Source: Terriglobales bacterium (GTDB lineage Bacteria; Acidobacteriota; Terriglobia; Terriglobales; SCQP01). Taken from it: DNA of 64,000 bases. Below are positions 1-64,000 of this stretch, piece after piece. A program made the position numbers and the translations under genes. Under the pieces are notes generated by a model. That model was given only the letters and a program-made list of their open reading frames with translations, was not told the origin of the DNA and made no database searches. How positions within the stretch are numbered: the stretch's first letter is position 1; each line of letters opens with the position of its first letter. The DNA is taken from contig JBOGKX010000012.1 of the NCBI GenBank assembly GCA_050746125.1, forward strand, positions 28,575-92,574, in the 5' to 3' direction.

Positions 1-1507
1 GGATATCGTCGAACCCTTGCGCGTATTGGGAGGGGTGCTGGTAGGTGGCCGGCGAGTGCAGGCGTGCCAAGTTGAAGACCAGCAGATCGGCGTAGTCGCC
101 GACGCGAATCTCGCCGCGATCGCGAAGTCCAGCGATGGCGGCGGGCAGGCTGGTGGCGGCGCGCACGGCGAAGGGCAGCGTGATCACGTGCTCGGCCTCG
201 ACGTAGCGCTGAATCTTTTCTACAAACGTGCCGAAACTGCGCGGATGGGTGAGCATGCCGGGCAGCGCGCTCTCGCCGTCGGAGGCGGTAGCCACCCAAT
301 CCTGGCGCATGAAGGTGCGCACGTCTTTTTGGGTCATGTTGTGAGAGATCACCTGCGTTTCGCCCCCGCGAACGACGCGCAGCACGGCGGCGGCGGGGCT
401 GACGTGCCAGGCGGCGGCCAGCTGCGCCAGCGTCTTGCCTTGCAGGCTACGGTCGTGCGCGTAGCCAATCAGCATCAACGTGGGCGGGCCGCCCCGCTTG
501 CGAATCAGCGCCGGGATTTCCCGCAGCAGGCGGGCACGAGCGGCGGGGTCGGCGATGTTCTTGAGCAGGGCGGGACGGCCGCCGTTCTCGGCCCAGTTGG
601 GAATCACCGCCGCTTCGAAGCTGGTGACCGAGGCGGTATAGGGGTATTGATTGGCGACCACGTCGATGCCCTCGCCGCGCGCCGCGTCGATCATTTGGAC
701 GATCGCCGGCGATTCGCCCCAAACGTCCCGCCCCAGCGCCTTGATGTGCGAGATCTGCACTTCGAGATGCGCTTCCCGGCCGATCTCGATGGCTTCCGCC
801 ACCGCCGCCTTGAGGCCCACCGTATAGCTGTCTTCATCGCGCAGGTGGGTATCGTAGAAGCCACCGAATTGGCCGGCGACCTTGGCCAGGGCAACGACCT
901 CGTCGGTCTTGGAAAAGCTTTGCGGCGTGTAGAACAATCCGGTAGAGAGCCCGATCGCGCCCTCGCACATGGCCTGGCGCACCATGGCTTGCTCCTTTTC
1001 GAGCTCGGCCGGGGTAGGGGCGCGGTCGCCGAGGCCCATGGCGCGGGCGCGCACGGTGCCGAAGCCGACATAGAGGGCGGCATTGGTGCCGACGCCGCCG
1101 CGCTGCCATTGCTCGAGGCGGGCGCCGATTGGCCAGGGGGATTCGCCGTCGTTGCCGGTGGCCACGGTGGTGACGCCTTGCAGGAGGTAGTTGAGGTTTT
1201 CGCGCATGTCGGGGCGGGAAAGGCCGCCGGCGGTGTGCGTATGGAGATCGATGAAGCCGGGGGTGAGGTATTCGGCGCCTTTCAGGTCGATCGTCTGAGT
1301 GGCAGTGGCCCCGGCGCGGGCGGCGTCGCCGACGAAGGCGATGTGGTCGCGGGCGATGCCGACGTCGGCCAGGCGCCAAGGATTGCCGCTGCCATCGAGC
1401 AGGCGAGCGTGCAAGAAGAGCACGTCCAGATGGGGCGGATTTTGCGCCGCGCCCGCGCCAAAAGTGACCACGAAAATGCATGCGAGAACGGCGATGCGCT
1501 TATTCAC
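1..1507 (-). CDS. N-acyl-D-amino-acid deacylase (D-aminoacylase) family amidohydrolase with a signal peptide. Partial: the 3' end lies outside the window.
   Basis: My own translation of the reverse strand from the GTG at 1507 gives VNKRIAVLACIFVVTFGAGAAQ...PGFIDLHTHT...GLSTGLFYTP...ISHIKALG...THPRSFGTF. There are no stops down to position 1. It is absent from the ORF track because it runs off the edge. The 519-aa + strand ORF at 17-1576 is its shadow. Confidence 0.85.
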   Translation of the reverse strand, partial: MNKRIAVLACIFVVTFGAGAAQNPPHLDVLFLHARLLDGSGNPWRLADVGIARDHIAFVGDAARAGATATQTIDLKGAEYLTPGFIDLHTHTAGGLSRPDMRENLNYLLQGVTTVATGNDGESPWPIGARLEQWQRGGVGTNAALYVGFGTVRARAMGLGDRAPTPAELEKEQAMVRQAMCEGAIGLSTGLFYTPQSFSKTDEVVALAKVAGQFGGFYDTHLRDEDSYTVGLKAAVAEAIEIGREAHLEVQISHIKALGRDVWGESPAIVQMIDAARGEGIDVVANQYPYTASVTSFEAAVIPNWAENGGRPALLKNIADPAARARLLREIPALIRKRGGPPTLMLIGYAHDRSLQGKTLAQLAAAWHVSPAAAVLRVVRGGETQVISHNMTQKDVRTFMRQDWVATASDGESALPGMLTHPRSFGTFVEKIQRYVEAEHVITLPFAVRAATSLPAAIAGLRDRGEIRVGDYADLLVFNLARLHSPATYQHPSQYAQGFDDI

Positions 1508-1630
1508 GTTGTAGAGCGTAGCAGGAATGTAGAGAGCGCGGCATCCCGCGCGCTTGGCCAGTCAGGGCAAGAGTAAATTAGCGCCGTGGCTAAGTAGCAT
1601 TGGTCGTGGCGAGCGAGGTGCGGCGGGCCG

Positions 1631-2926
1631 CTATTGCGCCAGGGCGCGGTCGAGGCTGGTGTCCACGTGGCGCAGGTGGCGCTTAAGGTCGAAGGCGGCG
1701 GCGAGGGTGGCCGGGGCCACGCGGCCGGCGATCTCCGGATCGGCTTCGACTAATTTGCGGAAATTGCCGCCCGTGCGCCAAGCCTCCATGGCGTGGCGTT
1801 GGACGAGGCGGTAGGCGTCTTCGCGCGAAATGCCGGCCTCGGTTAGATCGAGCAGCAATTGGCCGGAAAAGATCAGGCCCTGGGTCATCTCCAGGTTGGC
1901 TTGCATGCGCTCGGGATAGACGACCAGGCGATCGAGCACGTCGGAGAGCTTGGCGGCCAGATAGTCCACGAGGATGCAGGAGTCGGGCAGGATCACGCGC
2001 TCGACGGAGCTGTGGCTGATGTCGCGCTCGTGCCATAGGGCGACATTCTCGAGTCCGGCTTGGGCGTTTGCGCGCACGACGCGAGCCAGGCCCGAGATTT
2101 GCTCGCTCACCACCGGGTTGCGCTTGTGCGGCATGGCCGACGAGCCCTTTTGCTTTTCCGCGAAGTACTCCTCGGCCTCGCGCACTTCGGTGCGTTGCAG
2201 GTGGCGCACCTCGACCGCCATCTTGTCGAAGCTGGAGGCGACCACCGCCAGCGTGCACAGAAACGCGGCATGGCGATCGCGCTGGATGATCTGCGAGGAG
2301 ATGGGCGCCGGTTCCAGTCCGAGGCGGGCGCAAATTTGGGCCTCGACTTCGGGGCCGAGGTGGGCATAAGTGCCGACCGCGCCGCTGATTTTTCCCACGC
2401 GCAAATCGTCGGCGGCGGCGGCCAGGCGGCGGCGGTTGCGCTGGTTTTCCGCATACCAGATGCCGAATTTGAGGCCGAGGGTGACGGGCTCGGCATGAAT
2501 GCCGTGGGTGCGGCCGACCATTACGGTATGGCGAAATTCCTGGGCGCGCCGCCTCAGCACCTCGGCCAAGTGCTCGAGATCGGCGCGCAGCAGCTCGGCG
2601 GCCTCGCGGATCAACAGCGCTTGCGCCGTGTCCACCACGTCGTTCGAGGTCAGCCCGTAATGCAGAAAGCGCGCCTCGGGGCCGACGTGCTCGGCCACGT
2701 TGGTGGTGAATGCGATTACGTCGTGGCGCACCTCCGCTTCAATGGCGCGGATGCGCTCGATATCGAAGGCGCCGCGCCGGCGGATGGCCTGGGCGGCGGC
2801 AGCCGGGATCATGCCCAATTCCGCCTCGACTTCGGCGGTGGCGATCTCGACCTCGAGCCACTTCTGGAAGCGATTTTGCTCGGACCAAATGCGGCCCATC
2901 TCCGGGCGTGTATAGCGGCCAATCAT
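1631..2926 (-). CDS. purB: Adenylosuccinate lyase
   Basis: 431 aa. N-terminus MIGRYTRPEMGRIWSEQNRFQKWLEVE and the SSAMPHKRNP signature are typical of PurB. Confidence 0.95.
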   Translation of the reverse strand: MIGRYTRPEMGRIWSEQNRFQKWLEVEIATAEVEAELGMIPAAAAQAIRRRGAFDIERIRAIEAEVRHDVIAFTTNVAEHVGPEARFLHYGLTSNDVVDTAQALLIREAAELLRADLEHLAEVLRRRAQEFRHTVMVGRTHGIHAEPVTLGLKFGIWYAENQRNRRRLAAAADDLRVGKISGAVGTYAHLGPEVEAQICARLGLEPAPISSQIIQRDRHAAFLCTLAVVASSFDKMAVEVRHLQRTEVREAEEYFAEKQKGSSAMPHKRNPVVSEQISGLARVVRANAQAGLENVALWHERDISHSSVERVILPDSCILVDYLAAKLSDVLDRLVVYPERMQANLEMTQGLIFSGQLLLDLTEAGISREDAYRLVQRHAMEAWRTGGNFRKLVEADPEIAGRVAPATLAAAFDLKRHLRHVDTSLDRALAQ

Positions 2927-3004
2927 GAAAACAGGGTACAGGGTTCATGAGCGGCGCGGGCGACCAAGGAACTCCCGCCAGCCGCGGAAGCGAGCGAAAC
3001 GCAA

Positions 3005-3949
3005 CTACGCCTTGGGGTGGGCGCGGTCGTAGACCTCCATGAGCTGGCGGATGTTGGTCTGCGTATAGCGCTGGGTGGTGGCCAGGCTCTTGTGGCCGAG
3101 CATCTCCTGGATGGCGCGCAAATCGGCGCCCTCGCCCAGCAGGTGGGAGGCGAAAGCGTGGCGAAACGAATGGGGGTGCAGGCCGGTATCGAGCCCGAAG
3201 CGTCGGGCGTAGGACTTCACCACCCGGCCGACGGAGCGAACGGTCAACCGGCCGCCGCGATGGTTGACGAACAGCGCCGGCGCGCGCCGCGCGTCGCGCT
3301 TCATCCGCGCCAGCAACTGGGCGCGGGCGGGCAGATACCCCTCCAGGGCGGCGCCCGCCTTGCCGCCGAAGGGCACGAGGCGCTCCTTGCGTCCCTTGCC
3401 GAGCACCCGCAGCGACTCGGTGCCGAAGTCGAGATCGGAGAGGTCCAATCCGGCCAACTCGCTGACCCGCAGGCCGCTGCCATAAAGCAGCTCTAAGATG
3501 GCTCGGTCGCGGGCGGCGAACGGCGTGGTTTCGGCGGGCAGCGCATCGAGTAGCTGATTGACTTGTTCGGCGGTGGGAATGTTGGGTAGCCGCCGCGGCA
3601 GCTTCGGGGACGAGACCAGGCGCGCGGGATTGTCGCGCACGCGGCCTTCGCGCACCAAGTAGCGATAGAAGGAGCGCAGGGTGGCGAGGCGGCGGGCGAG
3701 AGAGGTTTTTTGCAAGCCGCGGGCGTGCAGCGCGGCTAAAAATTGGCGAATGCGAATATGGTCGAGCGCGGCGGGATCGGTGGCGGCGCCAACAAACGCC
3801 GCGAACTGGCGCAAGTCTACGGCGTAATTGCGCACCGTATGCGGGCTGGCGTGGCGTTCGCCGCCCAAGTAGGCATGCAAAAAATTGTCGATTTCGGATT
3901 GCAGGGCGGCCATCGCCAAACGGGCGCCGGAGCAGTTACAAGGTAGCAC
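3005..3949 (-). CDS. xerC: Tyrosine recombinase, XerC/XerD type
   Basis: Phage-integrase fold with the C-terminal HSFRHAFASHLL...GHKSLATTQRYT motif. It sits immediately downstream of trmFO, as with trmFO-codV in Bacillus. The true start may be the internal MAALQSE. Confidence 0.85.
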   Translation of the reverse strand: MLPCNCSGARLAMAALQSEIDNFLHAYLGGERHASPHTVRNYAVDLRQFAAFVGAATDPAALDHIRIRQFLAALHARGLQKTSLARRLATLRSFYRYLVREGRVRDNPARLVSSPKLPRRLPNIPTAEQVNQLLDALPAETTPFAARDRAILELLYGSGLRVSELAGLDLSDLDFGTESLRVLGKGRKERLVPFGGKAGAALEGYLPARAQLLARMKRDARRAPALFVNHRGGRLTVRSVGRVVKSYARRFGLDTGLHPHSFRHAFASHLLGEGADLRAIQEMLGHKSLATTQRYTQTNIRQLMEVYDRAHPKA

Positions 3950-4000
3950 ACCTGGCCGCGGCGCGAACCTCGCCCGTCGTAACGGCGGGCGTGGCTGCGC

Positions 4001-5344
4001 CTAGCAAGGCGCCAGCGCGCCCCACCAATCTTCGAAGGCGGCCAGGGCGCGCGCGCACTGCCGGCGCCGGCGAGCGGCGCGGTCGGCGGGAGCTCCGTCG
4101 GCCGGCAGCGGCAGCAGGTCGAACGTGATGTTGGCGGGCGCGTAATCGGCGGGCGAACTGGCGCTGATGTAGTGAATCAGAGACCCCAGCGCGGTCTCAC
4201 GCGGCGGCGGCGGGCAGGGGCGTGGCACGGCGGCTTCGGCGGCGAACAGCCCGGCGAGGAGGCCGGTGGCGATGGCTTCGATATAGCCTTCGGTGCCGCA
4301 GAGTTGGCCGGCTATGAAGTAGGGACCGCGGCCGGCGGCCCGAGCGGGCCGCAGTTCGAGCGTGGGGGTGAGTAGCGCGGGAGCGTTCAGATAGGTATTG
4401 CGATGCACCTGGCCGAAGCGCAAGAAGCGGGCTTGTTCCAGACCGGGAATCAGCCGCAGCACGCGCGCCTGTTCGGCTTGGCGCAGATGGTTTTGGAATC
4501 CTACGAGATTGAAGGATTCGGCGCGCAGGCTCTCGCGGCGCAACTGCACGGCGGCATACGGAACGCGGCCGGTGCGCGGGTCGGCCAGGCCGACGGGCTT
4601 CATGGGGCCAAAGCGCAAAGTCTCAGGACCGCGCCGCGCCAGCTCCTCGAGCGGCAGGCAGGCACTGAAGAAGCGCGGCTCCTCGAAAGCGTGCAAGGGA
4701 TACGACTCGGCCTGGCGCAGCGCTTCGTAGAAGCATTCGAACTCGGCGCGATCGAGCGGGCAATTCCAATAGTCGTCGCCGCCCTTGCCGTAGCGGCTGG
4801 CGGCGAAGACGCGGGAGCGATCCACGCTGCCGGCTTCGACAATCGGACTGATGGCGTCATAAAAGTACAGCCCGGCGCCGCCAGTCAATTGTTCGAGCTG
4901 CGCCGTCAAGGGCGCGGAGGTCAGCGGGCCGGAGGCGATCACGGTCGGACCAGGCGGCAAAGCGCCGAGGTCGGCGATTTCCTGGCGGCAAATCTCGATT
5001 CCGGGCAGGGAGCGCAAGCCCGCCTCGACGGCTGTGGAAAAGCGCAACCGGTCCACGGTCAAGGCCTGGCCGCCGGGAATGGCGGTGCCGGCGGCGCAAT
5101 CGAGCAACAGCGAGCCGGCGGCGCGCAGTTCCCGCTTCAGCAGCCAAGGAGCGGAGTCCACCGCCTCGGACTTGAGCGAATTGGAGCAGACCAGTTCCGC
5201 CAGCCCGCCGGTGCGATGCGCCGGCGTCGAGACTTGCGGCCGCATCTCGTAAAGGCGCACGCGCAGACCGCGACGGGCGATTTGATAGGCGGCTTCGGGG
5301 CCGGCCAGACCGCCGCCGATGACGCTGATGAGGGGAGACGACAA
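4001..5344 (-). CDS. trmFO: Methylenetetrahydrofolate--tRNA-(uracil-5-)-methyltransferase
   Basis: 447 aa. FAD-binding VIGGGLAGPEAAYQIA and CSNSLKS motifs. Length and architecture fit TrmFO/Gid. Confidence 0.9.
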   Translation of the reverse strand: MSSPLISVIGGGLAGPEAAYQIARRGLRVRLYEMRPQVSTPAHRTGGLAELVCSNSLKSEAVDSAPWLLKRELRAAGSLLLDCAAGTAIPGGQALTVDRLRFSTAVEAGLRSLPGIEICRQEIADLGALPPGPTVIASGPLTSAPLTAQLEQLTGGAGLYFYDAISPIVEAGSVDRSRVFAASRYGKGGDDYWNCPLDRAEFECFYEALRQAESYPLHAFEEPRFFSACLPLEELARRGPETLRFGPMKPVGLADPRTGRVPYAAVQLRRESLRAESFNLVGFQNHLRQAEQARVLRLIPGLEQARFLRFGQVHRNTYLNAPALLTPTLELRPARAAGRGPYFIAGQLCGTEGYIEAIATGLLAGLFAAEAAVPRPCPPPPRETALGSLIHYISASSPADYAPANITFDLLPLPADGAPADRAARRRRQCARALAAFEDWWGALAPC

Positions 5345-5346
5345 CG

Positions 5347-5538
5347 CTAAGCGCCGCCGGTGCTGAAGCTCGGCTTGGCGGTGGAGAGCACTTTAAAAGT
5401 GAGCTCCTGCTCGCAGAAGTCGCACTCCATCACGTATTGGCGTTTGACCAATGCGGTCATCATTTCGTCTGGGCCGGGGTAGATGTTATAGACCCGCTTG
5501 CATTGCGGGCACTCGACCGCCAGGATGCTGCCGCTCAT
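5347..5538 (-). CDS. Small zinc-ribbon protein of unknown function (63 aa)
   Basis: Two CxxC pairs (CPQC ... CDFC). Its start overlaps the stop of the upstream sensor gene by 4 nt, and its stop lies 2 nt before the trmFO start. Confidence 0.55.
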   Translation of the reverse strand: MSGSILAVECPQCKRVYNIYPGPDEMMTALVKRQYVMECDFCEQELTFKVLSTAKPSFSTGGA

Positions 5539-8500
5539 GAGCCGATGTTACCAGAGGCGGCGCTGACCAAGGCAATGCCCTCTTCGTGTAGGGCGCGAAG
5601 GAAGACACGCACCAGCAACGGGTCGAATTGGCGTCCGGAGGATCGCTCGAGCTCCAATCCGGCTTCGGCAAAGGTGAGCGCCGGGCGATGGCCGGTGGAG
5701 GAGGTCATGGCGTCAAAAGCCTCGGCCAAGGCCAAAATGCGGCCCCCGAGCGGAATCTGGTCGCCGCGCAAGCCCCGCGGATAGCCGCTGCCGTCGAACC
5801 ATTCGTGATGGCTGGCGATGAGGGTGCCGACTTCCTCGCCGCCTCGCAGACCAGCGACCATCTCCGCGCCGGTGAGCGGATGGCTGCGAAGCATGGCCCA
5901 TTCGGCTGGGGTGAGATGCTGCTTGCGCAACAGTTCGCCGCCCATCGAGCTCTTGCCGATGTCATGCAAGCGGCCGGCGATGCGCAGGCGATCTTGCTCC
6001 TCCTCGTTCAACTTGAGGGACTGGGCCAGCAAGACGGAGTAACGGGAGACGCGTAGGCTGTGCTCGGAGCCCAACGAGTCTTTGCTGTCAATGGCCACCG
6101 TCAACGCGAAGAGGGCGGGCAGGGCGGCGGCAAAATTGGTCTGATCGGGATCGGTGGCGGTGGGCAGCGGCGCAGCCGGCGGCGGCATCATCGCCCCGCG
6201 GTCGCCGGCGGATATGACGCGGTCGCCGCCAGCGGCCTTGGAAGCGTACATGGCGACATCGGCGGCGCGCAGGACTTCTTCGGGAGTGGACCCGTGCTCG
6301 GGAAAAGACGCCAACCCGAAGCTGGCACGCAGCTGGCGCTCGCTGAGGGTGGCGTCGGTGGCGATCCAGACGCGCATGCGCTCGCACAAGGTGTGCGCCT
6401 TCTCGGCGTTGGCCTCCGGCATCAGGATCGTGAACTCGTCGCCGCCGTAGCGGGCCACGATGTTGCTGCCGCGCCCGCGCTGCTCGAGGATCCGGGCCAG
6501 CCGGGCGAGGGTGAGATCGCCTTCCAAGTGGCCGAGAGTATCGTTGATGCTTTTGAAGTTGTCGAGGTCCACCAGCACCACCGAAAAGGGCAGGCCGGAG
6601 CGGCTGGAGCGCTTCCATTCCGATTGCAGCGATTCCATGAAAAAGCGGCGCGTCTTCAGCCCGGTCAGGCTGTCGGTGATGGCTTGCTGCTGCATTTGTT
6701 GGAAGGTGAGCGAATTGTTGAGCGCCACCGCCAACTGATCGGCCAAGGTGCGCAGGATCGGCAGCTGCTCCTGTGAAAAGGCTTGCGCCTCGTCGCACTC
6801 CAGATTGAGAATGCCCAGCGTCTGGCCGCCATAGGTGATGGGAATCGCCAGCGCGGAACCGGAGTCGCCGTGCACGGGAATGGCCTGCGGATTTTGCCGC
6901 AGGTCGTTGACCAGCATCAACTGCCCGGTGCGAGCGGCGGCGCCGACGATGCCCACGCCCAGCGGGAGGCGCCGCAGGGTACTGCCGCCCGCCGTGTTTT
7001 TGCGCCCCGCCTCGGCCTTGAACTCCAGCTCCTTGCTCTGATAGTTGAGCACGCCGACGCCGATGCGGTCGAAGGGGAAGTGCTTCTGGATCTCTTGCGC
7101 CATCGCGGCCAGCATGGCGTCGGGATTGAGGGTGCTGATCGCCAGCTTGGCAATGTGGTTCAGGAATTCCAGCTGCTTGGCGTTGCGCTGCTCCTCCGCG
7201 AACAGGCGCGCGTTTTCGATGGCCACGGCCGCCTGGCCGGCGACGATCTCGAGGATGCGGAGATGGTCGTGGTCGTAAGCGCCGTTGCGTTCGTAGTTTT
7301 GCACCGCCATCACGCCCACCGAGCGGCCGTGAATGATGATGGGCACGCCCAGCCAGCTCTGGGCGTTGCGGCCGCTGCGCTCCAAACCGGTTTGGCGCGA
7401 GAACTCGGCCACGTCGCCATCCACCAGCAGCGGCTCGCCGCTGGCCAGCACATGCTCGGTGAGGGCGTTGCGGCGGGGCCGCGCTCGCTTGGGCAGAATG
7501 GCGCCGTCCTCGACTTCGAGCTCGAAGCGGATCTCGTCGCTGATTTCGTGCTGGAAGGCGACGTAGAAATTGCGCACGTCGATGAGCTTCTGCAATTCGG
7601 CGTGAATGAGGCGCAGCAAATTATCCAGGCTGAGCGAGGAACTGAGCGCGGTGCCGATATGGGTGAGGATCTCAAATTCCTCGCTGCGCCGCAGCGAGGC
7701 CTTGATCAGCGACAGGTTTTCGAGTGCTACGGCGGTTTGCGTGCTTAGCGCCAACAGGAAGCGCAACTCTCCGGGCAGGAAGCGGCGTTGGCCCATTTGG
7801 CCGAGCAGCAAAAGGCCGAAGGTCCGCTTGCGCGATTGCAGCGCTAGGCAGGTAAAGCCGCCATCGCCTTCGATCGACAAGTGCTGGCGCAGCTGATTGA
7901 AAAACGGCTCCGTCTCGAGGCCGGCGATGGGCGCAGTGGGGTGGCGCCAGCGGCCCACGACCAAACCGCCATAGCGGGGCAGCAATTGCACCAGGCGGGG
8001 GCCCGCGGTCTGGGCAAAAAACTGCCGGAAGTCGGAGGAAAATCCGCGGCTTAGCTCGATGGCGTCCGGCAAAAGCGGCGGCCCGGCCCATAGCGCCACA
8101 TGGCGCACTTGCACGATATTGCGCAACCGGTCCAGGAGGCTGTTGAGAACCTGCGGCAAGCCGCCGCTTTGCACGTGGCTGCCGCCGCTGAGGTTGAGCA
8201 TGGAGAGACCGAGCAGGTGCTCTTCCATCGCGCGGCGCTCTTCCTCGAAAATCACCGCGCCCATCGTTACCGCCAACAGCATCGGGGCGGGCACGGCGGC
8301 CAGAGCGGCGGCGGTATGGCCCACGGGAAAGCGGTAGAGCAGCCATTCGCTCACGCCCCATAACAGCAGTGCCAAAGACGCAAAGCGCCGCGCCCAGCAA
8401 CCCACCGGGCTCTGCAGTAGATAAAATGCCGCCACCGCGAACAGAAGCACGGCGATGGCCGGCGCCGCGAGCGCTGGATACGGAAAGGGGCGGAACCAGG

Positions 8501-8810
8501 CAACGTAGGCCCAGCCGACGCCCACGGTGGCAAGCCAAAGATAGTTGCGCCCCTGCACGGCAATTTGGCGCAGCTCGCGGGCGCTGAGCAGGAGCATCGC
8601 GGCGGCGGCGGTGAGCACCGCTGCCGCAACCCAGGCCAGGCCGGCGCGCGGCCAAAGCTGGCCGGCAGCCCTGAGGGCGGCATGCAACGTCAGCAGGGCC
8701 CAGAACCAGGTCCAGGCACGAACGTAACGCTCCGGGCGAACCCAGGTCAGGTAGCTGAACAGCAGCAGGACCAGGGCCGAAGCCACCACCGGAAGCGAGA
8801 CGATCCACAT
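5535..8810 (-). CDS. Membrane-bound multi-GAF sensor with GGDEF (diguanylate cyclase) and HD-GYP (c-di-GMP phosphodiesterase) domains
   Basis: 1091 aa. The N-terminal ~200 aa are hydrophobic with multiple TM segments. Repeated GAF-like blocks follow. RYGGDEFTILM is the GGDEF motif, and HDIGK ... HHEWFDGSGYPRGL is the HD-GYP motif. Confidence 0.85.
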   Translation of the reverse strand: MWIVSLPVVASALVLLLFSYLTWVRPERYVRAWTWFWALLTLHAALRAAGQLWPRAGLAWVAAAVLTAAAAMLLLSARELRQIAVQGRNYLWLATVGVGWAYVAWFRPFPYPALAAPAIAVLLFAVAAFYLLQSPVGCWARRFASLALLLWGVSEWLLYRFPVGHTAAALAAVPAPMLLAVTMGAVIFEEERRAMEEHLLGLSMLNLSGGSHVQSGGLPQVLNSLLDRLRNIVQVRHVALWAGPPLLPDAIELSRGFSSDFRQFFAQTAGPRLVQLLPRYGGLVVGRWRHPTAPIAGLETEPFFNQLRQHLSIEGDGGFTCLALQSRKRTFGLLLLGQMGQRRFLPGELRFLLALSTQTAVALENLSLIKASLRRSEEFEILTHIGTALSSSLSLDNLLRLIHAELQKLIDVRNFYVAFQHEISDEIRFELEVEDGAILPKRARPRRNALTEHVLASGEPLLVDGDVAEFSRQTGLERSGRNAQSWLGVPIIIHGRSVGVMAVQNYERNGAYDHDHLRILEIVAGQAAVAIENARLFAEEQRNAKQLEFLNHIAKLAISTLNPDAMLAAMAQEIQKHFPFDRIGVGVLNYQSKELEFKAEAGRKNTAGGSTLRRLPLGVGIVGAAARTGQLMLVNDLRQNPQAIPVHGDSGSALAIPITYGGQTLGILNLECDEAQAFSQEQLPILRTLADQLAVALNNSLTFQQMQQQAITDSLTGLKTRRFFMESLQSEWKRSSRSGLPFSVVLVDLDNFKSINDTLGHLEGDLTLARLARILEQRGRGSNIVARYGGDEFTILMPEANAEKAHTLCERMRVWIATDATLSERQLRASFGLASFPEHGSTPEEVLRAADVAMYASKAAGGDRVISAGDRGAMMPPPAAPLPTATDPDQTNFAAALPALFALTVAIDSKDSLGSEHSLRVSRYSVLLAQSLKLNEEEQDRLRIAGRLHDIGKSSMGGELLRKQHLTPAEWAMLRSHPLTGAEMVAGLRGGEEVGTLIASHHEWFDGSGYPRGLRGDQIPLGGRILALAEAFDAMTSSTGHRPALTFAEAGLELERSSGRQFDPLLVRVFLRALHEEGIALVSAASGNIGS

Positions 8811-9139
8811 GGCTATGCGGGCGGCCCCGGGGATAGCCGCACCACTCCAAAGTTATCGCGCCGAGAGCGCGCCAGCTGACTACCAACTATAGGCGATGCA
8901 AGAGTTTGCGGTAAAGGCAGTCGAAGTACAGGGAACCTGTCCGTCACCTGTCCACTCGCGTCGAAGCATGGAGGAAGTCCAGAAAATGCCTAGCGATACC
9001 GGGACACGCAGCAGCGGAGGGAATTGCTCGGGGGGCAACTTATGGCGAAGAGCCGCCTTCTCACCCAGTACGGGAAATTTACATTACCGAAGGGCCGGTG
9101 CGTTCCGCCCGGACTCTTCCACTTCAGAGGGGTTCAAAT

Positions 9140-11107
9140 ATGAAGTTCTTTTCTCGAACGTGGTACTTGCCGCTAGCCTTGAGCGTGGCGGCCGGCCTGT
9201 GCTGGGGACAGCAGCCCACGCAGTATCCCGGCGAGCAGCAATCGCCTGGGCAGCAGCAGCAACCGGCGCAGGCACAACCGCCCGCGCAACAGCCTGGCGC
9301 CAGCAGCGATACCCAAACTCAGACTCAGGTACAGAGCGCGATCGACGCCAACTCCGCATTGAAAGCGGCGGGCGTGACCGCCACGGTGACCAATGGACAG
9401 GTCACGCTCATGGGCGTAGTCGGCGACAACTCGCTGAAAGATGAAGCCGAAAGCGCCGCGAAATCAGTCGCGGGTGTGACTAGCATCCAAAATCTAATCA
9501 CCGTCAGTCCCAGCGCGGGGCAACAGACAACGCAGCCAAGTCAAGCGCAGCAGCCGGGCCAGCAGCAACCCGCGCAGCCCGGCCAGGAACAGCAGCCCGG
9601 CCAGCAACCGGCGCAACCTGGGCAGCAGCCGACACAGCCGGGCCAGCAGCCGCCTTCGTCTCAGCCGGGGCAGCAGGCACAGCCGCCCGCGGCACAGCCG
9701 GGGCAACAGCCCACGCAACCAGGCCAGGAACAGCAACCAGAGCAGCAGCCGACGCAGCCGGGGCAACAACCCGCGCAGCCCGGCCAGGAACAGCAGCCCG
9801 GCCAGCAACCGGCGCAGCCTGGGCAGCAGCCGACACAGCCGGGCCAGATGCCGCCTTCGTCTCAGCCGGGGCAGCAGGCACAGCCGCCCGCGGCACAGCC
9901 GGGGCAACAGCCCACGCAACCCGGCCAGGAGCAGCAGCCGGGCCAGCAGCCAACCCAGCCGGGTCAAACGCCGCCTTCAGCGCAACCGGGACAGCCGGCT
10001 CAGCCGCCGGCGCAGCCTGAGGCGGGGACCGGCATACAAGGGCAAGTCAATTCGGCTTTGATGAACGACCCGGAGCTCGGCAAATATGCACTGACGGCTT
10101 CGGTGGATCCCAAGGGCGCCGTCACGCTCTCCGGCACCGTGCCGAACAAGAGTGATAAGAAGCACGCCAAGCAAGTGGTCGAAGACGTCGGCGGCGTCAC
10201 TAAGGTTCACAACAAAATCAAGGTCAATTCCAGCGCTACGCCGATGCAAGGCCAGCCGCCGCAAGGGCAAACGCCGCCGGCGGAACAGCCACCCTATTCA
10301 GGGCAGCAGCCCACGACGCAGCAGCCTCCGACGCAGCCCAGCCAGCCACCGGCGACGGAGCCACAACAGCCGCCGACTTCCGAGCCTCCTAATGGCGAGC
10401 CGCCCCTGCTAGGGCCGCATTCGCCGCTAGGCCAAAACGGCTCGGCCGGAGCGCCGGGAACGGCGGCACCGGTGCAACAGAGTCAGTCGAGCCAGACCAA
10501 TCCGGCCACCGGGCAGCAGTCGGTGGATACGTCGCAACAATTGCAACAGCAACTGACGCAGGCGCTCGCGAACGATCCGGAGCTTTCGAAATACGGCGTG
10601 AAGGGCGTCGTCACCGGCAATGGCAAGGTCACGCTCGAAGGCGTGGTGCCCAGCAAGTCGGATAAGAAGCACGCCGAAGTGCTCGCCAAGGGAATCAACG
10701 GCGTGCGCGCCGTGGATGACAAATTGACCGTGGATGCCAACGCCAAGCCAGTCAGCACCGAACAACAACCCTCGGAGCAACCGCCGGCGCAACAGCCTCC
10801 GCAAACGCCAGGCGGCGGCGTGCTCTGGAGCCAGCAATCGAGCGCGCAAGCGGCGGCCAATCCGGCAATGCCGCAGGACGAAGAGACGCAGCTGCAAAAC
10901 TCGCTCAAGAACGATCCGGCGTTGAGCGGCGTGAACGCCGCAGTGAGCGGCAACACCGTCACACTGACCGGCACGGTGGGCAGCAGGGCGGACAAGAAGC
11001 GCGCCGAGGACATGATCAAGAAAGCAGCTCCGAAAGGCGCCAAAATCCACGATCGGATCAAGGTGCAGAAGACGAGCCAGGGCGCGCAGCAACCCCCGGC
11101 CTTGTAA
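9140..11107 (+). CDS. Secreted protein with four BON domains separated by Q/P-rich low-complexity linkers
   Basis: The start is moved to MKFFSRTWYLPLALSVAAGLCWG, a signal peptide with a GAGGGG SD-like run upstream. There are four BON-like blocks, for example NDPELGKYALTASVDPKGAVTLSGTVPNKSDKKHAKQVVEDVGGVTKVHNKIKV. Long QPGQQPTQPG tracts lie between them. Confidence 0.8.
   Translation: MKFFSRTWYLPLALSVAAGLCWGQQPTQYPGEQQSPGQQQQPAQAQPPAQQPGASSDTQTQTQVQSAIDANSALKAAGVTATVTNGQVTLMGVVGDNSLKDEAESAAKSVAGVTSIQNLITVSPSAGQQTTQPSQAQQPGQQQPAQPGQEQQPGQQPAQPGQQPTQPGQQPPSSQPGQQAQPPAAQPGQQPTQPGQEQQPEQQPTQPGQQPAQPGQEQQPGQQPAQPGQQPTQPGQMPPSSQPGQQAQPPAAQPGQQPTQPGQEQQPGQQPTQPGQTPPSAQPGQPAQPPAQPEAGTGIQGQVNSALMNDPELGKYALTASVDPKGAVTLSGTVPNKSDKKHAKQVVEDVGGVTKVHNKIKVNSSATPMQGQPPQGQTPPAEQPPYSGQQPTTQQPPTQPSQPPATEPQQPPTSEPPNGEPPLLGPHSPLGQNGSAGAPGTAAPVQQSQSSQTNPATGQQSVDTSQQLQQQLTQALANDPELSKYGVKGVVTGNGKVTLEGVVPSKSDKKHAEVLAKGINGVRAVDDKLTVDANAKPVSTEQQPSEQPPAQQPPQTPGGGVLWSQQSSAQAAANPAMPQDEETQLQNSLKNDPALSGVNAAVSGNTVTLTGTVGSRADKKRAEDMIKKAAPKGAKIHDRIKVQKTSQGAQQPPAL
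9575..9976 (+). repeat. Tandem duplication of a 201-bp (67-codon) unit inside the BON gene
   Basis: The unit starting cagcccggccaggaacagcagcccggccagcaaccggcgca at 9575 recurs at 9776. By eye, the first ~150 nt of the two units differ at only a handful of positions, and the last ~45 nt diverge. Confidence 0.85.
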
Positions 11108-12455
11108 GGATGGCGGCGAAGAACCCCTCGGTGGCGAAAGATCCGGGCAGAATCTCGAGAAACGGCCCGGAAGATGACAGGCGAGCGGCGGTGCCGGCTA
11201 CAAGCTGGCCCGCCGCTTCAATTTTTTCGAGCACGGCGGCGACAGGAAGAAGTTGCAGGCCAGGTTGCGCGGCGAGGACGGCGCGGACGATTTGCTCGCC
11301 TTCCTCCGGTTCGATGGAACAGACGCTATAAACCAGCCGGCCGCCAGGGGCCAGCACCGCTAGCGCCTGCTCGAGAATGCGGCGCTGGCGCAAGGCAAAG
11401 CGCGCAAGATCATCGGGCTGCAACCGCCAGCGAATCTCCGGATTGCGCTGCAGCGTGCCCGTGCCCGAACACGGCGGATCGACCAAAATGCGATCCCAGC
11501 CGCCGCCTGGGAAGGGCAGCGGGCGCTCGGCGTCAGCGACGACGACGCTAGCCGCCGCGGGCAGGCGCGCGCGCAGGCCGGCGGCGCGGCGCGGCGAGCG
11601 GTCAACCGCGACCAGGCGGGAGGACGCGGCCAGCGCGGCCAGAATGGCGGCCTTGCCGCCGGGCGCGGCGCAGAGATCGAGCACGCGGGCGGCGTCTTCC
11701 GGCGTGAGCAGGTATGGGATCATCTGCGATGCCTCGTCTTGTATGGCGACGGCGCCGGTCGGCAGGGGCGAGGCATGGAAGATGTCACCGGCGGTCACGC
11801 GGCGGGCGGCGCGGAGCAGGCGACCGGGCTCGAGGACGATGCCGGCGGCGGCCAAGTCCTCCCAAAGCTGGCTTCCCAGCGTGCCCGGCGCCGACGGGCG
11901 CAGCGCCGGTATGGGCGTCTCGTTATCGTGGATGGCGATTGCTTCCGCGGCAGCTTCTCCCCAGCGGCGCTGCCAGCGGTCGAGCAGCCAGCCGGGGTGG
12001 GAGAGCCGGATGTCGCGACGGCGAATGGGATCGGGTTCGCGCGCCAGCAAGGCCTCGAGCGTTTGCGGCGCGGCGGCAGCGGCGCGCCGCAACACGGCAT
12101 TGACGAAGCCGGCGGCGCGGCCGCCGGCGGCCTTGGCGAGCTCGACGCTTTCGTGCACGGCGGCCACCGCCGGCACGCGATCAAGATAGCGCAATTGATA
12201 AATGCCCAGGCGCAGGGCGGTGCGCGCCACCGGCGCCAATCCTTTGATAGGGCGCCGCGCGGCGACTTCGGCCAAAAAATCGAGTTCGCTGCGGTGGCGA
12301 AGCACGCCCAGGCCGAGTTCGAGCGCCAGGGCGCGGTCGCGCGCGGCGCAGCGGCGCGCCGCCGCGCCCTGCATCCAGGCGCCGACGTGTGCGCCCCGCT
12401 CCTCGACGGCGAGCAGCAGCGCGGCGGCGACTTGGCGGGCAGGCGCGGCGGGCAT
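11058..12455 (-). CDS. rsmB: 16S rRNA (cytosine967-C5)-methyltransferase
   Basis: 465 aa. An NusB-like N-terminus is followed by a SAM methyltransferase domain with the PPCSGTGTLQRNPE and YSVCSIEPEE motifs. Confidence 0.85.
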   Translation of the reverse strand: MPAAPARQVAAALLLAVEERGAHVGAWMQGAAARRCAARDRALALELGLGVLRHRSELDFLAEVAARRPIKGLAPVARTALRLGIYQLRYLDRVPAVAAVHESVELAKAAGGRAAGFVNAVLRRAAAAAPQTLEALLAREPDPIRRRDIRLSHPGWLLDRWQRRWGEAAAEAIAIHDNETPIPALRPSAPGTLGSQLWEDLAAAGIVLEPGRLLRAARRVTAGDIFHASPLPTGAVAIQDEASQMIPYLLTPEDAARVLDLCAAPGGKAAILAALAASSRLVAVDRSPRRAAGLRARLPAAASVVVADAERPLPFPGGGWDRILVDPPCSGTGTLQRNPEIRWRLQPDDLARFALRQRRILEQALAVLAPGGRLVYSVCSIEPEEGEQIVRAVLAAQPGLQLLPVAAVLEKIEAAGQLVAGTAARLSSSGPFLEILPGSFATEGFFAAILTRPGVAARPGSSSAP

Positions 12456-12492
12456 GATGGCTCGAAAAATTGCCTATCCTACTCTAAGCACA

Positions 12493-14031
12493 ATGCCCCC
12501 TCACGATCCCGACGTGTACGCGGTATTCGGCGCCGAGCCCGAAGTGGCCGCCTACGCCATGGCTAAATACAGTCGCTCGGCGCTCTCCCTGCGCGAAAGC
12601 TTGCGCGAGATTAGCGAGCAAAAGGCGGAAAAGTTCCTCGACACGTTTTATTTTCAATACGGCCACCGCTCCATCGCCGACCTGGCGCACGTCAGCTTGG
12701 CGGTCGAGCGGCTCTCGATTCTGGCGGCCATCGAGGTCGCCGACGAGAGCAAATGGGACGGGCAGGAGCGCTCGACGCGCTACCAGGAGTTCGGCGCCGG
12801 GGTAGAGGCGGGGCTGGCCTGGCGGCGGCCGCCGGAGCTGCCCGCGCAGTCCGGCTACGATGCCGCGATGCGGGAATTGTTCGCGGCGTATGAAGTTGTC
12901 TCGGCGCGCGTGCATGCCTATTACCGCTCCGTCGTGCCGCGCCCGGAGACGATGAAGCCGGAGACCTACGATCGCACGCTGCGGGCGCGGGCTTTCGATG
13001 CCGGCCGGTATCTGCTGCCGCTGGGCACGACCACCAGCTTGGGCCAGATCGTCAGCGCGCGGGTGCTGGAACAACAGATCGCGCGCCTGTTGTCGTCGCC
13101 TTATGCGGAATCGCGGGCGGTGGGCGAGACCTTGCGCGCGGCGGCGAGCACGCCGGCCCACGACCCGCGCCGCGACGACCTCGAGCGCTTGGCGGAGTTC
13201 GTGCGAAGCCAGACAGCGCAGCCGGGCGCGGCCGAGGCTCTGGCGGCGGTGGAGCGGCTGGCGCGGCCGGTTCGGGTCGCGCCGACGCTGGTGAAATACG
13301 CCGAAGCCAGCGCCTATCGCATCGAAACGCGCCGTGAGCTGGCGGAGGCGGCGCGCGAGGTGCTGGCAACGGCGATGCCGGAAAGCCAACCCGGCGTGAC
13401 GCTGCTCGAGCCCGAGCCGCTTGACGTCGAGGTAGCGGCGACCCTGCTTTATGGCGCCAGCCATCATTCTTATCGTCAGACGGCGGCGGCGGTGGCCGCC
13501 TTGCCGGCGGCGCGGCGGGCGGAAATCATTTCGATCGGCTGGCGGCATCGCGGCCCGCATGACGAACTGTTGCGTGAGTATCAGGCCGGGCAGGCGCTGC
13601 GTTTCGACATTCTGATGGATGTCGGCGGCTATCGCGATCTGCACCGCCATCGGCGCTGCGTGCAAGTGGCGCAAGAGTTTACCTGGATGCACGGATACGC
13701 TGCGCCGCCGGTGCTGGCCGAGTGCGGAGTGGAGCCGGTCTATGGCGCCGCCCTGGAGCAGGTCAGGCAGCAGGCGGAGGCGATCGAGGGCCAGTCGCGC
13801 GAGGCGGCGGTTTACTTGATGCCGCTGGCCTTCCGTCGCCGCTGCCTGTTCAAGATGGACTTGGCGGAGGCCAACTATATCGCCGAGCAGCGCACCGCCC
13901 CGGCCGGCCACGGCTCTTACCGGGAGGCGGCGTGGGCGATGTATGAGGCAGTGCGGCAACGGCATCCGAGCCTGGCACGGGCCTGGCGGGTGACGCCGCT
14001 CGAGCCGGCGCCCGACCTGTTGCGGCGATAG
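12493..14031 (+). CDS. thyX: FAD-dependent thymidylate synthase-like protein, long fused two-domain form
   Basis: The start is moved to [13 protein letters not shown], because the track start at 12202 lies inside rsmB antisense. ThyX-like elements are [20 protein letters not shown], and in the second half [12 protein letters not shown]. Confidence 0.7.
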
Positions 14032-14066
14032 GCTTGCGGGCTGCGGCGCGCGGGCGGTCTGCTATC

Positions 14067-14654
14067 ATGGGCATCGCTATGGCCGAACGTGCGAGAAGCG
14101 GACGCGTGCTGCTGGAAGAGAAGGCGCAGCTGATGTCGGCCAGCGAGATCGAGCGCACGCTGGTACGCTTGGCGCACGAGATCGTGGAGAAGAACAACGG
14201 CGCCGAGCGGCTCGCCTTGATCGGAATCCGCCGCCGGGGCGTCCCGCTGGCGCAGCGGCTGGCGGCGCTGATCGCGCGCATCGAATCTCGTCCGGTGCCG
14301 GTCGGCGTCCTCGATATCGCCCTCTACCGCGACGATCTTACGACGGTCGGTCAAAAGCCGGTGGTCAAGCCCACCCAGATCGATTTCGACATCAGCGGCT
14401 TGAACGTCGTGCTGGTGGACGACGTGCTCTACACCGGGCGCACGACACGGGCGGCGCTCGACGCCCTCTTCGACCACGGCCGGCCGCGGCGGGTGCAACT
14501 GTGCGCGCTGATCGACCGCGGCCATCGCGAACTGCCGATCGAGGCCAGCTTCGTCGGCAAGTACGTGCAGACTACGGAGCGAGAGATCATCGAAGTCAAG
14601 CTGACGGAAGTGGACGACAGCGAGCGGGTGCTGCTCGTCCAGCCGGTCGGGTAA
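14067..14654 (+). CDS. pyrR: Bifunctional pyrimidine operon regulator / uracil phosphoribosyltransferase
   Basis: Contains the [22 protein letters not shown]-binding motif and [16 protein letters not shown]. The start is ambiguous: ATG at 14067 or at 14079. Confidence 0.9.
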
Positions 14655-14656
14655 GC

Positions 14657-15619
14657 ATGCGGGCGATGGCGAGCGGACGCGGCGGCGCGGCGGGGCAGGC
14701 CGAAAGCGAGCCGTTGCGCCATTTGTTGGGCATCGAGCCGCTGGCCACGGGGCAGATTCAAACGCTGCTCGATGCCGCGGCGGCTTTTCACGCGCAAGCG
14801 CCGCCCAAGCTGCTGGCGGGACGGCGCGTGCTGCTGTTGTTTTACGAGGCTTCGACCCGCACGCGGACGTCTTTCGAGGTGGCGGCGCGGCGCTTGGGCG
14901 CCGAGACGGTTTCGATCACCGCCGCCGCCAGCAGCATCGAGAAGGGCGAGTCGCTGCTCGACACCGTCTATACCCTGCAAGCGATGGCGATCGACGCCAT
15001 CGTAATGCGCCATGCCGACAGCGGCGCGCCGGTGCTGGTGGCGCGCCACGTGGAGGTGCCGGTGATTAACGCCGGCGACGGCATGCACGAGCATCCAACC
15101 CAGGCGCTGCTCGACGCCTTCACCATCCTGCGCCACAAAGGGCGAATCGCCGGCTTGAAGGTGGCGATCATCGGGGATATCTTGCATAGCCGGGTGGCGC
15201 GTTCCAATCTTTGGCTGCTGTCGCGCTTCGGCGCCGACGTGAGGTTGTGCGGGCCGCCCAGCCTGCTGCCCGCCGCCTTCGCCGCTTTCGGGCCCGGCGT
15301 GAGTGTAACCCATCGCTTGGACCAGGCCTTGCAGGACGCCGACGTGGTGATGGTGCTGCGTATTCAAATGGAGCGCATGCGCGAGGCGTTCTTTCCCAGC
15401 GAAGCCGAGTACGTGCAGCTCTATTCGGTCACGACCGAGCGGCTGCGGCTGGCGCGGCCGGAAGCCATCGTCATGCATCCCGGGCCGATGATCCGCGGCG
15501 TCGAGATCGCCGCCGAGGTGGCGGATTCGCCGCAATCGGTGATTCGCGAGCAGGTGGAAAACGGCGTGTTGATCCGCATGGCGACGCTCAGCCGGCTGCT
15601 GGCGGGGCGCGCGGCATGA
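14657..15619 (+). CDS. pyrB: Aspartate carbamoyltransferase catalytic subunit
   Basis: STRTRTSFE and HPTQALLD motifs. The start is moved to the ATG at 14657, just after the pyrR stop. Confidence 0.92.
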   Translation: MRAMASGRGGAAGQAESEPLRHLLGIEPLATGQIQTLLDAAAAFHAQAPPKLLAGRRVLLLFYEASTRTRTSFEVAARRLGAETVSITAAASSIEKGESLLDTVYTLQAMAIDAIVMRHADSGAPVLVARHVEVPVINAGDGMHEHPTQALLDAFTILRHKGRIAGLKVAIIGDILHSRVARSNLWLLSRFGADVRLCGPPSLLPAAFAAFGPGVSVTHRLDQALQDADVVMVLRIQMERMREAFFPSEAEYVQLYSVTTERLRLARPEAIVMHPGPMIRGVEIAAEVADSPQSVIREQVENGVLIRMATLSRLLAGRAA

Positions 15620-16899
15620 ACCTCATCCTGAAGAACGGGCGGGTGCTCGATCCAGCCGCCGATCGCGATTTCGTCGGCGACGTAGTGGTGCAAGAAGGGC
15701 GGATTCGCGACCTGGGCGCGGGCATTGCCGCCTCCGGCCCCGGCGTGGTCGACTGCACGGGGCTGGTGATCTGCCCGGGGTTCATCGACCTGCACACGCA
15801 CCTGCGCGAGCCGGGGTTCGAGTACAAAGAGACGATCGAAAGCGGCACGCAAGCGGCGGTGGTGGGCGGCTTTACGGCCGTCTGCGCCATGCCCAATACC
15901 AACCCGGTTAACGACGGCGCCGGCACGACCATGTATCTGCGGCAGCGGGCGCTGGAGATCGGCGCGGCGCGCGTATACCCGGTGGGCGCGATCACGCAGG
16001 CGAGCCGCGGCGAGGCGCTGGCCGCGATCGGGGAGATGAAGCGGGCCGGCGCCGTGGCCCTTTCCGATGACGGGCGGCCGGTGATGAATCCGCAGATCAT
16101 GCGCCGCGCCATGGAGTACGCGGCTATGTTCGACCTGCCCATCGTCGAGCATGCCGAGGATCTTTTGCTCTCCGCTGGCGGGGTGATGCACGAGGGTCCG
16201 GCGGCCCTGCGGCTGGGATTACGCGGCATCAGCGCCGAATCCGAAGCGGCCATGGTGGCGCGCGACATTTTGCTGGCCCGGCAGACCGGCGCTCACCTGC
16301 ACGTGGCCCACCTCTCGACCGCGCTGGCGGTCGAGGCGGTGCGGGAGGCCAAGGCGCGCGGCGTGCAGGTGACGGCCGAGGTTACGCCCCACCACCTGAC
16401 GCTGTGCGACGAAGACATCCGCGACTACGACGCCAATTTCAAGATGAATCCGCCGCTGCGCTCGCGCGCCGATCGCGAAGCGGTGATCGGCGCCCTGGCC
16501 GACGGCACCATCGACGCCATCGCCACCGATCACGCGCCGCACGCGCCGCACGAAAAGCAGCAGGAGTTCAACCGCGCCCCGTTCGGCGTCATCGGACTGG
16601 AAACGGCGCTGCCGCTGGTGTTGCGGCTGGTCGAGGCCGGCCGCCTACCGCTGCGCCGCGGGATCGAGGCCCTGACGGCGCGGCCGGCGGCGATCTTCGG
16701 CCTGCCGGGCGGGCGGCTGGAGCCGGGCGGAGAGGCGGACCTGACCGTCTTCGATCCGCGCGCCGCCTGGGTGTGCGAGCCGGCGCGGCTGCGCTCGAAG
16801 AGCCGCAACACGCCTTTTGCCGGCTGCGAAATGAAGGGCCAGGCGGTCTATACCATCGTCGGCGGCCGCGTCGTCTTCGCCGCGCGGCCGATCCAATAA
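15616..16899 (+). CDS. pyrC: Dihydroorotase
   Basis: MNLILKNGRVLDP, GFIDLHTHLREPG and ATDHAPH motifs. The start ATG overlaps the pyrB stop (ATGA). Confidence 0.92.
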   Translation: MNLILKNGRVLDPAADRDFVGDVVVQEGRIRDLGAGIAASGPGVVDCTGLVICPGFIDLHTHLREPGFEYKETIESGTQAAVVGGFTAVCAMPNTNPVNDGAGTTMYLRQRALEIGAARVYPVGAITQASRGEALAAIGEMKRAGAVALSDDGRPVMNPQIMRRAMEYAAMFDLPIVEHAEDLLLSAGGVMHEGPAALRLGLRGISAESEAAMVARDILLARQTGAHLHVAHLSTALAVEAVREAKARGVQVTAEVTPHHLTLCDEDIRDYDANFKMNPPLRSRADREAVIGALADGTIDAIATDHAPHAPHEKQQEFNRAPFGVIGLETALPLVLRLVEAGRLPLRRGIEALTARPAAIFGLPGGRLEPGGEADLTVFDPRAAWVCEPARLRSKSRNTPFAGCEMKGQAVYTIVGGRVVFAARPIQ

Positions 16900-16934
16900 G
16901 GCGCCGCGCGCGCTTAGAATCGAAGGCTCTGCCG

Positions 16935-17900
16935 ATGCCGCGCGACTCCTCGACCCCCAATCCGGAGAGCGCCGCCGCGGCGGCGCTCGCGCCGCGCCGC
17001 GCGCGCCACCGCCTCGAATACGCGCCGGTGTGGCTGGCCAAGACGGTGCTGGGCGCTTTCCCGCGGCCGCTGGCGCGGGCCGCCGGCATGGGCGTGGCCG
17101 CCGCCTTTTACGGCGCGCACCGCCGCCTGATTGCCGTCGGCCGGCGCAACCTGGCGCTGGCGTTTCCGAAGTTAAGCGAAGGCGAACGGCGGCGCATCCT
17201 GCGCCGGCTCTACCGCCATCTGGGGCGGCAGTTGGCGGAGTTTTGCTTATTCCCCCGCTACCGCCGCGAGAGCGTCGCGGCGCTCGTCGAAACCGCCGGG
17301 CTCGAGCACTATTTGGCCGCGCGCGCGGCTGGACGGGGAGTGCTGATCCTGACCGCGCATCTGGGGGCGTGGGAGGTTTCGAGCTTCGTCCACAGCCTCA
17401 ACGGCTATCCGCTCAAGTTCGTCATCCGCCCGCTCGACAATCCCTATCTCAACGCCATGGTGAATCGCTCTCGCGGCTTGCACGGCAATCAGCCGATCGG
17501 CAAGCGCGATTTCGCTCGCCAGTTGATTCAGGCCATGCACGCCAACGAAACCGTGGGCATTCTGCTCGACCAGAATTCGTCGCCGCCGCAGGGGGTTTTC
17601 GTCCCCTTCTTCGGCGTGGCGGCCTGCACCGCGGTTGGCTTGGCCAAGATCGCGCTCCGCACCGGCGCTGCGGTGGTGCCGGGATTCACGGTTTGGGAGG
17701 AGGCTAAGCGTAAATACGTCTTACGTTTCGAGCCCGCCTTGCCGCTTGTCTCGAGCGGCGACGAAGAAGCCGACGTCCTCGCCAACACCGCCGCCTATGC
17801 CGCCGTGCTGGAGCGCTGGATCCGCCGCTATCCGGACCAATGGCTCTGGGTGCACCGGCGCTGGAAAACGCGTCCGGCGGGCGAGCCGCCTCTCTATTGA
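16935..17900 (+). CDS. Lipid A biosynthesis lauroyl/acyl-transferase family protein (LpxL/HtrB-type lysophospholipid acyltransferase)
   Basis: 321 aa from MPRDSS. LTAHLGAWE (HxxxxE-type motif) together with overall length and organisation fit the family. Confidence 0.7.
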   Translation: MPRDSSTPNPESAAAAALAPRRARHRLEYAPVWLAKTVLGAFPRPLARAAGMGVAAAFYGAHRRLIAVGRRNLALAFPKLSEGERRRILRRLYRHLGRQLAEFCLFPRYRRESVAALVETAGLEHYLAARAAGRGVLILTAHLGAWEVSSFVHSLNGYPLKFVIRPLDNPYLNAMVNRSRGLHGNQPIGKRDFARQLIQAMHANETVGILLDQNSSPPQGVFVPFFGVAACTAVGLAKIALRTGAAVVPGFTVWEEAKRKYVLRFEPALPLVSSGDEEADVLANTAAYAAVLERWIRRYPDQWLWVHRRWKTRPAGEPPLY

Positions 17901-17910
17901 GCGCGCCGGA

Positions 17911-18270
17911 TCAGCCGGGAGGCCACGCCATGGCGCGCCCGCCTAGCAGATGCAGGTGCAGGTGGAAAACGCTTTGCCCGGCATGCGGCCCGACGTTGAT
18001 CACGGTGCGGTAGCCGCGCTCGAGTCCCAACTCGCCCGCCAAGCGGGCGGCGACGAGTTGCAGATGGCCGAGCAGCGCTTCGTCGGCCGGCGCCGCCTCG
18101 GCCAGACCGGCCAAATGCCGCTTGGGAACGATCAGCACGTGCGTCGGCGCGCCGGGATGCAGGTCGTGGAACGCGAAAACGCGGTCGTCTTCATAAGCTT
18201 TTTTGGCGGGCAACTGGCCGGAGACGATCTTGCAAAAGAGGCAGTCGCTGGACATGGCGGTGAACGACAA
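17911..18270 (-). CDS. HIT (histidine triad) family hydrolase
   Basis: 119 aa. CLFCKI followed by the HLHLHLLGG histidine-triad motif. Confidence 0.9.
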   Translation of the reverse strand: MSFTAMSSDCLFCKIVSGQLPAKKAYEDDRVFAFHDLHPGAPTHVLIVPKRHLAGLAEAAPADEALLGHLQLVAARLAGELGLERGYRTVINVGPHAGQSVFHLHLHLLGGRAMAWPPG

Positions 18271-18323
18271 CAGGCAACGGTAACATGCGCGGCGGCGATT
18301 TAAAATGGGAGCAGGGGTAGAGG

Positions 18324-19247
18324 GTGCATCTCCATTCAGGCGGGCGCGGCGGAGAGCGGCGCCGGTTGCAAATCGGCGCGGCGATTACGCTGGCTTACGT
18401 CTTGCTAGCGCTGATCGCCGGCATTTGGGCGCATTCGCTGGCGCTGATTTCGGAAGCCGGGCACAACCTTACCGACTTTTTGGCGCTGCTGCTGAGCTGG
18501 TATGGCCTCTATCTCGCCGCCAAGCCCGCCGACGAAAGTCGCACTTATGGGTATCAGCGCGCCGGCGTGGTGGCGGCGTTCCTCAACGTCCTGACCCTTT
18601 TCGCAGTCACGATCTTTATCTTGGTCGAAGCGGTGGAGCGGTTCCGCAGCCCGGTGCACGTGCACTCGGGCCCGATGCTGGTGGTGGGCGCGATCGGCGT
18701 CGCCATGAACGCCGGCATCGCTCTCTCGCTGCGCCACCATCACGATGTCAATTTGCGCGCCGCCTTTCTGCACATGGTCGGCGACGCGGTTTCGACCGCC
18801 TTGGTCATCGCCGGCGGGCTGGTGATCGCTGCTACGGGAGCGACGATCGTGGATCCGCTGCTCTCGCTGATCATTGCCGGCTTCATCGCTTGGACCAGCT
18901 GGGACGTGCTGCATGAGACGTTGAACATCTTGCTCGAGGGCACGCCGCGCGGGGTTCGGCCGGAAGAAGTGGCGAGCGCGCTGAAGGAGGTTCACGGCGT
19001 CGAAAACGTTCACGACATGCACATCTGGAGTCTCGGCTCCCACTCGCATGCGCTCAGTTGCCACGTTTGCATCGCCGATATTCCCCCTTCCGAGAGCGAG
19101 GCCATCTTGCGCTCCTTGCAGCAGCGGCTGGCGGAGCGCTATGGCATTTTGCACACCACCTTTCAGTTCGAATACGGTCTGTGCGCGCTGAGCGAGGGCT
19201 GTGCGCTGCCCGTCCGCGGGCTAACCGGAGAAGCCCACAACCGCTGA
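18324..19247 (+). CDS. Cation diffusion facilitator family metal efflux transporter (CzcD/ZitB-like)
   Basis: 307 aa. HSLALISEAGHNLTDF and HMVGDAVST motifs, six TM segments and a C-terminal cytoplasmic domain. Confidence 0.88.
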   Translation: MHLHSGGRGGERRRLQIGAAITLAYVLLALIAGIWAHSLALISEAGHNLTDFLALLLSWYGLYLAAKPADESRTYGYQRAGVVAAFLNVLTLFAVTIFILVEAVERFRSPVHVHSGPMLVVGAIGVAMNAGIALSLRHHHDVNLRAAFLHMVGDAVSTALVIAGGLVIAATGATIVDPLLSLIIAGFIAWTSWDVLHETLNILLEGTPRGVRPEEVASALKEVHGVENVHDMHIWSLGSHSHALSCHVCIADIPPSESEAILRSLQQRLAERYGILHTTFQFEYGLCALSEGCALPVRGLTGEAHNR

Positions 19248-19289
19248 TGGCCGGGCAACGCCGCGGGCGAGAGCGGAATCTCGTGCTGC

Positions 19290-19700
19290 ATGGGGCGGCC
19301 GCGATTCCTTGCCGTTTTCGCCCTCGTCGGGCTGAGCGCGGTGGCTTGCGGCAGCCGGCACATGCGCCTCAATCCGACCAACATCGTGCCCGCGGCGCAA
19401 GGCCGCGCCACGCTCGGCCTGAATGCCAATGGCGAGACCACCGTGGATCTCGAACTCACGCATCTGACTCCGCCCGGCAGGCTCTCGCCCCCTTGTCGCG
19501 CCTACGTGGTCTGGATCGAGACCGACGACGAACCGGCGCTGAGAAAAGGCGAGTTGCGGGTGGGCGACGATTGGCGCGCCCAACTTAGTTTCGTGGCGCC
19601 GGCGCGAAGCTTCGACATCTTCATCACCGCCGAGAATACCGCTCTCGGCGACGCGCCCCGCGGACCGGAACTATTGCGCGCCTCAGTGAACGCGAAGTGA
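19290..19700 (+). CDS. Hypothetical lipoprotein (136 aa)
   Basis: N-terminus MGRPRFLAVFALVGLSAVAC carries a lipobox-like LSAVAC. I recognise no family. Confidence 0.5.
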   Translation: MGRPRFLAVFALVGLSAVACGSRHMRLNPTNIVPAAQGRATLGLNANGETTVDLELTHLTPPGRLSPPCRAYVVWIETDDEPALRKGELRVGDDWRAQLSFVAPARSFDIFITAENTALGDAPRGPELLRASVNAK

Positions 19701-21071
19701 TGGCGCGGCCGCGCCGCCGCGAATGAAGAACTGTTGCTTACTCGTGGCGGCGGGCACCGCCACGTCGAAAAAGCCCACCATCATCTCTTCCGTCGTCTGG
19801 TCGCCCCAATGCACCCATTGCGTGGGATCGGGGTTGTGGGGATTCGCCGCCGAGTTGTCGAACCAGGCGATGGCTTGCAGTTCGGTGCCGGCAGGCAGCC
19901 AGCGGGGCTGGGCCAGCTTGTAGCTGAGCTGCCAATAGAAATTCCAGTTCACGCGCAGCAGCGTTGTTGCCCGTCCATGGGCGACGAGGTTGTACTCGAA
20001 GCGCTTGCCGCGCAGATGCAGGTGCGGGAAAAAGCCGAGCAGCAGGGCGCGATTCGGCAGCGTTCCATGCACCTCGACCTCGAAGTTGGCGGCGCCGGGC
20101 GGAATCAGGAAATGGTCGTCGGTGAGTTGCAGGGTCAGTACTCGATAGCGCGGCCGCCGGCGGGAGAAAATCAGGCCGATCCGCGTCCGATCGCGGGTGG
20201 CGCGGCCGTTGGTGATGTAATGCATTTGGAAGACGAGATCGGAGCCGCGTGGGAGAAATTTGCCCATGTCGGCCGGCCAGCGATCGGGGCTGCTGCCGGG
20301 GGCATAGACGAGCAATAGGTCGCTATCGGTCCATTCCGCGTCGCGGCGGTCTTGCGGGGTAGGCAGATCCTTGGCGGTGAACGGCACGCCCACCGGCGCA
20401 TGACGCAGCCAGGACGAGCCGGGCGGGCGAATGTAGACGACCGCATGATGGACATGGGCCGGCGCGGAGGGCTCGATCTGGCTGTAGCGCACCCATTCGT
20501 CGCGGCGAAAATGCGTGGGGACGATCTCGTAGGTATAGTCGACCTGCCCGCGCGCCGGCAAGGAAACCGACGACGGCATGGTCACGACCGCGTCGGGGGC
20601 AGGAATGTTCCATCCTGCGGTCCAATGCCGTGGCGGTGGCGCCTGGCGCGAGTTCCCGGCGGGCGCGCCGGCGCGGGACCAGGCTAGCAGCGTGGCGATC
20701 TGGCCCGCGCTGAGCGAGGTATCGTTGGCGAATCGGCCGTAGCGGGGGTCGGCAAACCACGGCGGCATCGCCCGGTGTGCGACAGCTTGGGCGATAGCGT
20801 GCGCGAAAGGCCGCGTTTGCCTGTAGGTGACCAGCGGCATCGGCGCGATTGCGCCACTGCGATGACAAACCTGGCAATGCGCCTGGAGGATCGGCAGCAC
20901 GTCTCGATAGAAGGTCGGCGGAGGCGGCGCGGTTGCGAAGGCGGCGGCCGCCGCCAGCGCCGCGAGCGATGCGGCGAAAAGCAACCGCCCGCGCCGCCCC
21001 GAACCCCTATTCCGCGCGGCGCTCGTAGGCGGCGATGGCGTCGGCGTGTTGCAGGGTGAGGGCGATATCAT
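19683..21071 (-). CDS. Secreted CxxCH (putative heme c) protein with a copper type-II monooxygenase-like C-terminal region
   Basis: [19 protein letters not shown] resembles the planctomycete-cytochrome-type motif. The histidine-rich FQMHYITNG and [13 protein letters not shown] resemble the DBH/PHM fold. The track start overlaps leuD by 65 nt. A TTG at 20984 directly precedes the hydrophobic signal [16 protein letters not shown] and is a more likely start. Confidence 0.6.
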
Positions 21072-21573
21072 CGAGGCCTTCCAGCAGGCATTGCTTGCGA
21101 TACGGGTCGATCTGGAAGGCGAAGCTGCCGGCCTCGCCGCGGACGATTTGCGAGGGCAGGTCGATCGTCAATTCAAGCCCGGGGCAAGCGGCAACGGCGG
21201 CGAAAAGCCGGTCCACCTCGGCCTCGCTCAGGACCAAGGGCAGCATGCCATTCTTCAAGCAGTTGTTGTAAAAGATATCGGCGAAGGAGGGGGCGATGAG
21301 CGCCTGAATGCCGAAATCCGCGAGCGCCCAGGCGGCGTGCTCGCGCGAGCTGCCGCAGCCGAAATTGTCGCGCGCCAGCAATATGCGCGCTCCGCGAAAC
21401 GCGGGCTGGTTGAGCGCAAAGCGGCTATCGCGGCGCCAATCGTAAAACAAGCCTTCGCCAAGGCCCGAGCGCACGATGCGCTTGAGGAATTGCTTGGGGA
21501 TGATCTGGTCGGTATCCACATTGGCGCGGTCGAGCGGCGCCACGATGCCGGTCAGCGTGATGAAAGGTTTCAT
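21007..21573 (-). CDS. leuD: 3-isopropylmalate dehydratase small subunit
   Basis: Contains [31 protein letters not shown]. The start ATG overlaps the leuC stop (ATGA). The N-terminal extension in the track is spurious. Confidence 0.92.
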
Positions 21574-22976
21574 TGTCCGGGCCACTCCCGCACATCGACG
21601 AAGTGTCCGGCGACGGCGGCGGCGGCGGCCATGGCCGGGCTGACCAGATGGGTGCGCCCGCCGGCGCCTTGGCGGCCCTCGAAATTGCGATTGCTGGTCG
21701 AGGCGCAGCGCTCGCCGGCGCGCAAAACATCGGGATTCATGCCCAGGCACATGCTGCAACCCGATTCGCGCCACTCGAAGCCGGCCTCGCGAAAAATTCG
21801 GTCCAGGCCCAGGCGCTCGGCGGCGGCCTTGACCCGCTGCGAGCCGGGCACCACCATGGCGCGTACTCGCGGCGCGACTTTGCGGCCCCGCACCACCGCT
21901 GCGGCGGCTTGGAGATCTTCGATCCTCGAGTTGGTGCACGAGCCGATAAAAACGCGATCCAGCTGGATCTCCTGCAATGGCAGCCCCGGCTCGAGCCCCA
22001 TGTACTCGAGTGCCAGTTCCACGGAACGGCGCGCGGCGGCGTCGGCGAACGTGGCCGGATCGGGCACGCGGCCGCCGACCTCGGCGACCATACCCGGGTT
22101 CGTGCCCCAGGTTACCTGGGGCGCGATGGCCGTGGCGTCGAAGACCAGCGAGCGATCGTAGGCGGCGTCGCTATCGCTGGCGAGCGCCAGCCAGCGGGCG
22201 GCCGCGGCCTCGAAGGCGGCACCGGCGGGGGCGTAGCGCCGGCCGCGCACGTAGGCCACGGTCTTCTCGTCGGGTGCGATCAATCCGGCCCGCGCTCCGG
22301 CTTCGATGGACATGTTGCAGACCGTCATGCGCTGCTCCATCGAAAGGGCGCGAATTGCCGCGCCCGTGTACTCGATGACGTGGCCGGTGGCGCCGCCCGT
22401 GCCAATACGGCCGATCGCGTGCAAGATCAGATCCTTGGCGGTAACCCCCGGCTGCAGCGCGCCGTCAAAGCGAAGTTCGAGGGTTTTGGGAGAGGCTTGC
22501 CATAAACACTGCGTCGCCAGCACGTGCTCGACCTCGCTCGTGCCGATGCCGAAAGCCAATGCGCCGAGCGCGCCGTGCGTGGAGGTATGGCTGTCGCCGC
22601 AGACGATGGTCATGCCCGGTTGCGTCAACCCCAGTTCGGGGCCGATGACGTGAACGATGCCTTGCTCGGGGCTGTCGAGATCGAAAAGTGCAATGCCATA
22701 CTCGCGGCAATTGCGGCTCAGCATGTCGAGTTGCTGTCGCGCCGCTGGGTCGAGGATTTGCAGCGGGCGGGGATCGGTCGGCACGTCGTGGTCCATAGTG
22801 GCCACCGTGCGGTCCGGGCGGCGCACCTTGCGCCCGCTGGCGCGCAAGCCTTCGAAGGCCTGCGGCGAGGTTACTTCGTGAATCAAATGCAGGTCGATAT
22901 AGAGGAGGGCCGGCCGTCCCGCTTCCTGGTGAACGACATGGCGCTCCCAGATCTTCTCGACCAGTGTTTTGCCCAT
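21570..22976 (-). CDS. leuC: 3-isopropylmalate dehydratase large subunit
   Basis: 468 aa. [27 protein letters not shown] and [11 protein letters not shown] are aconitase-family motifs. Confidence 0.95.
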
Positions 22977-23140
22977 GAATTCTCATTATACGGGCAGCCC
23001 CGCGAGCGTCATTTCTTCCCCAGGGCCGCAAAAGCTACCCGGCGCCGGGATGGGCCGTGGCGCGCAAATTGCTGCCCCGCAGGCACTTCACAGGTGGCGG
23101 TCGGATTGCTGAGAAGGTGATTTTTGAGGGAGGAAAAGCG

Positions 23141-23593
23141 TTGATTCGCAAGTCTGGACTGATCGTGACCTTGCTGTGTGCCCTGGGTCTGATGTTGCCC
23201 CTCGGCGCGCAAAACGTGAGCACGGCGACCTTTTTCGGGGGCGCGATTCTTGGCGATCCATCGGGATTCCAGGGCGGCGCGGGGCTCGGTTTTGGCATTA
23301 CTCATAACGTGAGCTTCGAGCCCAGTTTTGCCATCGGCCGCACCGGGGGCGTCAACGTATTCACTCTCGACGGCGTCTTCGATTACAACTTCCATCTTCA
23401 GCACGGCCAGCCGATTCCCTATATTCTCGGCGGCGTGGGTCTGGCGCAGTACGCCAACTCAACCCATGGCTCGCCGATTGTCGGCGGTGGAGTGCGCTTT
23501 CCGATTTCGGATGGCTGGCAGATTCGCCCCGAGATCCGTTGGGGCACGCACGGACTCAGTCGCTTCACGATCGGCCTGACTAAGACGTTTTGA
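23141..23593 (+). CDS. Small outer-membrane beta-barrel protein
   Basis: The start is moved to the TTG at 23141, which is preceded by GAGGGAGGA. The protein has a signal peptide LIVTLLCALGLMLPLGAQ, alternating beta-strand pattern and a C-terminal ...GLTKTF with terminal Phe. Confidence 0.65.
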   Translation: MIRKSGLIVTLLCALGLMLPLGAQNVSTATFFGGAILGDPSGFQGGAGLGFGITHNVSFEPSFAIGRTGGVNVFTLDGVFDYNFHLQHGQPIPYILGGVGLAQYANSTHGSPIVGGGVRFPISDGWQIRPEIRWGTHGLSRFTIGLTKTF

Positions 23594-23660
23594 AGGGCTC
23601 TGCGGAATCGGCCGCTCTCACTTTTCTAGTCACTGTCGCTGGGGCGGCTTAGCCGGCGCG

Positions 23661-24515
23661 CTAGAGCGCGTTTTTTATGTCGGGCCAAAATTCGGCGCCT
23701 AGATTGAAGATCGCCGTGCCCCCGAGATCGAAGCCGATGCGGCTCATGGTCAGCCCGACTCCCCGATCGGTTCTAGGGTAATAGGCGTTCGAAAGCACGG
23801 CTGCGGCCAAGGTCCCCAGCAGGGCCGAGGAATCGACCACGGTAGCGCCGCCGCGGTCGGAGCGAGTGACGAAAACGCGGCTTAATGCGTAGAAGATGCG
23901 AGTGGCGCTGCTCCCCTGGCCCAGGCGAAAGTAGCGGGGGTCCTGATGGAACCAAACCGGCAATAGGTAGTCGCCGATGAATCCCGAAGTATTGGCGTCA
24001 ACCAAGGCCGCGCCATAGCATTTGCCGAACCCGCCCAGGCCCGGCCCGTAGCCGCAGAAGCCGGTGCTCGAGTGCTCGAACAGCGTCTCCACCCCGCCCA
24101 GCGCGAGGCCCATGGGGTCATACACGTCGCGCAGCATTTCCATCAATTTTTCGTGCGGCGTGAGCGGTGGAACGTTTCTAAGGTATTCGACGTTGTAGGC
24201 GGGAATAATGAAAAAGATGTGCTTGCCGGCGCCGCGTCGCGGCTGAGGCGTGCTCGTTTGGCTGCCCTGCTGCCAAGCTGATCCCTGCACCAAGGCGGCC
24301 AGTTGGCGCCGCGCCGGCGCCAACGTGCTCGGCGGCACGGGCCAAAGCAGGCGCGCGGCGGCGGCGGGGAAGAACTCCGGCCGCACCCGCTCCTGGGCCT
24401 GGGCTAGCGGCGCCAGCAGCAGGCAAGCCGCCACCAGGCAAAGGAATCTCGGTGCCGTGCGGTGACCCGGCGCGTGCTGGGAATGTGCTGGCAATGGGCG
24501 CGGCTGCAACGACAT
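23661..24515 (-). CDS. Hypothetical secreted protein (284 aa)
   Basis: It has a signal-like CLVAACLLLAPLAQA. I recognise no family. The composition looks coding. Confidence 0.5.
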   Translation of the reverse strand: MSLQPRPLPAHSQHAPGHRTAPRFLCLVAACLLLAPLAQAQERVRPEFFPAAAARLLWPVPPSTLAPARRQLAALVQGSAWQQGSQTSTPQPRRGAGKHIFFIIPAYNVEYLRNVPPLTPHEKLMEMLRDVYDPMGLALGGVETLFEHSSTGFCGYGPGLGGFGKCYGAALVDANTSGFIGDYLLPVWFHQDPRYFRLGQGSSATRIFYALSRVFVTRSDRGGATVVDSSALLGTLAAAVLSNAYYPRTDRGVGLTMSRIGFDLGGTAIFNLGAEFWPDIKNAL

Positions 24516-24777
24516 TGTGCCTCCCGCTAGGCTCCCCGCGCGTCCATTTGGGGATGGATGCGCTAGGGCAGCGGCGGCGCCGTCCTATCTTCGGACAATG
24601 CTCCCGACACTGCCACCCGTGGCGGAATTTCCTAACGGAAACTCGCAGCTTGGCCGGAACCCCTGACGCTTCGCCGGCAACAAAGGGCTATTCCACTCAG
24701 AGCCTCTCCATGTTGCGCGATATTAGCTTGCCGCGCAACCCAGAGCGGACCGCGCGGTCCTCTCCTCCGGCGAAGAG

Positions 24778-25929
24778 CTAGTGACTTAACCGCAGCATCA
24801 CCACCCCGTGCGGCGCCACCTTGGCCGTGAAATGGTCGGGAACGCGGCCGCGGTTGGCGTGCGCCCAGAGTTCGCGCACATGCGGCCTGCCGCCCATCCC
24901 CAATTGCGACCAGCGCACGGTCACCTGGGCCGGCTCCTCGCCGCGATTAAAAAGCCCCACTGCCCAAGCCCCACCGTGCAAGGGCTTGCCCCAAACCTCC
25001 GTCGTGCCGTCCTGACTGAGACGCGTGCCCTGCTTGCCGAGTGGATCCTGATCTACGGCGATGACGTCGCGGTTGGTGAGAATCGCCAGCGTCGCCGGGC
25101 TCATGTGCGCCAGGTCGTTGCCGGCCAAAAGCGGCGCCGCCAGCAGCGCCCACAGGCTGAAGTGCGTGCGGTATTCGGTGTCGGTCATGCCCCCGTTGCC
25201 GACCTCCAGCATGTCGGGATCGTTCCAGTGGCCGGGGCCGGCATAAGGAGCGAGGCGGCCTTGATTGAAACCGATCTGGGACATCCGCTTCCAGGTGTCG
25301 TTGATATCGCCGGTGGTGCGCCAAAGATTGCCGCCCACGCCCGCCCCCCAGGTCCAGACGTCTTGCCAGCCGTACTGGCAGAGGCTGTAAACGATGGGCC
25401 GGTGCGTCGCCAGGAGCGCCAGCGCCATCTTGCGATAAACGTCTTGCATCTGGTCGCGCTTGTAGACGCGTCCCGCGCTGCACCAGTCGTACTTCAGATA
25501 GTCAATGCCCCACTTGGCGTAGGTGCGGGCGTCTTGCGCCTCGTGCTGATAGCTGCCCGCATACCCGGCGCAAGTCTTGGGGCCGGGCGAGGAATAAATA
25601 CCGAGCTTGAGCCCCTTCGAATGCACGTAGTCGGCCAGCGCCTTCATATTGGGGAATTTGGCGTTGGGCTGGATGTTGCCCTGCGCGTCGCGTTGCCCCT
25701 CCCAGGTATCGTCGATGTTGACGTACTTGTAGCCGGCAGCCTTCATGCCGCTCGCCACCATGGCATCGGCGGTTTCGCGGATGACCTGATCGTTAACGTG
25801 GCGGTGGAAATGGTTCCAGCTGTTCCAGCCCATGGGCGGCGTGCGCGCCAAGTGATTGCGCTGGCCGGCGGCGGGCAAGGCGAGCATCAGGGCGGCGGCG
25901 AAAAGAACAAGGGATCGGGCGTTGCGCAT
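24778..25929 (-). CDS. Alpha-galactosidase, glycoside hydrolase family 27
   Basis: The start is moved to MRNARSLVLFAAALMLALPAAG (signal peptide). PPMGWNSWNHF, YVNIDDTWEG and LKYDWC motifs are present. Confidence 0.88.
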   Translation of the reverse strand: MRNARSLVLFAAALMLALPAAGQRNHLARTPPMGWNSWNHFHRHVNDQVIRETADAMVASGMKAAGYKYVNIDDTWEGQRDAQGNIQPNAKFPNMKALADYVHSKGLKLGIYSSPGPKTCAGYAGSYQHEAQDARTYAKWGIDYLKYDWCSAGRVYKRDQMQDVYRKMALALLATHRPIVYSLCQYGWQDVWTWGAGVGGNLWRTTGDINDTWKRMSQIGFNQGRLAPYAGPGHWNDPDMLEVGNGGMTDTEYRTHFSLWALLAAPLLAGNDLAHMSPATLAILTNRDVIAVDQDPLGKQGTRLSQDGTTEVWGKPLHGGAWAVGLFNRGEEPAQVTVRWSQLGMGGRPHVRELWAHANRGRVPDHFTAKVAPHGVVMLRLSH

Positions 25930-25975
25930 GCGAGTTCTCAGGGTTTCTCGCGCATTGTAGTCGCCGGGCAGCGCT

Positions 25976-26395
25976 TTGACAACCCGCTCCGCCGGCGGCC
26001 CAGGGTGGCGATGGCCGGCCGAATCGGCGATTATAAAAACGGTGAAGTCTCCGATTCTATTGCTGATCGCCGCCGTGGTGCTGGCGTTTTTGGTGATCGC
26101 CAACGATCCCGGCCGAGCCGTGGCTTTGGGTCCCGCAGCCAACGGCGAGGCGGTGAGCACGCCCGCGCAGCCGCCCGGACAACCGACCGCCGCCAGCGCC
26201 AGCGATGCCGCCGCCGGGCAATTGGTGCTGGCGCGCTGCGGCGGCTGCCATTCGCTCGACAAGCTGCAACAAAATCCTCAGGATGAAGCCGGGTGGACGC
26301 AAACAGTGCGCCAGATGGAGCAGATGGGCGCGCAAGTAGCGCCGTCGGAAGAGCCGGTCATCGTGCGCTATCTAGCCCGCCACTTCGCGAAGTAG
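25976..26395 (+). CDS. Small membrane-anchored protein with a single CxxCH motif (putative monoheme cytochrome)
   Basis: One TM segment (ILLLIAAVVLAFLVI) and a CGGCH motif. The start is uncertain: the GTG at 26042 is an alternative. Confidence 0.5.
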   Translation: MTTRSAGGPGWRWPAESAIIKTVKSPILLLIAAVVLAFLVIANDPGRAVALGPAANGEAVSTPAQPPGQPTAASASDAAAGQLVLARCGGCHSLDKLQQNPQDEAGWTQTVRQMEQMGAQVAPSEEPVIVRYLARHFAK

Positions 26396-26405
26396 CCGCG
26401 GCGGA

Positions 26406-27998
26406 CTAAAGCTTGCGGGCGACGGATTTGGCCTGCGTGAACAGCAGCAAATAATCGGGCCCACCGGCCTTCGAGTCGGTGCCCGACATATTGAAGCCGC
26501 CGAAGGGATGCGCTCCCACCATCGCGCCGGTGCACTTGCGATTGAAATACAAGTTGCCGACGTGGAACTCCGCGGCCGCCTTGGCGAGCTTCGCCTCATC
26601 GCGCGTATAGACGGCGCCGGTGAGTCCGTACTCGTTGTTGTTGGCGATGTCCAGCGCGTGATCGAAATCGCGGCACGGGATCACGGCCAGCACCGGTCCG
26701 AAGATCTCTTCTTGGGCAATGCGTGCGTCCGGGGCCACGTCGGCGAAGACGGTTGCGGGAACAAAATAGCCCTCGCCGGGCGCGGCGGCGCCGCCGGCGA
26801 CCAAGCGGCCTTCGCGCTTGCCGATCTCGATGTATTCGAGAATCTTCTTGCGCGCGCGCTCGCTGATTACCGGCCCCATGTAGTTGGCCGGGTCGGCGGC
26901 GTCGCCGACGGTGATCTTCTTCGCCCGCTCGGCCAGCGCGGAGACGAAGCGGTCGTACACCGCCGGATGGACGATGGCGCGCGAGCACGCCGAGCACTTT
27001 TGTCCTTGGTAGCCGAAGGCGGAGGCGGTCACGCCCTCAACCGCCGCGTCCAGGTCGGCGTCGGCATCCACGATAATCGCGTCCTTGCCGCCCATCTCCA
27101 GAATGGTCCGCTTGATCCAGCGCTGGCCGGGCGGCGTCATGGCGGCGCGTGCATGGATCTGTAATCCCACCGCCTTCGAGCCGGTGAAGGCAATGAAGCG
27201 CACGCGCGGATCTTCGACCAGCGCATTGCCCACGGTCGCGCCGCCGCCGGTGACGAAGTTGACGACGCCGGGCGGCAAGCCGGCATCGTCCAAGATCGCC
27301 ATGAAACGCGCGGCGATCGTGGGCGAGTCGCTGGAGGGCTTGAGCACCACGGTGTTGCCACAGACCAGCGCCGCCATGGTCATGCCCGCCATGATGGCGG
27401 AGGGAAAATTCCAGGGCGGAATGACCGCGCCCACGCCGAGGGGAATGTAGCGCAACTCGTCGCGCTCGCCCGGCAGTTGGGTCACCGGCGCGGGGCGCAG
27501 AAACAGCCGCACCGCCTCGCGAGCATAATATTCGGCGAAATCGATGGTTTCGTTGACGTCGGCTTCGGCTTCGGGGAAAGTCTTGCCAGCTTCGAGCGTG
27601 AGCCAAGCGCTGTATTCGGCCTTGCGCTCGCGCAGGATCGCGGCGGTTCGCAGCAGGATCTCGATCCGCTTCTCGGGCCGGGAGCGGGCCCAGCACTCGA
27701 AGACGGCGGTGGCCGCGGCCACCGCGTCGGCGGCCATGGCGATGGTTCCTTCTTGATGGCGGCCAACGACCTCGCTCGCGCGCGAGGGGTTCACCGAGTC
27801 GAACTTTTCTTCGCTGCGCCGCTCACGATTCTCCCAGCCGATAAGGTTGGGGTATTCGCGGCCCATTTCGGCGCGGGCGGCGGCGACGGCGGCGGCGAAG
27901 CGCTGCCGGACCTCGGGGCGGCTGAAATCGGAGGCCGGCTCATTGCGGAATGTCGGCAGGCGCAGCACATCGGCGGGCGGGGCAACCGTGGTTACCAT
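26406..27998 (-). CDS. pruA: L-glutamate gamma-semialdehyde (1-pyrroline-5-carboxylate) dehydrogenase
   Basis: 530 aa aldehyde dehydrogenase. EMGGKDA and GQKCSACSR are the catalytic Glu/Cys motifs. N-terminal region and length are typical of the PruA/RocA type. Confidence 0.85.
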   Translation of the reverse strand: MVTTVAPPADVLRLPTFRNEPASDFSRPEVRQRFAAAVAAARAEMGREYPNLIGWENRERRSEEKFDSVNPSRASEVVGRHQEGTIAMAADAVAAATAVFECWARSRPEKRIEILLRTAAILRERKAEYSAWLTLEAGKTFPEAEADVNETIDFAEYYAREAVRLFLRPAPVTQLPGERDELRYIPLGVGAVIPPWNFPSAIMAGMTMAALVCGNTVVLKPSSDSPTIAARFMAILDDAGLPPGVVNFVTGGGATVGNALVEDPRVRFIAFTGSKAVGLQIHARAAMTPPGQRWIKRTILEMGGKDAIIVDADADLDAAVEGVTASAFGYQGQKCSACSRAIVHPAVYDRFVSALAERAKKITVGDAADPANYMGPVISERARKKILEYIEIGKREGRLVAGGAAAPGEGYFVPATVFADVAPDARIAQEEIFGPVLAVIPCRDFDHALDIANNNEYGLTGAVYTRDEAKLAKAAAEFHVGNLYFNRKCTGAMVGAHPFGGFNMSGTDSKAGGPDYLLLFTQAKSVARKL

Positions 27999-28008
27999 GA
28001 CCCCTTTA

Positions 28009-28800
28009 TTATCGCGCCGACGCTTGATTGCGCTCCCAAACCAGCCGCAGCCCTTCCAAAGTCAAGTGCTCGTCGTATTCGCGCAAGTGACGCGAGTCTT
28101 GGACCAACAATGGCGCCCAGCCGCCGGTGGCCAGGCACTTGGTGTGCGCTCCGAGTTCGACGAGCAGGCGATCGAGAATGCCATCCACCATGGCCAGGTA
28201 ACCGTAGTACAGGCCGGATTGGATGCTGCCGACCGTGGTCGAGCCGATCAGCCTCTCGGGCTTCCGCAGCTCCACCCGCGGCAGGCGGGCGGTGCGCGTG
28301 AAGAGCGCTTCCGCGGCGATCGCCAAGCCGGGGCAGATGATGCCGCCGCTGTATTCGCCGCGAGCGCTGATCACATCGAACGTGGTCGCCGTGCCGAAAT
28401 CGACGATGACCGCCGGGCCGCCTAGGCGGGCGTATCCGGCCACCGCGTTGACGATGCGATCGGCGCCGACGTCGGCTGGCGGCTGATAGAGGATCGGCAT
28501 GCCGGTCTTGAGTCCGGGGCCCACGAAGAGCGGCTCGAGCCGGAATTTGCGCGTCAGAGTCTGCCGCAAAACGGCGTCGATGGGCGGTACCACCGAGGCC
28601 ACGATGGCATGGCGGATTTCCTCCATGCGGCGGCCCTCGCCGGCGAACAGGCCGCGCAGCAGCAGCGCGAGCTCGTCCACGGTTTGCGCGCGATTGGTGT
28701 TGATGCGCCAACTGGCGACCAGGAGCCGCTCGGCATAGAGACCGATCACGGTGTGAGAGTTGCCGACGTCGATGGCAAGCAGCATAGACGGCGTTTCCAT
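28009..28800 (-). CDS. coaX: Type III pantothenate kinase
   Basis: 263 aa. LLAIDVGNSHTVIGLY and VDFGTATTFD motifs. Confidence 0.9.
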   Translation of the reverse strand: METPSMLLAIDVGNSHTVIGLYAERLLVASWRINTNRAQTVDELALLLRGLFAGEGRRMEEIRHAIVASVVPPIDAVLRQTLTRKFRLEPLFVGPGLKTGMPILYQPPADVGADRIVNAVAGYARLGGPAVIVDFGTATTFDVISARGEYSGGIICPGLAIAAEALFTRTARLPRVELRKPERLIGSTTVGSIQSGLYYGYLAMVDGILDRLLVELGAHTKCLATGGWAPLLVQDSRHLREYDEHLTLEGLRLVWERNQASAR

Positions 28801-28806
28801 TTTCGC

Positions 28807-29817
28807 TCAGTCCGCCGCCGGTGGCGGGGCTGCCCGGACATTGCCGGCGATTACCGTCGTCAGCGAGCCGTCGTCGCGGCGAATGCGAAGAAAACCTTGC
28901 GCGTCAAGGCCGCTAGTGACGCCCTCGTAGGCCTCGGCGTCTTCTCCCACGCGCACGCGCAGGCCTTGCACGTAAGAAGAGCTGCGCGCGAATTCCGCCA
29001 GCAAGTCGTCCACGCCGCCGCCGACAAACGCCTGATAACGGGCTTCGAGCTGGAACAGGATCTCGGCCAGCAACTCCAGGCGTGAGAACGCGCGTCCGGC
29101 GGCAAGGCGCAGGGAAGTGGCCAGGGGCGCCAAATCGGGCGAAAACTCGGTTTGATGCACGTTTACGCCGATGCCCAGCACCAGGTGTTGTACGCGAGTC
29201 GGCTCCGCGCTCATCTCCAGCAGCAAGCCGGCGACTTTGCGGCCATCGAGCAAGACATCGTTGGGCCAGCGCAAATCGGGCGCGAGACCGGTTACCAGAT
29301 GGATGGCCGCGGCGACGGCCACGCCGGCGGCCAGGCTCAGCGCCAGCGCCGCCGCCGGCGGACCCGGCGGACGGAGCAGCAGGCTCATGTAAATCCCCTC
29401 GCCCGCCGGCGATGCCCAGCGACGGCCATGCCGGCCGCGGCCGCCGGTTTGTTCCTCGGCGAGGAAGAGGCTGCCGTGCGGCTCCCCTTGCGCGGCGGCG
29501 CCCAGCGCCGCCCGTTGCGTCGAGTCGATGCAAAAAAAATGATGGACGCGGCGCCCCAGCGAGCCGCTTTTGCGGTGTGGCGCGACCAACGCGGGCAACA
29601 GCAGATCGGGCATGGCCTCGAGCTGATAGCCGCTGGCGCGGTGGCCGCGCAGCTGCATGCCGTACTGGCGCAGTTGTTCGATGCCGCGCCAGACGCTGGA
29701 GCGGCTGACGCCGAGTTCTTGGGCTAGGCGCTCGCCGGAGAGCACGACAGTGGCATGGGCGACGAAAAGCTCCGCCAAACGGGTGAGATGGCGCGCGCCC
29801 TCGGGCGGATCGTGCAT
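28807..29817 (-). CDS. birA: Bifunctional biotin--[acetyl-CoA-carboxylase] ligase / transcriptional repressor
   Basis: N-terminal HTH (GERLAQELGVSRSSVWRGIEQL) plus the GRGRHGRRW biotin-ligase motif. Confidence 0.9.
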   Translation of the reverse strand: MHDPPEGARHLTRLAELFVAHATVVLSGERLAQELGVSRSSVWRGIEQLRQYGMQLRGHRASGYQLEAMPDLLLPALVAPHRKSGSLGRRVHHFFCIDSTQRAALGAAAQGEPHGSLFLAEEQTGGRGRHGRRWASPAGEGIYMSLLLRPPGPPAAALALSLAAGVAVAAAIHLVTGLAPDLRWPNDVLLDGRKVAGLLLEMSAEPTRVQHLVLGIGVNVHQTEFSPDLAPLATSLRLAAGRAFSRLELLAEILFQLEARYQAFVGGGVDDLLAEFARSSSYVQGLRVRVGEDAEAYEGVTSGLDAQGFLRIRRDDGSLTTVIAGNVRAAPPPAAD

Positions 29818-29821
29818 GGCG

Positions 29822-30709
29822 CTACAGCGCGAAGATGCGCATGGCCAGGTCCACGGCGGGAGCGGAGTGGGTAAGCGCGCCGACGCTGATGAACTGCACG
29901 CCGGTCTCGGCGTAAGCGCGCACGCTGGCCAAGGTTACGCCTCCCGAGACCTCGAGCGTGGCGCGGCCGGCAACCAGGGCGACGGCGCGCCGCACCTCCT
30001 CCGGCGCCATATTGTCCAGCAACACGCGTTCCGCGCCCGCCGCCAGCGCGAGGGAAATCTCCTCGAGCGTGCGCACCTCGATTTCGATTGGCTGGTCGGG
30101 ACGCCGCCGGCTTAGGGCGCGCTCCAGGGCGGCGGCGACACCGCCGGCCAATCGGATATGGTTGTTCTTGATCAGCACGCCGTCGCTGAGATCGCTGCGA
30201 TGATTGAGGCCGCCGCCGCAGGTGACCGCGTATTTCTCGAGCTGCCGCAGGCCAGGAAGCGTTTTGCGGGTATCGAGGACGCGCGCCGCCGTGCCGGCCA
30301 CCGCCTCGACAAAGCGTCGAGTCAGGGTGGCAATGCCGCACAGACGCTGCAAGAAATTCAGTACCACGCGCTCGCAGGCGAGCAGCTGCCGCGCCTCGCC
30401 CCGGGCCACGGCGACGATCTGGCCGGCGGCGAGCCGTACGCCGTCGAGCACCTCGCCCTGGCTGGTGACCACGACCGGACGCGGCCGGCGCACGGCGCCA
30501 TGCGCGGCTTCGCACAGCGCGGCGTAGCCTTCGTAAACCTGCGGCACCAGGCCCAAGCCGGCCAGCACCATCTCCTGCTTGGCGACGATCTCCGCTTGCG
30601 CCTCTTGCCCGGGTTCGATGGTGAGCGCGCTGGTGGCGTCGGCGAGTGTATGGTCCTCGCGCAAAGCGCTCTCGACCAACGCGGCCACGCGCCGCGAATT
30701 CCAATCCAT
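29822..30709 (-). CDS. nadC: Nicotinate-nucleotide pyrophosphorylase (carboxylating)
   Basis: 295 aa. Typical QPRTase sequence (RKTLPGLRQLEKYAV, MLDNM-like LLDNMAPEE). Confidence 0.9.
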   Translation of the reverse strand: MDWNSRRVAALVESALREDHTLADATSALTIEPGQEAQAEIVAKQEMVLAGLGLVPQVYEGYAALCEAAHGAVRRPRPVVVTSQGEVLDGVRLAAGQIVAVARGEARQLLACERVVLNFLQRLCGIATLTRRFVEAVAGTAARVLDTRKTLPGLRQLEKYAVTCGGGLNHRSDLSDGVLIKNNHIRLAGGVAAALERALSRRRPDQPIEIEVRTLEEISLALAAGAERVLLDNMAPEEVRRAVALVAGRATLEVSGGVTLASVRAYAETGVQFISVGALTHSAPAVDLAMRIFAL

Positions 30710-30736
30710 GCTCCCCGATTGTAAAGCCGGCAGCGG

Positions 30737-31729
30737 TCAGCCGTTTACCAGCCGCATCCCGCTCGCGGGGTAGCGCTCGCCAGCGGCCGCCCCGGGGGGC
30801 AGGGCCGACGCGAGTGCGGACAGATCGGCGCTGTCGAGCTTCACTTCCAGCGCGGCGAGGTTTTCTTCCAGGTATGCGCGCCGCTTGGTGCCGGGGATGG
30901 GAACGACGTCGGCGCCCTGCGCCAGTAGCCAAGCCAGCGCGATCTGCGCCGGCTTGCGGCCGAGGCGCCGCGCCATGGCTTCGACCGTGTCCAGCAATCT
31001 CAGATTGCGGCGCAAATTCTCGCCTTGGAAGCGCGGATTGTTGCGCCGCCAATCGTCGGCCGCGAGCCGGTCGAGATTACGCAATCCGCCGCCGAAAAAG
31101 CCGCGCCCGATCGGGCTATAGGCGACGAAGCCGACCCCCAGTTCGCGACAGGCGGGCAGGATTTCAGCTTCCGCGTCGCGGGACCAGAGGGAATACTCGG
31201 TTTGCAGCGCGGCAATGGGGTGCACGCGGTAGGCGCGGCGCAAGGTGCTGGGCGAGGCCTCCGACAGGCCGAGGTAGCGCACCTTGCCCATCTCTACCAG
31301 GCGCGCCATGGCGCCCACGGTCTCCTCGATTGGAACTTTGGGATCGACGCGATGCTGGTAGTAAAGATCGATTACGTCTAGCCCCAGCCGCTTCAGGCTC
31401 GCGTCGCAAGCCGGGTAAACGTACTCCGGGCGCCCATCGACGCCGGCAAAGCTGCCGTCGCCGCCGCGCACGTTGCCGAATTTCGTGGCCAGCACGACTT
31501 CGCGGCGGCGGCCGCGGATGGCGCGGCCCACGAGCGTCTCGTTGCGCCCGATTCCGTAAACGTCGGCCGTGTCGAGAAAATTGCAGCCCAGATCCAGCGC
31601 CCGATGAATCACGGCGATGGATTCATCGTCGCTGCCCGGGCCATAAAACTCCGACATGCCCATGCAGCCCAACCCCATGGCCGAGATGAGCAGCGGCGTG
31701 GAACCGAGGGGACGAATCGGTACTTCCAT
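30737..31729 (-). CDS. Aldo/keto reductase
   Basis: 330 aa. [13 protein letters not shown] and DTADVYG motifs. Confidence 0.88.
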
Positions 31730-31733
31730 GGCC

Positions 31734-32570
31734 TCAGGATACGCCGGCCGGCGAAGTCCGAGGCCCCCAATTCAGATATTCGCGGAGGTATTCATCCTGG
31801 CTGGTCAGAAGTTCGGGAGCGGAGCCGTCGAACCAGATGCGATGGTCGCGAAGGAGCATAAACGAGGCGCGGCCCACGCCCGGCGGCACTGCCCGCACGC
31901 TTTGCGTGTCGTGATCCCACACCCGCGTGGCCAGCAAATAGCCGTCTTGCAGGCGATGGGTGGCGAGCAAAGCGGTCACGTGATTGAGATCGCGCAGTTT
32001 AATGACCAACTCGATGATGGTGGTCGCCGTTTCCGGATCCAGGCCGCCGGTGGGCGAGTCGTAGAGCATCACCTCGGGCGAGGTGGCCAGGGCGCGCGCG
32101 ATCGAGACGCGGTGGCGCATGCCGCCGGAGAGTTCGGCGGGCATCTTGTCGATGGCGTCCTCCAGGCCCACGAAGCGCAGGCATGTGCGCACCCGCTCCT
32201 CGATTTGCGCCTCGCTCTGCTGCCCCTCCTCGAGCAGGCGGAAGGCGATATTTTCCCGCACGCTCAGCGAATCAAACAGCGCGCTTTCTTGGAACGTCAT
32301 GCCGATCGAGCGCCGCAAGGCAAATAGTTCCCGCTCGGGCATGTGGGCGACCTCGTGGCCGCAGACCCAGATTCGGCCGCGGTCGGGGCGCAGCAGGCCC
32401 ATGGCCAGTTTCATGAGCACGGTCTTTCCCGAGCCGCTCTCGCCCAGCAGCACCTTGGTCTCGCCCGGCCGCACGGCGAAGGTGACATTTTCGAGCACCG
32501 GACCGGCGGCAAAAGCCAAACTGACTTGATCGAAGCGAATGACCGGGTTCTCGTCGCGCGCGTCTGCCAT
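31734..32570 (-). CDS. mlaF: ABC transporter ATP-binding protein, MlaF-like
   Basis: The start is moved to [18 protein letters not shown]. It has Walker A GESGSGKT and signature LSGGMRHRV. The N-terminal 254 codons of the track ORF are out-of-frame overlap with mlaE. Confidence 0.8.
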
Positions 32571-32587
32571 GTGGCCAGGAAGGAAAC

Positions 32588-33394
32588 TTAGGTGCCGAGC
32601 AATCCGACGAGCAGGCGGCTGAGGACGAAATCCGAAATGATGATCAACAGCGAGGCCAAGACTACCGCTTGTGTGGTGGCGCGGCCCACGCCTTGCGTTC
32701 CGCCGCGGGCCTTCATCCCGTAATAACAGCCGACGGTGGCGATGATAGCGCCAAAGACAAGTGGCTTGATCAGTCCCTGAATGACGTCGGCCGAATCCAG
32801 GATTCGAAAGGCCGAGACCCAGTACTGGTTGGCGTCCAGATGAATGCCGGCTATGGCATAGCTGAGCCCGCCCACGATGCCGCAAATGTCGGCAATGATG
32901 GTCAGAAAAAAGCTCATGACGATCGTAGCCAGAACCCGCGGCGTGACCAGCTTGCGCATCGGATCGGTGCCCAAGGCGCGCATGGCGTCGAGCTGCTCGG
33001 TGACGGCCATGGAGCCGAGTTCGGAAGCCATGCCGGAGGCGTTGCGCGCGCCTACCATCAAGGCGCTCAGCACCGGCCCGAGTTCCAACACCAGCGACAG
33101 GGAGACCAACTGGCCGAGGCGGTCGATTTGGCCGTATTGGGCCAGCGTGGCCGAGAGCTGCAGTGCCATGACCGCGCCGGTAAAGAAGCCGGTCAGGGCG
33201 ACGATCGGCAGCGAACCCACGCCGATCGAATCCATTTGTAAGAACAAGTCGCCGAAATAAAACGGCGTGGATACGACGTTGGCGAGGCTTTGCCCCACCA
33301 TCAGCCAGAATTCCTGAAAGGAAAACAGCCAACCCTTTAACGTGCCGCCCAGGGACGAGGCCTCATCCGGCATGTCGAGATTCGAATCTAGCAT
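32588..33394 (-). CDS. mlaE: ABC transporter permease, MlaE/YrbE family
   Basis: 268 aa polytopic membrane protein with a typical MlaE C-terminal half (GGTQGVGRATTQAVV). Confidence 0.8.
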   Translation of the reverse strand: MLDSNLDMPDEASSLGGTLKGWLFSFQEFWLMVGQSLANVVSTPFYFGDLFLQMDSIGVGSLPIVALTGFFTGAVMALQLSATLAQYGQIDRLGQLVSLSLVLELGPVLSALMVGARNASGMASELGSMAVTEQLDAMRALGTDPMRKLVTPRVLATIVMSFFLTIIADICGIVGGLSYAIAGIHLDANQYWVSAFRILDSADVIQGLIKPLVFGAIIATVGCYYGMKARGGTQGVGRATTQAVVLASLLIIISDFVLSRLLVGLLGT

Positions 33395-33462
33395 AGGGCC
33401 CGGCCGGCCGGGAGCCGCGTCGGGCGGCTACAATGGATAGCTTCCGTCTCCGGACCCGAACC

Positions 33463-34635
33463 ATGCTGCGTTTTACCACCGCCGGCGAGTCCCACGGCGA
33501 AGCGCTGATCGCGTTGATCGGAGGATTGCCCGCCGGCCTGCCGGTGGATTTCGCGCTTATCGATCGCGACCTTTGGCGCCGCCAACAGGGCTATGGGCGC
33601 GGCGGGCGCATGAAGATCGAGCGCGATCAGGCCCATTTTCTCGCCGGCGTCCACAACGGCGTCACCATCGGCGCGCCGGTGGCGATTCGGCTGGAAAACC
33701 GCGATTGGCGGAACTGGCAAGACACGCTGGCCGTCGATAAGCCGCCCGGCGAAGCGGCGCGGCCCGTGCGCAGCCCGCGCCCCGGTCATGCCGATTTGGC
33801 GGGTGCGATCAAGTTTAATTTTCCCGAATCGCGCTATGTGCTGGAGCGCGCCAGCGCTCGCGAGACGGCCGCGCGCGTGGCCGTCGGAGCGCTGGCGAAG
33901 CTGCTGCTGCGCGAGCTCGGCATCGAGGTGCTGAGCCACGTCGTGGCCGTGGGCGGGGCGCGGCTTCGGGCCGGAGCGGAGGCGAGTTGGGAGCGGCTGC
34001 GCGCCCTGGCGGAGCGGCAGGAAGTGCTGCTGAGCTGCGTGGACCCTGAAAGCGAAGCCGCCATGAAGGCGGAGGTGGACCGCGCGTTGCGTACTGGCGA
34101 TTCGCTCGGCGGCATCTTCGAGGTGCGGGCGCGCGGGCTGCCTCCCGGCTTGGGCAGCCCTGCGCAATGGGACGAGCGGCTGGACGGGCATTTGACCCAG
34201 GCGCTCGTCTCGATCCAGGCGGTGAAGGCGGCCGAGATCGGCGACGGCGTGTGGGCGGCGACGGCGCGCGGCTCGGAAGCGCAGGACCCGATCGCCTACA
34301 ACCGCGAGGCGCGCCGCTTTATCCGGCCCAGCAACCACGCCGGTGGCCTCGAGGGAGGCATGACGAATGGCGAAGAGGTGGTGGTGCGCGGCTATTTGAA
34401 GCCGATCTCGACGCTGCGCCGGCCGCTCGGCTCGGTGGACTTCGCCAGCCGCGAACCGGTCAAGGCCGCTTATGAGCGCAGCGACGTTTGCGTGGTGCCG
34501 GCCGCCGCCGTGGTGGGCGAAGCCATGGTGGCGCTGACCCTGGCCGGCGCCGTGCTGGCCAAGTTCGGCGGCGATTCCATGGTCGAGTTGCTGCGCAATC
34601 TCGCAGGCTATCGCCGCCAGGTGAGCGAATACTGA
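33463..34635 (+). CDS. aroC: Chorismate synthase
   Basis: Contains MLRFTTAGESHGEALIA and GRSSARETA-like RASARETAARVA. The start is moved to the conserved MLRF. Confidence 0.93.
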   Translation: MLRFTTAGESHGEALIALIGGLPAGLPVDFALIDRDLWRRQQGYGRGGRMKIERDQAHFLAGVHNGVTIGAPVAIRLENRDWRNWQDTLAVDKPPGEAARPVRSPRPGHADLAGAIKFNFPESRYVLERASARETAARVAVGALAKLLLRELGIEVLSHVVAVGGARLRAGAEASWERLRALAERQEVLLSCVDPESEAAMKAEVDRALRTGDSLGGIFEVRARGLPPGLGSPAQWDERLDGHLTQALVSIQAVKAAEIGDGVWAATARGSEAQDPIAYNREARRFIRPSNHAGGLEGGMTNGEEVVVRGYLKPISTLRRPLGSVDFASREPVKAAYERSDVCVVPAAAVVGEAMVALTLAGAVLAKFGGDSMVELLRNLAGYRRQVSEY

Positions 34636-35147
34636 TGGTTTATCCGATCGTCAAGTACCCAGATCCCATTCTCAATCGCCCCGCCGCCGAGGTGGCCGAG
34701 TTCAACACGCCGGAATTGCGCCGCTTGATCGATGACATGTTCGAAAGCATGTACGCCGCAAGCGGCGTGGGCTTGGCGGCGCCGCAGATCGGCATCGGAC
34801 GGCGCATCGCCGTGATCGATTGCAGCGCGGGCGCCGATGCGGCGCAGCAGATGGTGATCATCAATCCCAAGATCGTGCGCGGCGACGGTCGGGACGAGGC
34901 CGAGGAGGGCTGCTTGAGCGTGCCGGGGTTTCGCGCCAACGTCGTTCGCGCCGCCGCGGTCACGGCGCGGGCGCAAGACGTCGAAGGCAACTGGCGCGAG
35001 ATCGAGGGCAAAGAACTGCTGGCTCGCGCCTTGCAGCACGAGATCGACCATCTCGACGGCATTCTATTCCTGGCGCATCTCACCACGCTGAAGCGCGACA
35101 TGATTAAGCGCAAAATTCGCAAACTGCAAAAAACGGACGAGTGGTAG
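34635..35147 (+). CDS. def: Peptide deformylase
   Basis: GVGLAAPQIG, EGCLSVPG and HEIDHLDG motifs. The start overlaps the aroC stop. Confidence 0.93.
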   Translation: MVYPIVKYPDPILNRPAAEVAEFNTPELRRLIDDMFESMYAASGVGLAAPQIGIGRRIAVIDCSAGADAAQQMVIINPKIVRGDGRDEAEEGCLSVPGFRANVVRAAAVTARAQDVEGNWREIEGKELLARALQHEIDHLDGILFLAHLTTLKRDMIKRKIRKLQKTDEW

Positions 35148-35154
35148 GCGGCCC

Positions 35155-36090
35155 ATGCGGGTAATTTTCCTGGGCACGCCCGGATTTGCCGTCCCCGCCC
35201 TCGAGCGACTGGCCGGGGCGGCCGGTATCGAACTGGCGGGCGTGGTCTGCCAACCCGACCGCCAGGCTGGCCGGGGCCTCGAGAGCCGCGTGCCGGAGGT
35301 GAAGGCCGCGGCGATCCGTCTCGGCCTGCCGCTGCTCCAGCCGCAGGGGATCAAGGGCGACGAGTCGCAAGTCTGGCTCGAGCGGCTGCGGCCGGAGGCG
35401 CTGGCGGTAGTGGCCTACGGGCAGATTTTGCCCCGCCGCATCTTCACGCTGCCGCTTTGGGGCGCCATCAACGCCCACGCTTCCCTGTTGCCGAAATATC
35501 GCGGCGCCGCGCCCATTTCATGGGCCCTGGCGCGCGGCGAATCGGTGACCGGCGTGACCACGATGCGCATTGACGCTGGTCTGGATACCGGCCCCATGCT
35601 CTTGCGGCGCGAGCTGGCCATTGGACAAGACGAGACGGCGCCGGAGTTGAGCCGCCGCCTGGCGGCACTGGCCGCCGATTTGCTGCTCGAGACTTTGCTG
35701 GCGCTAGAGCGCAACGCCGTTGAGCCTCGGCCGCAGGACCCGGCGCAAGCGACGCTGGCTCCGCCGCTCGTCAAGGAGGACGGCCGCGTGGACTGGAACT
35801 TGCCAGCGCGAGAGATCTACAACCGCTGGCGCGGCTTTCAACCATGGCCCGGCCTGCACACCTCCTTCCGCGGCCAGCGCCTGCAATTGAAGCGGCTGCG
35901 GCCGGTCCCCGCCACTTGCGCGGCGGCCCGGCCCGGGCAGCTGGCGCTGATCGGCGGACAATTGCAAGCCGCCGGCGGCCAAGAAGCGCTGGCGCTCGAG
36001 GAGGTGCAATTGGCGGGTCGCGCCGCCGTGGGCGGGGCCGATTTCGCTCGTGGTGCGCGCTTGCTGCCCGGCGATGCACTCGGGACGTAG
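35155..36090 (+). CDS. fmt: Methionyl-tRNA formyltransferase
   Basis: 311 aa. MRVIFLGTPGFAVPALE and HASLLPKYRGAAPI motifs. It lies downstream of def. Confidence 0.93.
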   Translation: MRVIFLGTPGFAVPALERLAGAAGIELAGVVCQPDRQAGRGLESRVPEVKAAAIRLGLPLLQPQGIKGDESQVWLERLRPEALAVVAYGQILPRRIFTLPLWGAINAHASLLPKYRGAAPISWALARGESVTGVTTMRIDAGLDTGPMLLRRELAIGQDETAPELSRRLAALAADLLLETLLALERNAVEPRPQDPAQATLAPPLVKEDGRVDWNLPAREIYNRWRGFQPWPGLHTSFRGQRLQLKRLRPVPATCAAARPGQLALIGGQLQAAGGQEALALEEVQLAGRAAVGGADFARGARLLPGDALGT

Positions 36091-36136
36091 AATTCACGCA
36101 GGCTGCCCCCGTGGGGCGGCAAAAATCTCCTCTGGC

Positions 36137-36925
36137 ATGATCTCGATCGATCTCCAAGACCAAGTCGTGGTGCTCACCGGCGGCTCGCGCGGCATCGGCG
36201 CCGCCAGCGTGCGGCTGCTCGCGGCGGCGGGAGCACGGGTGGCATTCAGCTATCGCCGCGATCGCGCCGCCGCCGAAGCTTCTCTCGCGGCGGCCACCCA
36301 CGCCGCTGGCACGCCAGGGCGCGTGCGGGCGCTGCGGGCCGATGCGGCGCGCCCAGCCTCGGCCGAGCGCCTGGTGGCGCATGCGGTGCGGCACTTTGGC
36401 CGCGTGGATATCGCCATCGCCAATTCCGGCGTCTGGAACGCCGCCGACCTGCCCTTGGAAAAGCTCGACTCGCGCGCCTGGCGCGCCATGCTGGCGGAAA
36501 ATCTCGATAGCTCCTATGCGCTGGCCCGCGCCGCGCTGCGGCAGTTCAAACGGCAGCCGTCGCCGTCTGCGTCGCCCCGTGGCCGCATCATCTTGGTCTC
36601 CTCCACCGCCGGGCAGCGCGGCGAGTCCTGGCACACCCATTACGGCGCGGCCAAAGGCGGCGTGATCGCCTTCATGCGCGGCTTGGCGCCGGAGGTGGCG
36701 CGCGATGGAGTGTTGGTCAACTGCGTGGCGCCGGGCTGGGTGGATACCGATATGGCGCGGCCCGCGTTCCGCCGCCATCGCCAGCGGGTCTTCGCCGCCA
36801 TTCCGCTCGGCCGGCCGGGTCGCCCGGAGGAGATCGCCAGTTGCATCCTGTTTCTCTGCACGCCGGGCGCGAACTTTATGACCGGTTCCGTGCTGAGCGC
36901 CAACGGGGGTGCGGTGCTGGCGTGA
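36137..36925 (+). CDS. Short-chain dehydrogenase/reductase (FabG-like)
   Basis: TGGSRGIGAA and YGAAKGG motifs. The start is moved to MISIDLQDQVVVLTG. Confidence 0.85.
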   Translation: MISIDLQDQVVVLTGGSRGIGAASVRLLAAAGARVAFSYRRDRAAAEASLAAATHAAGTPGRVRALRADAARPASAERLVAHAVRHFGRVDIAIANSGVWNAADLPLEKLDSRAWRAMLAENLDSSYALARAALRQFKRQPSPSASPRGRIILVSSTAGQRGESWHTHYGAAKGGVIAFMRGLAPEVARDGVLVNCVAPGWVDTDMARPAFRRHRQRVFAAIPLGRPGRPEEIASCILFLCTPGANFMTGSVLSANGGAVLA

Positions 36926-36931
36926 TCGCGA

Positions 36932-37588
36932 TCAGGCGCGGGCGAGAAAAAGGCGCACGAATTCACCGCTGGCCGCCTCGCCCCGTGCCGCCGGCGCGCC
37001 CAGGCGCGTGCCCAGGCAGGCGACACGGCCCTTGCCCCAATTTCGCGCCCATCCGTAAACGATGCCGTCGTCGCCGGTCAGCACCGGCTCGCCCGCCCCG
37101 CTCGCCGCCGGCGTCATGCCGAGCGCTTCGCTGTCATGCCGCAGCCACCAACTCCGGCCGCGGTGCCGCATGCGCAAGTATGGACTGGCGTCGGCCACGC
37201 TAAAGAGATTTCTCAGCGGCAACGTGGCGCAGTCGGCCAGTTCTTGCCATACCTCCATGCCAGGTCCGCCGGCCAGCGCCGGCGCTTCCCAAAGGAGGGC
37301 GCCGCCGCGCCGCTTAAGGCGCAGCGCTAGCCGGGTGGCCAGCGCGCCATCCAAGCGCGCTTCGGCGGGAATCGCCAGCCAAGGCGGCTCGTCCTTTTTG
37401 CACAAATCGGCGGCCCGAAGCGGAACCAGCCCCAGGCTGCCCCAGCCGCGCCGGTTGCCGCGCGGATCGTCCCCGCCGTCGAGCCAGCACGCCCAGCCCC
37501 GGCGGGCCGCCGGCCACGACGGCGCTAGCGCCGCGCCCGCCAGCGCCAGGCCGCCCCATTGACAGATTCTCCGGCGCGCGATTTGCAT
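36932..37588 (-). CDS. Hypothetical exported protein with a Tat-like signal (218 aa)
   Basis: The N-terminus MQIARRRICQWGGLALAGAALA looks like a twin-arginine signal. The C-terminal WARNWGKGRVACLGTRLG weakly recalls the ThuA-family GKGRV motif. It is the last gene of a four-gene co-directional cluster. Confidence 0.45.
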   Translation of the reverse strand: MQIARRRICQWGGLALAGAALAPSWPAARRGWACWLDGGDDPRGNRRGWGSLGLVPLRAADLCKKDEPPWLAIPAEARLDGALATRLALRLKRRGGALLWEAPALAGGPGMEVWQELADCATLPLRNLFSVADASPYLRMRHRGRSWWLRHDSEALGMTPAASGAGEPVLTGDDGIVYGWARNWGKGRVACLGTRLGAPAARGEAASGEFVRLFLARA

Positions 37589-37593
37589 GGCCG

Positions 37594-38430
37594 TTACTCC
37601 TCCGCCATGCCGATCAGTCGCCGCAAGGCCGCGGCGGTGTCGTAAAACTGCTGATCGGGACAGTAGCGGTAGGGCACTTCCATTTCGGCGACTAGGAAGC
37701 CGTCATAACCTACCTTGCGCAGGGCGCGCATGATTGCCGGCCAGTTGTTGTCGCCCAAGAAGATGTTGGTATAGACCGAGCCGCCGCCGCGCCCGCGCCC
37801 GCGCAAGGTGTCTTTCACGTGCATGCGGGCGATGCGCGGTCCCATCTCCTCGACCCATTGCTCCGGAAATCCTGTGTCGTGAATGTTGCCGACGTCCAGG
37901 TGCGAGCCGAAGCCGGCGCCCAGGGCGTCGATGAACAGGCGCATTTCCCGCGGTCCCATCATGAACCGCTGCTCTGCGTTGCAGTTTTCGATGCCGATCA
38001 CCACCCCGGCTCGCCGCGCCTCCGGGCCGAGCGGCGGCAGGACTTCCAGGCAGCGCTGATAGCACTCGTCGTAGGTAACTTCCGGAGTCACCAGGCCGGC
38101 CACCACCAGAATTTCGTCGCAGCCGAAGATTTGCGCCAGCTCAAGCTGACGGCGGGCGATGGCCAGGGCCTGCGCGCGCACGGCGGGATCCCGCGAAGAA
38201 AAAGGCGCTTCCCAGTGCAGGGCGGTGGAGACATTCGACACTTGCAGGCCATGATCGTGGGTCATCGCTCGCAGCGCCCGCGCCTGGGCATCGCTGGTGC
38301 GCGGCGTGAGCGCTCCCTCGCGCTCGACCCAATACTCGACCCCCTCGTAGCCGGCGTCGTGGATCAGCTCCAGCCCAGCGGCCAAGGTCATCGCCTTGGG
38401 GAGGAGATTGTTGCCGATACTCTTCTTCAT
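37594..38430 (-). CDS. Sugar phosphate isomerase/epimerase (xylose isomerase-like TIM barrel)
   Basis: The start is moved to MKKSIGNNLL. Typical family layout is present (GYEGVEYW, LDVGNIHDTG, HVKD). Confidence 0.75.
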   Translation of the reverse strand: MKKSIGNNLLPKAMTLAAGLELIHDAGYEGVEYWVEREGALTPRTSDAQARALRAMTHDHGLQVSNVSTALHWEAPFSSRDPAVRAQALAIARRQLELAQIFGCDEILVVAGLVTPEVTYDECYQRCLEVLPPLGPEARRAGVVIGIENCNAEQRFMMGPREMRLFIDALGAGFGSHLDVGNIHDTGFPEQWVEEMGPRIARMHVKDTLRGRGRGGGSVYTNIFLGDNNWPAIMRALRKVGYDGFLVAEMEVPYRYCPDQQFYDTAAALRRLIGMAEE

Positions 38431-38452
38431 CGCTAGGCTTTCCACGCTTCCG

Positions 38453-38959
38453 CTATTGCAGCTTGGCGGCAATGTCGGCGGGCAGCTTGTCGGCATGAGC
38501 CAGCAATTGACTGACCTGCCACAGTTGTTGCTCGCTGAGCGTGCCCTGGAAGGCGGGCATGCCGGAGAGCCGGATGCCGTTTTTGACTTTCCAGTAAGTA
38601 ACGCCGACGGGATCGTCGGTAACCATGCCCGCCGCGCTGAGCAGTTGCGGCGGGGTGGGGAACATGCCCTTGGCGGCAGCCGGCTGCGGCTGTCCGGGCA
38701 AGCCGTGGCATTGCGCGCAGTCCGTCTTGTACACCGACGCGCCCAGCGCAAGATCGGCCGGGTCGGCCGCGACTCTGGCCCGCTTCGGCGCTTCTCGCCT
38801 TAAGCGGGCTTGCAGTGCCGTCTTGGCGAGCAGGGTTTCCATGGGCAGGGGCGAGGATGCGGTCGCCACGGGTATGCGACCGGCACGCGCCATCAGGTAC
38901 GCGCCGATGGGCACTAACAAAATCCCGACGATTACTCCAATGATGAATGCCTTCATCAC
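38453..38959 (-). CDS. Membrane-anchored c-type cytochrome
   Basis: N-terminal TM segment (AFIIGVIVGILLVPIGAYL), CAQCHG heme-binding motif and a distal GMPAF Met ligand context. Confidence 0.8.
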   Translation of the reverse strand: MMKAFIIGVIVGILLVPIGAYLMARAGRIPVATASSPLPMETLLAKTALQARLRREAPKRARVAADPADLALGASVYKTDCAQCHGLPGQPQPAAAKGMFPTPPQLLSAAGMVTDDPVGVTYWKVKNGIRLSGMPAFQGTLSEQQLWQVSQLLAHADKLPADIAAKLQ

Positions 38960-39453
38960 GGCTCCAGCAAATTAGCAAGCATTTCGCCGGCGCGTGTCAA
39001 GAGCGCCAAATCCTCTCGCGTGAAGTCCGCCACGTCGTCCGGCGAGTTAGCCTTGCGGCTCACTTGCACCACGCCGAGGATCCGGCCCGCGCGGCCGATC
39101 GGCGCGCTCATCAACTTTTGAATTGGCAATTTGGCGTCGCCGAGCTTGATGCCTTCAAAAGCCCTGGCGTGGGGAGTGGAGGCAAAGCGATTGTTCAAAT
39201 CCGGGCGCCCGGTCTTTGCGGTGCGCGCGGCGACCGAGGAGTTCGCGGCCGAAAGCGGAATCGTGCCCAGCGTCCGCAGCCGCGCGGGAGCCACAAAGGC
39301 GAGCACCTCTTGCTCCAAACGCAACACGGCAACTTCCTGGGCGCCGACCCGAAAAGCTTCGGCCAGGGCCGACACAGCCTCCGATAGGTTCTCGCCGGCC
39401 GCCGGTCGAGCGCAGATGGCGGCCACGGCGGCGAGCGGATCTGGAACAGGCAT
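38956..39453 (-). CDS. Stand-alone GAF domain protein
   Basis: 165 aa with a GAF-like pattern (...LMSAPIGRAGRILGVVQVSRK...). Its stop overlaps the cytochrome c start by 4 nt. Confidence 0.6.
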   Translation of the reverse strand: MPVPDPLAAVAAICARPAAGENLSEAVSALAEAFRVGAQEVAVLRLEQEVLAFVAPARLRTLGTIPLSAANSSVAARTAKTGRPDLNNRFASTPHARAFEGIKLGDAKLPIQKLMSAPIGRAGRILGVVQVSRKANSPDDVADFTREDLALLTRAGEMLANLLEP

Positions 39454-39475
39454 GAGGATTACGAGATTATAGCGG

Positions 39476-40471
39476 TTAGAGCGCCGCCGGCAAGCGCGCC
39501 GGCGGCGGCAAGCGCACCGCTTCGCTGGGGAGCGGCGCGCCCATTCGATCGGGGTGAAAGATCTTCGCCAGAATCGTTAGCCCATCCACCATTCCCGGTC
39601 CCGCTTGGCTGAAATAGCGGGGGCCGTCCACGACCCAAACGTTGTTCTCGCGCACGGCGCGCATCCGGTCGAATCCGGGATAGTCCCAAACCGTGGCCAG
39701 TTCGCGCGAGGCGCGCTCGCGCTCGAACCCGCAGACCATGGCGACGATGATTTCGGGGTCGTAGTCTCGCAGCCGGTCCCATGCGATGGGCCGCGACTTC
39801 GCGCCGGCGGCGGCCAAGTCGTCACGGCCGCCGGCGAGAGCCGCCAATTCCGGCGTCCAATGGCCGGAATTAAAGAGCGGCCGGGGCCATTCCAGGCAAA
39901 AGACGCGGCGCGCTTTTGCACCCGCGACCTGGGCCGCAACGGCGTCGATCTGGCCGGTCAAGCGGGCCAGCAGTCTTTCGCAGGCGCCAGTACGCTGCAC
40001 CTCCCAGGCCACGCGCCTCATGTCCTCGAACGCGCTGGAAAGTGTGCCGGCGCACAGGCTGAGCACGCGCGGCTGGGGGTCGAGGCGCGTCAATAGGGCT
40101 TGGAAATCGTTGGGGGTGACGGCGCAGACCTCGCAGAGATCCTGAGCGATGAGCAGATCGGGCCGCAGGGCGCGCAACCGGGCCTCGTCCAGCCGATAGA
40201 TGCTGCCACCAGCGGCATAAGTTCGCGTGACTAGGCGATCGATTTCCTCGCTCGTCATCGCGGTGTCCTCGTAGGTCAGCTGGCTGACGACGGGCAGGTG
40301 GCGAACCGCCGCGATGTGCAGATTGTCTTGCGAGATGCCGACCAATTCGTCGCCGGCGCCCAACGCCAGGAGAATTTCCGTGCCGGTGGGAAGTAGAGAC
40401 ACGATTCGCACCACTTTATGATAGGGCCGCCGCGCCGGCCCCCCGCGGCGCGCCCGGCGCCGCGCGTCCAT
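39476..40471 (-). CDS. Periplasmic-binding-protein fold (BtuF/FhuD-like, cobalamin/iron-siderophore type) protein
   Basis: RIVSLLPTGTEILLALGAGDELVGIS is the hallmark N-terminal strand-helix of this family. No signal peptide is visible. The true start may be a GTG about 19 codons downstream (VVRIVSL). Confidence 0.65.
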   Translation of the reverse strand: MDARRRARRGGPARRPYHKVVRIVSLLPTGTEILLALGAGDELVGISQDNLHIAAVRHLPVVSQLTYEDTAMTSEEIDRLVTRTYAAGGSIYRLDEARLRALRPDLLIAQDLCEVCAVTPNDFQALLTRLDPQPRVLSLCAGTLSSAFEDMRRVAWEVQRTGACERLLARLTGQIDAVAAQVAGAKARRVFCLEWPRPLFNSGHWTPELAALAGGRDDLAAAGAKSRPIAWDRLRDYDPEIIVAMVCGFERERASRELATVWDYPGFDRMRAVRENNVWVVDGPRYFSQAGPGMVDGLTILAKIFHPDRMGAPLPSEAVRLPPPARLPAAL

Positions 40472-40548
40472 GCCGGGCAGAGGACATAGCCCGCCGCGAT
40501 TGGGTCTCCGGCAGCGCGGCCGCCACGCTATCTTAAAAGGCGGCCGTC

Positions 40549-41751
40549 ATGCCCCAAGAGAGCTTGCAAGCGCTGTTCAGCCTCTTCGTCGTCTTCGCCG
40601 CGGCCAAAGTCGGCGAGGAGATCTTCGAACGCCTTGGACAGCCACCGTTAGTGGGACAAATCATCTTCGGATTTCTGGTCGGGCCCAGCGTTTTGCATTG
40701 GGTCGCGCCGTCGTCGGTGCTGGACTTCATGGCCGAGATCGGAGTGATCTTTCTGCTCTTCGAGACCGGCCTCGAGACCCGCCCCGAAGAAATCCTCGAA
40801 TACGGCTATCTCAGCTTCGCGGTGGCGTTTTTTGGCGTCCTCACCCCTTTGGCCATCGGCTGGTGGTTTGCCGCCGCCATGGGTGAAAACCCCATCACTT
40901 CGCGCTTCGTAGGCACGCTGCTGGTGGCCACCAGCATCGGCATCACCGCCAAGATCCTCGAGGACTTCGGCGCCACCCACGCCACGTTTGGTCGGGTCAT
41001 TCTCGGCGCCGCGGTGATTGACGACATCTTGGGCCTGTTGGCGCTATCGGCCCTTACCAGCTTCGCTGCCCCGACCGTGCGCCTGGCCAACCTGTTCCTA
41101 ACCGTCGCCTTCGTGGTCGTGTTCGTAGTGCTGGTCTTGATCTTGCGGCGCACGGCCTTTCCGCGCGTCAGCCGGCGCCTGCGCAATCTGCGCGCGCGGG
41201 CGCCGATTTGGTCGACAGCGCTCGTCGTGCTGCTGGGTTTTTCGGCCATGTCCGCCTACATCGGCATGGCTGCCATTATCGGCGCGCTGCTGGCGGGCAT
41301 GTTCGTCAGCGAACAGCCGGAGGTGGCGGAGACGGTGCGCAGCCAAGCCTCTGCGGTTAGCAGCTTCGTGGTGCCGTTTTTCCTCGCCGATATCGGTCTG
41401 CGCGTCTCCTTGCCCACCCTCGGCCATCGCCATGTCCTAATTCTCCTGGCGGCGATCACCGGCATCGCCATCGTGACCAAGCTGGTCGCCTGCGGCCTGA
41501 CCGCGCTGCCGCTGGGCCGCCGCAGCGCGTTGTTGATTGGATTGGGAATGATCCCCCGCGGCGAGGTCGGCATCGTGGTCGCGGGCGAAAGTCTGCGCAT
41601 CGCGGCCATTCCGACCTCTTACTACGACATCGGCATTGGCATGGCGGTGCTGACCACTTTGATCGGGCCGCTGCTGCTGCGCCTCGTCTTGCGGCCCGCG
41701 CGCCGCCCCCCGCTGCCTGGCGTCCGCGGGCGCCGCGAGCCAGCTCGCTAA
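40549..41751 (+). CDS. Cation:proton antiporter (CPA2/Kef-NapA type)
   Basis: 400 aa polytopic protein. N-terminal FAAAKVGEEIFERLGQPPLVGQIIFGFLVGPS is typical of the Na+/H+ exchanger family. Confidence 0.85.
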   Translation: MPQESLQALFSLFVVFAAAKVGEEIFERLGQPPLVGQIIFGFLVGPSVLHWVAPSSVLDFMAEIGVIFLLFETGLETRPEEILEYGYLSFAVAFFGVLTPLAIGWWFAAAMGENPITSRFVGTLLVATSIGITAKILEDFGATHATFGRVILGAAVIDDILGLLALSALTSFAAPTVRLANLFLTVAFVVVFVVLVLILRRTAFPRVSRRLRNLRARAPIWSTALVVLLGFSAMSAYIGMAAIIGALLAGMFVSEQPEVAETVRSQASAVSSFVVPFFLADIGLRVSLPTLGHRHVLILLAAITGIAIVTKLVACGLTALPLGRRSALLIGLGMIPRGEVGIVVAGESLRIAAIPTSYYDIGIGMAVLTTLIGPLLLRLVLRPARRPPLPGVRGRREPAR

Positions 41752-41804
41752 ACGCGCCCCGTCGGCGCAGGCTGCAACTTCCGGCTGGCCGCGGAGACGG
41801 AAAA

Positions 41805-44800
41805 GTGATGAAATACTCTCGCGCGTTTGGAGGATTGACGATGGCCCGCGGACTCATCCGTCAACTTATCGTTGCTTCTCTTGTTGCTATGGCGTTGGTG
41901 GTGGCGCCCGCGGTGATGCCTGCGCTCAATCCGCCGCCGGCCCCTTTTGGCGGCCTACACTGGCGGTTGATCGGGCCCTACCGGGGCGGTCGCGTGCTGG
42001 CCGTCACCGGCGTGGCTGGCAATCCGTTGGTCTTCTATTTCGGCGCGGTGGCCGGCGGTGTCTGGAAAACCACGGACGGCGGCCTGAATTGGAAGCCCCT
42101 ATTTCAACACGAGGCGGTCTCCTCGATCGGCGCTATCGCCGTGGCCCCCTCGAACCCCAACGTGATTTACGTCGGCACCGGCGAGGCCTGCATTCGCGGT
42201 GACATTTCGTATGGCGACGGCGTCTGGAAGTCGCTGGATGGCGGCAAGACCTGGCAGCACCTGGGCCTGGACGATACGCAGCATATCGGCCGGCTCATCG
42301 TCGATCCGCACGATCCCGATCGCGTCTTCGTCGCCGCTCTCGGGCATGCTTTTGGTCCCAATGCCGAGCGCGGCGTGTTTCGCACGCTCGACGGCGGCAA
42401 GACCTGGCAAAAGGTGCTCTTCAAGGACGATCACACCGGCGCTATCGACCTCTCCTTCGATCCCCACAACTCGAACATCGTCTTCGCGGCGCTATGGCAA
42501 GCGCAGCGATATCCCTGGGGCTTGGACAGCGGCGGTCCGGGCAGCGGTCTCTACAAATCGACCGACGGCGGGACCACCTGGAAGCATCTCGAAGGCAATG
42601 GCTTGCCGGAAGGCGTATTGGGCCGCATCGGCGTGGCCGTTTCCGGCGCCGATGGCGACCGCGTTTACGCCCTGATCGAGGCCAAAAACGGCGGTCTGTA
42701 CGTTTCCAGCGACGGGGGCGACAGTTGGCGGCTCGCCAACGGCGGCCATGAGCTGACGCAGCGCGCCTGGTATTTCACCCACGTTTTTGCCGATCCCAAA
42801 AGCGTGGATACCGTGTACGTGCTCAACACTAACTTGCTCCGCTCCACCGATGCCGGCCAGAAATTTCAGCCGCTGCGCGCGCCGCACGGGGACAACCATG
42901 GGCTCTGGATCGATCCCACAGACCCGCAGCGCATGATCAACGGTAACGACGGCGGCGCCACCATCACCCAAAACGGCGGCCAGAGCTGGACCACCGAGGA
43001 CAACCAGCCCACCGCCGAGTTCTACCATGTCGCTACCGACAATCGCTTCCGCTTTTTCGTCTACGGAGCGCAGCAGGACAACAGCACCGTCGCCATCGCC
43101 AGCAGCACCGACCACGGCGGAATCACCGACTCGGATTGGTATGACGTGGGCGGCGGCGAGAGCGGCTTCGTGGTGCCCGATCCGGCCGATCCCGACATTG
43201 TTTACGCCGGCTCGTATGACGGCCTGTTGACCCGTTACGATCGCCGCACCGAACAGGAGCGCGACATCGATCCGTGGCCGGATAATCCCATGGGCGCGGG
43301 CGCCGCCGGGCTGAAGCATCGCTTCCAGTGGACCGCGCCCATCCTGGTTTCAAACTTCGCTCCGCACGCGCTCTATTTCGGCGGCGAGGTTCTGTTCAAA
43401 AGTGTGGATGGCGGCGGCAGTTGGAAGATCATCAGCCCCGATCTCACCCGCAATGACAAGCGCAAGCAGCAATCGTCGGGCGGGCCGATCACGCAAGACA
43501 ACACCAGCGTGGAGTACTACGACACCATCTTCGCCATCGCCGAGTCGCCGCTCCGCCAGGGCGAGCTATGGGTGGGCAGCGACGACGGCCTGCTCCACCT
43601 CAGCCGCGAGGACGGCGGCCAGTGGACCGACGTCACGCCCCGCCAGATGCCGGAGTGGACCAAGATCAGCATGATCGAGCCCTCGCATTTCGATCCCGGT
43701 GCCGCTTACGTGGCGGCGAACGGCGAAAAGCTGGACGACTTCCATCCCTACATCTACAAGACCGCCGACTACGGCCGCAGTTGGACGCCGATCGTTACCG
43801 GCTTGCCCGCCGACATTTACGTCCACGTCGTGCGCGAGGATCCGCTGCGTCGCGGTTTGCTTTACGCCGGCACCGAGCAAGGCGTCTACTACTCGCTCGA
43901 TGACGGCGGACATTGGCAGTCGCTGCAATTGGGGCTGCCCACGACGCCGGTGCGAGATCTGGCGGTGCACGGCACGACGCTGATCGCCGCCACCCATGGT
44001 CGCGCCTTTTGGGCGCTGGACGATATCACCCCGCTGCGTCAGTACCAAGACGGCTTTGCCGCCGCCGCCGTCCATCTTTATCAGCCCGCCGTCGCCTACC
44101 GCGCGCGTGGCGGATTCGGCTTCGCCAGGCCCGGCGTCGGCGCTAACCCTCCCGGCGGCGCCATCGTGGACTATTGGCTAGCGCAGGCTCCGCAGAAACC
44201 GATCACGCTGGAGATCCTCGACGCGCACGGGACTCTAGTGCGCCAATACACGAGCACGTCCAGGCCCGCCGCCGGCGCCCCGGGCGGCTTCCGCCGCCGG
44301 CCCGCGGCGGCGCTGCAGGCCAAGGCCGGCCTGAACCGCTTCGTGTGGGATCTGCGCTATCCCGCGCCTCACTTGATTCCCGGCGAGGCCCACTGGGGCT
44401 CTCCGAGCGGCGTGCGTGCCGCTCCCGGCGACTATCAAGTGCGGCTGATCGTGGGCGCGCAGGCCTTCACGCAGCCTATCGTGCTGAAAGCCGATCCGCG
44501 CCTCTCCACCACCCAAGCCGATTACGAAAAGCAGTTTGACTTGGCACAACGCATCAACCGCGCCGTGGGCGAAGCGCATGATGCCGTCAATCAAATGCGA
44601 GGACTGCAAAAGCAGTTGGCGGAATTGGATCAGCGCATCGGCAGCGACCATCGCGCCGGCGCCGCGCTGGCCGCCGCCAAAACCCTGGATGGCAAGCTGG
44701 GCAAGGTCGTGGCCGCAGTTGCGCAACTGAATTCGAAAAGCGGTGAGGACGCACTCAACTATCCCATTCGCCTGGACGACAAGCTCGACAATTTGCTCGC

Positions 44801-45026
44801 TACCGTCGAGAGTGCCGATATGGCGCCGACGGCGCAGTCTTATGCCGTCTTCACCGAGTTGAACGGCCAACTCCAGGCCCAGTTGTCCACTTGGCGGACC
44901 TTGCAAAACAAGGATCTCGCCGCCTTGAACGAATTGATTCGCAAGGACGGAGTGATGGCGCTTTCCGTGCCCGCGCTGGCGCCCGCCGGCGCGAGCCGCG
45001 AGGTGGTGGGCAGTCCGCAACCCTGA
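41805..45026 (+). CDS. Large secreted BNR/Asp-box repeat protein (sortilin/Vps10-, GH74-like beta-propeller)
   Basis: 1073 aa. At least ten SxDxGxTW-type boxes are present (TTDGGLNWK, SLDGGKTWQ, TLDGGKTWQ, STDGGTTWK, SSDGGDSWR, SVDGGGSWK, TADYGRSWT, SLDDGGHWQ ...). It has a signal peptide, and the start may be the internal MARGLIRQL. Confidence 0.8.
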   Translation: MMKYSRAFGGLTMARGLIRQLIVASLVAMALVVAPAVMPALNPPPAPFGGLHWRLIGPYRGGRVLAVTGVAGNPLVFYFGAVAGGVWKTTDGGLNWKPLFQHEAVSSIGAIAVAPSNPNVIYVGTGEACIRGDISYGDGVWKSLDGGKTWQHLGLDDTQHIGRLIVDPHDPDRVFVAALGHAFGPNAERGVFRTLDGGKTWQKVLFKDDHTGAIDLSFDPHNSNIVFAALWQAQRYPWGLDSGGPGSGLYKSTDGGTTWKHLEGNGLPEGVLGRIGVAVSGADGDRVYALIEAKNGGLYVSSDGGDSWRLANGGHELTQRAWYFTHVFADPKSVDTVYVLNTNLLRSTDAGQKFQPLRAPHGDNHGLWIDPTDPQRMINGNDGGATITQNGGQSWTTEDNQPTAEFYHVATDNRFRFFVYGAQQDNSTVAIASSTDHGGITDSDWYDVGGGESGFVVPDPADPDIVYAGSYDGLLTRYDRRTEQERDIDPWPDNPMGAGAAGLKHRFQWTAPILVSNFAPHALYFGGEVLFKSVDGGGSWKIISPDLTRNDKRKQQSSGGPITQDNTSVEYYDTIFAIAESPLRQGELWVGSDDGLLHLSREDGGQWTDVTPRQMPEWTKISMIEPSHFDPGAAYVAANGEKLDDFHPYIYKTADYGRSWTPIVTGLPADIYVHVVREDPLRRGLLYAGTEQGVYYSLDDGGHWQSLQLGLPTTPVRDLAVHGTTLIAATHGRAFWALDDITPLRQYQDGFAAAAVHLYQPAVAYRARGGFGFARPGVGANPPGGAIVDYWLAQAPQKPITLEILDAHGTLVRQYTSTSRPAAGAPGGFRRRPAAALQAKAGLNRFVWDLRYPAPHLIPGEAHWGSPSGVRAAPGDYQVRLIVGAQAFTQPIVLKADPRLSTTQADYEKQFDLAQRINRAVGEAHDAVNQMRGLQKQLAELDQRIGSDHRAGAALAAAKTLDGKLGKVVAAVAQLNSKSGEDALNYPIRLDDKLDNLLATVESADMAPTAQSYAVFTELNGQLQAQLSTWRTLQNKDLAALNELIRKDGVMALSVPALAPAGASREVVGSPQP

Positions 45027-45374
45027 CCGAGGTGGCCGCGCCGAGGGCCCGGCCCGACGCGGAGGCGCGCGACCAGCAGGGAAACGGAGTAGTACTTTGC
45101 TGCCTTGAAAATCTCGGCAGCCCCTTCCTGCGGCGACAGGGATGTGATAGTCTAAATCTGGCTCGTGGCGGAAGCGCTGCTATTGAAGCGCGGCCTTGTG
45201 GTCCCGCTTGCTCCGCCCCGCGCGACTTGAAACAAACCGCTTTATCCGCGGAGTCCCGCCTTTGGGACCAGCTATTCGGCCGTTCGCCCTCAACTTTGCC
45301 TCGCATCTGGCCTCGCCTGAGGCCAGGGGAGCGGCTTCGACTCGACGGCCTGGAGGGAGCGGTAGGCCCATTCC

Positions 45375-46931
45375 GTGAACGAAGAAAAACTTAAAATTGC
45401 TGTTTTCATAGACTTCGACAACATTCAAATCGGGGTGCGCAGCACCCTCGGCCGAGACTTCGATCTCGCCTTGGTGCTGGAAGCGCTCAAGGAACGCGGC
45501 GAAGTGGTCACCAAGGTGGCCTATGGAAATTGGAAGCGCGCCGGGGAATTGACTCGCACGCTCACCCAAAATGCCGTGCTTATGGTGCAGCGCGACTTGA
45601 CTCCGCGCGGCGACAAAAACGGCGCCGATATCAACCTGGCTCTCGACGCGCTGGAGATGGCTATCAACCATTCCCACATCAACGCCTTCGTCATCGTCGG
45701 CGGCGATAGCGATTTCATCGCCCTGGTCGAGAAGCTGAAGCAATACAACAAGGCGGTTTTCGTGGTGGGAGGCCGTTCCTTCACGAGCAGCGTCTTGCAG
45801 CGCAATTGCCGCGAGTTCATCGGCTACGAGAATCTGATCGAATCGGTGACGACCGATCGCCGGCGCGACTCGGAGCTGGCGCGGCGGCGTGAAATCTTCC
45901 CCTTGCAGCGCGCCGTGCCCTTGATCTACCGCGCCCTCAAGGTGCTGGCCGATCGCGAAGTGCAGGCGCAATTGGGCCTGCTGAAGAGCACCCTGATCCA
46001 GTTGGATTCCACCTTCAACGAGCGCGACTTCGGCAGCAGCTCGTTCCGCAATTTCGTGCAAAAAATGGCTGACGCGCAATTGATCGCCGTGCGCCAGCAG
46101 GGCAACAGCGTGGTCGTCGAGCCGCTCGAGCGCGAGCCGCTAGTCGAGGGCCTGGAAACGAATGATTTGCCCGTCGCCGGCAACGGCGAATCGGGCGGCG
46201 AGGCTGTCGCCGAGGCAAGGGAGGAAAATGCCGCCGAAGTGGGCGTCAAACCCGCATTCGACAACGGCAATGGCGAAGCACGCGAGGCGCCGATTGCCAC
46301 GCGGCCTCCGGATGAAGCCGTGGAGCTGTTGGCCCGCGTGCTAGATCCTTTGCGCGGCACCAATCCCCGGCCGTTGTATCTGCGCAACGTAAAGCAACTT
46401 TTGCGCAACGAGCAGCCCGGCTTCGATGAGCAGCGGCATGGCTTCGCCTCCCTGGTCGAACTCTTGCGTGCCGGCCAGTCGCGCAACTTGCTGCGCCTGC
46501 AGCGCGATCGCCGCGGCGCGCTGCGCGTCTTTATTCCCGGTCCGCCGCCGCCCAGCCAACCGGGGGCGGGCGCACCCGCGCCTCTCGCCGCTGATGGCAA
46601 CCCCGGTGACGTAGCGCCGGGGGACGGCGAGACAAGCGCTGGCGAGGACGAACCTCTCGGTCTGGGCAGTGTGGCCGCGCCCGACGCGGCGGTAGGCGAC
46701 GGTGATGCAGTTTCCGAGCGGCCTGCCGTGCCCCGCGGCGAGGATCCGGAGGACTCGCAGATTCGCATTCTCGGGTACTACAAGGGCATTCATGGTGAGC
46801 CGGGCGGCGAAGAACCGCCGCTCAGTTTGACGGAGGCGGTCATGGCCGAGGCCGGCGGCGGACGCAAAAAGCGCCCGCGCAAGCCCAAGGCCAATGGCTC
46901 GGCCCCGCACCGGCGCAAGCCGCAAAAATAG
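45375..46931 (+). CDS. NYN (LabA-like) nuclease domain protein with OST-HTH/LOTUS-type region and a disordered basic tail
   Basis: IAVFIDFDNIQ ... NGADINLALDALEM ... FVIVGGDSDFIALVEKLK is the NYN/LabA signature. The central FRNFVQKMADAQLIAVRQQG and GFASLVELLRAGQSRNLLRLQ blocks resemble OST-HTH. GTG start. Confidence 0.75.
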   Translation: MNEEKLKIAVFIDFDNIQIGVRSTLGRDFDLALVLEALKERGEVVTKVAYGNWKRAGELTRTLTQNAVLMVQRDLTPRGDKNGADINLALDALEMAINHSHINAFVIVGGDSDFIALVEKLKQYNKAVFVVGGRSFTSSVLQRNCREFIGYENLIESVTTDRRRDSELARRREIFPLQRAVPLIYRALKVLADREVQAQLGLLKSTLIQLDSTFNERDFGSSSFRNFVQKMADAQLIAVRQQGNSVVVEPLEREPLVEGLETNDLPVAGNGESGGEAVAEAREENAAEVGVKPAFDNGNGEAREAPIATRPPDEAVELLARVLDPLRGTNPRPLYLRNVKQLLRNEQPGFDEQRHGFASLVELLRAGQSRNLLRLQRDRRGALRVFIPGPPPPSQPGAGAPAPLAADGNPGDVAPGDGETSAGEDEPLGLGSVAAPDAAVGDGDAVSERPAVPRGEDPEDSQIRILGYYKGIHGEPGGEEPPLSLTEAVMAEAGGGRKKRPRKPKANGSAPHRRKPQK

Positions 46932-46957
46932 CTGGCGGGATCGGGTGGAAAAGAAAA

Positions 46958-46988
46958 GAGGCCATTCCGCACAAGGCGGAATGGCCTC
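46958..46988. terminator. Bidirectional intrinsic-terminator hairpin between convergent genes
   Basis: Perfect 13-bp stem gaggccattccgc / gcggaatggcctc with a 5-nt loop (acaag). On the minus strand it is followed by cttttcttttcc, a U-rich tail for the 47012-47647 gene. On the plus strand the tail (aaactttgctattt) is weaker. Confidence 0.65.
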
Positions 46989-47011
46989 AAACTTTGCTAT
47001 TTACGCATGGT

Positions 47012-47647
47012 TTACTGGGCCGGGCTGGGAACGCAGTTGTCGCACTTGGTCACCTGATGCACGATGATCCCAGTGACTACTGCGGCGGCTGCCGCCACGC
47101 CGATCGTTACCGGCAGCGGAACGGTCGTGCCGCTAGATCCAACGGCCGGGGCCGGAGTGCCTTGATCCTGGAAGCGGATCGCCTCGCCGGCGTTAACAGT
47201 GTAAGTCTTGCTCAATCCTTCCACTTTCACGCTGCCGGCAATCGCCTGGACATAAACGGGTCCATTAAGCGCCGTCACCGCAAAGCGGGCGTTGGAAGAC
47301 GTGGGAACCACGGTCGCGGTGTGGAGGGCCACTGGCAAACTGCCGGAAACCTTCACCATGCCGTAGCTCAGGCGTACCTGGTTGACATCGGCTTTGCGCT
47401 CGAACGCGAAATGCGTCTTGGCGGCCGCAATCAGCGAACCACCAGGAAGCACCATGCGAGCACTTCCATCCTGGCTTACGACAACCGAGTCACCGGTCAC
47501 GATCGCTGAACCCGCAACGATGGGCTGGCCATTGACATCGACCGTCCCCGCCATTGGGCTCAGCATCGCGCCGTCGGTTCCCAGCAAGGGAAGGCAAGCC
47601 ATTAAGCCCACCAAAACCGATGCGAGCAGCGAACGGGAAACTTTCAT
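47012..47647 (-). CDS. Hypothetical secreted protein with a C-terminal membrane anchor (211 aa)
   Basis: It has a signal peptide (LLASVLVGLMACLPLLG), a beta-rich body and a C-terminal hydrophobic segment IGVAAAAAVVTGIIV. I recognise no family with confidence. Confidence 0.5.
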   Translation of the reverse strand: MKVSRSLLASVLVGLMACLPLLGTDGAMLSPMAGTVDVNGQPIVAGSAIVTGDSVVVSQDGSARMVLPGGSLIAAAKTHFAFERKADVNQVRLSYGMVKVSGSLPVALHTATVVPTSSNARFAVTALNGPVYVQAIAGSVKVEGLSKTYTVNAGEAIRFQDQGTPAPAVGSSGTTVPLPVTIGVAAAAAVVTGIIVHQVTKCDNCVPSPAQ

Positions 47648-48077
47648 TCACCTACCTCCTCGTGATCAAACGGGCAGAAGTCACACAATACTTCGCCGAC
47701 AATTAAACCACCCTCGTCCATCCCGAATCAAGCAAAATGTCGCCCAAAACCGTTTGTGAGGTGCCGGTGCAGTTACCAAAAAGTCATGGGCGGAAGCCCC
47801 GCCGAGACATGGCTGGGGCTCTAAAATCTCCCGCCCGGTGCTGGATCGCTGCCGTTCCCTGCGGGATGTCACCGCCCTTCTGTATGCCCGCCTGTACCTC
47901 GGGTCAGTTTGCAAGCGGATGCTGTCCGCGGCGTGATCAGGAGAAGGCCGGCGGGAGTGGGCCTTGGTTATCTCAAGGTCGAGACCGAACCGCAGAACGC
48001 CCCAACCGGTTCGGCGCAAGTTCAATTCGGTCCCGCCGCTCCGCTGCCGGCCTATACAATCGCTCATTGGCATTCCC

Positions 48078-48836
48078 ATGCTTGACCTCGGCAAATACTG
48101 GCGTGGTGAAATCACCGCACGTCGCGATCTGAGCGACGATTTGTGGACCGCGCGCCTCCGCTTGCCGGCGCCCTTTCCCTTCCGGCCCGGACAGTACGCC
48201 ACTTTGGCGCTGGAGGATGAAGAAGGCGTGCACGAGCGGCCCTACTCGATCGTTTCGAGCCCCCTCGAAAAAGAGTTGGAATTCTTCTTCGAGTTGGTCC
48301 CGCAGGGGGAGTTGACGCCGCGCCTGCATCGCCTCCAGCCTGGCGACCCGATCTGGGTGCGCAAAGCCGCCAAAGGGCTGTTTCAATGGGACCGCAAGAG
48401 CGGCCGCGGCCGGCATCTGATGGTTTGTACGGTTACCGGCCTGGCGCCGTTCATGAGCATGTTGCGCACCTTCGCGGCCGATCCCAGCCAGCGCCCACCT
48501 GGGCATCGCGGCCTGCTGTTGGCGGCGGCGAGCCGATCCTGGGAGTTCGGTTATCGCGCCGAAGCCTTGGAATTGGCGCAAACACTGCCTGACTTGCAGG
48601 CGGTCTTTTCCATCTCTCGCCCTTGGGAAGATTCGCAATGGGGAGGCGAGCGCGGCCGCGCCGAGGACTTGCTGCGGAAATACGCGGACCAGGAAGGGTT
48701 CGGCGCCGGGATCACCACCGCTTATCTCTGCGGCCATCCCGGCATGATCGCCAACGCCAAGGATATCTTGAAGCGGGCCGGCTTCGACAAACAGGCAATT
48801 TACGAGGAAATCTACTGGATCCCCGCCAAGCCCTAA
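48078..48836 (+). CDS. Ferredoxin--NADP(+) reductase-type flavoprotein
   Basis: RPYSIVSSP (FAD-binding RxYS motif) and TGLAPFMSML (NADP-binding). The start is moved to MLDLGKYW. Confidence 0.8.
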   Translation: MLDLGKYWRGEITARRDLSDDLWTARLRLPAPFPFRPGQYATLALEDEEGVHERPYSIVSSPLEKELEFFFELVPQGELTPRLHRLQPGDPIWVRKAAKGLFQWDRKSGRGRHLMVCTVTGLAPFMSMLRTFAADPSQRPPGHRGLLLAAASRSWEFGYRAEALELAQTLPDLQAVFSISRPWEDSQWGGERGRAEDLLRKYADQEGFGAGITTAYLCGHPGMIANAKDILKRAGFDKQAIYEEIYWIPAKP

Positions 48837-48837
48837 C

Positions 48838-49230
48838 CTAGGCCGCCGCTTCGTCTATTACTTCCCCCAATTCCCGCTCCAGCTGGCGCAGCACCGGTTC
48901 CAAATCGCCCCCGTCAAAGTGAGCCAGCAACGCCGTCGGCTTGACCATGGCAAGATAAACCTGTCCTTGCCATTCGTATAGGCAGACCCGGCAGGGAAGC
49001 ACGCCGGCTAGGGATAAGTTGCGGGAAACGGCCTCGGCGGCGAGGCCCGGGCTGCTCAACTCGTAGACGCGGCAGGGAAATCCGAAGGCCACGCCGTGCT
49101 CGACCAGCGCTTGCCGCAGATCCAAGCAGCCGAAGATTGCGACCCGGTGCCGCGCGGCGGCGTCGCGCAAATCGGCGTCCACGGCGGCCAGGCTCTTACC
49201 TTCGACGATGACGGTCACTAGGTCGGACAT
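48838..49230 (-). CDS. DUF302-like small protein
   Basis: About 130 aa from MSDLVTVIVEG. The overall pattern (...FGFPCRVYELSSP...LPCRVCLYE...) resembles DUF302. Confidence 0.5.
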   Translation of the reverse strand: MSDLVTVIVEGKSLAAVDADLRDAAARHRVAIFGCLDLRQALVEHGVAFGFPCRVYELSSPGLAAEAVSRNLSLAGVLPCRVCLYEWQGQVYLAMVKPTALLAHFDGGDLEPVLRQLERELGEVIDEAAA

Positions 49231-49353
49231 GATTCGTTCGTGGGCGCCATGCTGCCCCCGATCATGGCACATTCGCCTGCCAATGACTTGCCCGCGGGTG
49301 GCGAAGTTGGTCCCGCCAGCGCATCGCCGCCGGCGCGCGGTCGAGAGGCGCCG

Positions 49354-50175
49354 TCAATCGGAGTTGCCGTCGGAGCGGGGAAGCGCCGGCTCCGGCTCCG
49401 GCTCCGGCGATGGGTTGCGGGGTGCGGATTTCGGCCGCGGCCGGAACACCCGAAATAGACGCTGCAGCGGATCGTAGAACTCGTCCACCACCCGCTCTTT
49501 CAAGGGGATGATCGCGTTGTCGGTGATCTTGATGCCTTCCGGGCAGACCTTGGTACAGCATTTGGTGATGTTGCAGTATCCCAATCCGCCGGGGCCGCGC
49601 AGATCGGCCGTCCGATTCTCGACGTCGAGGGGGTGCATTTCCAGCGCCGCTACGTGAACGTAGAAACGCGGACCAATGTACTGGCGGTACATTTCGTGCT
49701 CGCGCAATACGTGGCAGACGTCTTGGCACAGATAACACTCGATGCACTTGCGGAACTCTTGCACCCGATCCACGTCTCTTTGGTCCATGCGCCAGGTGCC
49801 GTCGGGCGCGTCGGGGGAACGCGGCTTGAAGGGCTTGATGCGCTTCTTCACCTCGTAATTCCACGAAAGATCCGTCACCAGGTCGCGCACCAGCGGAAAG
49901 GTGCGCAGCGGCTCGATCGTTATCGGCTGCTCGAGCGGCAGAGAGCTCAGCCGCGTCATGCACATCAGCTTGGGCTGGCCGTTGATTTCGGCCGAGCAAG
50001 AGCCGCATTTGCCCGCCTTGCAGTTCCAGCGCACCGCCAAGTCGTTGGCCTGCTCGGCTTGAATTTGATGCACGGCGTCGAGCACCACCATGCCTTCGCC
50101 CACGGCCGTGCGGAACTCCTGAAAGCCGCCCTGCTGGGCATCGCCGCGCCAAATGCGGAAGACCGCGTTAGCCAT
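49354..50175 (-). CDS. sdhB: Succinate dehydrogenase/fumarate reductase iron-sulfur subunit
   Basis: CKAGKCGSCSAEING (2Fe-2S), CIECYLCQDVC and CTKVCPEG cluster motifs. It has a proline/glutamate-rich C-terminal tail. Confidence 0.92.
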   Translation of the reverse strand: MANAVFRIWRGDAQQGGFQEFRTAVGEGMVVLDAVHQIQAEQANDLAVRWNCKAGKCGSCSAEINGQPKLMCMTRLSSLPLEQPITIEPLRTFPLVRDLVTDLSWNYEVKKRIKPFKPRSPDAPDGTWRMDQRDVDRVQEFRKCIECYLCQDVCHVLREHEMYRQYIGPRFYVHVAALEMHPLDVENRTADLRGPGGLGYCNITKCCTKVCPEGIKITDNAIIPLKERVVDEFYDPLQRLFRVFRPRPKSAPRNPSPEPEPEPALPRSDGNSD

Positions 50176-51996
50176 CTACTTCATCTCCTCGATGATCTGC
50201 CGCAACTCGGCCGGGATCTCCCGCCGCGGCTCGCGGCGAAATTGCATCTTGCCGTCGGAGCCTTGGGCGATGATGCTGTTGTAGAGTCCTTGGCTGTCGT
50301 CCTTGCTGGGATAATCGTCGCGAAAGTGCGCGCCGCGGCTCTCCTTGCGCGCCTCCGCCGCCGTCGCCACCGCCTCGGCCACGATCAGCAGGTTGTGCAA
50401 GTCCAGGGCGGTGTGCCAGCCCGGGTTATAGGCGCGATTGCCGTTGACGGCCACGTTCGCGGCGCGGCGCCGCAGTGCGGCGATCGCTTGCCGCGCGTTT
50501 TGCAGCTCGCTCTCGGTGCGCACGATGCCCGCGTCGCTCTGCATCAGCTCCTGCAATGCCTGTTGCACCTGGAACGGCCCCTCCCCGCCACTGCGGGCGA
50601 AGGGGGCCAGCGCCTCTTGCGCCGCCTGCTCGGCCTGCGCCGCGAGGTCGCCAGCCGGCGCGTTGGCGCCAGCGCTGGCGGCGAAACGCGCTGCGGCGTC
50701 GCCGGCGCGCTTGCCGAAGACCAGCAAGTCGCTGAGCGAGTTGCCGCCCAGCCGGTTGGCGCCATGGAGGCCGGCCGCGCACTCGCCGGCGGCGAACAGC
50801 CCCGGCACCGTGGACATCTGCGACTCGGCGTCCACGCGGATGCCTCCCATCATGTAATGCATGGTCGGCCCGATCTCCATCGGCTGCGCAGTGATATCGA
50901 CGTCGGCCAGTTGTTTGAATTGGTGATACATGCTGGGCAGCTTGCGCTTAATGTGCTCGCCCGAGTTGGGAAGCTTTTCCTTGATCCAACTGATGTCGAG
51001 AAATACGCCGCTATGCGGGCTGCCTCGCCCCGCCTTGACCTCGCGCACGATCATGCGCGCCACGTGATCGCGGGTCAGCAGCTCCGGCGGGCGGCGCGCG
51101 TCCTTATCGCCCTGGGTGTAGCGCCAGCCTTCATCCGGGCTGTCGGCGGTCTGGTTTTGATAGAGCGGCGGAATATTGTCGAACATGAAGCGCCGCCCCT
51201 CGCTGTTTTTCAGTACGCCCCCTTCGCCCCGCACCCCTTCAGTGACCAGCAAGCCGCGCACGCTGGGCGGCCACACCATGCCCGTGGGATGGAACTGCAC
51301 GAACTCCATATCCATGAGTTCCGCCCCGGCGCGGTACGCCAGCCCCAAGCCGTCGCCGGTGTATTCCCAACTGTTGCTGGTGATCTTGTAGGCGCGGCCG
51401 ATGCCGCCCGTCGCGAGCACCACCGCCCCGGCGCGAAAGAGCAAAAAGCCTCCCTTCTCGCGTTCGTACCCGAAGGCGCCGACCACCCGCCCGCCGGAGC
51501 GCAGCAGGGTGATCAGGGTGCACTCCATGTGCGCGACGATGTCTTGCTGGATGCCGCGGTCTTGCAGCGTGCGGATCATCTCCAGCCCCGTGCGATCGCC
51601 CACGTGGGCCAGGCGGGGATACCGGTGGCCGCCGAAGTTGCGTTGCAGGATGCGGCCGTCGGCGGTGCGATCGAAAAGCGCTCCCCAAGCCTCCAGCTCG
51701 CGCACCCGCGCCGGAGCTTCCTTGGCATGCAGCTCGGCCATGCGCCAGTTGTTCAAATAGGCGCCGCCGCGCATGGTGTCGGAAAAGTGCACGCGCCAGT
51801 TGTCGCGGTCGTCCACGTTGCCTAGCGCCGCCGCCGCGCCGCCTTCGGCCATCACCGTGTGCGCTTTGCCTAGCAGCGACTTGCAAATTAAGCCCACGCG
51901 GGCCCCCTGGGCGGCGGCGGCGATGGCCGCGCGCAAGCCGGCGCCTCCGGCCCCCACCACCAGCACGTCGTAGGAATGCGTCTCCGCTTGCGCCAT
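50176..51996 (-). CDS. sdhA: Succinate dehydrogenase/fumarate reductase flavoprotein subunit
   Basis: The start is moved to MAQAETHSYDVLVVGAGGAGLRAA. FHPTG and RGEGG motifs are present. The upstream 191 codons of the track ORF overlap sdhC out of frame. Confidence 0.93.
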   Translation of the reverse strand: MAQAETHSYDVLVVGAGGAGLRAAIAAAAQGARVGLICKSLLGKAHTVMAEGGAAAALGNVDDRDNWRVHFSDTMRGGAYLNNWRMAELHAKEAPARVRELEAWGALFDRTADGRILQRNFGGHRYPRLAHVGDRTGLEMIRTLQDRGIQQDIVAHMECTLITLLRSGGRVVGAFGYEREKGGFLLFRAGAVVLATGGIGRAYKITSNSWEYTGDGLGLAYRAGAELMDMEFVQFHPTGMVWPPSVRGLLVTEGVRGEGGVLKNSEGRRFMFDNIPPLYQNQTADSPDEGWRYTQGDKDARRPPELLTRDHVARMIVREVKAGRGSPHSGVFLDISWIKEKLPNSGEHIKRKLPSMYHQFKQLADVDITAQPMEIGPTMHYMMGGIRVDAESQMSTVPGLFAAGECAAGLHGANRLGGNSLSDLLVFGKRAGDAAARFAASAGANAPAGDLAAQAEQAAQEALAPFARSGGEGPFQVQQALQELMQSDAGIVRTESELQNARQAIAALRRRAANVAVNGNRAYNPGWHTALDLHNLLIVAEAVATAAEARKESRGAHFRDDYPSKDDSQGLYNSIIAQGSDGKMQFRREPRREIPAELRQIIEEMK

Positions 51997-52799
51997 TAGA
52001 AGATCCTCCAGTCGCGGATCAGCCCCATGGCGCAAATGCGCACGTAGAAATCGGCGAAAGCCACCCAGAACAAACTCATCCAAGCCCACATCATGTGCCG
52101 GCGATTCAGACAGCTGGCGCAGTCGTACAATTTGGCGCGCGTGGGCATGGCGGAAAGATGGTCGCGGCCGCCGGCCAGCAAGTGGCGCAAGGAATGGCAG
52201 CCCAGCGTGTAGCCGGTCAGCAACGCCCAGTTGACGAATAGCACCAGCGATCCCAGCCCCAAGCCCCACACAACGTGGCCGGGATGAGCCACATCCGGCC
52301 AGCGCAGCGAGCGCACGAAATCGTAGAAAAGGTCCACGAGGAAAAGTAGGGCCAGGTACATGAAGTAGCGGTGGATGTTCTGCCAGATGAGCGGAAACCG
52401 CCGCTCGCCCCAATACGTCTTGCGTGGTTCCCGCACCGTGCAATTGGGCGGATCGGCCCAAAACGCCTTGTAGTAGGCGCCGCGATAGTAGTAGCAGGTG
52501 ACACGAAAGCCGCCCGGCGCCCAGAGGATCACCAGCGCTGGCGAGAACACCAGCCAGCCCGGCCACCACGCCGGCTGCGGTCCGAACCAGCTATGCGGGC
52601 CGAAAACCAGCGGCGAATAGAGCGGCGAAAGGTAAGGGCCCCAGGCGTAGTTGACGCCTTGGAACGCCGCCCAGGTGGCATATACGATGAAGGCTCCGAG
52701 GCCGAGGAAAACCACCGTGGGCTGCAGCCACCATGCGTCGCGACGCATGGTCGGGACGGCAGGCCTCGGGTTTAAGATGGGAATTTCAGCTTGGGCCAT
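51996..52799 (-). CDS. sdhC: Succinate dehydrogenase/fumarate reductase membrane (cytochrome b-type) subunit
   Basis: 267-aa polytopic His-containing membrane protein directly upstream of sdhA (TAATG junction). Confidence 0.7.
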   Translation of the reverse strand: MAQAEIPILNPRPAVPTMRRDAWWLQPTVVFLGLGAFIVYATWAAFQGVNYAWGPYLSPLYSPLVFGPHSWFGPQPAWWPGWLVFSPALVILWAPGGFRVTCYYYRGAYYKAFWADPPNCTVREPRKTYWGERRFPLIWQNIHRYFMYLALLFLVDLFYDFVRSLRWPDVAHPGHVVWGLGLGSLVLFVNWALLTGYTLGCHSLRHLLAGGRDHLSAMPTRAKLYDCASCLNRRHMMWAWMSLFWVAFADFYVRICAMGLIRDWRIF

Positions 52800-52919
52800 T
52801 TAAGGGTTGCCGAGCAGGCCGCCATGGGAGCGGCGCAGACGAAGACGAGGCAACCTTTCACGATACTGAACCCTAGGACTCGTGGCAAGCGAGCCCCGGT
52901 GCGCGAATGCTCCGCCGCA

Positions 52920-53411
52920 TCAGCCCCGCGGGGGGGCGCCGGGCTGGGTGCTCATCGGCACTTGCACCAAGCGGTTCGTGAGGTCGCCAACCTCCTGCTC
53001 GTGGCCGAGCAGATCGTGCAAAGTGGTGCGCGTCAGCACCCGGTCCACGGCCGACTGCACGGTGCGCCAGAGCGAGCGCAGCGAGCAATCGATCGAGTGC
53101 GTGCAAACCAGTTCCTCGCCGGCATGGCGCTCGCAAAACTCCGGGTCGAAGAGCCGCCCGCCCAGCACCGCCAGCGCCTCGGCCACCACGATCTGGTCCG
53201 CCGGCCGGGCCAGCACGTAGCCGCCGGCCTGTCCGCGCGCGCTGCGCGCCAATTGCCCACGGCGCAGCACGCGCAGCAGCTTCGCCACGTAATGCGGCGA
53301 GATGCCCTCCAGGCGGCTAATTTCGGGGATGGTCAGGCTGGCGCTGGGCGGCTGCATGCCCAGGCGCAGCAGGCAGCGCAAGCCGTATTCTTCCTGGGAG
53401 CTGAACTTCAT
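52920..53411 (-). CDS. Rrf2 family transcriptional regulator (IscR/SufR-like, three-Cys cluster)
   Basis: MKFSSQEEYGLRCLLRLG ... ISPHYVAKLLRVLRRGQL is an Rrf2 winged HTH. Cys cluster: FCERHAGEELVCTHSIDC. The start overlaps the sufT stop by 4 nt. Confidence 0.85.
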   Translation of the reverse strand: MKFSSQEEYGLRCLLRLGMQPPSASLTIPEISRLEGISPHYVAKLLRVLRRGQLARSARGQAGGYVLARPADQIVVAEALAVLGGRLFDPEFCERHAGEELVCTHSIDCSLRSLWRTVQSAVDRVLTRTTLHDLLGHEQEVGDLTNRLVQVPMSTQPGAPPRG

Positions 53412-53866
53412 AGCATGCCAAGCTGCAGCTTGGCCTCCTCCGACATCATGCCCGTGTTCCAGGGCGGGTCCCAAACCAATTCGAAATTTACGTCGCTGAC
53501 CCCAGGGATGCCGCGCACCTTCCCTTCCACCTCTCCCGGCAGATAGCCGGCCACTGGACAGTTGGGCGAGGTCAGCGTCATGCGTAGGTCCACTACGCCG
53601 TCGGGCTGCGCCTTGACCTCGTAGATCAGGCCGAGATCGTAAATGTTGACCGGAATTTCCGGATCGAAGCAGGTGCGCAGCGTCTCGATCACGAGCTCTT
53701 CCAGCCCGGCGATCTCCGGCTGGCGGGCGCGCCACTCGGCTTTGAGCCGCACCGCGTCCTCGCGCAGGCGCTTGGCCTCGGTCAGCCGCTCCGGCCCGCC
53801 TAAATCCTCCAATTCGGCGGCGCGGGCATCCTTTTCGTTCGCCTGCGCCAGCAGTTCGTCGTCCAT
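53408..53866 (-). CDS. sufT: DUF59/SufT-like Fe-S assembly protein
   Basis: Contains CFDPEIPVNIYDLGLIYEV and LTSPNCPVAG motifs. Confidence 0.8.
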   Translation of the reverse strand: MDDELLAQANEKDARAAELEDLGGPERLTEAKRLREDAVRLKAEWRARQPEIAGLEELVIETLRTCFDPEIPVNIYDLGLIYEVKAQPDGVVDLRMTLTSPNCPVAGYLPGEVEGKVRGIPGVSDVNFELVWDPPWNTGMMSEEAKLQLGML

Positions 53867-53870
53867 GGTG

Positions 53871-54323
53871 CTACTCCGTCGAAACCGGCGCGTCGGCGCC
53901 GTGCAGGGCGGCGGCGAAAGTGTGCCAAGCCAGGCTGGCGCATTTGACGCGCACGGGAAACTCCGAAACGCCGCTGAAGGCCGCCAGTTTGCCCAGTTCG
54001 TCGGGATCGCCGGCGGCGGTGAAGTCGCCCGTCACCAGGGCGTGAAAGCGGCGGAACAATTCCTCCGCCTCGGCTGCCGTCTTGCCCTTCAGCGCCTCGG
54101 TCAACAGCGAAGCCGAAGCGGTGGAGATGGCGCAGCCCGAACCCTCGAAGCGCAGGTCGCGCACCACGTTGTCCTCCAGGCGCACCCACAGCGTCAGCCG
54201 GTCGCCGCAAAGCCGATTGAAGCCCTCGGCGCGGCGGTTGGCGCCCGCCAGCGCGCCGAAGTTGCGCGGCCGCTTGGCGTGGTCCAGGATCAGCTCTTGA
54301 TAAAGCCCCTCGAGTTCCGCCAT
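53871..54323 (-). CDS. sufU: SUF system NifU-family Fe-S scaffold
   Basis: The start is moved to MAELEGLYQELILDHAKRPRN. The three Cys ligands are LCGD, GSGCAIS and KCASLAW. Confidence 0.88.
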   Translation of the reverse strand: MAELEGLYQELILDHAKRPRNFGALAGANRRAEGFNRLCGDRLTLWVRLEDNVVRDLRFEGSGCAISTASASLLTEALKGKTAAEAEELFRRFHALVTGDFTAAGDPDELGKLAAFSGVSEFPVRVKCASLAWHTFAAALHGADAPVSTE

Positions 54324-54328
54324 GACGC

Positions 54329-55597
54329 TTACACCCGAAACATTGCTTGCACCCGGCCGATCCCCTCGGCCAGGGCGTCGATCTCCGCCCGCGTGTTGTA
54401 AAGAGCCAGCGAGGCGCGGGTAGTGGCGGGCACGCCGAAGCGCTCCATCACCGGCTGCGCGCAATGATGGCCGGCGCGCACCGCGATGCCGGCGGCGTCG
54501 AGCACGGTGCCGGCGTCGTGAGGATGCACGCCCTCGACCACGAAACTGAAGACGCCGGCGCGGCGCCGCGTCGGGCCGATCAGCCGCACCCCGCGCAGGC
54601 GGCGGAAAACCGCCAGCCCGTACTCGGTCAGTTCGTGCTCGTAGGTGGCCACCGCGGCCATATCCAACGCCGTCAGGTACTCGACCGCCGCCCCCAGCCC
54701 AATGGCTCCGGCAACGTGCGGCGTGCCGGCCTCGAACTTATAGGGGAGATCGTTGTAGGTAGTCTTCTCGAACGTCACCGAGCGGATCATGTCGCCGCCG
54801 CCCTGGTAGGGCGGCATGGCGTCCAGCAGCTCGGCGCGGCCGTAGAGCACGCCGATGCCGGTAGGTCCGAAAAGCTTGTGCCCGCTGAAAGCGAAGAAGT
54901 CGCAGCCCAATTCGCGCACGTCGATCGGCAGATGCGGCGCCGACTGCGCTCCGTCCACCACCAGCACCGCGCCCCGCTCGTGGGCGCGGCGAGCAAACTC
55001 GGCCACCGGGTTGATCGTGCCCAGCGCATTCGAAATATGGGCGGCGGCGACGATCTTGGTGCGTGGGCTCAGGCGGCGCTCGAACTCGTCCAGCGGCACC
55101 TCACCGCGATCGTCAATCGGCGCGACCACCAGCCGTGCCCCGCTCCGCTCGCAGAGCAGTTGCCAGGGAACGATGTTGGAGTGGTGCTCGAGTCCGGTAA
55201 TCAGCACTTCGTCGCCGGCCCGCAACCGCTGACCATAGCTGGCGGCGACCAGATTGATCGAGTCCGTGGTGCCGCGGGTGAAGACGATCTCGCTCTCGCT
55301 GCCCGCGCCGATGAAGTCCCGCACGCGCCGCCGCGCCCCCTCGTAGGCCGCGGTCGCCCGCTCGCTCAGCTGGTGGGCGCTGCGATGGATGTTCGCGCAG
55401 TCTTCGCGATAGTACCGCTCCAGCGCCGCCAGCACCGCGCGCGGCTTCTGCGCCGTGGCGGCGCTGTCGAGATAGACCAGCGGATGCCCATTCACCCGTT
55501 GCGCCAAGCCCGGAAACTCGGCGCGCACCGCTTCCACGTCGAAAGCGGCGGCGGCGGGGGCGTTTTCGGCCAAGGGGCGCATCTCAGGCCTCGCCAT
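54329..55597 (-). CDS. sufS: Cysteine desulfurase, SufS type
   Basis: 422 aa. FSGHKLFGPTGIGVLYG (PLP lysine) and RAGHHCAQP (catalytic Cys). Confidence 0.92.
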   Translation of the reverse strand: MARPEMRPLAENAPAAAAFDVEAVRAEFPGLAQRVNGHPLVYLDSAATAQKPRAVLAALERYYREDCANIHRSAHQLSERATAAYEGARRRVRDFIGAGSESEIVFTRGTTDSINLVAASYGQRLRAGDEVLITGLEHHSNIVPWQLLCERSGARLVVAPIDDRGEVPLDEFERRLSPRTKIVAAAHISNALGTINPVAEFARRAHERGAVLVVDGAQSAPHLPIDVRELGCDFFAFSGHKLFGPTGIGVLYGRAELLDAMPPYQGGGDMIRSVTFEKTTYNDLPYKFEAGTPHVAGAIGLGAAVEYLTALDMAAVATYEHELTEYGLAVFRRLRGVRLIGPTRRRAGVFSFVVEGVHPHDAGTVLDAAGIAVRAGHHCAQPVMERFGVPATTRASLALYNTRAEIDALAEGIGRVQAMFRV

Positions 55598-56927
55598 CTC
55601 CTTCCAGGCCGGTCCAGCGGTGGAATAGCTCCCGCTCCAGCCGGCGGCGCAATTCCTCGCTCTTCAACCGCGCCAAGATATCGCTGGCGAATGCGAAGGT
55701 CAGCAGCCGCCGTGCCGGCTCGGCGCCAATGCCGCGGGATTGCAGGTAGAACAGCGCCTCGGCGTCGATCTGCCCGAAGGTGGCGCCGTGGGTGCAGCGC
55801 ACGTCGTCGGCGCGGATCTCCAACTGCGGGTCGGCGCTGGCCACGGCATCGGGCGAGAGCAAAAGATTCTTGTCGCTTTGGATCGCGTCGGTGTGCTGCG
55901 CGTCCGCGCGCACCACGATGCGGCCGCGAAAAGCCGTGGTCGCCTGCCCGTCCAAGATGCCTTTGTAGTACTCCCTGCTGGTGCCCAGCGGCTGGGCATG
56001 GTCGAGCACCGTGTGGTTGTCGATATGCTGGCGGCCGGCGGCGAGATAGAGGCCGTTGAGCAGCACCTCGGCTCCCTCTCCGTCCAGCACCGCCGTCACG
56101 TCGTTGCGGGTCAAGGCGCCGCCGAAAGTCAGGGCATGCAAAGCCGCGCGCGCCGAGCGTCCCACCCGGGCGAAGGTGGAGGAGACATGGTACGAGGCCG
56201 GATTCTCCTGTTGCAGCCGCACGTGCTCGAGCGCGGCGTTCTCTTCCGCCACGATCTCGGTGACAACGTTGGTGAAAGCCGCCGCCGGCCCCAGGCTGGC
56301 GTAGCCTTCAATCACCATGGCCTGGCTGTCGCGGCCGGCCACGATCAGGATTCGCGGCTGGACGTAGGTAGTGGCCGCGGCCGTCGCCAAATGCAAAACG
56401 TGCACCGGCGCCGCCGGCGCCTGCCCGCGGCCGATCTCGATGACCGCGCCATCTTCGAGCAACGCGGTGTTCATGGCCACGAAGGCAAGCTCATCCCACC
56501 CCGCCTCATGCGTCAGGTACTCGGTTATGCCGTCGCCGGCGGTCAGCGCCTCCGCCAGGCTGCCCGCGCGCACGCCGCTGCCCAGCGCCGTCGGCGTCGA
56601 AAAACGCGCCACGTAACGGCCGTCCACGAAAACCAACCGCGCCCCGCCCAGTTCGCCAAAAGGCGAGGCCGCTAGAAAGCGCTCGACCGCGCTCTCCGCC
56701 GCCGCGTCGAGTTCCGGCGCGGCGATGTAGCTGCCGCGCGCGATCGGCGCCGTGTTCGTATGCCGCCATTCTTCGTGCTTCGTGGTGGGGAAGCCGAGCG
56801 CTAGAAAGCGCTCGAACGCGGTGCGGCGCGCCGTGGCCAGCCAGCCCGGCCCCCGCTGTGCGCGGGCCAGTGCCTCGAAGCGGGCTCGGTACGCGCCCTC
56901 GATCACTGGAGTTGCTGTCGCGCTCAT
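55584..56927 (-). CDS. sufD: Fe-S cluster assembly protein SufD
   Basis: 447 aa with SufB/D-fold C-terminal region. It lies between sufC and sufS. Confidence 0.88.
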   Translation of the reverse strand: MSATATPVIEGAYRARFEALARAQRGPGWLATARRTAFERFLALGFPTTKHEEWRHTNTAPIARGSYIAAPELDAAAESAVERFLAASPFGELGGARLVFVDGRYVARFSTPTALGSGVRAGSLAEALTAGDGITEYLTHEAGWDELAFVAMNTALLEDGAVIEIGRGQAPAAPVHVLHLATAAATTYVQPRILIVAGRDSQAMVIEGYASLGPAAAFTNVVTEIVAEENAALEHVRLQQENPASYHVSSTFARVGRSARAALHALTFGGALTRNDVTAVLDGEGAEVLLNGLYLAAGRQHIDNHTVLDHAQPLGTSREYYKGILDGQATTAFRGRIVVRADAQHTDAIQSDKNLLLSPDAVASADPQLEIRADDVRCTHGATFGQIDAEALFYLQSRGIGAEPARRLLTFAFASDILARLKSEELRRRLERELFHRWTGLEGDGEA

Positions 56928-56934
56928 CGTTGCT

Positions 56935-57705
56935 CTAAACTCCCGCTCCCACTGTTTCTTCCAGCCAGCCGTAGCCCTTGTCTTCCAGTTCCAGCGCCAA
57001 CTCCTTGCCCCCCGAGCGCACGATGCGCCCGTTGTAGAGCACGTGCACGAAGTCGGGAACGATGTAGTTCAGCAGCCGCTGGTAGTGCGTTACCACGATG
57101 GCCGAGCGCTCCGGATGCCGCATCGCGTTCACACCAGCCGCCACCGTCTTCAGTGCGTCGATGTCCAGGCCCGAGTCGGTTTCGTCCAGAATCGCCAGCT
57201 TCGGTTCCAGCACCGCCATCTGGAAAATTTCGTTGCGCTTCTTTTCGCCGCCCGAAAAGCCTTCGTTCACCGAGCGCTGGCTCAAGGCCGAATCCATCTC
57301 GAGCAGCTTCATCTTGTCCCGCGACAGGCGCAGAAAGTCGGCGGCGTCGAGTTCTTCCAGGCCGCGATGCTTGCGGATGGCGTTGAGCGCCGCCCGCAGG
57401 AAATACAGGTTGCTGACCCCCGGAATCTCGACCGGGTACTGAAACGCCAGGAACAAGCCCTCGCGCGCCCGCTCCTCGGGCGCTAGCTCGAGTAGATTCC
57501 GGCCCAAAAAGCACGCCGCCCCGGCCGTGACCTCGTAGCTGTCGCGCCCGGCCAGTACCCCGGCCAGCGTGCTCTTGCCCGAGCCGTTCGGCCCCATGAT
57601 GGCGTGCACCTCGCCCGCGCCCACGCGCAGCTCGACACCACGCAATATTTCCCGCCCGTCGGCCGATTTGGCGATGCGGGCGTGTAGGTTCTCGATCTCA
57701 AGCAT
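56935..57705 (-). CDS. sufC: Fe-S cluster assembly ATPase SufC
   Basis: Walker A GPNGSGKST, FSGGEKKRNEI signature and ILDETDSGLD. Confidence 0.95.
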   Translation of the reverse strand: MLEIENLHARIAKSADGREILRGVELRVGAGEVHAIMGPNGSGKSTLAGVLAGRDSYEVTAGAACFLGRNLLELAPEERAREGLFLAFQYPVEIPGVSNLYFLRAALNAIRKHRGLEELDAADFLRLSRDKMKLLEMDSALSQRSVNEGFSGGEKKRNEIFQMAVLEPKLAILDETDSGLDIDALKTVAAGVNAMRHPERSAIVVTHYQRLLNYIVPDFVHVLYNGRIVRSGGKELALELEDKGYGWLEETVGAGV

Positions 57706-57723
57706 GTTGGTCTCTCGCCGCGG

Positions 57724-59172
<1,449 letters not shown>

Positions 59173-59197
59173 AGTGTCTCCACCCCCTATCCTGGCA

Positions 59198-59221
59198 AAT
59201 CTGTACAAGAAAGTCTAGATT
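59198..59221. promoter_or_regulatory. Imperfect palindrome in the sufB promoter region, candidate Rrf2 operator
   Basis: The sequence aatctgtacaagaaagtctagatt has half-sites AATCTGTAC and (reverse complement) AATCTAGAC, matching at 7 of 9 positions. It lies 26 nt upstream of the sufB ATG. Confidence 0.35.
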
Positions 59222-59398
59222 GCTCTGGAACGTAAAACGCTGCTCCGCAGCCGCGCTGGCGCCTCGAATCGCGGCCGGGGAGCGGGCCCCGGGGACGGCG
59301 CAAAAATTTGTCTCATTTTGGCGGCGTCCAGGCCCATTTCGTCCCCCCAAGCGCGGGGGTGGGGTCAAGAAAACAGGGAACTTGGCGATCGCCGACCG

Positions 59399-59755
59399 TT
59401 AAGACACGGCGGTGTGTTTTTGCGCCGGCGTCGCGCTGTCGGGGGACTCGAAAATTGGCGCCACGGCACGACCGGTACGAGTTGGCACACCTCGCCCACA
59501 GTGGCTACGATGCCACTTTCGGTGGAGGTGGTTGCCTGGACTAGCTACAGCGCCTGGGCGGTCACCGGCGCCGCGGAGATCTTGAGGCGGAGACTGGTCC
59601 CGAAGCGCCAGGCAGTGCGCGGCGGCGGCCTCGGCGCGAGAAATTGGGCGATCGGCGTGAATTACCCAAAAGCCGGCGGCCAGGTGGAGGGCCCGGCGGA
59701 TCGGCTTGGGGATGACAATGCGGCCCGCGGCATCGATTGGGACCTCGCTCTTCAT
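59399..59755 (-). CDS. SpoVT/AbrB-like N-terminal domain protein, possibly an orphan or degenerate antitoxin
   Basis: The first ~25 aa (MKSEVPIDAAGRIVIPKPIRRALHL) match the AbrB/MazE swapped-hairpin motif. The remaining ~90 aa are low-complexity and unrecognisable. No toxin gene follows. Confidence 0.4.
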   Translation of the reverse strand: MKSEVPIDAAGRIVIPKPIRRALHLAAGFWVIHADRPISRAEAAAAHCLALRDQSPPQDLRGAGDRPGAVASPGNHLHRKWHRSHCGRGVPTRTGRAVAPIFESPDSATPAQKHTAVS

Positions 59756-59862
59756 TCATGCCATTTTTACCTCGCGCATCTCCCCCTGCGCTCGTTGCGA
59801 TGCCGGAGCGTAGTGCTTGCCTGGCGGCATAGAGAATCGGCCACATTCGGGCCTCTCGCAAG

Positions 59863-60318
59863 CTAGCGTAGCCAGCGGCCGAGGATGAGGGCCTCGAGGC
59901 CGGGGAGTCGGGCGAAGGCGGAATCGTTGGTCACGATCGCGGTGGCGCCGGCGGCCTCGGCGGTGGCAGCTTGCAGGGCGTCGGGCGTCCGCAGCCGCCA
60001 CTGGGCACGGAGGCGCGCGGCGCGGTCGGCGATGTCGAGGTCGGGTGCCAGCCAACGGAGTCCGGGGAGCATGGTCGCGGCCGCAAAGATGGCATCGACC
60101 CGCGGCTCGTCGCCGGCACGGTAAGCCGGGATGAGCAGTTCGGTCATGGTAATGCTCGAGGTAACTCCTGCCGTTTTGCCGCTGGCGATGAGTTCGAGCG
60201 CGGCGTTGGCCAACGCGCCAAAGCGCCGGTCGCTTTCGAGATGGTAGATCAGCACGTTCGTGTCGAGCGCCAGGAGGCGATGGCGGAGCAGCCGCGCTCG
60301 CCATTCGACTAGTCCCAC
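59863..60318 (-). CDS. vapC: PIN-domain ribonuclease toxin VapC
   Basis: ALDTNVLIY, TMTELL and IVTNDSAF give the acidic residues of a PIN domain. GTG start at 60318 overlaps the vapB stop by 10 nt. The upstream part of the 282-aa track ORF overlaps vapB out of frame. Confidence 0.85.
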   Translation of the reverse strand: MGLVEWRARLLRHRLLALDTNVLIYHLESDRRFGALANAALELIASGKTAGVTSSITMTELLIPAYRAGDEPRVDAIFAAATMLPGLRWLAPDLDIADRAARLRAQWRLRTPDALQAATAEAAGATAIVTNDSAFARLPGLEALILGRWLR

Positions 60319-60530
60319 GCGCGCCGTTCCCGTTTCACGTAATTGCGGCCGTAGAGGCCTTTGCCCAGGCCGCGCAGCGCCGCGACGAGATCGTCGGGAC
60401 GCTTCAGGACTAGGGCGCGGTTTCCGCGCAGTACGAACTGGACGAGATCGCCGGGTTTGAGACCCAGCGCCCGCCGCGCGGCGGCCGGGATGACGATTTG
60501 GTTCTTCGAGGACAATTTCGCCACGGGCAT
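60309..60530 (-). CDS. vapB: AbrB/SpoVT-type antitoxin VapB
   Basis: 73 aa. Contains MPVAKLSSKNQIVIPAAARRALGLKPGDLVQFVLRGNRALVLKRP. Confidence 0.85.
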   Translation of the reverse strand: MPVAKLSSKNQIVIPAAARRALGLKPGDLVQFVLRGNRALVLKRPDDLVAALRGLGKGLYGRNYVKRERRAWD

Positions 60531-60557
60531 GCTTTACATTATATGAAAAAGTAAAGC
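60531..60557 (-). promoter_or_regulatory. vapBC promoter/operator: a 7-bp inverted repeat bracketing a TATAAT box
   Basis: The minus strand reads GCTTTAC-tttttca-TATAAT-GTAAAGC-ATG. The perfect -10 hexamer ends 7 nt before the vapB ATG, which suggests a leaderless mRNA. The inverted repeat is gctttac/gtaaagc. Confidence 0.5.
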
Positions 60558-61075
60558 GAGGGCCAGCTGTCAAGCGCAAGGCCGCTGGCATCAAGCCGGG
60601 CGGCGCGGGCAAGACCACCGTGATGGCCGTATTGAAGCGGGGCGGCGAGATCCGCACCCGCGTCATCGCCGACCGCACCGCCGAGATCCTGGACTTGGTC
60701 GTGAAGGCCAACGTGCACCGCGGATCCGAACTTTACACCGATGAGAACTCTGGCTACTTCGGGCTGGGCAAGGATTACGCCTACAACGTCATCGACCACG
60801 CTGTGTCCTACGTAGACGGCCAGATCTATGCCAAGGGTCTGGAGAATTTCTGGAGCCTGGTCAAGCGCGGCCTCGGGGGCACCTACGTATCCGTGGAACC
60901 GTTCCATCTGTTCCGCTACCTGGACGAACAGGGAATCCGTTACAACATCCGCAAGGACGGCGACCGCGGGATCACCGATGCCGAGCGGTTCCAGATCGCC
61001 ATGGGGCAAATCAGCGGGAAGCGCCTCACCTACGAAAAGCTGACCGGGAAGGAGGGGGAAACGGAAGCTTTTTAA
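60554..61075 (+). pseudogene. 5'-truncated IS1595-family (ISXO2-like DDE) transposase remnant
   Basis: GAGKTTVMAVLKRGGEIRTRVIADR...ELYTDENSGYFGL...GLENFWSLVKRG...RYLDEQGIRYNIRK...GKRLTYEKLTG matches the C-terminal two-thirds of IS1595 transposases. The second D and the E of the DDE triad are present. The N-terminal zinc-ribbon and first D region are absent, and the homologous frame starts right at the vapB promoter. Confidence 0.75.
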
Positions 61076-61196
61076 TCGGCCCCGTCAGAGTCGAGGCAGG
61101 CGTTTACCGACCGGCGTCGGGGGAACAGAGATCGGTTGACAGCGCCTTCGGCGCACGCCTAACGTCTAGGATAAGAAAGGCCGATACAATAGCGAT

Positions 61197-61451
61197 ATGG
61201 CTGCCCATCGAAAAGTTCGCCTGCCGGATGGCAAGGATTACGACAGCGTCGTCGTCGAATTCGAGCCCGAAAAGGAGAGCTTCAGCATCTACTTGCTGGA
61301 GGATGGGACGACCCTCAAAGTAAAGGCGGTTCTCACCGAAGTGTCGCGCGTCGAAGGTGCCTACCTTCCTAACGGCGACCCGCTCTACGCTATCCAGGCG
61401 GCGCAAATTCTCTCGGCTGTCGCGCCCGAGCACCTACGGAAAAAGGAGTAA
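61197..61451 (+). CDS. Hypothetical protein (84 aa), cassette ORF1
   Basis: A TACAAT hexamer (61185-61190) ends 6 nt before the ATG, and a TTGACA lies at 61136-61141. I recognise no family. Confidence 0.5.
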   Translation: MAAHRKVRLPDGKDYDSVVVEFEPEKESFSIYLLEDGTTLKVKAVLTEVSRVEGAYLPNGDPLYAIQAAQILSAVAPEHLRKKE

Positions 61452-61454
61452 CGC

Positions 61455-61877
61455 ATGTTCAGCCAAACTCCAGATCCGATTCTGGTCGAAATGCCAATAT
61501 GCATTATCGGTCAGCGCAATCAAGACCTGCCGCAGGTCGACCTCAAGCTGCAGGGAACCAATTGGGATTCCCTGCCGCCGACGTTTCCTAGTCTGTTTCC
61601 GGCAGCTCGCCACATGGTTGACCTCATCGTAGAAGCGCTTGGCAACGTGCCGCAGGTGAGGCGCGTCCTCATTGGCCGCTCCGGTGAGGTCTATCACGTC
61701 TGGACACTTACCGACAAGTGGACTGCCGAGTCTCGCCGCCAAATATACGACACTCAACTTGGCCTTTTAGACGATTTGCGCGGATTTTTGCTCGACTTTT
61801 ACGTCATTCGCTTGGACGCGAACGACGATGTTGACAGTGTCGCGGCTGGAATTCCGGTTGTTTTCGATAGGAAATAG
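61455..61877 (+). CDS. Hypothetical protein (140 aa), cassette ORF2
   Basis: The ATG lies 3 nt after the ORF1 stop and is preceded by AAGGAG at optimal spacing. I recognise no family. Confidence 0.6.
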   Translation: MFSQTPDPILVEMPICIIGQRNQDLPQVDLKLQGTNWDSLPPTFPSLFPAARHMVDLIVEALGNVPQVRRVLIGRSGEVYHVWTLTDKWTAESRRQIYDTQLGLLDDLRGFLLDFYVIRLDANDDVDSVAAGIPVVFDRK

Positions 61878-61885
61878 CAGCACCG

Positions 61886-62257
61886 GTGCCTCCGACAGAC
61901 AAGCACGTGCAGATTGCACGGGATAATGGGCATTTTCTGGTTGGACTCAATCCCGCGAACGGACCTGCGCGCGGCTGGGGCGCGACTGTGGCGTTTTATG
62001 AGGCCATCCACTGGGTAGAAGCTTTCTTCGCCAAGCAGCAGATCCATTCTGTTGATCATCGAACGCGCGATAGCGGGCTAGCGATGTTTGCGGAAACCAA
62101 GGGGATCTATAACGATTTTTCAGAACTGAAGACGTTCTCGATGAACGCGCGCTACCATGGGAAATATCCGACTCCGGAGGATTACAAATTGATCGTATTA
62201 CCGGCCCTGGAATCCGTTCAGAGGCAGATGTCCAAAGCGATTTCGCCGCACCCATGA
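61886..62257 (+). CDS. Hypothetical helical protein (123 aa), cassette ORF3
   Basis: The GTG start lies 8 nt after the ORF2 stop. The segment WGATVAFYEAIHWVEAFFAKQQIHSVDHRTRDSG looks like a helical nuclease/Abi-type core, but no canonical motif was identified. Confidence 0.55.
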   Translation: MPPTDKHVQIARDNGHFLVGLNPANGPARGWGATVAFYEAIHWVEAFFAKQQIHSVDHRTRDSGLAMFAETKGIYNDFSELKTFSMNARYHGKYPTPEDYKLIVLPALESVQRQMSKAISPHP

Positions 62258-62403
62258 GGAAGCCGAATCCGGCCATCGCCATCCCCGGCAAGACGGACTT
62301 CGAGCGGTTCCAGAACCTGGTTCATGCGGCGCTGAGCACGCCGCACACACCCGCTCCGAAGCTGCGGAAGCCAGCGAAGAAGCGGCGCAAGGCCCACCGC
62401 TAA
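62254..62403 (+). CDS. Small basic-tailed ORF (49 aa), cassette ORF4. It is not in the ORF track because it is under 60 aa.
   Basis: My own translation gives MRKPNPAIAIPGKTDFERFQNLVHAALSTPHTPAPKLRKPAKKRRKAHR*. The ATG overlaps the ORF3 stop (ATGA). Confidence 0.4.
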   Translation: MRKPNPAIAIPGKTDFERFQNLVHAALSTPHTPAPKLRKPAKKRRKAHR

Positions 62404-62451
62404 CGATTCCGGCCTGTCATGATCCCACGCTGCCGCCGGGGTCTTTATGCG

Positions 62452-63273
62452 TCACCTACCGGGGCGCTGGCGGTCGGCCAGAGCGGCGATGGCCCAGATG
62501 GCGATGAAGCCGAATACCAGGACCAGGCCGGCTAAGGGCAGGGTCTCTTTCAACCCGTAGGTCGCGAAACGGTCGTAGATCAAGATCGAGATCACGCGCG
62601 GGTTGTAGGCAAGGATCACCAGCGAGCCGAATTCGCTGATGGCTCGTGCCAGCATCAGAATGGCCCCGCTGACGATCGAGCCGCGCGCCAGCGGCAGGCT
62701 GACCCGCCAAAACGCGCCGCCCGGACCGTAGCCCAGGCTGCGCGCCAGCCCCTCGAGCTGCGGATCAACGCCGCGAAAGCCGTCGCGGCAAGCATGCACC
62801 AGATAGGGACATGCAATGAACAGCATCGCGCCGGTAATGCCCGTCGCCGTGCCCACAAAATGCAAATGGAGCGCGGCCAGCAGCTTGCCGGCGGCCGCTT
62901 GGCGCGCAAATAGCAGCAGCAGCGCGATGCCCACCACCGGGTGCGGAATCACCAGCGGCAGATCGAGCAGCGCTCGCAACAGCCCCTGGCCGCGAAAACG
63001 CCCGCGCGCCAGCACGTAGCCGAGCGGCACGGCCAGCAGCAAGCCGATCACGGTCGCCGTGCCGGCGGTCGCGAAGGTCAGCGCTAGCGAGGCGCGCACC
63101 TCGGGGTCGGCGAGCACCGTCGGCAAGCCGCCGGCCGAGGCGGCAAAGAGCCGCAGGATCGGCGCTGCCAGATACACCATCAGCAGCGCGGCGGGAAATA
63201 TTAGCCAGGCCGCCAGCGCGCTGGCGTGCACCGGGGCGCCCGAGGAACCGGGGGCGGAGGCGGAGGCGGCCAT
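62452..63273 (-). CDS. ABC transporter permease, molybdate/tungstate/sulfate (ModB/WtpB-like) type
   Basis: Polytopic protein with the permease EAA-like loop LARSLGYGPGGAFWRVSLPLARGSIVSG. The start is moved to MAASASAPG (ATG at 63273), 2 nt after the upstream gene's stop. Confidence 0.75.
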   Translation of the reverse strand: MAASASAPGSSGAPVHASALAAWLIFPAALLMVYLAAPILRLFAASAGGLPTVLADPEVRASLALTFATAGTATVIGLLLAVPLGYVLARGRFRGQGLLRALLDLPLVIPHPVVGIALLLLFARQAAAGKLLAALHLHFVGTATGITGAMLFIACPYLVHACRDGFRGVDPQLEGLARSLGYGPGGAFWRVSLPLARGSIVSGAILMLARAISEFGSLVILAYNPRVISILIYDRFATYGLKETLPLAGLVLVFGFIAIWAIAALADRQRPGR

Positions 63274-63275
63274 GG

Positions 63276-64000
63276 TTAGCTCTGACAGCGGGGCAAACTC
63301 GCGAGCCAACTTGCCAGCGCTGGCGGCGCCGCCCCCGGTTGGCCGGCGACGCAGGGCGGCGTGCGCGGCGGCTGGTCGGCGGCAGCGAGGGCCGCCGCGC
63401 CGCGCGGCGATGCCAGCAGGCGCAAAAATGCCAGCGCTCCATTCACGTTCGCCGCCGTCGCCGGAACCGTAATGCCATAGACGATCTCCGCCGCCATGTT
63501 GATCGCGGCCGGCAAGCGCACGTACCGTAGCCCGTGTTGCTCGGCCACCGAGCGGTATTCCCAGGCGTAGTCGAGTTGTCCGGCTTCGAGCAGGGCCAGC
63601 AGCGCCACCGACTGCGGACGCCGGTTCGCCGCCGGCACCGCCGCCTTGAGGCGCGCCGCCAGGTCCGGACGGTGGTAATAGCGGGCCGCCCGTTGCCAGG
63701 CCCGCAATGTGTTATAGCCCTCCGGATCCAGAGCGGGATCGGCGTAGCCGAAGGCGACGTCGGGGCGTAGAAGAATATCCATCCAATTGCCGGCATTGAT
63801 CTCGCCCGCCGCGCGCGACCGCGGCGTATAGGCAATGACCAGTTCGTTGCCGGCAAATTCCAGCCACCAGCGCGGCGCCCGCCGCCCGTGGGCGCCGGCG
63901 AAGAGGCTGGCATCGGCGAGCGCCAATAAGTCCATGCGCGGGCCGAGATCGAGCAACTGCCGCAGCAAGAAGCGGCTGCCGCCCGTTTCCGGCTCGAAAC
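63276..64000 (-). CDS. Molybdate/tungstate-type ABC substrate-binding protein (ModA/WtpA-like). Partial: the 5' end lies outside the window.
   Basis: The reading frame stays open up to position 64000 (…FEPETGGSRFLLRQLLDLGPRMDLLALAD…). That segment is the GS..L..Q-then-AD pattern of ModA-family proteins. The gene lies directly upstream of the permease. Confidence 0.65.
   Translation of the reverse strand, partial: FEPETGGSRFLLRQLLDLGPRMDLLALADASLFAGAHGRRAPRWWLEFAGNELVIAYTPRSRAAGEINAGNWMDILLRPDVAFGYADPALDPEGYNTLRAWQRAARYYHRPDLAARLKAAVPAANRRPQSVALLALLEAGQLDYAWEYRSVAEQHGLRYVRLPAAINMAAEIVYGITVPATAANVNGALAFLRLLASPRGAAALAAADQPPRTPPCVAGQPGAAPPALASWLASLPRCQS

What the first reader, a model, noticed from the sequence alone, without database searches (positions are those of the whole stretch)
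59222..62451. Compositionally distinct accessory islet wedged between the suf promoter and a molybdate/tungstate ABC operon
Everything else in the 64-kb window is GC-rich housekeeping. This ~3.2-kb stretch instead carries an orphan AbrB-like ORF, vapBC, a truncated IS1595 transposase and four unknown small ORFs, and its GC content is visibly lower, especially from 60540 to 62400. It ends about 50 nt from the stop of a convergent permease gene and begins just upstream of the sufB promoter. That layout suggests serial insertion and decay of mobile cargo at one hotspot.
Basis: partly seen in the sequence, partly recalled or inferred. Interest (0 to 1): 0.55.

Follow-up and report, generated by a model that had tools for sequence, protein, structure and literature searches.

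The report
Decayed cargo-carrying IS1595 element beside vapBC
The low-GC patch between the suf and tungstate-transporter operons is the broken remnant of an IS1595-type jumping gene that carries a conserved, uncharacterised three-gene cargo, sitting next to an ordinary vapBC toxin-antitoxin pair; the islet itself is ordinary, but the cargo is a new gene family set.

Summary
All the listed genes are at the stated coordinates. 60540-62400 is 57.9% GC against 66.1% for the window, and it contains the six lowest 1-kb windows of the window.

The deviation is narrower than described. The left 1.3 kb (AbrB remnant and vapBC) has host composition. At synonymous sites only three ORFs deviate (61197-62257; GC3 0.61-0.71 against 0.81-0.88).

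The IS1595 fragment and the small ORFs are not separate cargo. In all 14 distinct related loci recovered from metagenomes, o84, o140 and o123 homologues occur together, in the same order, under purifying selection, and at lower GC than their flanks. In L088 and L089 the triad lies with a full IS1595 transposase inside terminal inverted repeats (a "transporter IS"). In L094 related repeats enclose the triad with no transposase.

The window copy is a fossil. The transposase lacks about 122 N-terminal residues, and no terminal repeats are detectable.

The triad has no Pfam, NCBIfam, PADLOC or PHROG assignment. o123 looks like a HEPN-type helical bundle but lacks the Rx4-6H motif. A toxin-antitoxin or defence role is my inference only.

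No empty site could be found, so "hotspot" remains untested.

The parts
59399..59755 (-). ORF holding a remnant of an AbrB/SpoVT-type antitoxin domain. The homologous part is only residues 7-28 (about nt 59672-59737). It is probably a pseudogene left over from a second toxin-antitoxin pair downstream of vapC.
   Evidence: TIGR01439 28.5 bits, E 9.4e-7, residues 7-28. Pfam MazE_antitoxin is below threshold. No PIN or other domain is found in any minus-strand frame of 59210-59862. GC3 is 0.67, unlike host genes. Gene callers on L001/L104 did not call it.
59863..60318 (-). vapC, a PIN-domain toxin of 151 aa. It overlaps the end of vapB by 10 nt.
   Evidence: PF01850 E 1.8e-18. The called gene in L001/L002 is 151 aa. 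The four acidic PIN residues can be read directly in the translation (LDTN, TELL, TPDAL, TNDS). GC3 is 0.82, host-like.
60309..60530 (-). vapB, an AbrB/MazE-type antitoxin of 73 aa.
   Evidence: PF04014 E 3.9e-10. TIGR01439 E 5.6e-11. GC3 0.81.
60531..60560 (-). AT-rich stretch upstream of vapB. On the minus strand it carries TATAAT 7 nt before the ATG, bracketed by the inverted hexamers CTTTAC/GTAAAG. I read it as a putative vapBC promoter/operator. The deletion junction with the transposase remnant lies at its outer edge (about 60545-60575).
   Evidence: Read directly from the sequence. The junction is placed from alignments to full-length transposases. Promoter function is inferred, not tested; the consensus scan did not report it.
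60548..61078 (+). 5'-truncated IS1595-family DDE transposase gene. It corresponds to residues ~123-300 of a ~300-aa protein and has a complete C-terminus. The Zn-ribbon/N-terminal part and the left end of the element are missing.
   Evidence: PF12762 profile positions 45-153/153, E 1.4e-19. NF033547 positions 100-215/215. It is 54-58% identical to residues 123/136-298 of the five full-length relatives aligned; the closest of 7021 homologues at E<=1e-10 are 54-64% identical. No N-terminal remnant is found in the window.
61137..61173 (+). Promoter-like TTGACA ... TAGGAT upstream of o84. Other loci have a conserved TTGACGG-N16/17-TAnGAT at the same position. Here the spacer is 25 nt because of an extra GC hairpin, so activity is uncertain.
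   Evidence: Upstream regions of 12 cassette loci compared by eye. The consensus scan did not report it. Inference only.
61197..61451 (+). o84, the first gene of the conserved passenger triad (82-85 aa family). It has no known domain.
   Evidence: 51-63% identical homologues in the same position in 11 loci aligned, a truncated copy in L098, and a distant one in L105 (hhalign 99.4%). pN 0.12-0.26 against pS 0.72-0.80. No Pfam/NCBIfam/PADLOC/PHROG/PDB hit.
61455..61877 (+). o140, the second gene of the triad. It has a variable N-terminal ~50 residues and a conserved ~85-residue alpha/beta C-terminal domain.
   Evidence: 49 cluster representatives at E<1e-3 among 1.84 billion proteins. Invariant G74, S76, H81, W83, W89, R94, Y98, Q101, D114-F-Y116 in the close subfamily. 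In the AF2 model the C-terminal domain has block-mean pLDDT mostly above 90, with topology a-b-b-a-b-(a)-b. Foldseek hits are CDF-transporter C-terminal domains, a chain of the MafB2/MafI2 complex and MntA, at E 2e-3 to 1e-2. No Pfam or PDB sequence hit.
61886..62257 (+). o123, the third gene of the triad (an alternative start at 61907 gives 116 aa). It is an all-helical HEPN-like bundle. Invariant residues are H42, E45, H54-S55, H58-R59-T-R61-D62, R89-Y90 and Y94-P95.
   Evidence: Alignment A4. AF2 pLDDT 69 with four long helices. The top Foldseek PDB hit is the HEPN protein 2hsb (prob 1.0, TM 0.65, E 0.11), followed by many HepT/HEPN chains. Sub-threshold, co-linear PF05168 HEPN matches occur in L084, L095 and L105 (E 0.016-0.059). 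No Rx4-6H motif.
62254..62403 (+). o49, a small ORF overlapping the o123 stop (ATGA), with a basic C-terminal tail. Its status is uncertain. A small ORF in the same position occurs only in loci with an adjacent IS1595 transposase (L089, L092).
   Evidence: GC3 is 0.86, host-like. BLASTP against the L089 ORF finds no alignment, so homology is not shown.
62404..62451 (.). 48-nt spacer before the stop of the convergent wtpB-like permease. The right end of the element is expected here, but no IS1595-type inverted repeat can be recognised.
   Evidence: A PWM built from the inverted repeats of L088, L089, L094 and L102 gives no score above window background here. No inverted or direct repeat pairs flank the islet.

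Best explanation
The islet is a composite of two unrelated accessory modules.

**Module 1 (59.4-60.56 kb).** This is a type II vapBC toxin-antitoxin operon. It has host-like composition and its own promoter/operator. The stump of a second AbrB-type antitoxin lies downstream of it.

**Module 2 (about 60.55-62.40 kb).** This is the fossil of an IS1595-family transporter IS, meaning an insertion sequence that carries passenger genes between its terminal inverted repeats.
- In intact relatives, a Zn-ribbon/DDE transposase and a conserved three-gene operon lie together between 29-39-bp inverted repeats. The operon is o84, then o140, then o123.
- Transposition of such an element presumably moves the operon with it.
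- A transposase-less, repeat-bounded copy also exists.
- In this genome the element landed between vapBC and the 3' end of the wtp operon.
- A later deletion removed its left repeat and the first ~122 codons of the transposase. The deletion stops at the vapBC promoter; anything further would have removed the antitoxin gene.
- The right repeat has eroded as well, so the element can no longer move.

**State of the cargo.** The three passenger genes are intact and keep every invariant family residue. They are probably still expressed from their own promoter.

**Proposed function (inferred, not shown).** The triad is a selfish stabilisation or defence module of the toxin-antitoxin type. o123 would be a HEPN-like effector. 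o140 and/or o84 would be its neutralising or regulatory partners.
For: **Shown**
- Domain assignments and truncation.
- The compositional break is confined to 61197-62257 at synonymous sites.
- The triad is syntenic in all 14 distinct other loci recovered. These include L083, L084, L088-L096 and L098 and the distant L105.
- Synonymous sites are saturated (pS 0.72-0.90) while pN is 0.09-0.49.
- Cassette GC is lower than both flanks in 8 of the 10 loci measured, and in L105. The two exceptions (L083, L091) are short contigs where one brief flank is lower.
- L088: transposase plus triad inside perfect 29-bp inverted repeats.
- L089: a 91%-identical transposase plus the triad in the opposite relative orientation, inside 39-nt repeats.
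- L092: a left repeat, the triad and a transposase stump.
- L094: the triad alone inside 32-nt repeats that align with the IS1595-type repeats.
- Transposases closest to the window fragment (L099, L102) also enclose other unknown passenger ORFs between repeats.
- Transporter ISs are stated to be restricted to the IS1595 and IS66 families (bioRxiv 10.1101/2021.05.26.445724).

**For the functional guess**
- HEPN-like fold and weak co-linear PF05168 matches for o123.
- The o140 domain resembles small toxin-partner or regulatory alpha/beta domains, including MntA.
- Tight or overlapping gene spacing.
- A conserved promoter in most loci, and an upstream palindrome in a subset of them.
Against: - No inverted repeats, target duplication or left end survive in the window. 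That this particular copy arrived as a transporter IS is therefore inferred from relatives whose transposases are only 38% identical to 54-64% identical to the window fragment.
- The transposase fragment has host-like GC3 (0.83) and the triad does not. The two could therefore have different residence times or origins.
- At least five loci carry the triad with no transposase or recognisable repeats nearby: L084, L090, L093, L096 and L105.
- No empty site was found.
- On function:
  - o123 lacks Rx4-6H and has R89-x4-Y94 instead.
  - All its HEPN matches are below family thresholds.
  - o140 lacks the nucleotidyltransferase GS/DxD motifs.
  - There are no PADLOC or PHROG hits.
  - The triad was not found on plasmids, phages or viral contigs.
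  - Nothing was tested experimentally.
Confidence: 0.75

Rival explanations
1. Several unrelated mobile cargoes (an AbrB gene, vapBC, an IS, and four independent small ORFs) were inserted one after another at a hotspot and then decayed.
For: Two compositional layers exist and there are clear signs of decay. An AbrB stump lies next to vapBC.
Against: Three of the four small ORFs always travel together, in the same order. Elsewhere they lie within one pair of IS1595-type repeats together with the transposase. No repeat pairs mark separate insertions in the window. Recurrent use of this site could not be shown in any other genome.
Confidence: 0.15
2. The triad is not IS cargo. It is an independently mobile or resident small operon, and IS1595 elements merely tend to land next to it. 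The window shows such a chance neighbour.
For: Five or more loci have the triad without a transposase or repeats. The associated transposases are very different from one another (38% identity). GC3 differs between the transposase fragment and the triad. IS1595 transposases are abundant, with 7021 homologues at E<=1e-10.
Against: In L088, L089 and L094 the inverted repeats lie outside the triad, not between it and the transposase. In L092 an IS1595-type left repeat again lies upstream of the triad, with a transposase stump beyond it. Four of about 14 distinct loci carry an IS1595 transposase within 300 nt of a 1.1-kb operon.
Confidence: 0.15
3. The three proteins are accessory factors of transposition (regulators or target-choice or DNA-binding partners of the IS1595 transposase), not selfish or defence cargo.
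For: The triad is repeatedly enclosed within IS1595-type ends. A conserved palindrome and promoter upstream of o84 suggest autoregulation by a DNA-binding product.
Against: The triad persists under purifying selection where no transposase is present. It pairs with transposases only 38% identical to each other. It occurs in both orientations relative to the transposase. Other members of the same transposase clade carry entirely different passenger ORFs.
Confidence: 0.08
4. The low-GC stretch is a remnant of a prophage, integrative element or plasmid, not of an IS.
For: It has foreign composition and contains small unknown genes.
Against: There is no integrase, no tRNA and no Rfam hit nearby. 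No PHROG hit has an E-value below 0.02. Nothing matches in phage records, plasmid records or IMG/VR contigs.
Confidence: 0.03

Closest known systems
Transporter IS (tIS) of the IS1595 family. From my own recollection of ISfinder and Siguier et al. 2009, passenger-carrying members are marked '+', e.g. ISPna2+ and ISNwi1+.
   Same: It has an IS1595-type DDE transposase. In the intact relatives L088, L089, L099 and L102, passenger ORFs lie together with the transposase between short terminal inverted repeats. This matches the definition quoted.
   Different: The window copy lacks the N-terminal third of the transposase and both ends, so it is a fossil. The passenger set is a specific, conserved three-gene operon with no annotated family. 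It also occurs in inverted orientation, without a transposase, and outside any recognisable element. No 8-bp target duplication was seen.
Mobile insertion cassettes (MICs): IS-type inverted repeats around passenger genes, with no transposase. MIC231 of Bacillus cereus is cited from my own knowledge; the term is used in PMC4337579.
   Same: L094 has the triad alone between 32-nt repeats that align with IS1595-type repeats.
   Different: This applies to a relative, not to the window copy. Mobilisation in trans was not tested.
HEPN-MNT (HepT-MntA) type II/VII toxin-antitoxin modules
   Same: A small alpha/beta protein gene is followed by a ~120-aa four-helix HEPN-like protein gene. Foldseek lists HepT chains for o123 and MntA chains for o140. 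The module is small, mobile and tightly coupled.
   Different: o123 has R89-x4-Y94 instead of Rx4-6H. o140 has no GS...DxD nucleotidyltransferase motif, and it has a beta-hairpin where the fold would have beta-alpha-beta. There is an additional conserved first gene, o84. All similarities are below significance thresholds.
VapBC type II toxin-antitoxin systems
   Same: 59863-60530 encodes an AbrB-type antitoxin overlapping a PIN-domain toxin with the four acidic residues.
   Different: Nothing unusual. It only explains the left part of the islet, and its composition is host-like.

Membership tests
IS1595-family insertion sequence / transporter IS | DDE transposase of the ISXO2/IS1595 type (PF12762, NF033547) | tested here: met
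   PF12762 E 1.4e-19, but only profile positions 45-153. NF033547 positions 100-215 at 57 bits, below its 75-bit cut-off because the gene is truncated. 54-58% identical to residues 123/136-298 of the five full-length relatives aligned; up to 64% among all homologues.
IS1595-family insertion sequence / transporter IS | N-terminal Zn-ribbon DNA-binding region (PF12760) and a complete catalytic domain | tested here: not met
   About 122 N-terminal residues are missing and there is no remnant elsewhere in the window. The region is present in L088 and L102.
IS1595-family insertion sequence / transporter IS | Terminal inverted repeats bounding the element | tested here: not met
   None in the window, by repeat search or by a PWM of related repeats. 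They are present in relatives: L088 (29 bp), L089 (39 nt), L094 (32 nt), L102 (33 nt) and L099.
IS1595-family insertion sequence / transporter IS | Short (8-bp) direct target duplication | tested here: inconclusive
   This cannot be assessed in the window because the ends are lost. No identical 8-mers flank the repeats of L088 or L094 on inspection.
IS1595-family insertion sequence / transporter IS | Passenger genes located between the repeats together with the transposase | tested here: met
   Met for the same cassette in L088 and L089. For the window copy it is inferred from gene order only.
VapBC type II toxin-antitoxin | PIN-domain toxin preceded by, and overlapping, a small DNA-binding antitoxin gene | tested here: met
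   PF01850 E 1.8e-18. PF04014/TIGR01439 E 3.9e-10/5.6e-11. 10-nt overlap. The acidic residues are visible in the translation.
HEPN domain (PF05168 and superfamily), for o123 | Four-helix up-down bundle of the HEPN type | tested here: inconclusive
   The AF2 model has only pLDDT 69 from a 3-sequence alignment. The top Foldseek hit is 2hsb (TM 0.65, prob 1.0) but with E 0.11. Many HepT chains follow at E>1.
HEPN domain (PF05168 and superfamily), for o123 | Profile match above the family threshold | tested here: not met
   Best 15.8 bits against a cut-off of 22. The match is sub-threshold but co-linear in L084, L095 and L105. No PDB hit with the family profile.
HEPN domain (PF05168 and superfamily), for o123 | Conserved Rx4-6H catalytic motif | tested here: not met
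   No conserved R followed by H at 4-6 residues in 13 sequences. The invariant residues are R89-x4-Y94 and H54-S-x-x-H58-R-T-R-D62.
Minimal nucleotidyltransferase (MNT) antitoxins, for o140 | hG[GS] ... [DE]x[DE] motifs on a beta-alpha-beta nucleotidyltransferase core | tested here: not met
   G74-x-S76 is conserved only in the close subfamily. There is no DxD, and the predicted strands 68-76 and 79-86 form a hairpin. MntA appears only at rank 29-30 of the fold search, with 68 aligned columns.
Known anti-phage defence systems (PADLOC-DB 2.0) | Match of any component to a defence-system model | tested here: not met
   No hit at E<=0.1 for any islet protein.

The most novel reading that the evidence does not exclude
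The o84-o140-o123 triad is a previously undescribed three-component toxin-antitoxin or anti-phage (or IS-addiction) system. Its effector would be a divergent HEPN-like protein that uses an H-S-x-x-H-R-x-R-D / R-x4-Y site instead of Rx4-6H. The triad spreads among soil bacteria by riding inside IS1595-family transporter ISs and transposase-less cassettes.
Probability: 0.3. Interest if true: 0.6.

Novelty: new member of a known kind. Interest (0 to 1): 0.38.

Why it matters
For this genome the result is housekeeping-level. It explains a compositional anomaly as an immobilised IS remnant next to a toxin-antitoxin pair, and it shows that the suf and wtp operons are not affected.

The wider value lies in three points:
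- Three "orphan" ORFs turn out to be a conserved, selected and repeatedly mobilised gene triad with no family assignment.
- The triad gives concrete new examples of transporter ISs and of a transposase-less cassette in the IS1595 family. These come from poorly sampled soil lineages, where the closest sufB relatives are mostly Acidobacteriota.
- It is a cheap candidate for toxin-antitoxin or defence screening, with invariant residues already mapped for mutagenesis.

Tried and rejected
- **Empty-site search.**
  - The genome-contig scan with SufB returned 80 loci at 74-82% identity. None has wtpA/B, vapBC, the IS or the triad within 10 kb, and there is no shared synteny upstream of sufB.
  - Exact-protein look-ups of WtpB and SufB returned only the same organism with the same layout.
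- **Ends of the element in the window.** The repeat search and a PWM from four related repeat pairs found nothing. No close full-length copy of this transposase exists in the protein collection; the best is 64% identical.
- **vapBC inserted into the transposase gene.** Rejected, because no N-terminal transposase remnant lies on the far side of vapBC or anywhere else in the window.
- **A second PIN gene next to the AbrB stump.** Not found.
- **Family assignment of the triad.** Pfam, NCBIfam, PADLOC, PHROGs, PDB by sequence and by profile, and BFVD by fold were all negative or sub-threshold.
- **o140 as a minimal nucleotidyltransferase.** Rejected on motifs and topology.
- **o49 as a conserved fourth gene.** A visual resemblance to the L089/L092 small ORF is not supported by BLASTP.
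- **Non-coding RNA or tRNA at the islet.** None found.
- **Plasmid, phage or viral carriage of the triad.** None found.
- **Large repeat-containing hits of the o140 search (P0017, P0040).** They are unrelated repeat proteins, such as W_rich_C, and were left out of the family.

Full report
**1. What is in the sequence**

The window is a 66.1% GC stretch. Its closest SufB relatives (at most 82% identity) are mostly Acidobacteriota MAGs of the Bryobacterales/Terriglobia groups. The same DNA is present in MAG GCA_975253525.1 and in one Logan assembly, with an identical layout.

Between the start of sufB (57724-59208, minus strand) and the stop of a convergent WtpB/ModB-like permease (62452-63309, minus strand) lie the following features:
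- An ORF (59399-59755, minus) of which only residues 7-28 match the AbrB/SpoVT domain.
- vapC (59863-60318, minus; PIN domain, E 1.8e-18), overlapping vapB.
- vapB (60309-60530, minus; AbrB/MazE type, E 3.9e-10).
- The C-terminal part of an IS1595-family transposase (called ORF 60620-61075, plus; PF12762 positions 45-153 of 153).
- Four tightly spaced plus-strand ORFs without any family hit:
  - o84, 61197-61451;
  - o140, 61455-61877;
  - o123, 61886-62257;
  - o49, 62254-62403.

The last of these ends 48 nt before the permease stop. There is no tRNA, no Rfam family and no significant repeat pair in or around the stretch.

**2. Composition**

- 60540-62400 is 57.9% GC.
- The six lowest 1-kb windows of the whole 64 kb all start between 60501 and 61751.
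- The minimum, 54.9%, is about 3.8 SD below the mean.
- Tetranucleotide distance peaks at z = 4.3 for 60751-62250.
- The only stronger outlier is a Q/P/G-rich tandem-repeat region inside a BON-domain gene at 9.1-11.1 kb.

The deviation is nevertheless narrower than the islet.
- 59222-60540 is 66.8% GC.
- At third codon positions vapB, vapC, the transposase fragment and o49 look like host genes (0.81-0.86, against 0.81-0.88 for suf and wtp genes).
- Only o84, o140 and o123 are foreign (0.71, 0.62, 0.61).

**3. The three small ORFs are one conserved cassette**

Word-indexed searches found almost nothing for o140 and o123. The one 59%-identical o123 homologue sits on a 1.3-kb contig (L083), directly after homologues of o84 (63% identity) and o140 (51% identity).

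A full HMMER scan of 1.84 billion cluster representatives with o140 found 49 proteins at E<1e-3. They share its C-terminal ~85 residues.

Contexts came from exact-protein look-ups and one metagenome scan. They gave 14 distinct further loci in total: L083, L084 (with three near-identical sister contigs), L088-L096, L098 and L105 (L097 repeats L096). Every one carries o84-like, o140-like and o123-like genes in that order on one strand. This includes L105, built around a member only 31% identical to o140 (hhalign probabilities 99.4% and 99.9% for its neighbours).

Synonymous sites between copies are saturated (pS 0.72-0.90), while non-synonymous differences are 0.09-0.49. These are therefore real genes under purifying selection.

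The cassette is less GC-rich than both flanks in 8 of the 10 loci measured, typically by 5-13 points. In L105 the gap is 17-21 points. The exceptions are L083 and L091, short contigs in which one brief flank is lower. This is what one expects of DNA that moves horizontally.

**4. Link to IS1595**

- **L088.** A full-length transposase (311 aa, Zn ribbon plus DDE domain) is followed on the same strand by the triad. The whole is bounded by perfect 29-bp inverted repeats, TATAAGTTCAGAGGTAAATATCCCCTTGA.
- **L089.** A 91%-identical transposase lies convergent to the triad, and 39-nt repeats enclose both. The cassette is thus inverted relative to the transposase between two otherwise related elements.
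- **L092.** It has an IS1595-type left repeat, the triad and a transposase stump.
- **L094.** The triad alone is enclosed by 32-nt repeats (94% complementary). These align with the IS1595-type repeats through a shared GG-AA-TA...CTT(G/T)AC core. This is the architecture of a mobile insertion cassette.
- **L099 and L102.** These hold the full-length transposases most similar to the window fragment whose contexts I examined (58% and 54% identity). They enclose other unannotated passenger ORFs between repeats of the same type.

Elements of this kind are called transporter ISs. They are stated to be restricted to the IS1595 and IS66 families (bioRxiv 10.1101/2021.05.26.445724).

Five loci have the triad with no transposase or recognisable repeat nearby: L084, L090, L093, L096 and L105. 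So IS carriage is recurrent but not obligatory.

**5. State of the window copy**

Aligned to full-length relatives, the fragment corresponds to residues ~123-300 of ~300. It has a complete C-terminus. Homology starts at about nt 60548-60575, that is 18-45 nt from the vapB start codon.

No trace of the N-terminal third exists on the other side of vapBC or anywhere else in the window. The left part was therefore deleted, not displaced by an insertion of vapBC.

The short AT-rich stretch left between vapB and the junction carries a TATAAT flanked by CTTTAC/GTAAAG. I read this as the vapBC promoter/operator, which is an inference. A deletion running further would remove the antitoxin gene of an intact PIN toxin, which may be why it stops there; this too is an inference.

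No IS1595-type repeat is recognisable in the 48 nt between o49 and the permease stop, or anywhere else in the islet. The element is thus immobile.

Its three passenger genes are full-length and keep all invariant family residues.

The promoter-like TTGACGG-N16/17-TAnGAT found upstream of o84 homologues in most loci is present here as TTGACA...TAGGAT. Its spacer is 25 nt, so expression is uncertain.

**6. What the cassette may do**

None of the three proteins matches Pfam, NCBIfam, PADLOC, PHROGs or any PDB sequence at meaningful thresholds.

*o123.*
- It is predicted to be all-helical with four long helices (pLDDT 69).
- Its best structural match is the HEPN protein AF_0298 (2hsb; TM 0.65, probability 1.0, E 0.11).
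- Many HepT toxins of HEPN-MNT modules follow at E>1.
- L084, L095 and L105 give sub-threshold but co-linear matches to Pfam HEPN (E 0.016-0.059).
- It lacks the Rx4-6H motif. Its invariant polar residues are H42, E45, H54-S55, H58-R59-T-R61-D62 and R89-x4-Y94.

*o140.*
- Its C-terminal domain is predicted with high confidence as alpha-beta-beta-alpha-beta-(alpha)-beta.
- It resembles CDF-transporter C-terminal domains, a chain of the MafB2/MafI2 toxin-immunity complex, and, more weakly, MntA antitoxins (E 2e-3 to 1e-2).
- It has neither the motifs nor the topology of a nucleotidyltransferase.

*o49.* It has host-like GC3. It resembles small ORFs in L089 and L092 only by eye.

My working model, at about 0.3 probability, is a toxin-antitoxin-like stabilisation or defence module with o123 as effector. 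It rests on several observations:
- gene size, coupling and order;
- mobility of the cassette;
- persistence without a transposase;
- the conserved promoter, and the upstream palindrome seen in a subset of loci.

A role as transposition accessory factors is less likely. The triad pairs with transposases only 38% identical to one another. It occurs in both orientations relative to the transposase. It survives without one.

**7.

- This is decayed accessory DNA in at least two layers.
- The IS fragment and the unknown ORFs are one element, not serial cargo.
- The vapBC side is compositionally native.
- Neither an empty site nor a hotspot could be demonstrated with the available genomes.

**8. 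Novelty and score**

A vapBC pair and an IS remnant are ordinary, and transporter ISs of the IS1595 family are a known kind. What is new is the specific passenger triad, which consists of three unannotated protein families that always travel together, and the set of intact, inverted, transposase-less and fossil forms documented here.

I rate the finding as a new member of a known kind, with interest 0.38. It would rise to about 0.6 if the triad proves to be a new toxin-antitoxin or defence system.

Noticed in passing
L088:75-2472 compared with L089:1752-4113: Two transporter ISs have 91%-identical transposases, but the three-gene cassette lies in opposite orientation relative to the transposase. 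A remnant of the L089 small fourth ORF lies on the minus strand just after the L088 transposase stop (about L088:1064-1200). This suggests an internal inversion of the cassette segment.
   Followed up: partly
L090-L094, about 75-100 nt upstream of the o84-like start codon (e.g. L094:1800-1822): A palindrome of the form TGCAC-N9-11-GTGCA lies upstream of a conserved TTGACGG-N16/17-TAnGAT promoter. It looks like an operator. It is absent from the window copy, which has a different small palindrome and a 25-nt promoter spacer.
   Followed up: partly
L099:3379-6626, L102:3376-5731, L100:811-2518: The IS1595 transposases closest to the window fragment are each followed by a different unannotated passenger ORF (290, 315 and 305 aa). 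In L099 and L102 these lie inside IS1595-type inverted repeats. Cargo-carrying seems common in this transposase clade.
   Followed up: partly
window 9098-11107 (+), repeats 9562-9967: A BON-domain protein gene contains a Q/P/G-rich tandem-repeat region (period 201, two copies at 93% identity, with many sub-periods). It is the strongest tetranucleotide outlier of the window and is unrelated to mobile DNA.
   Followed up: partly
window 52920-53411 (-): The Rrf2-family regulator gene lies at the distal (3') end of the sufBCDS-nifU operon instead of upstream of sufB. In relative L017 an Rrf2-like gene sits immediately upstream of sufB.
   Followed up: no
window 45375-46931 (+): A NYN-domain plus OST-HTH/LOTUS protein gene lies in the second-lowest GC region of the window (about 60-61% at 44.5-47.5 kb). 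A 211-aa ORF with no Pfam hit is next to it at 47012-47647.
   Followed up: no
window 60531-60560 (-): Immediately upstream of vapB, a TATAAT box sits 7 nt before the ATG, bracketed by the inverted hexamers CTTTAC/GTAAAG. This implies a nearly leaderless vapBC transcript and an operator that now abuts IS-derived DNA.
   Followed up: no
P0017, P0036, P0040 (hits): Three large proteins (435, 5175 and 887 aa) matched the o140 query in several short stretches. P0017 is a W_rich_C repeat protein, so these matches look like repeat or low-complexity artefacts, not family members.
   Followed up: partly
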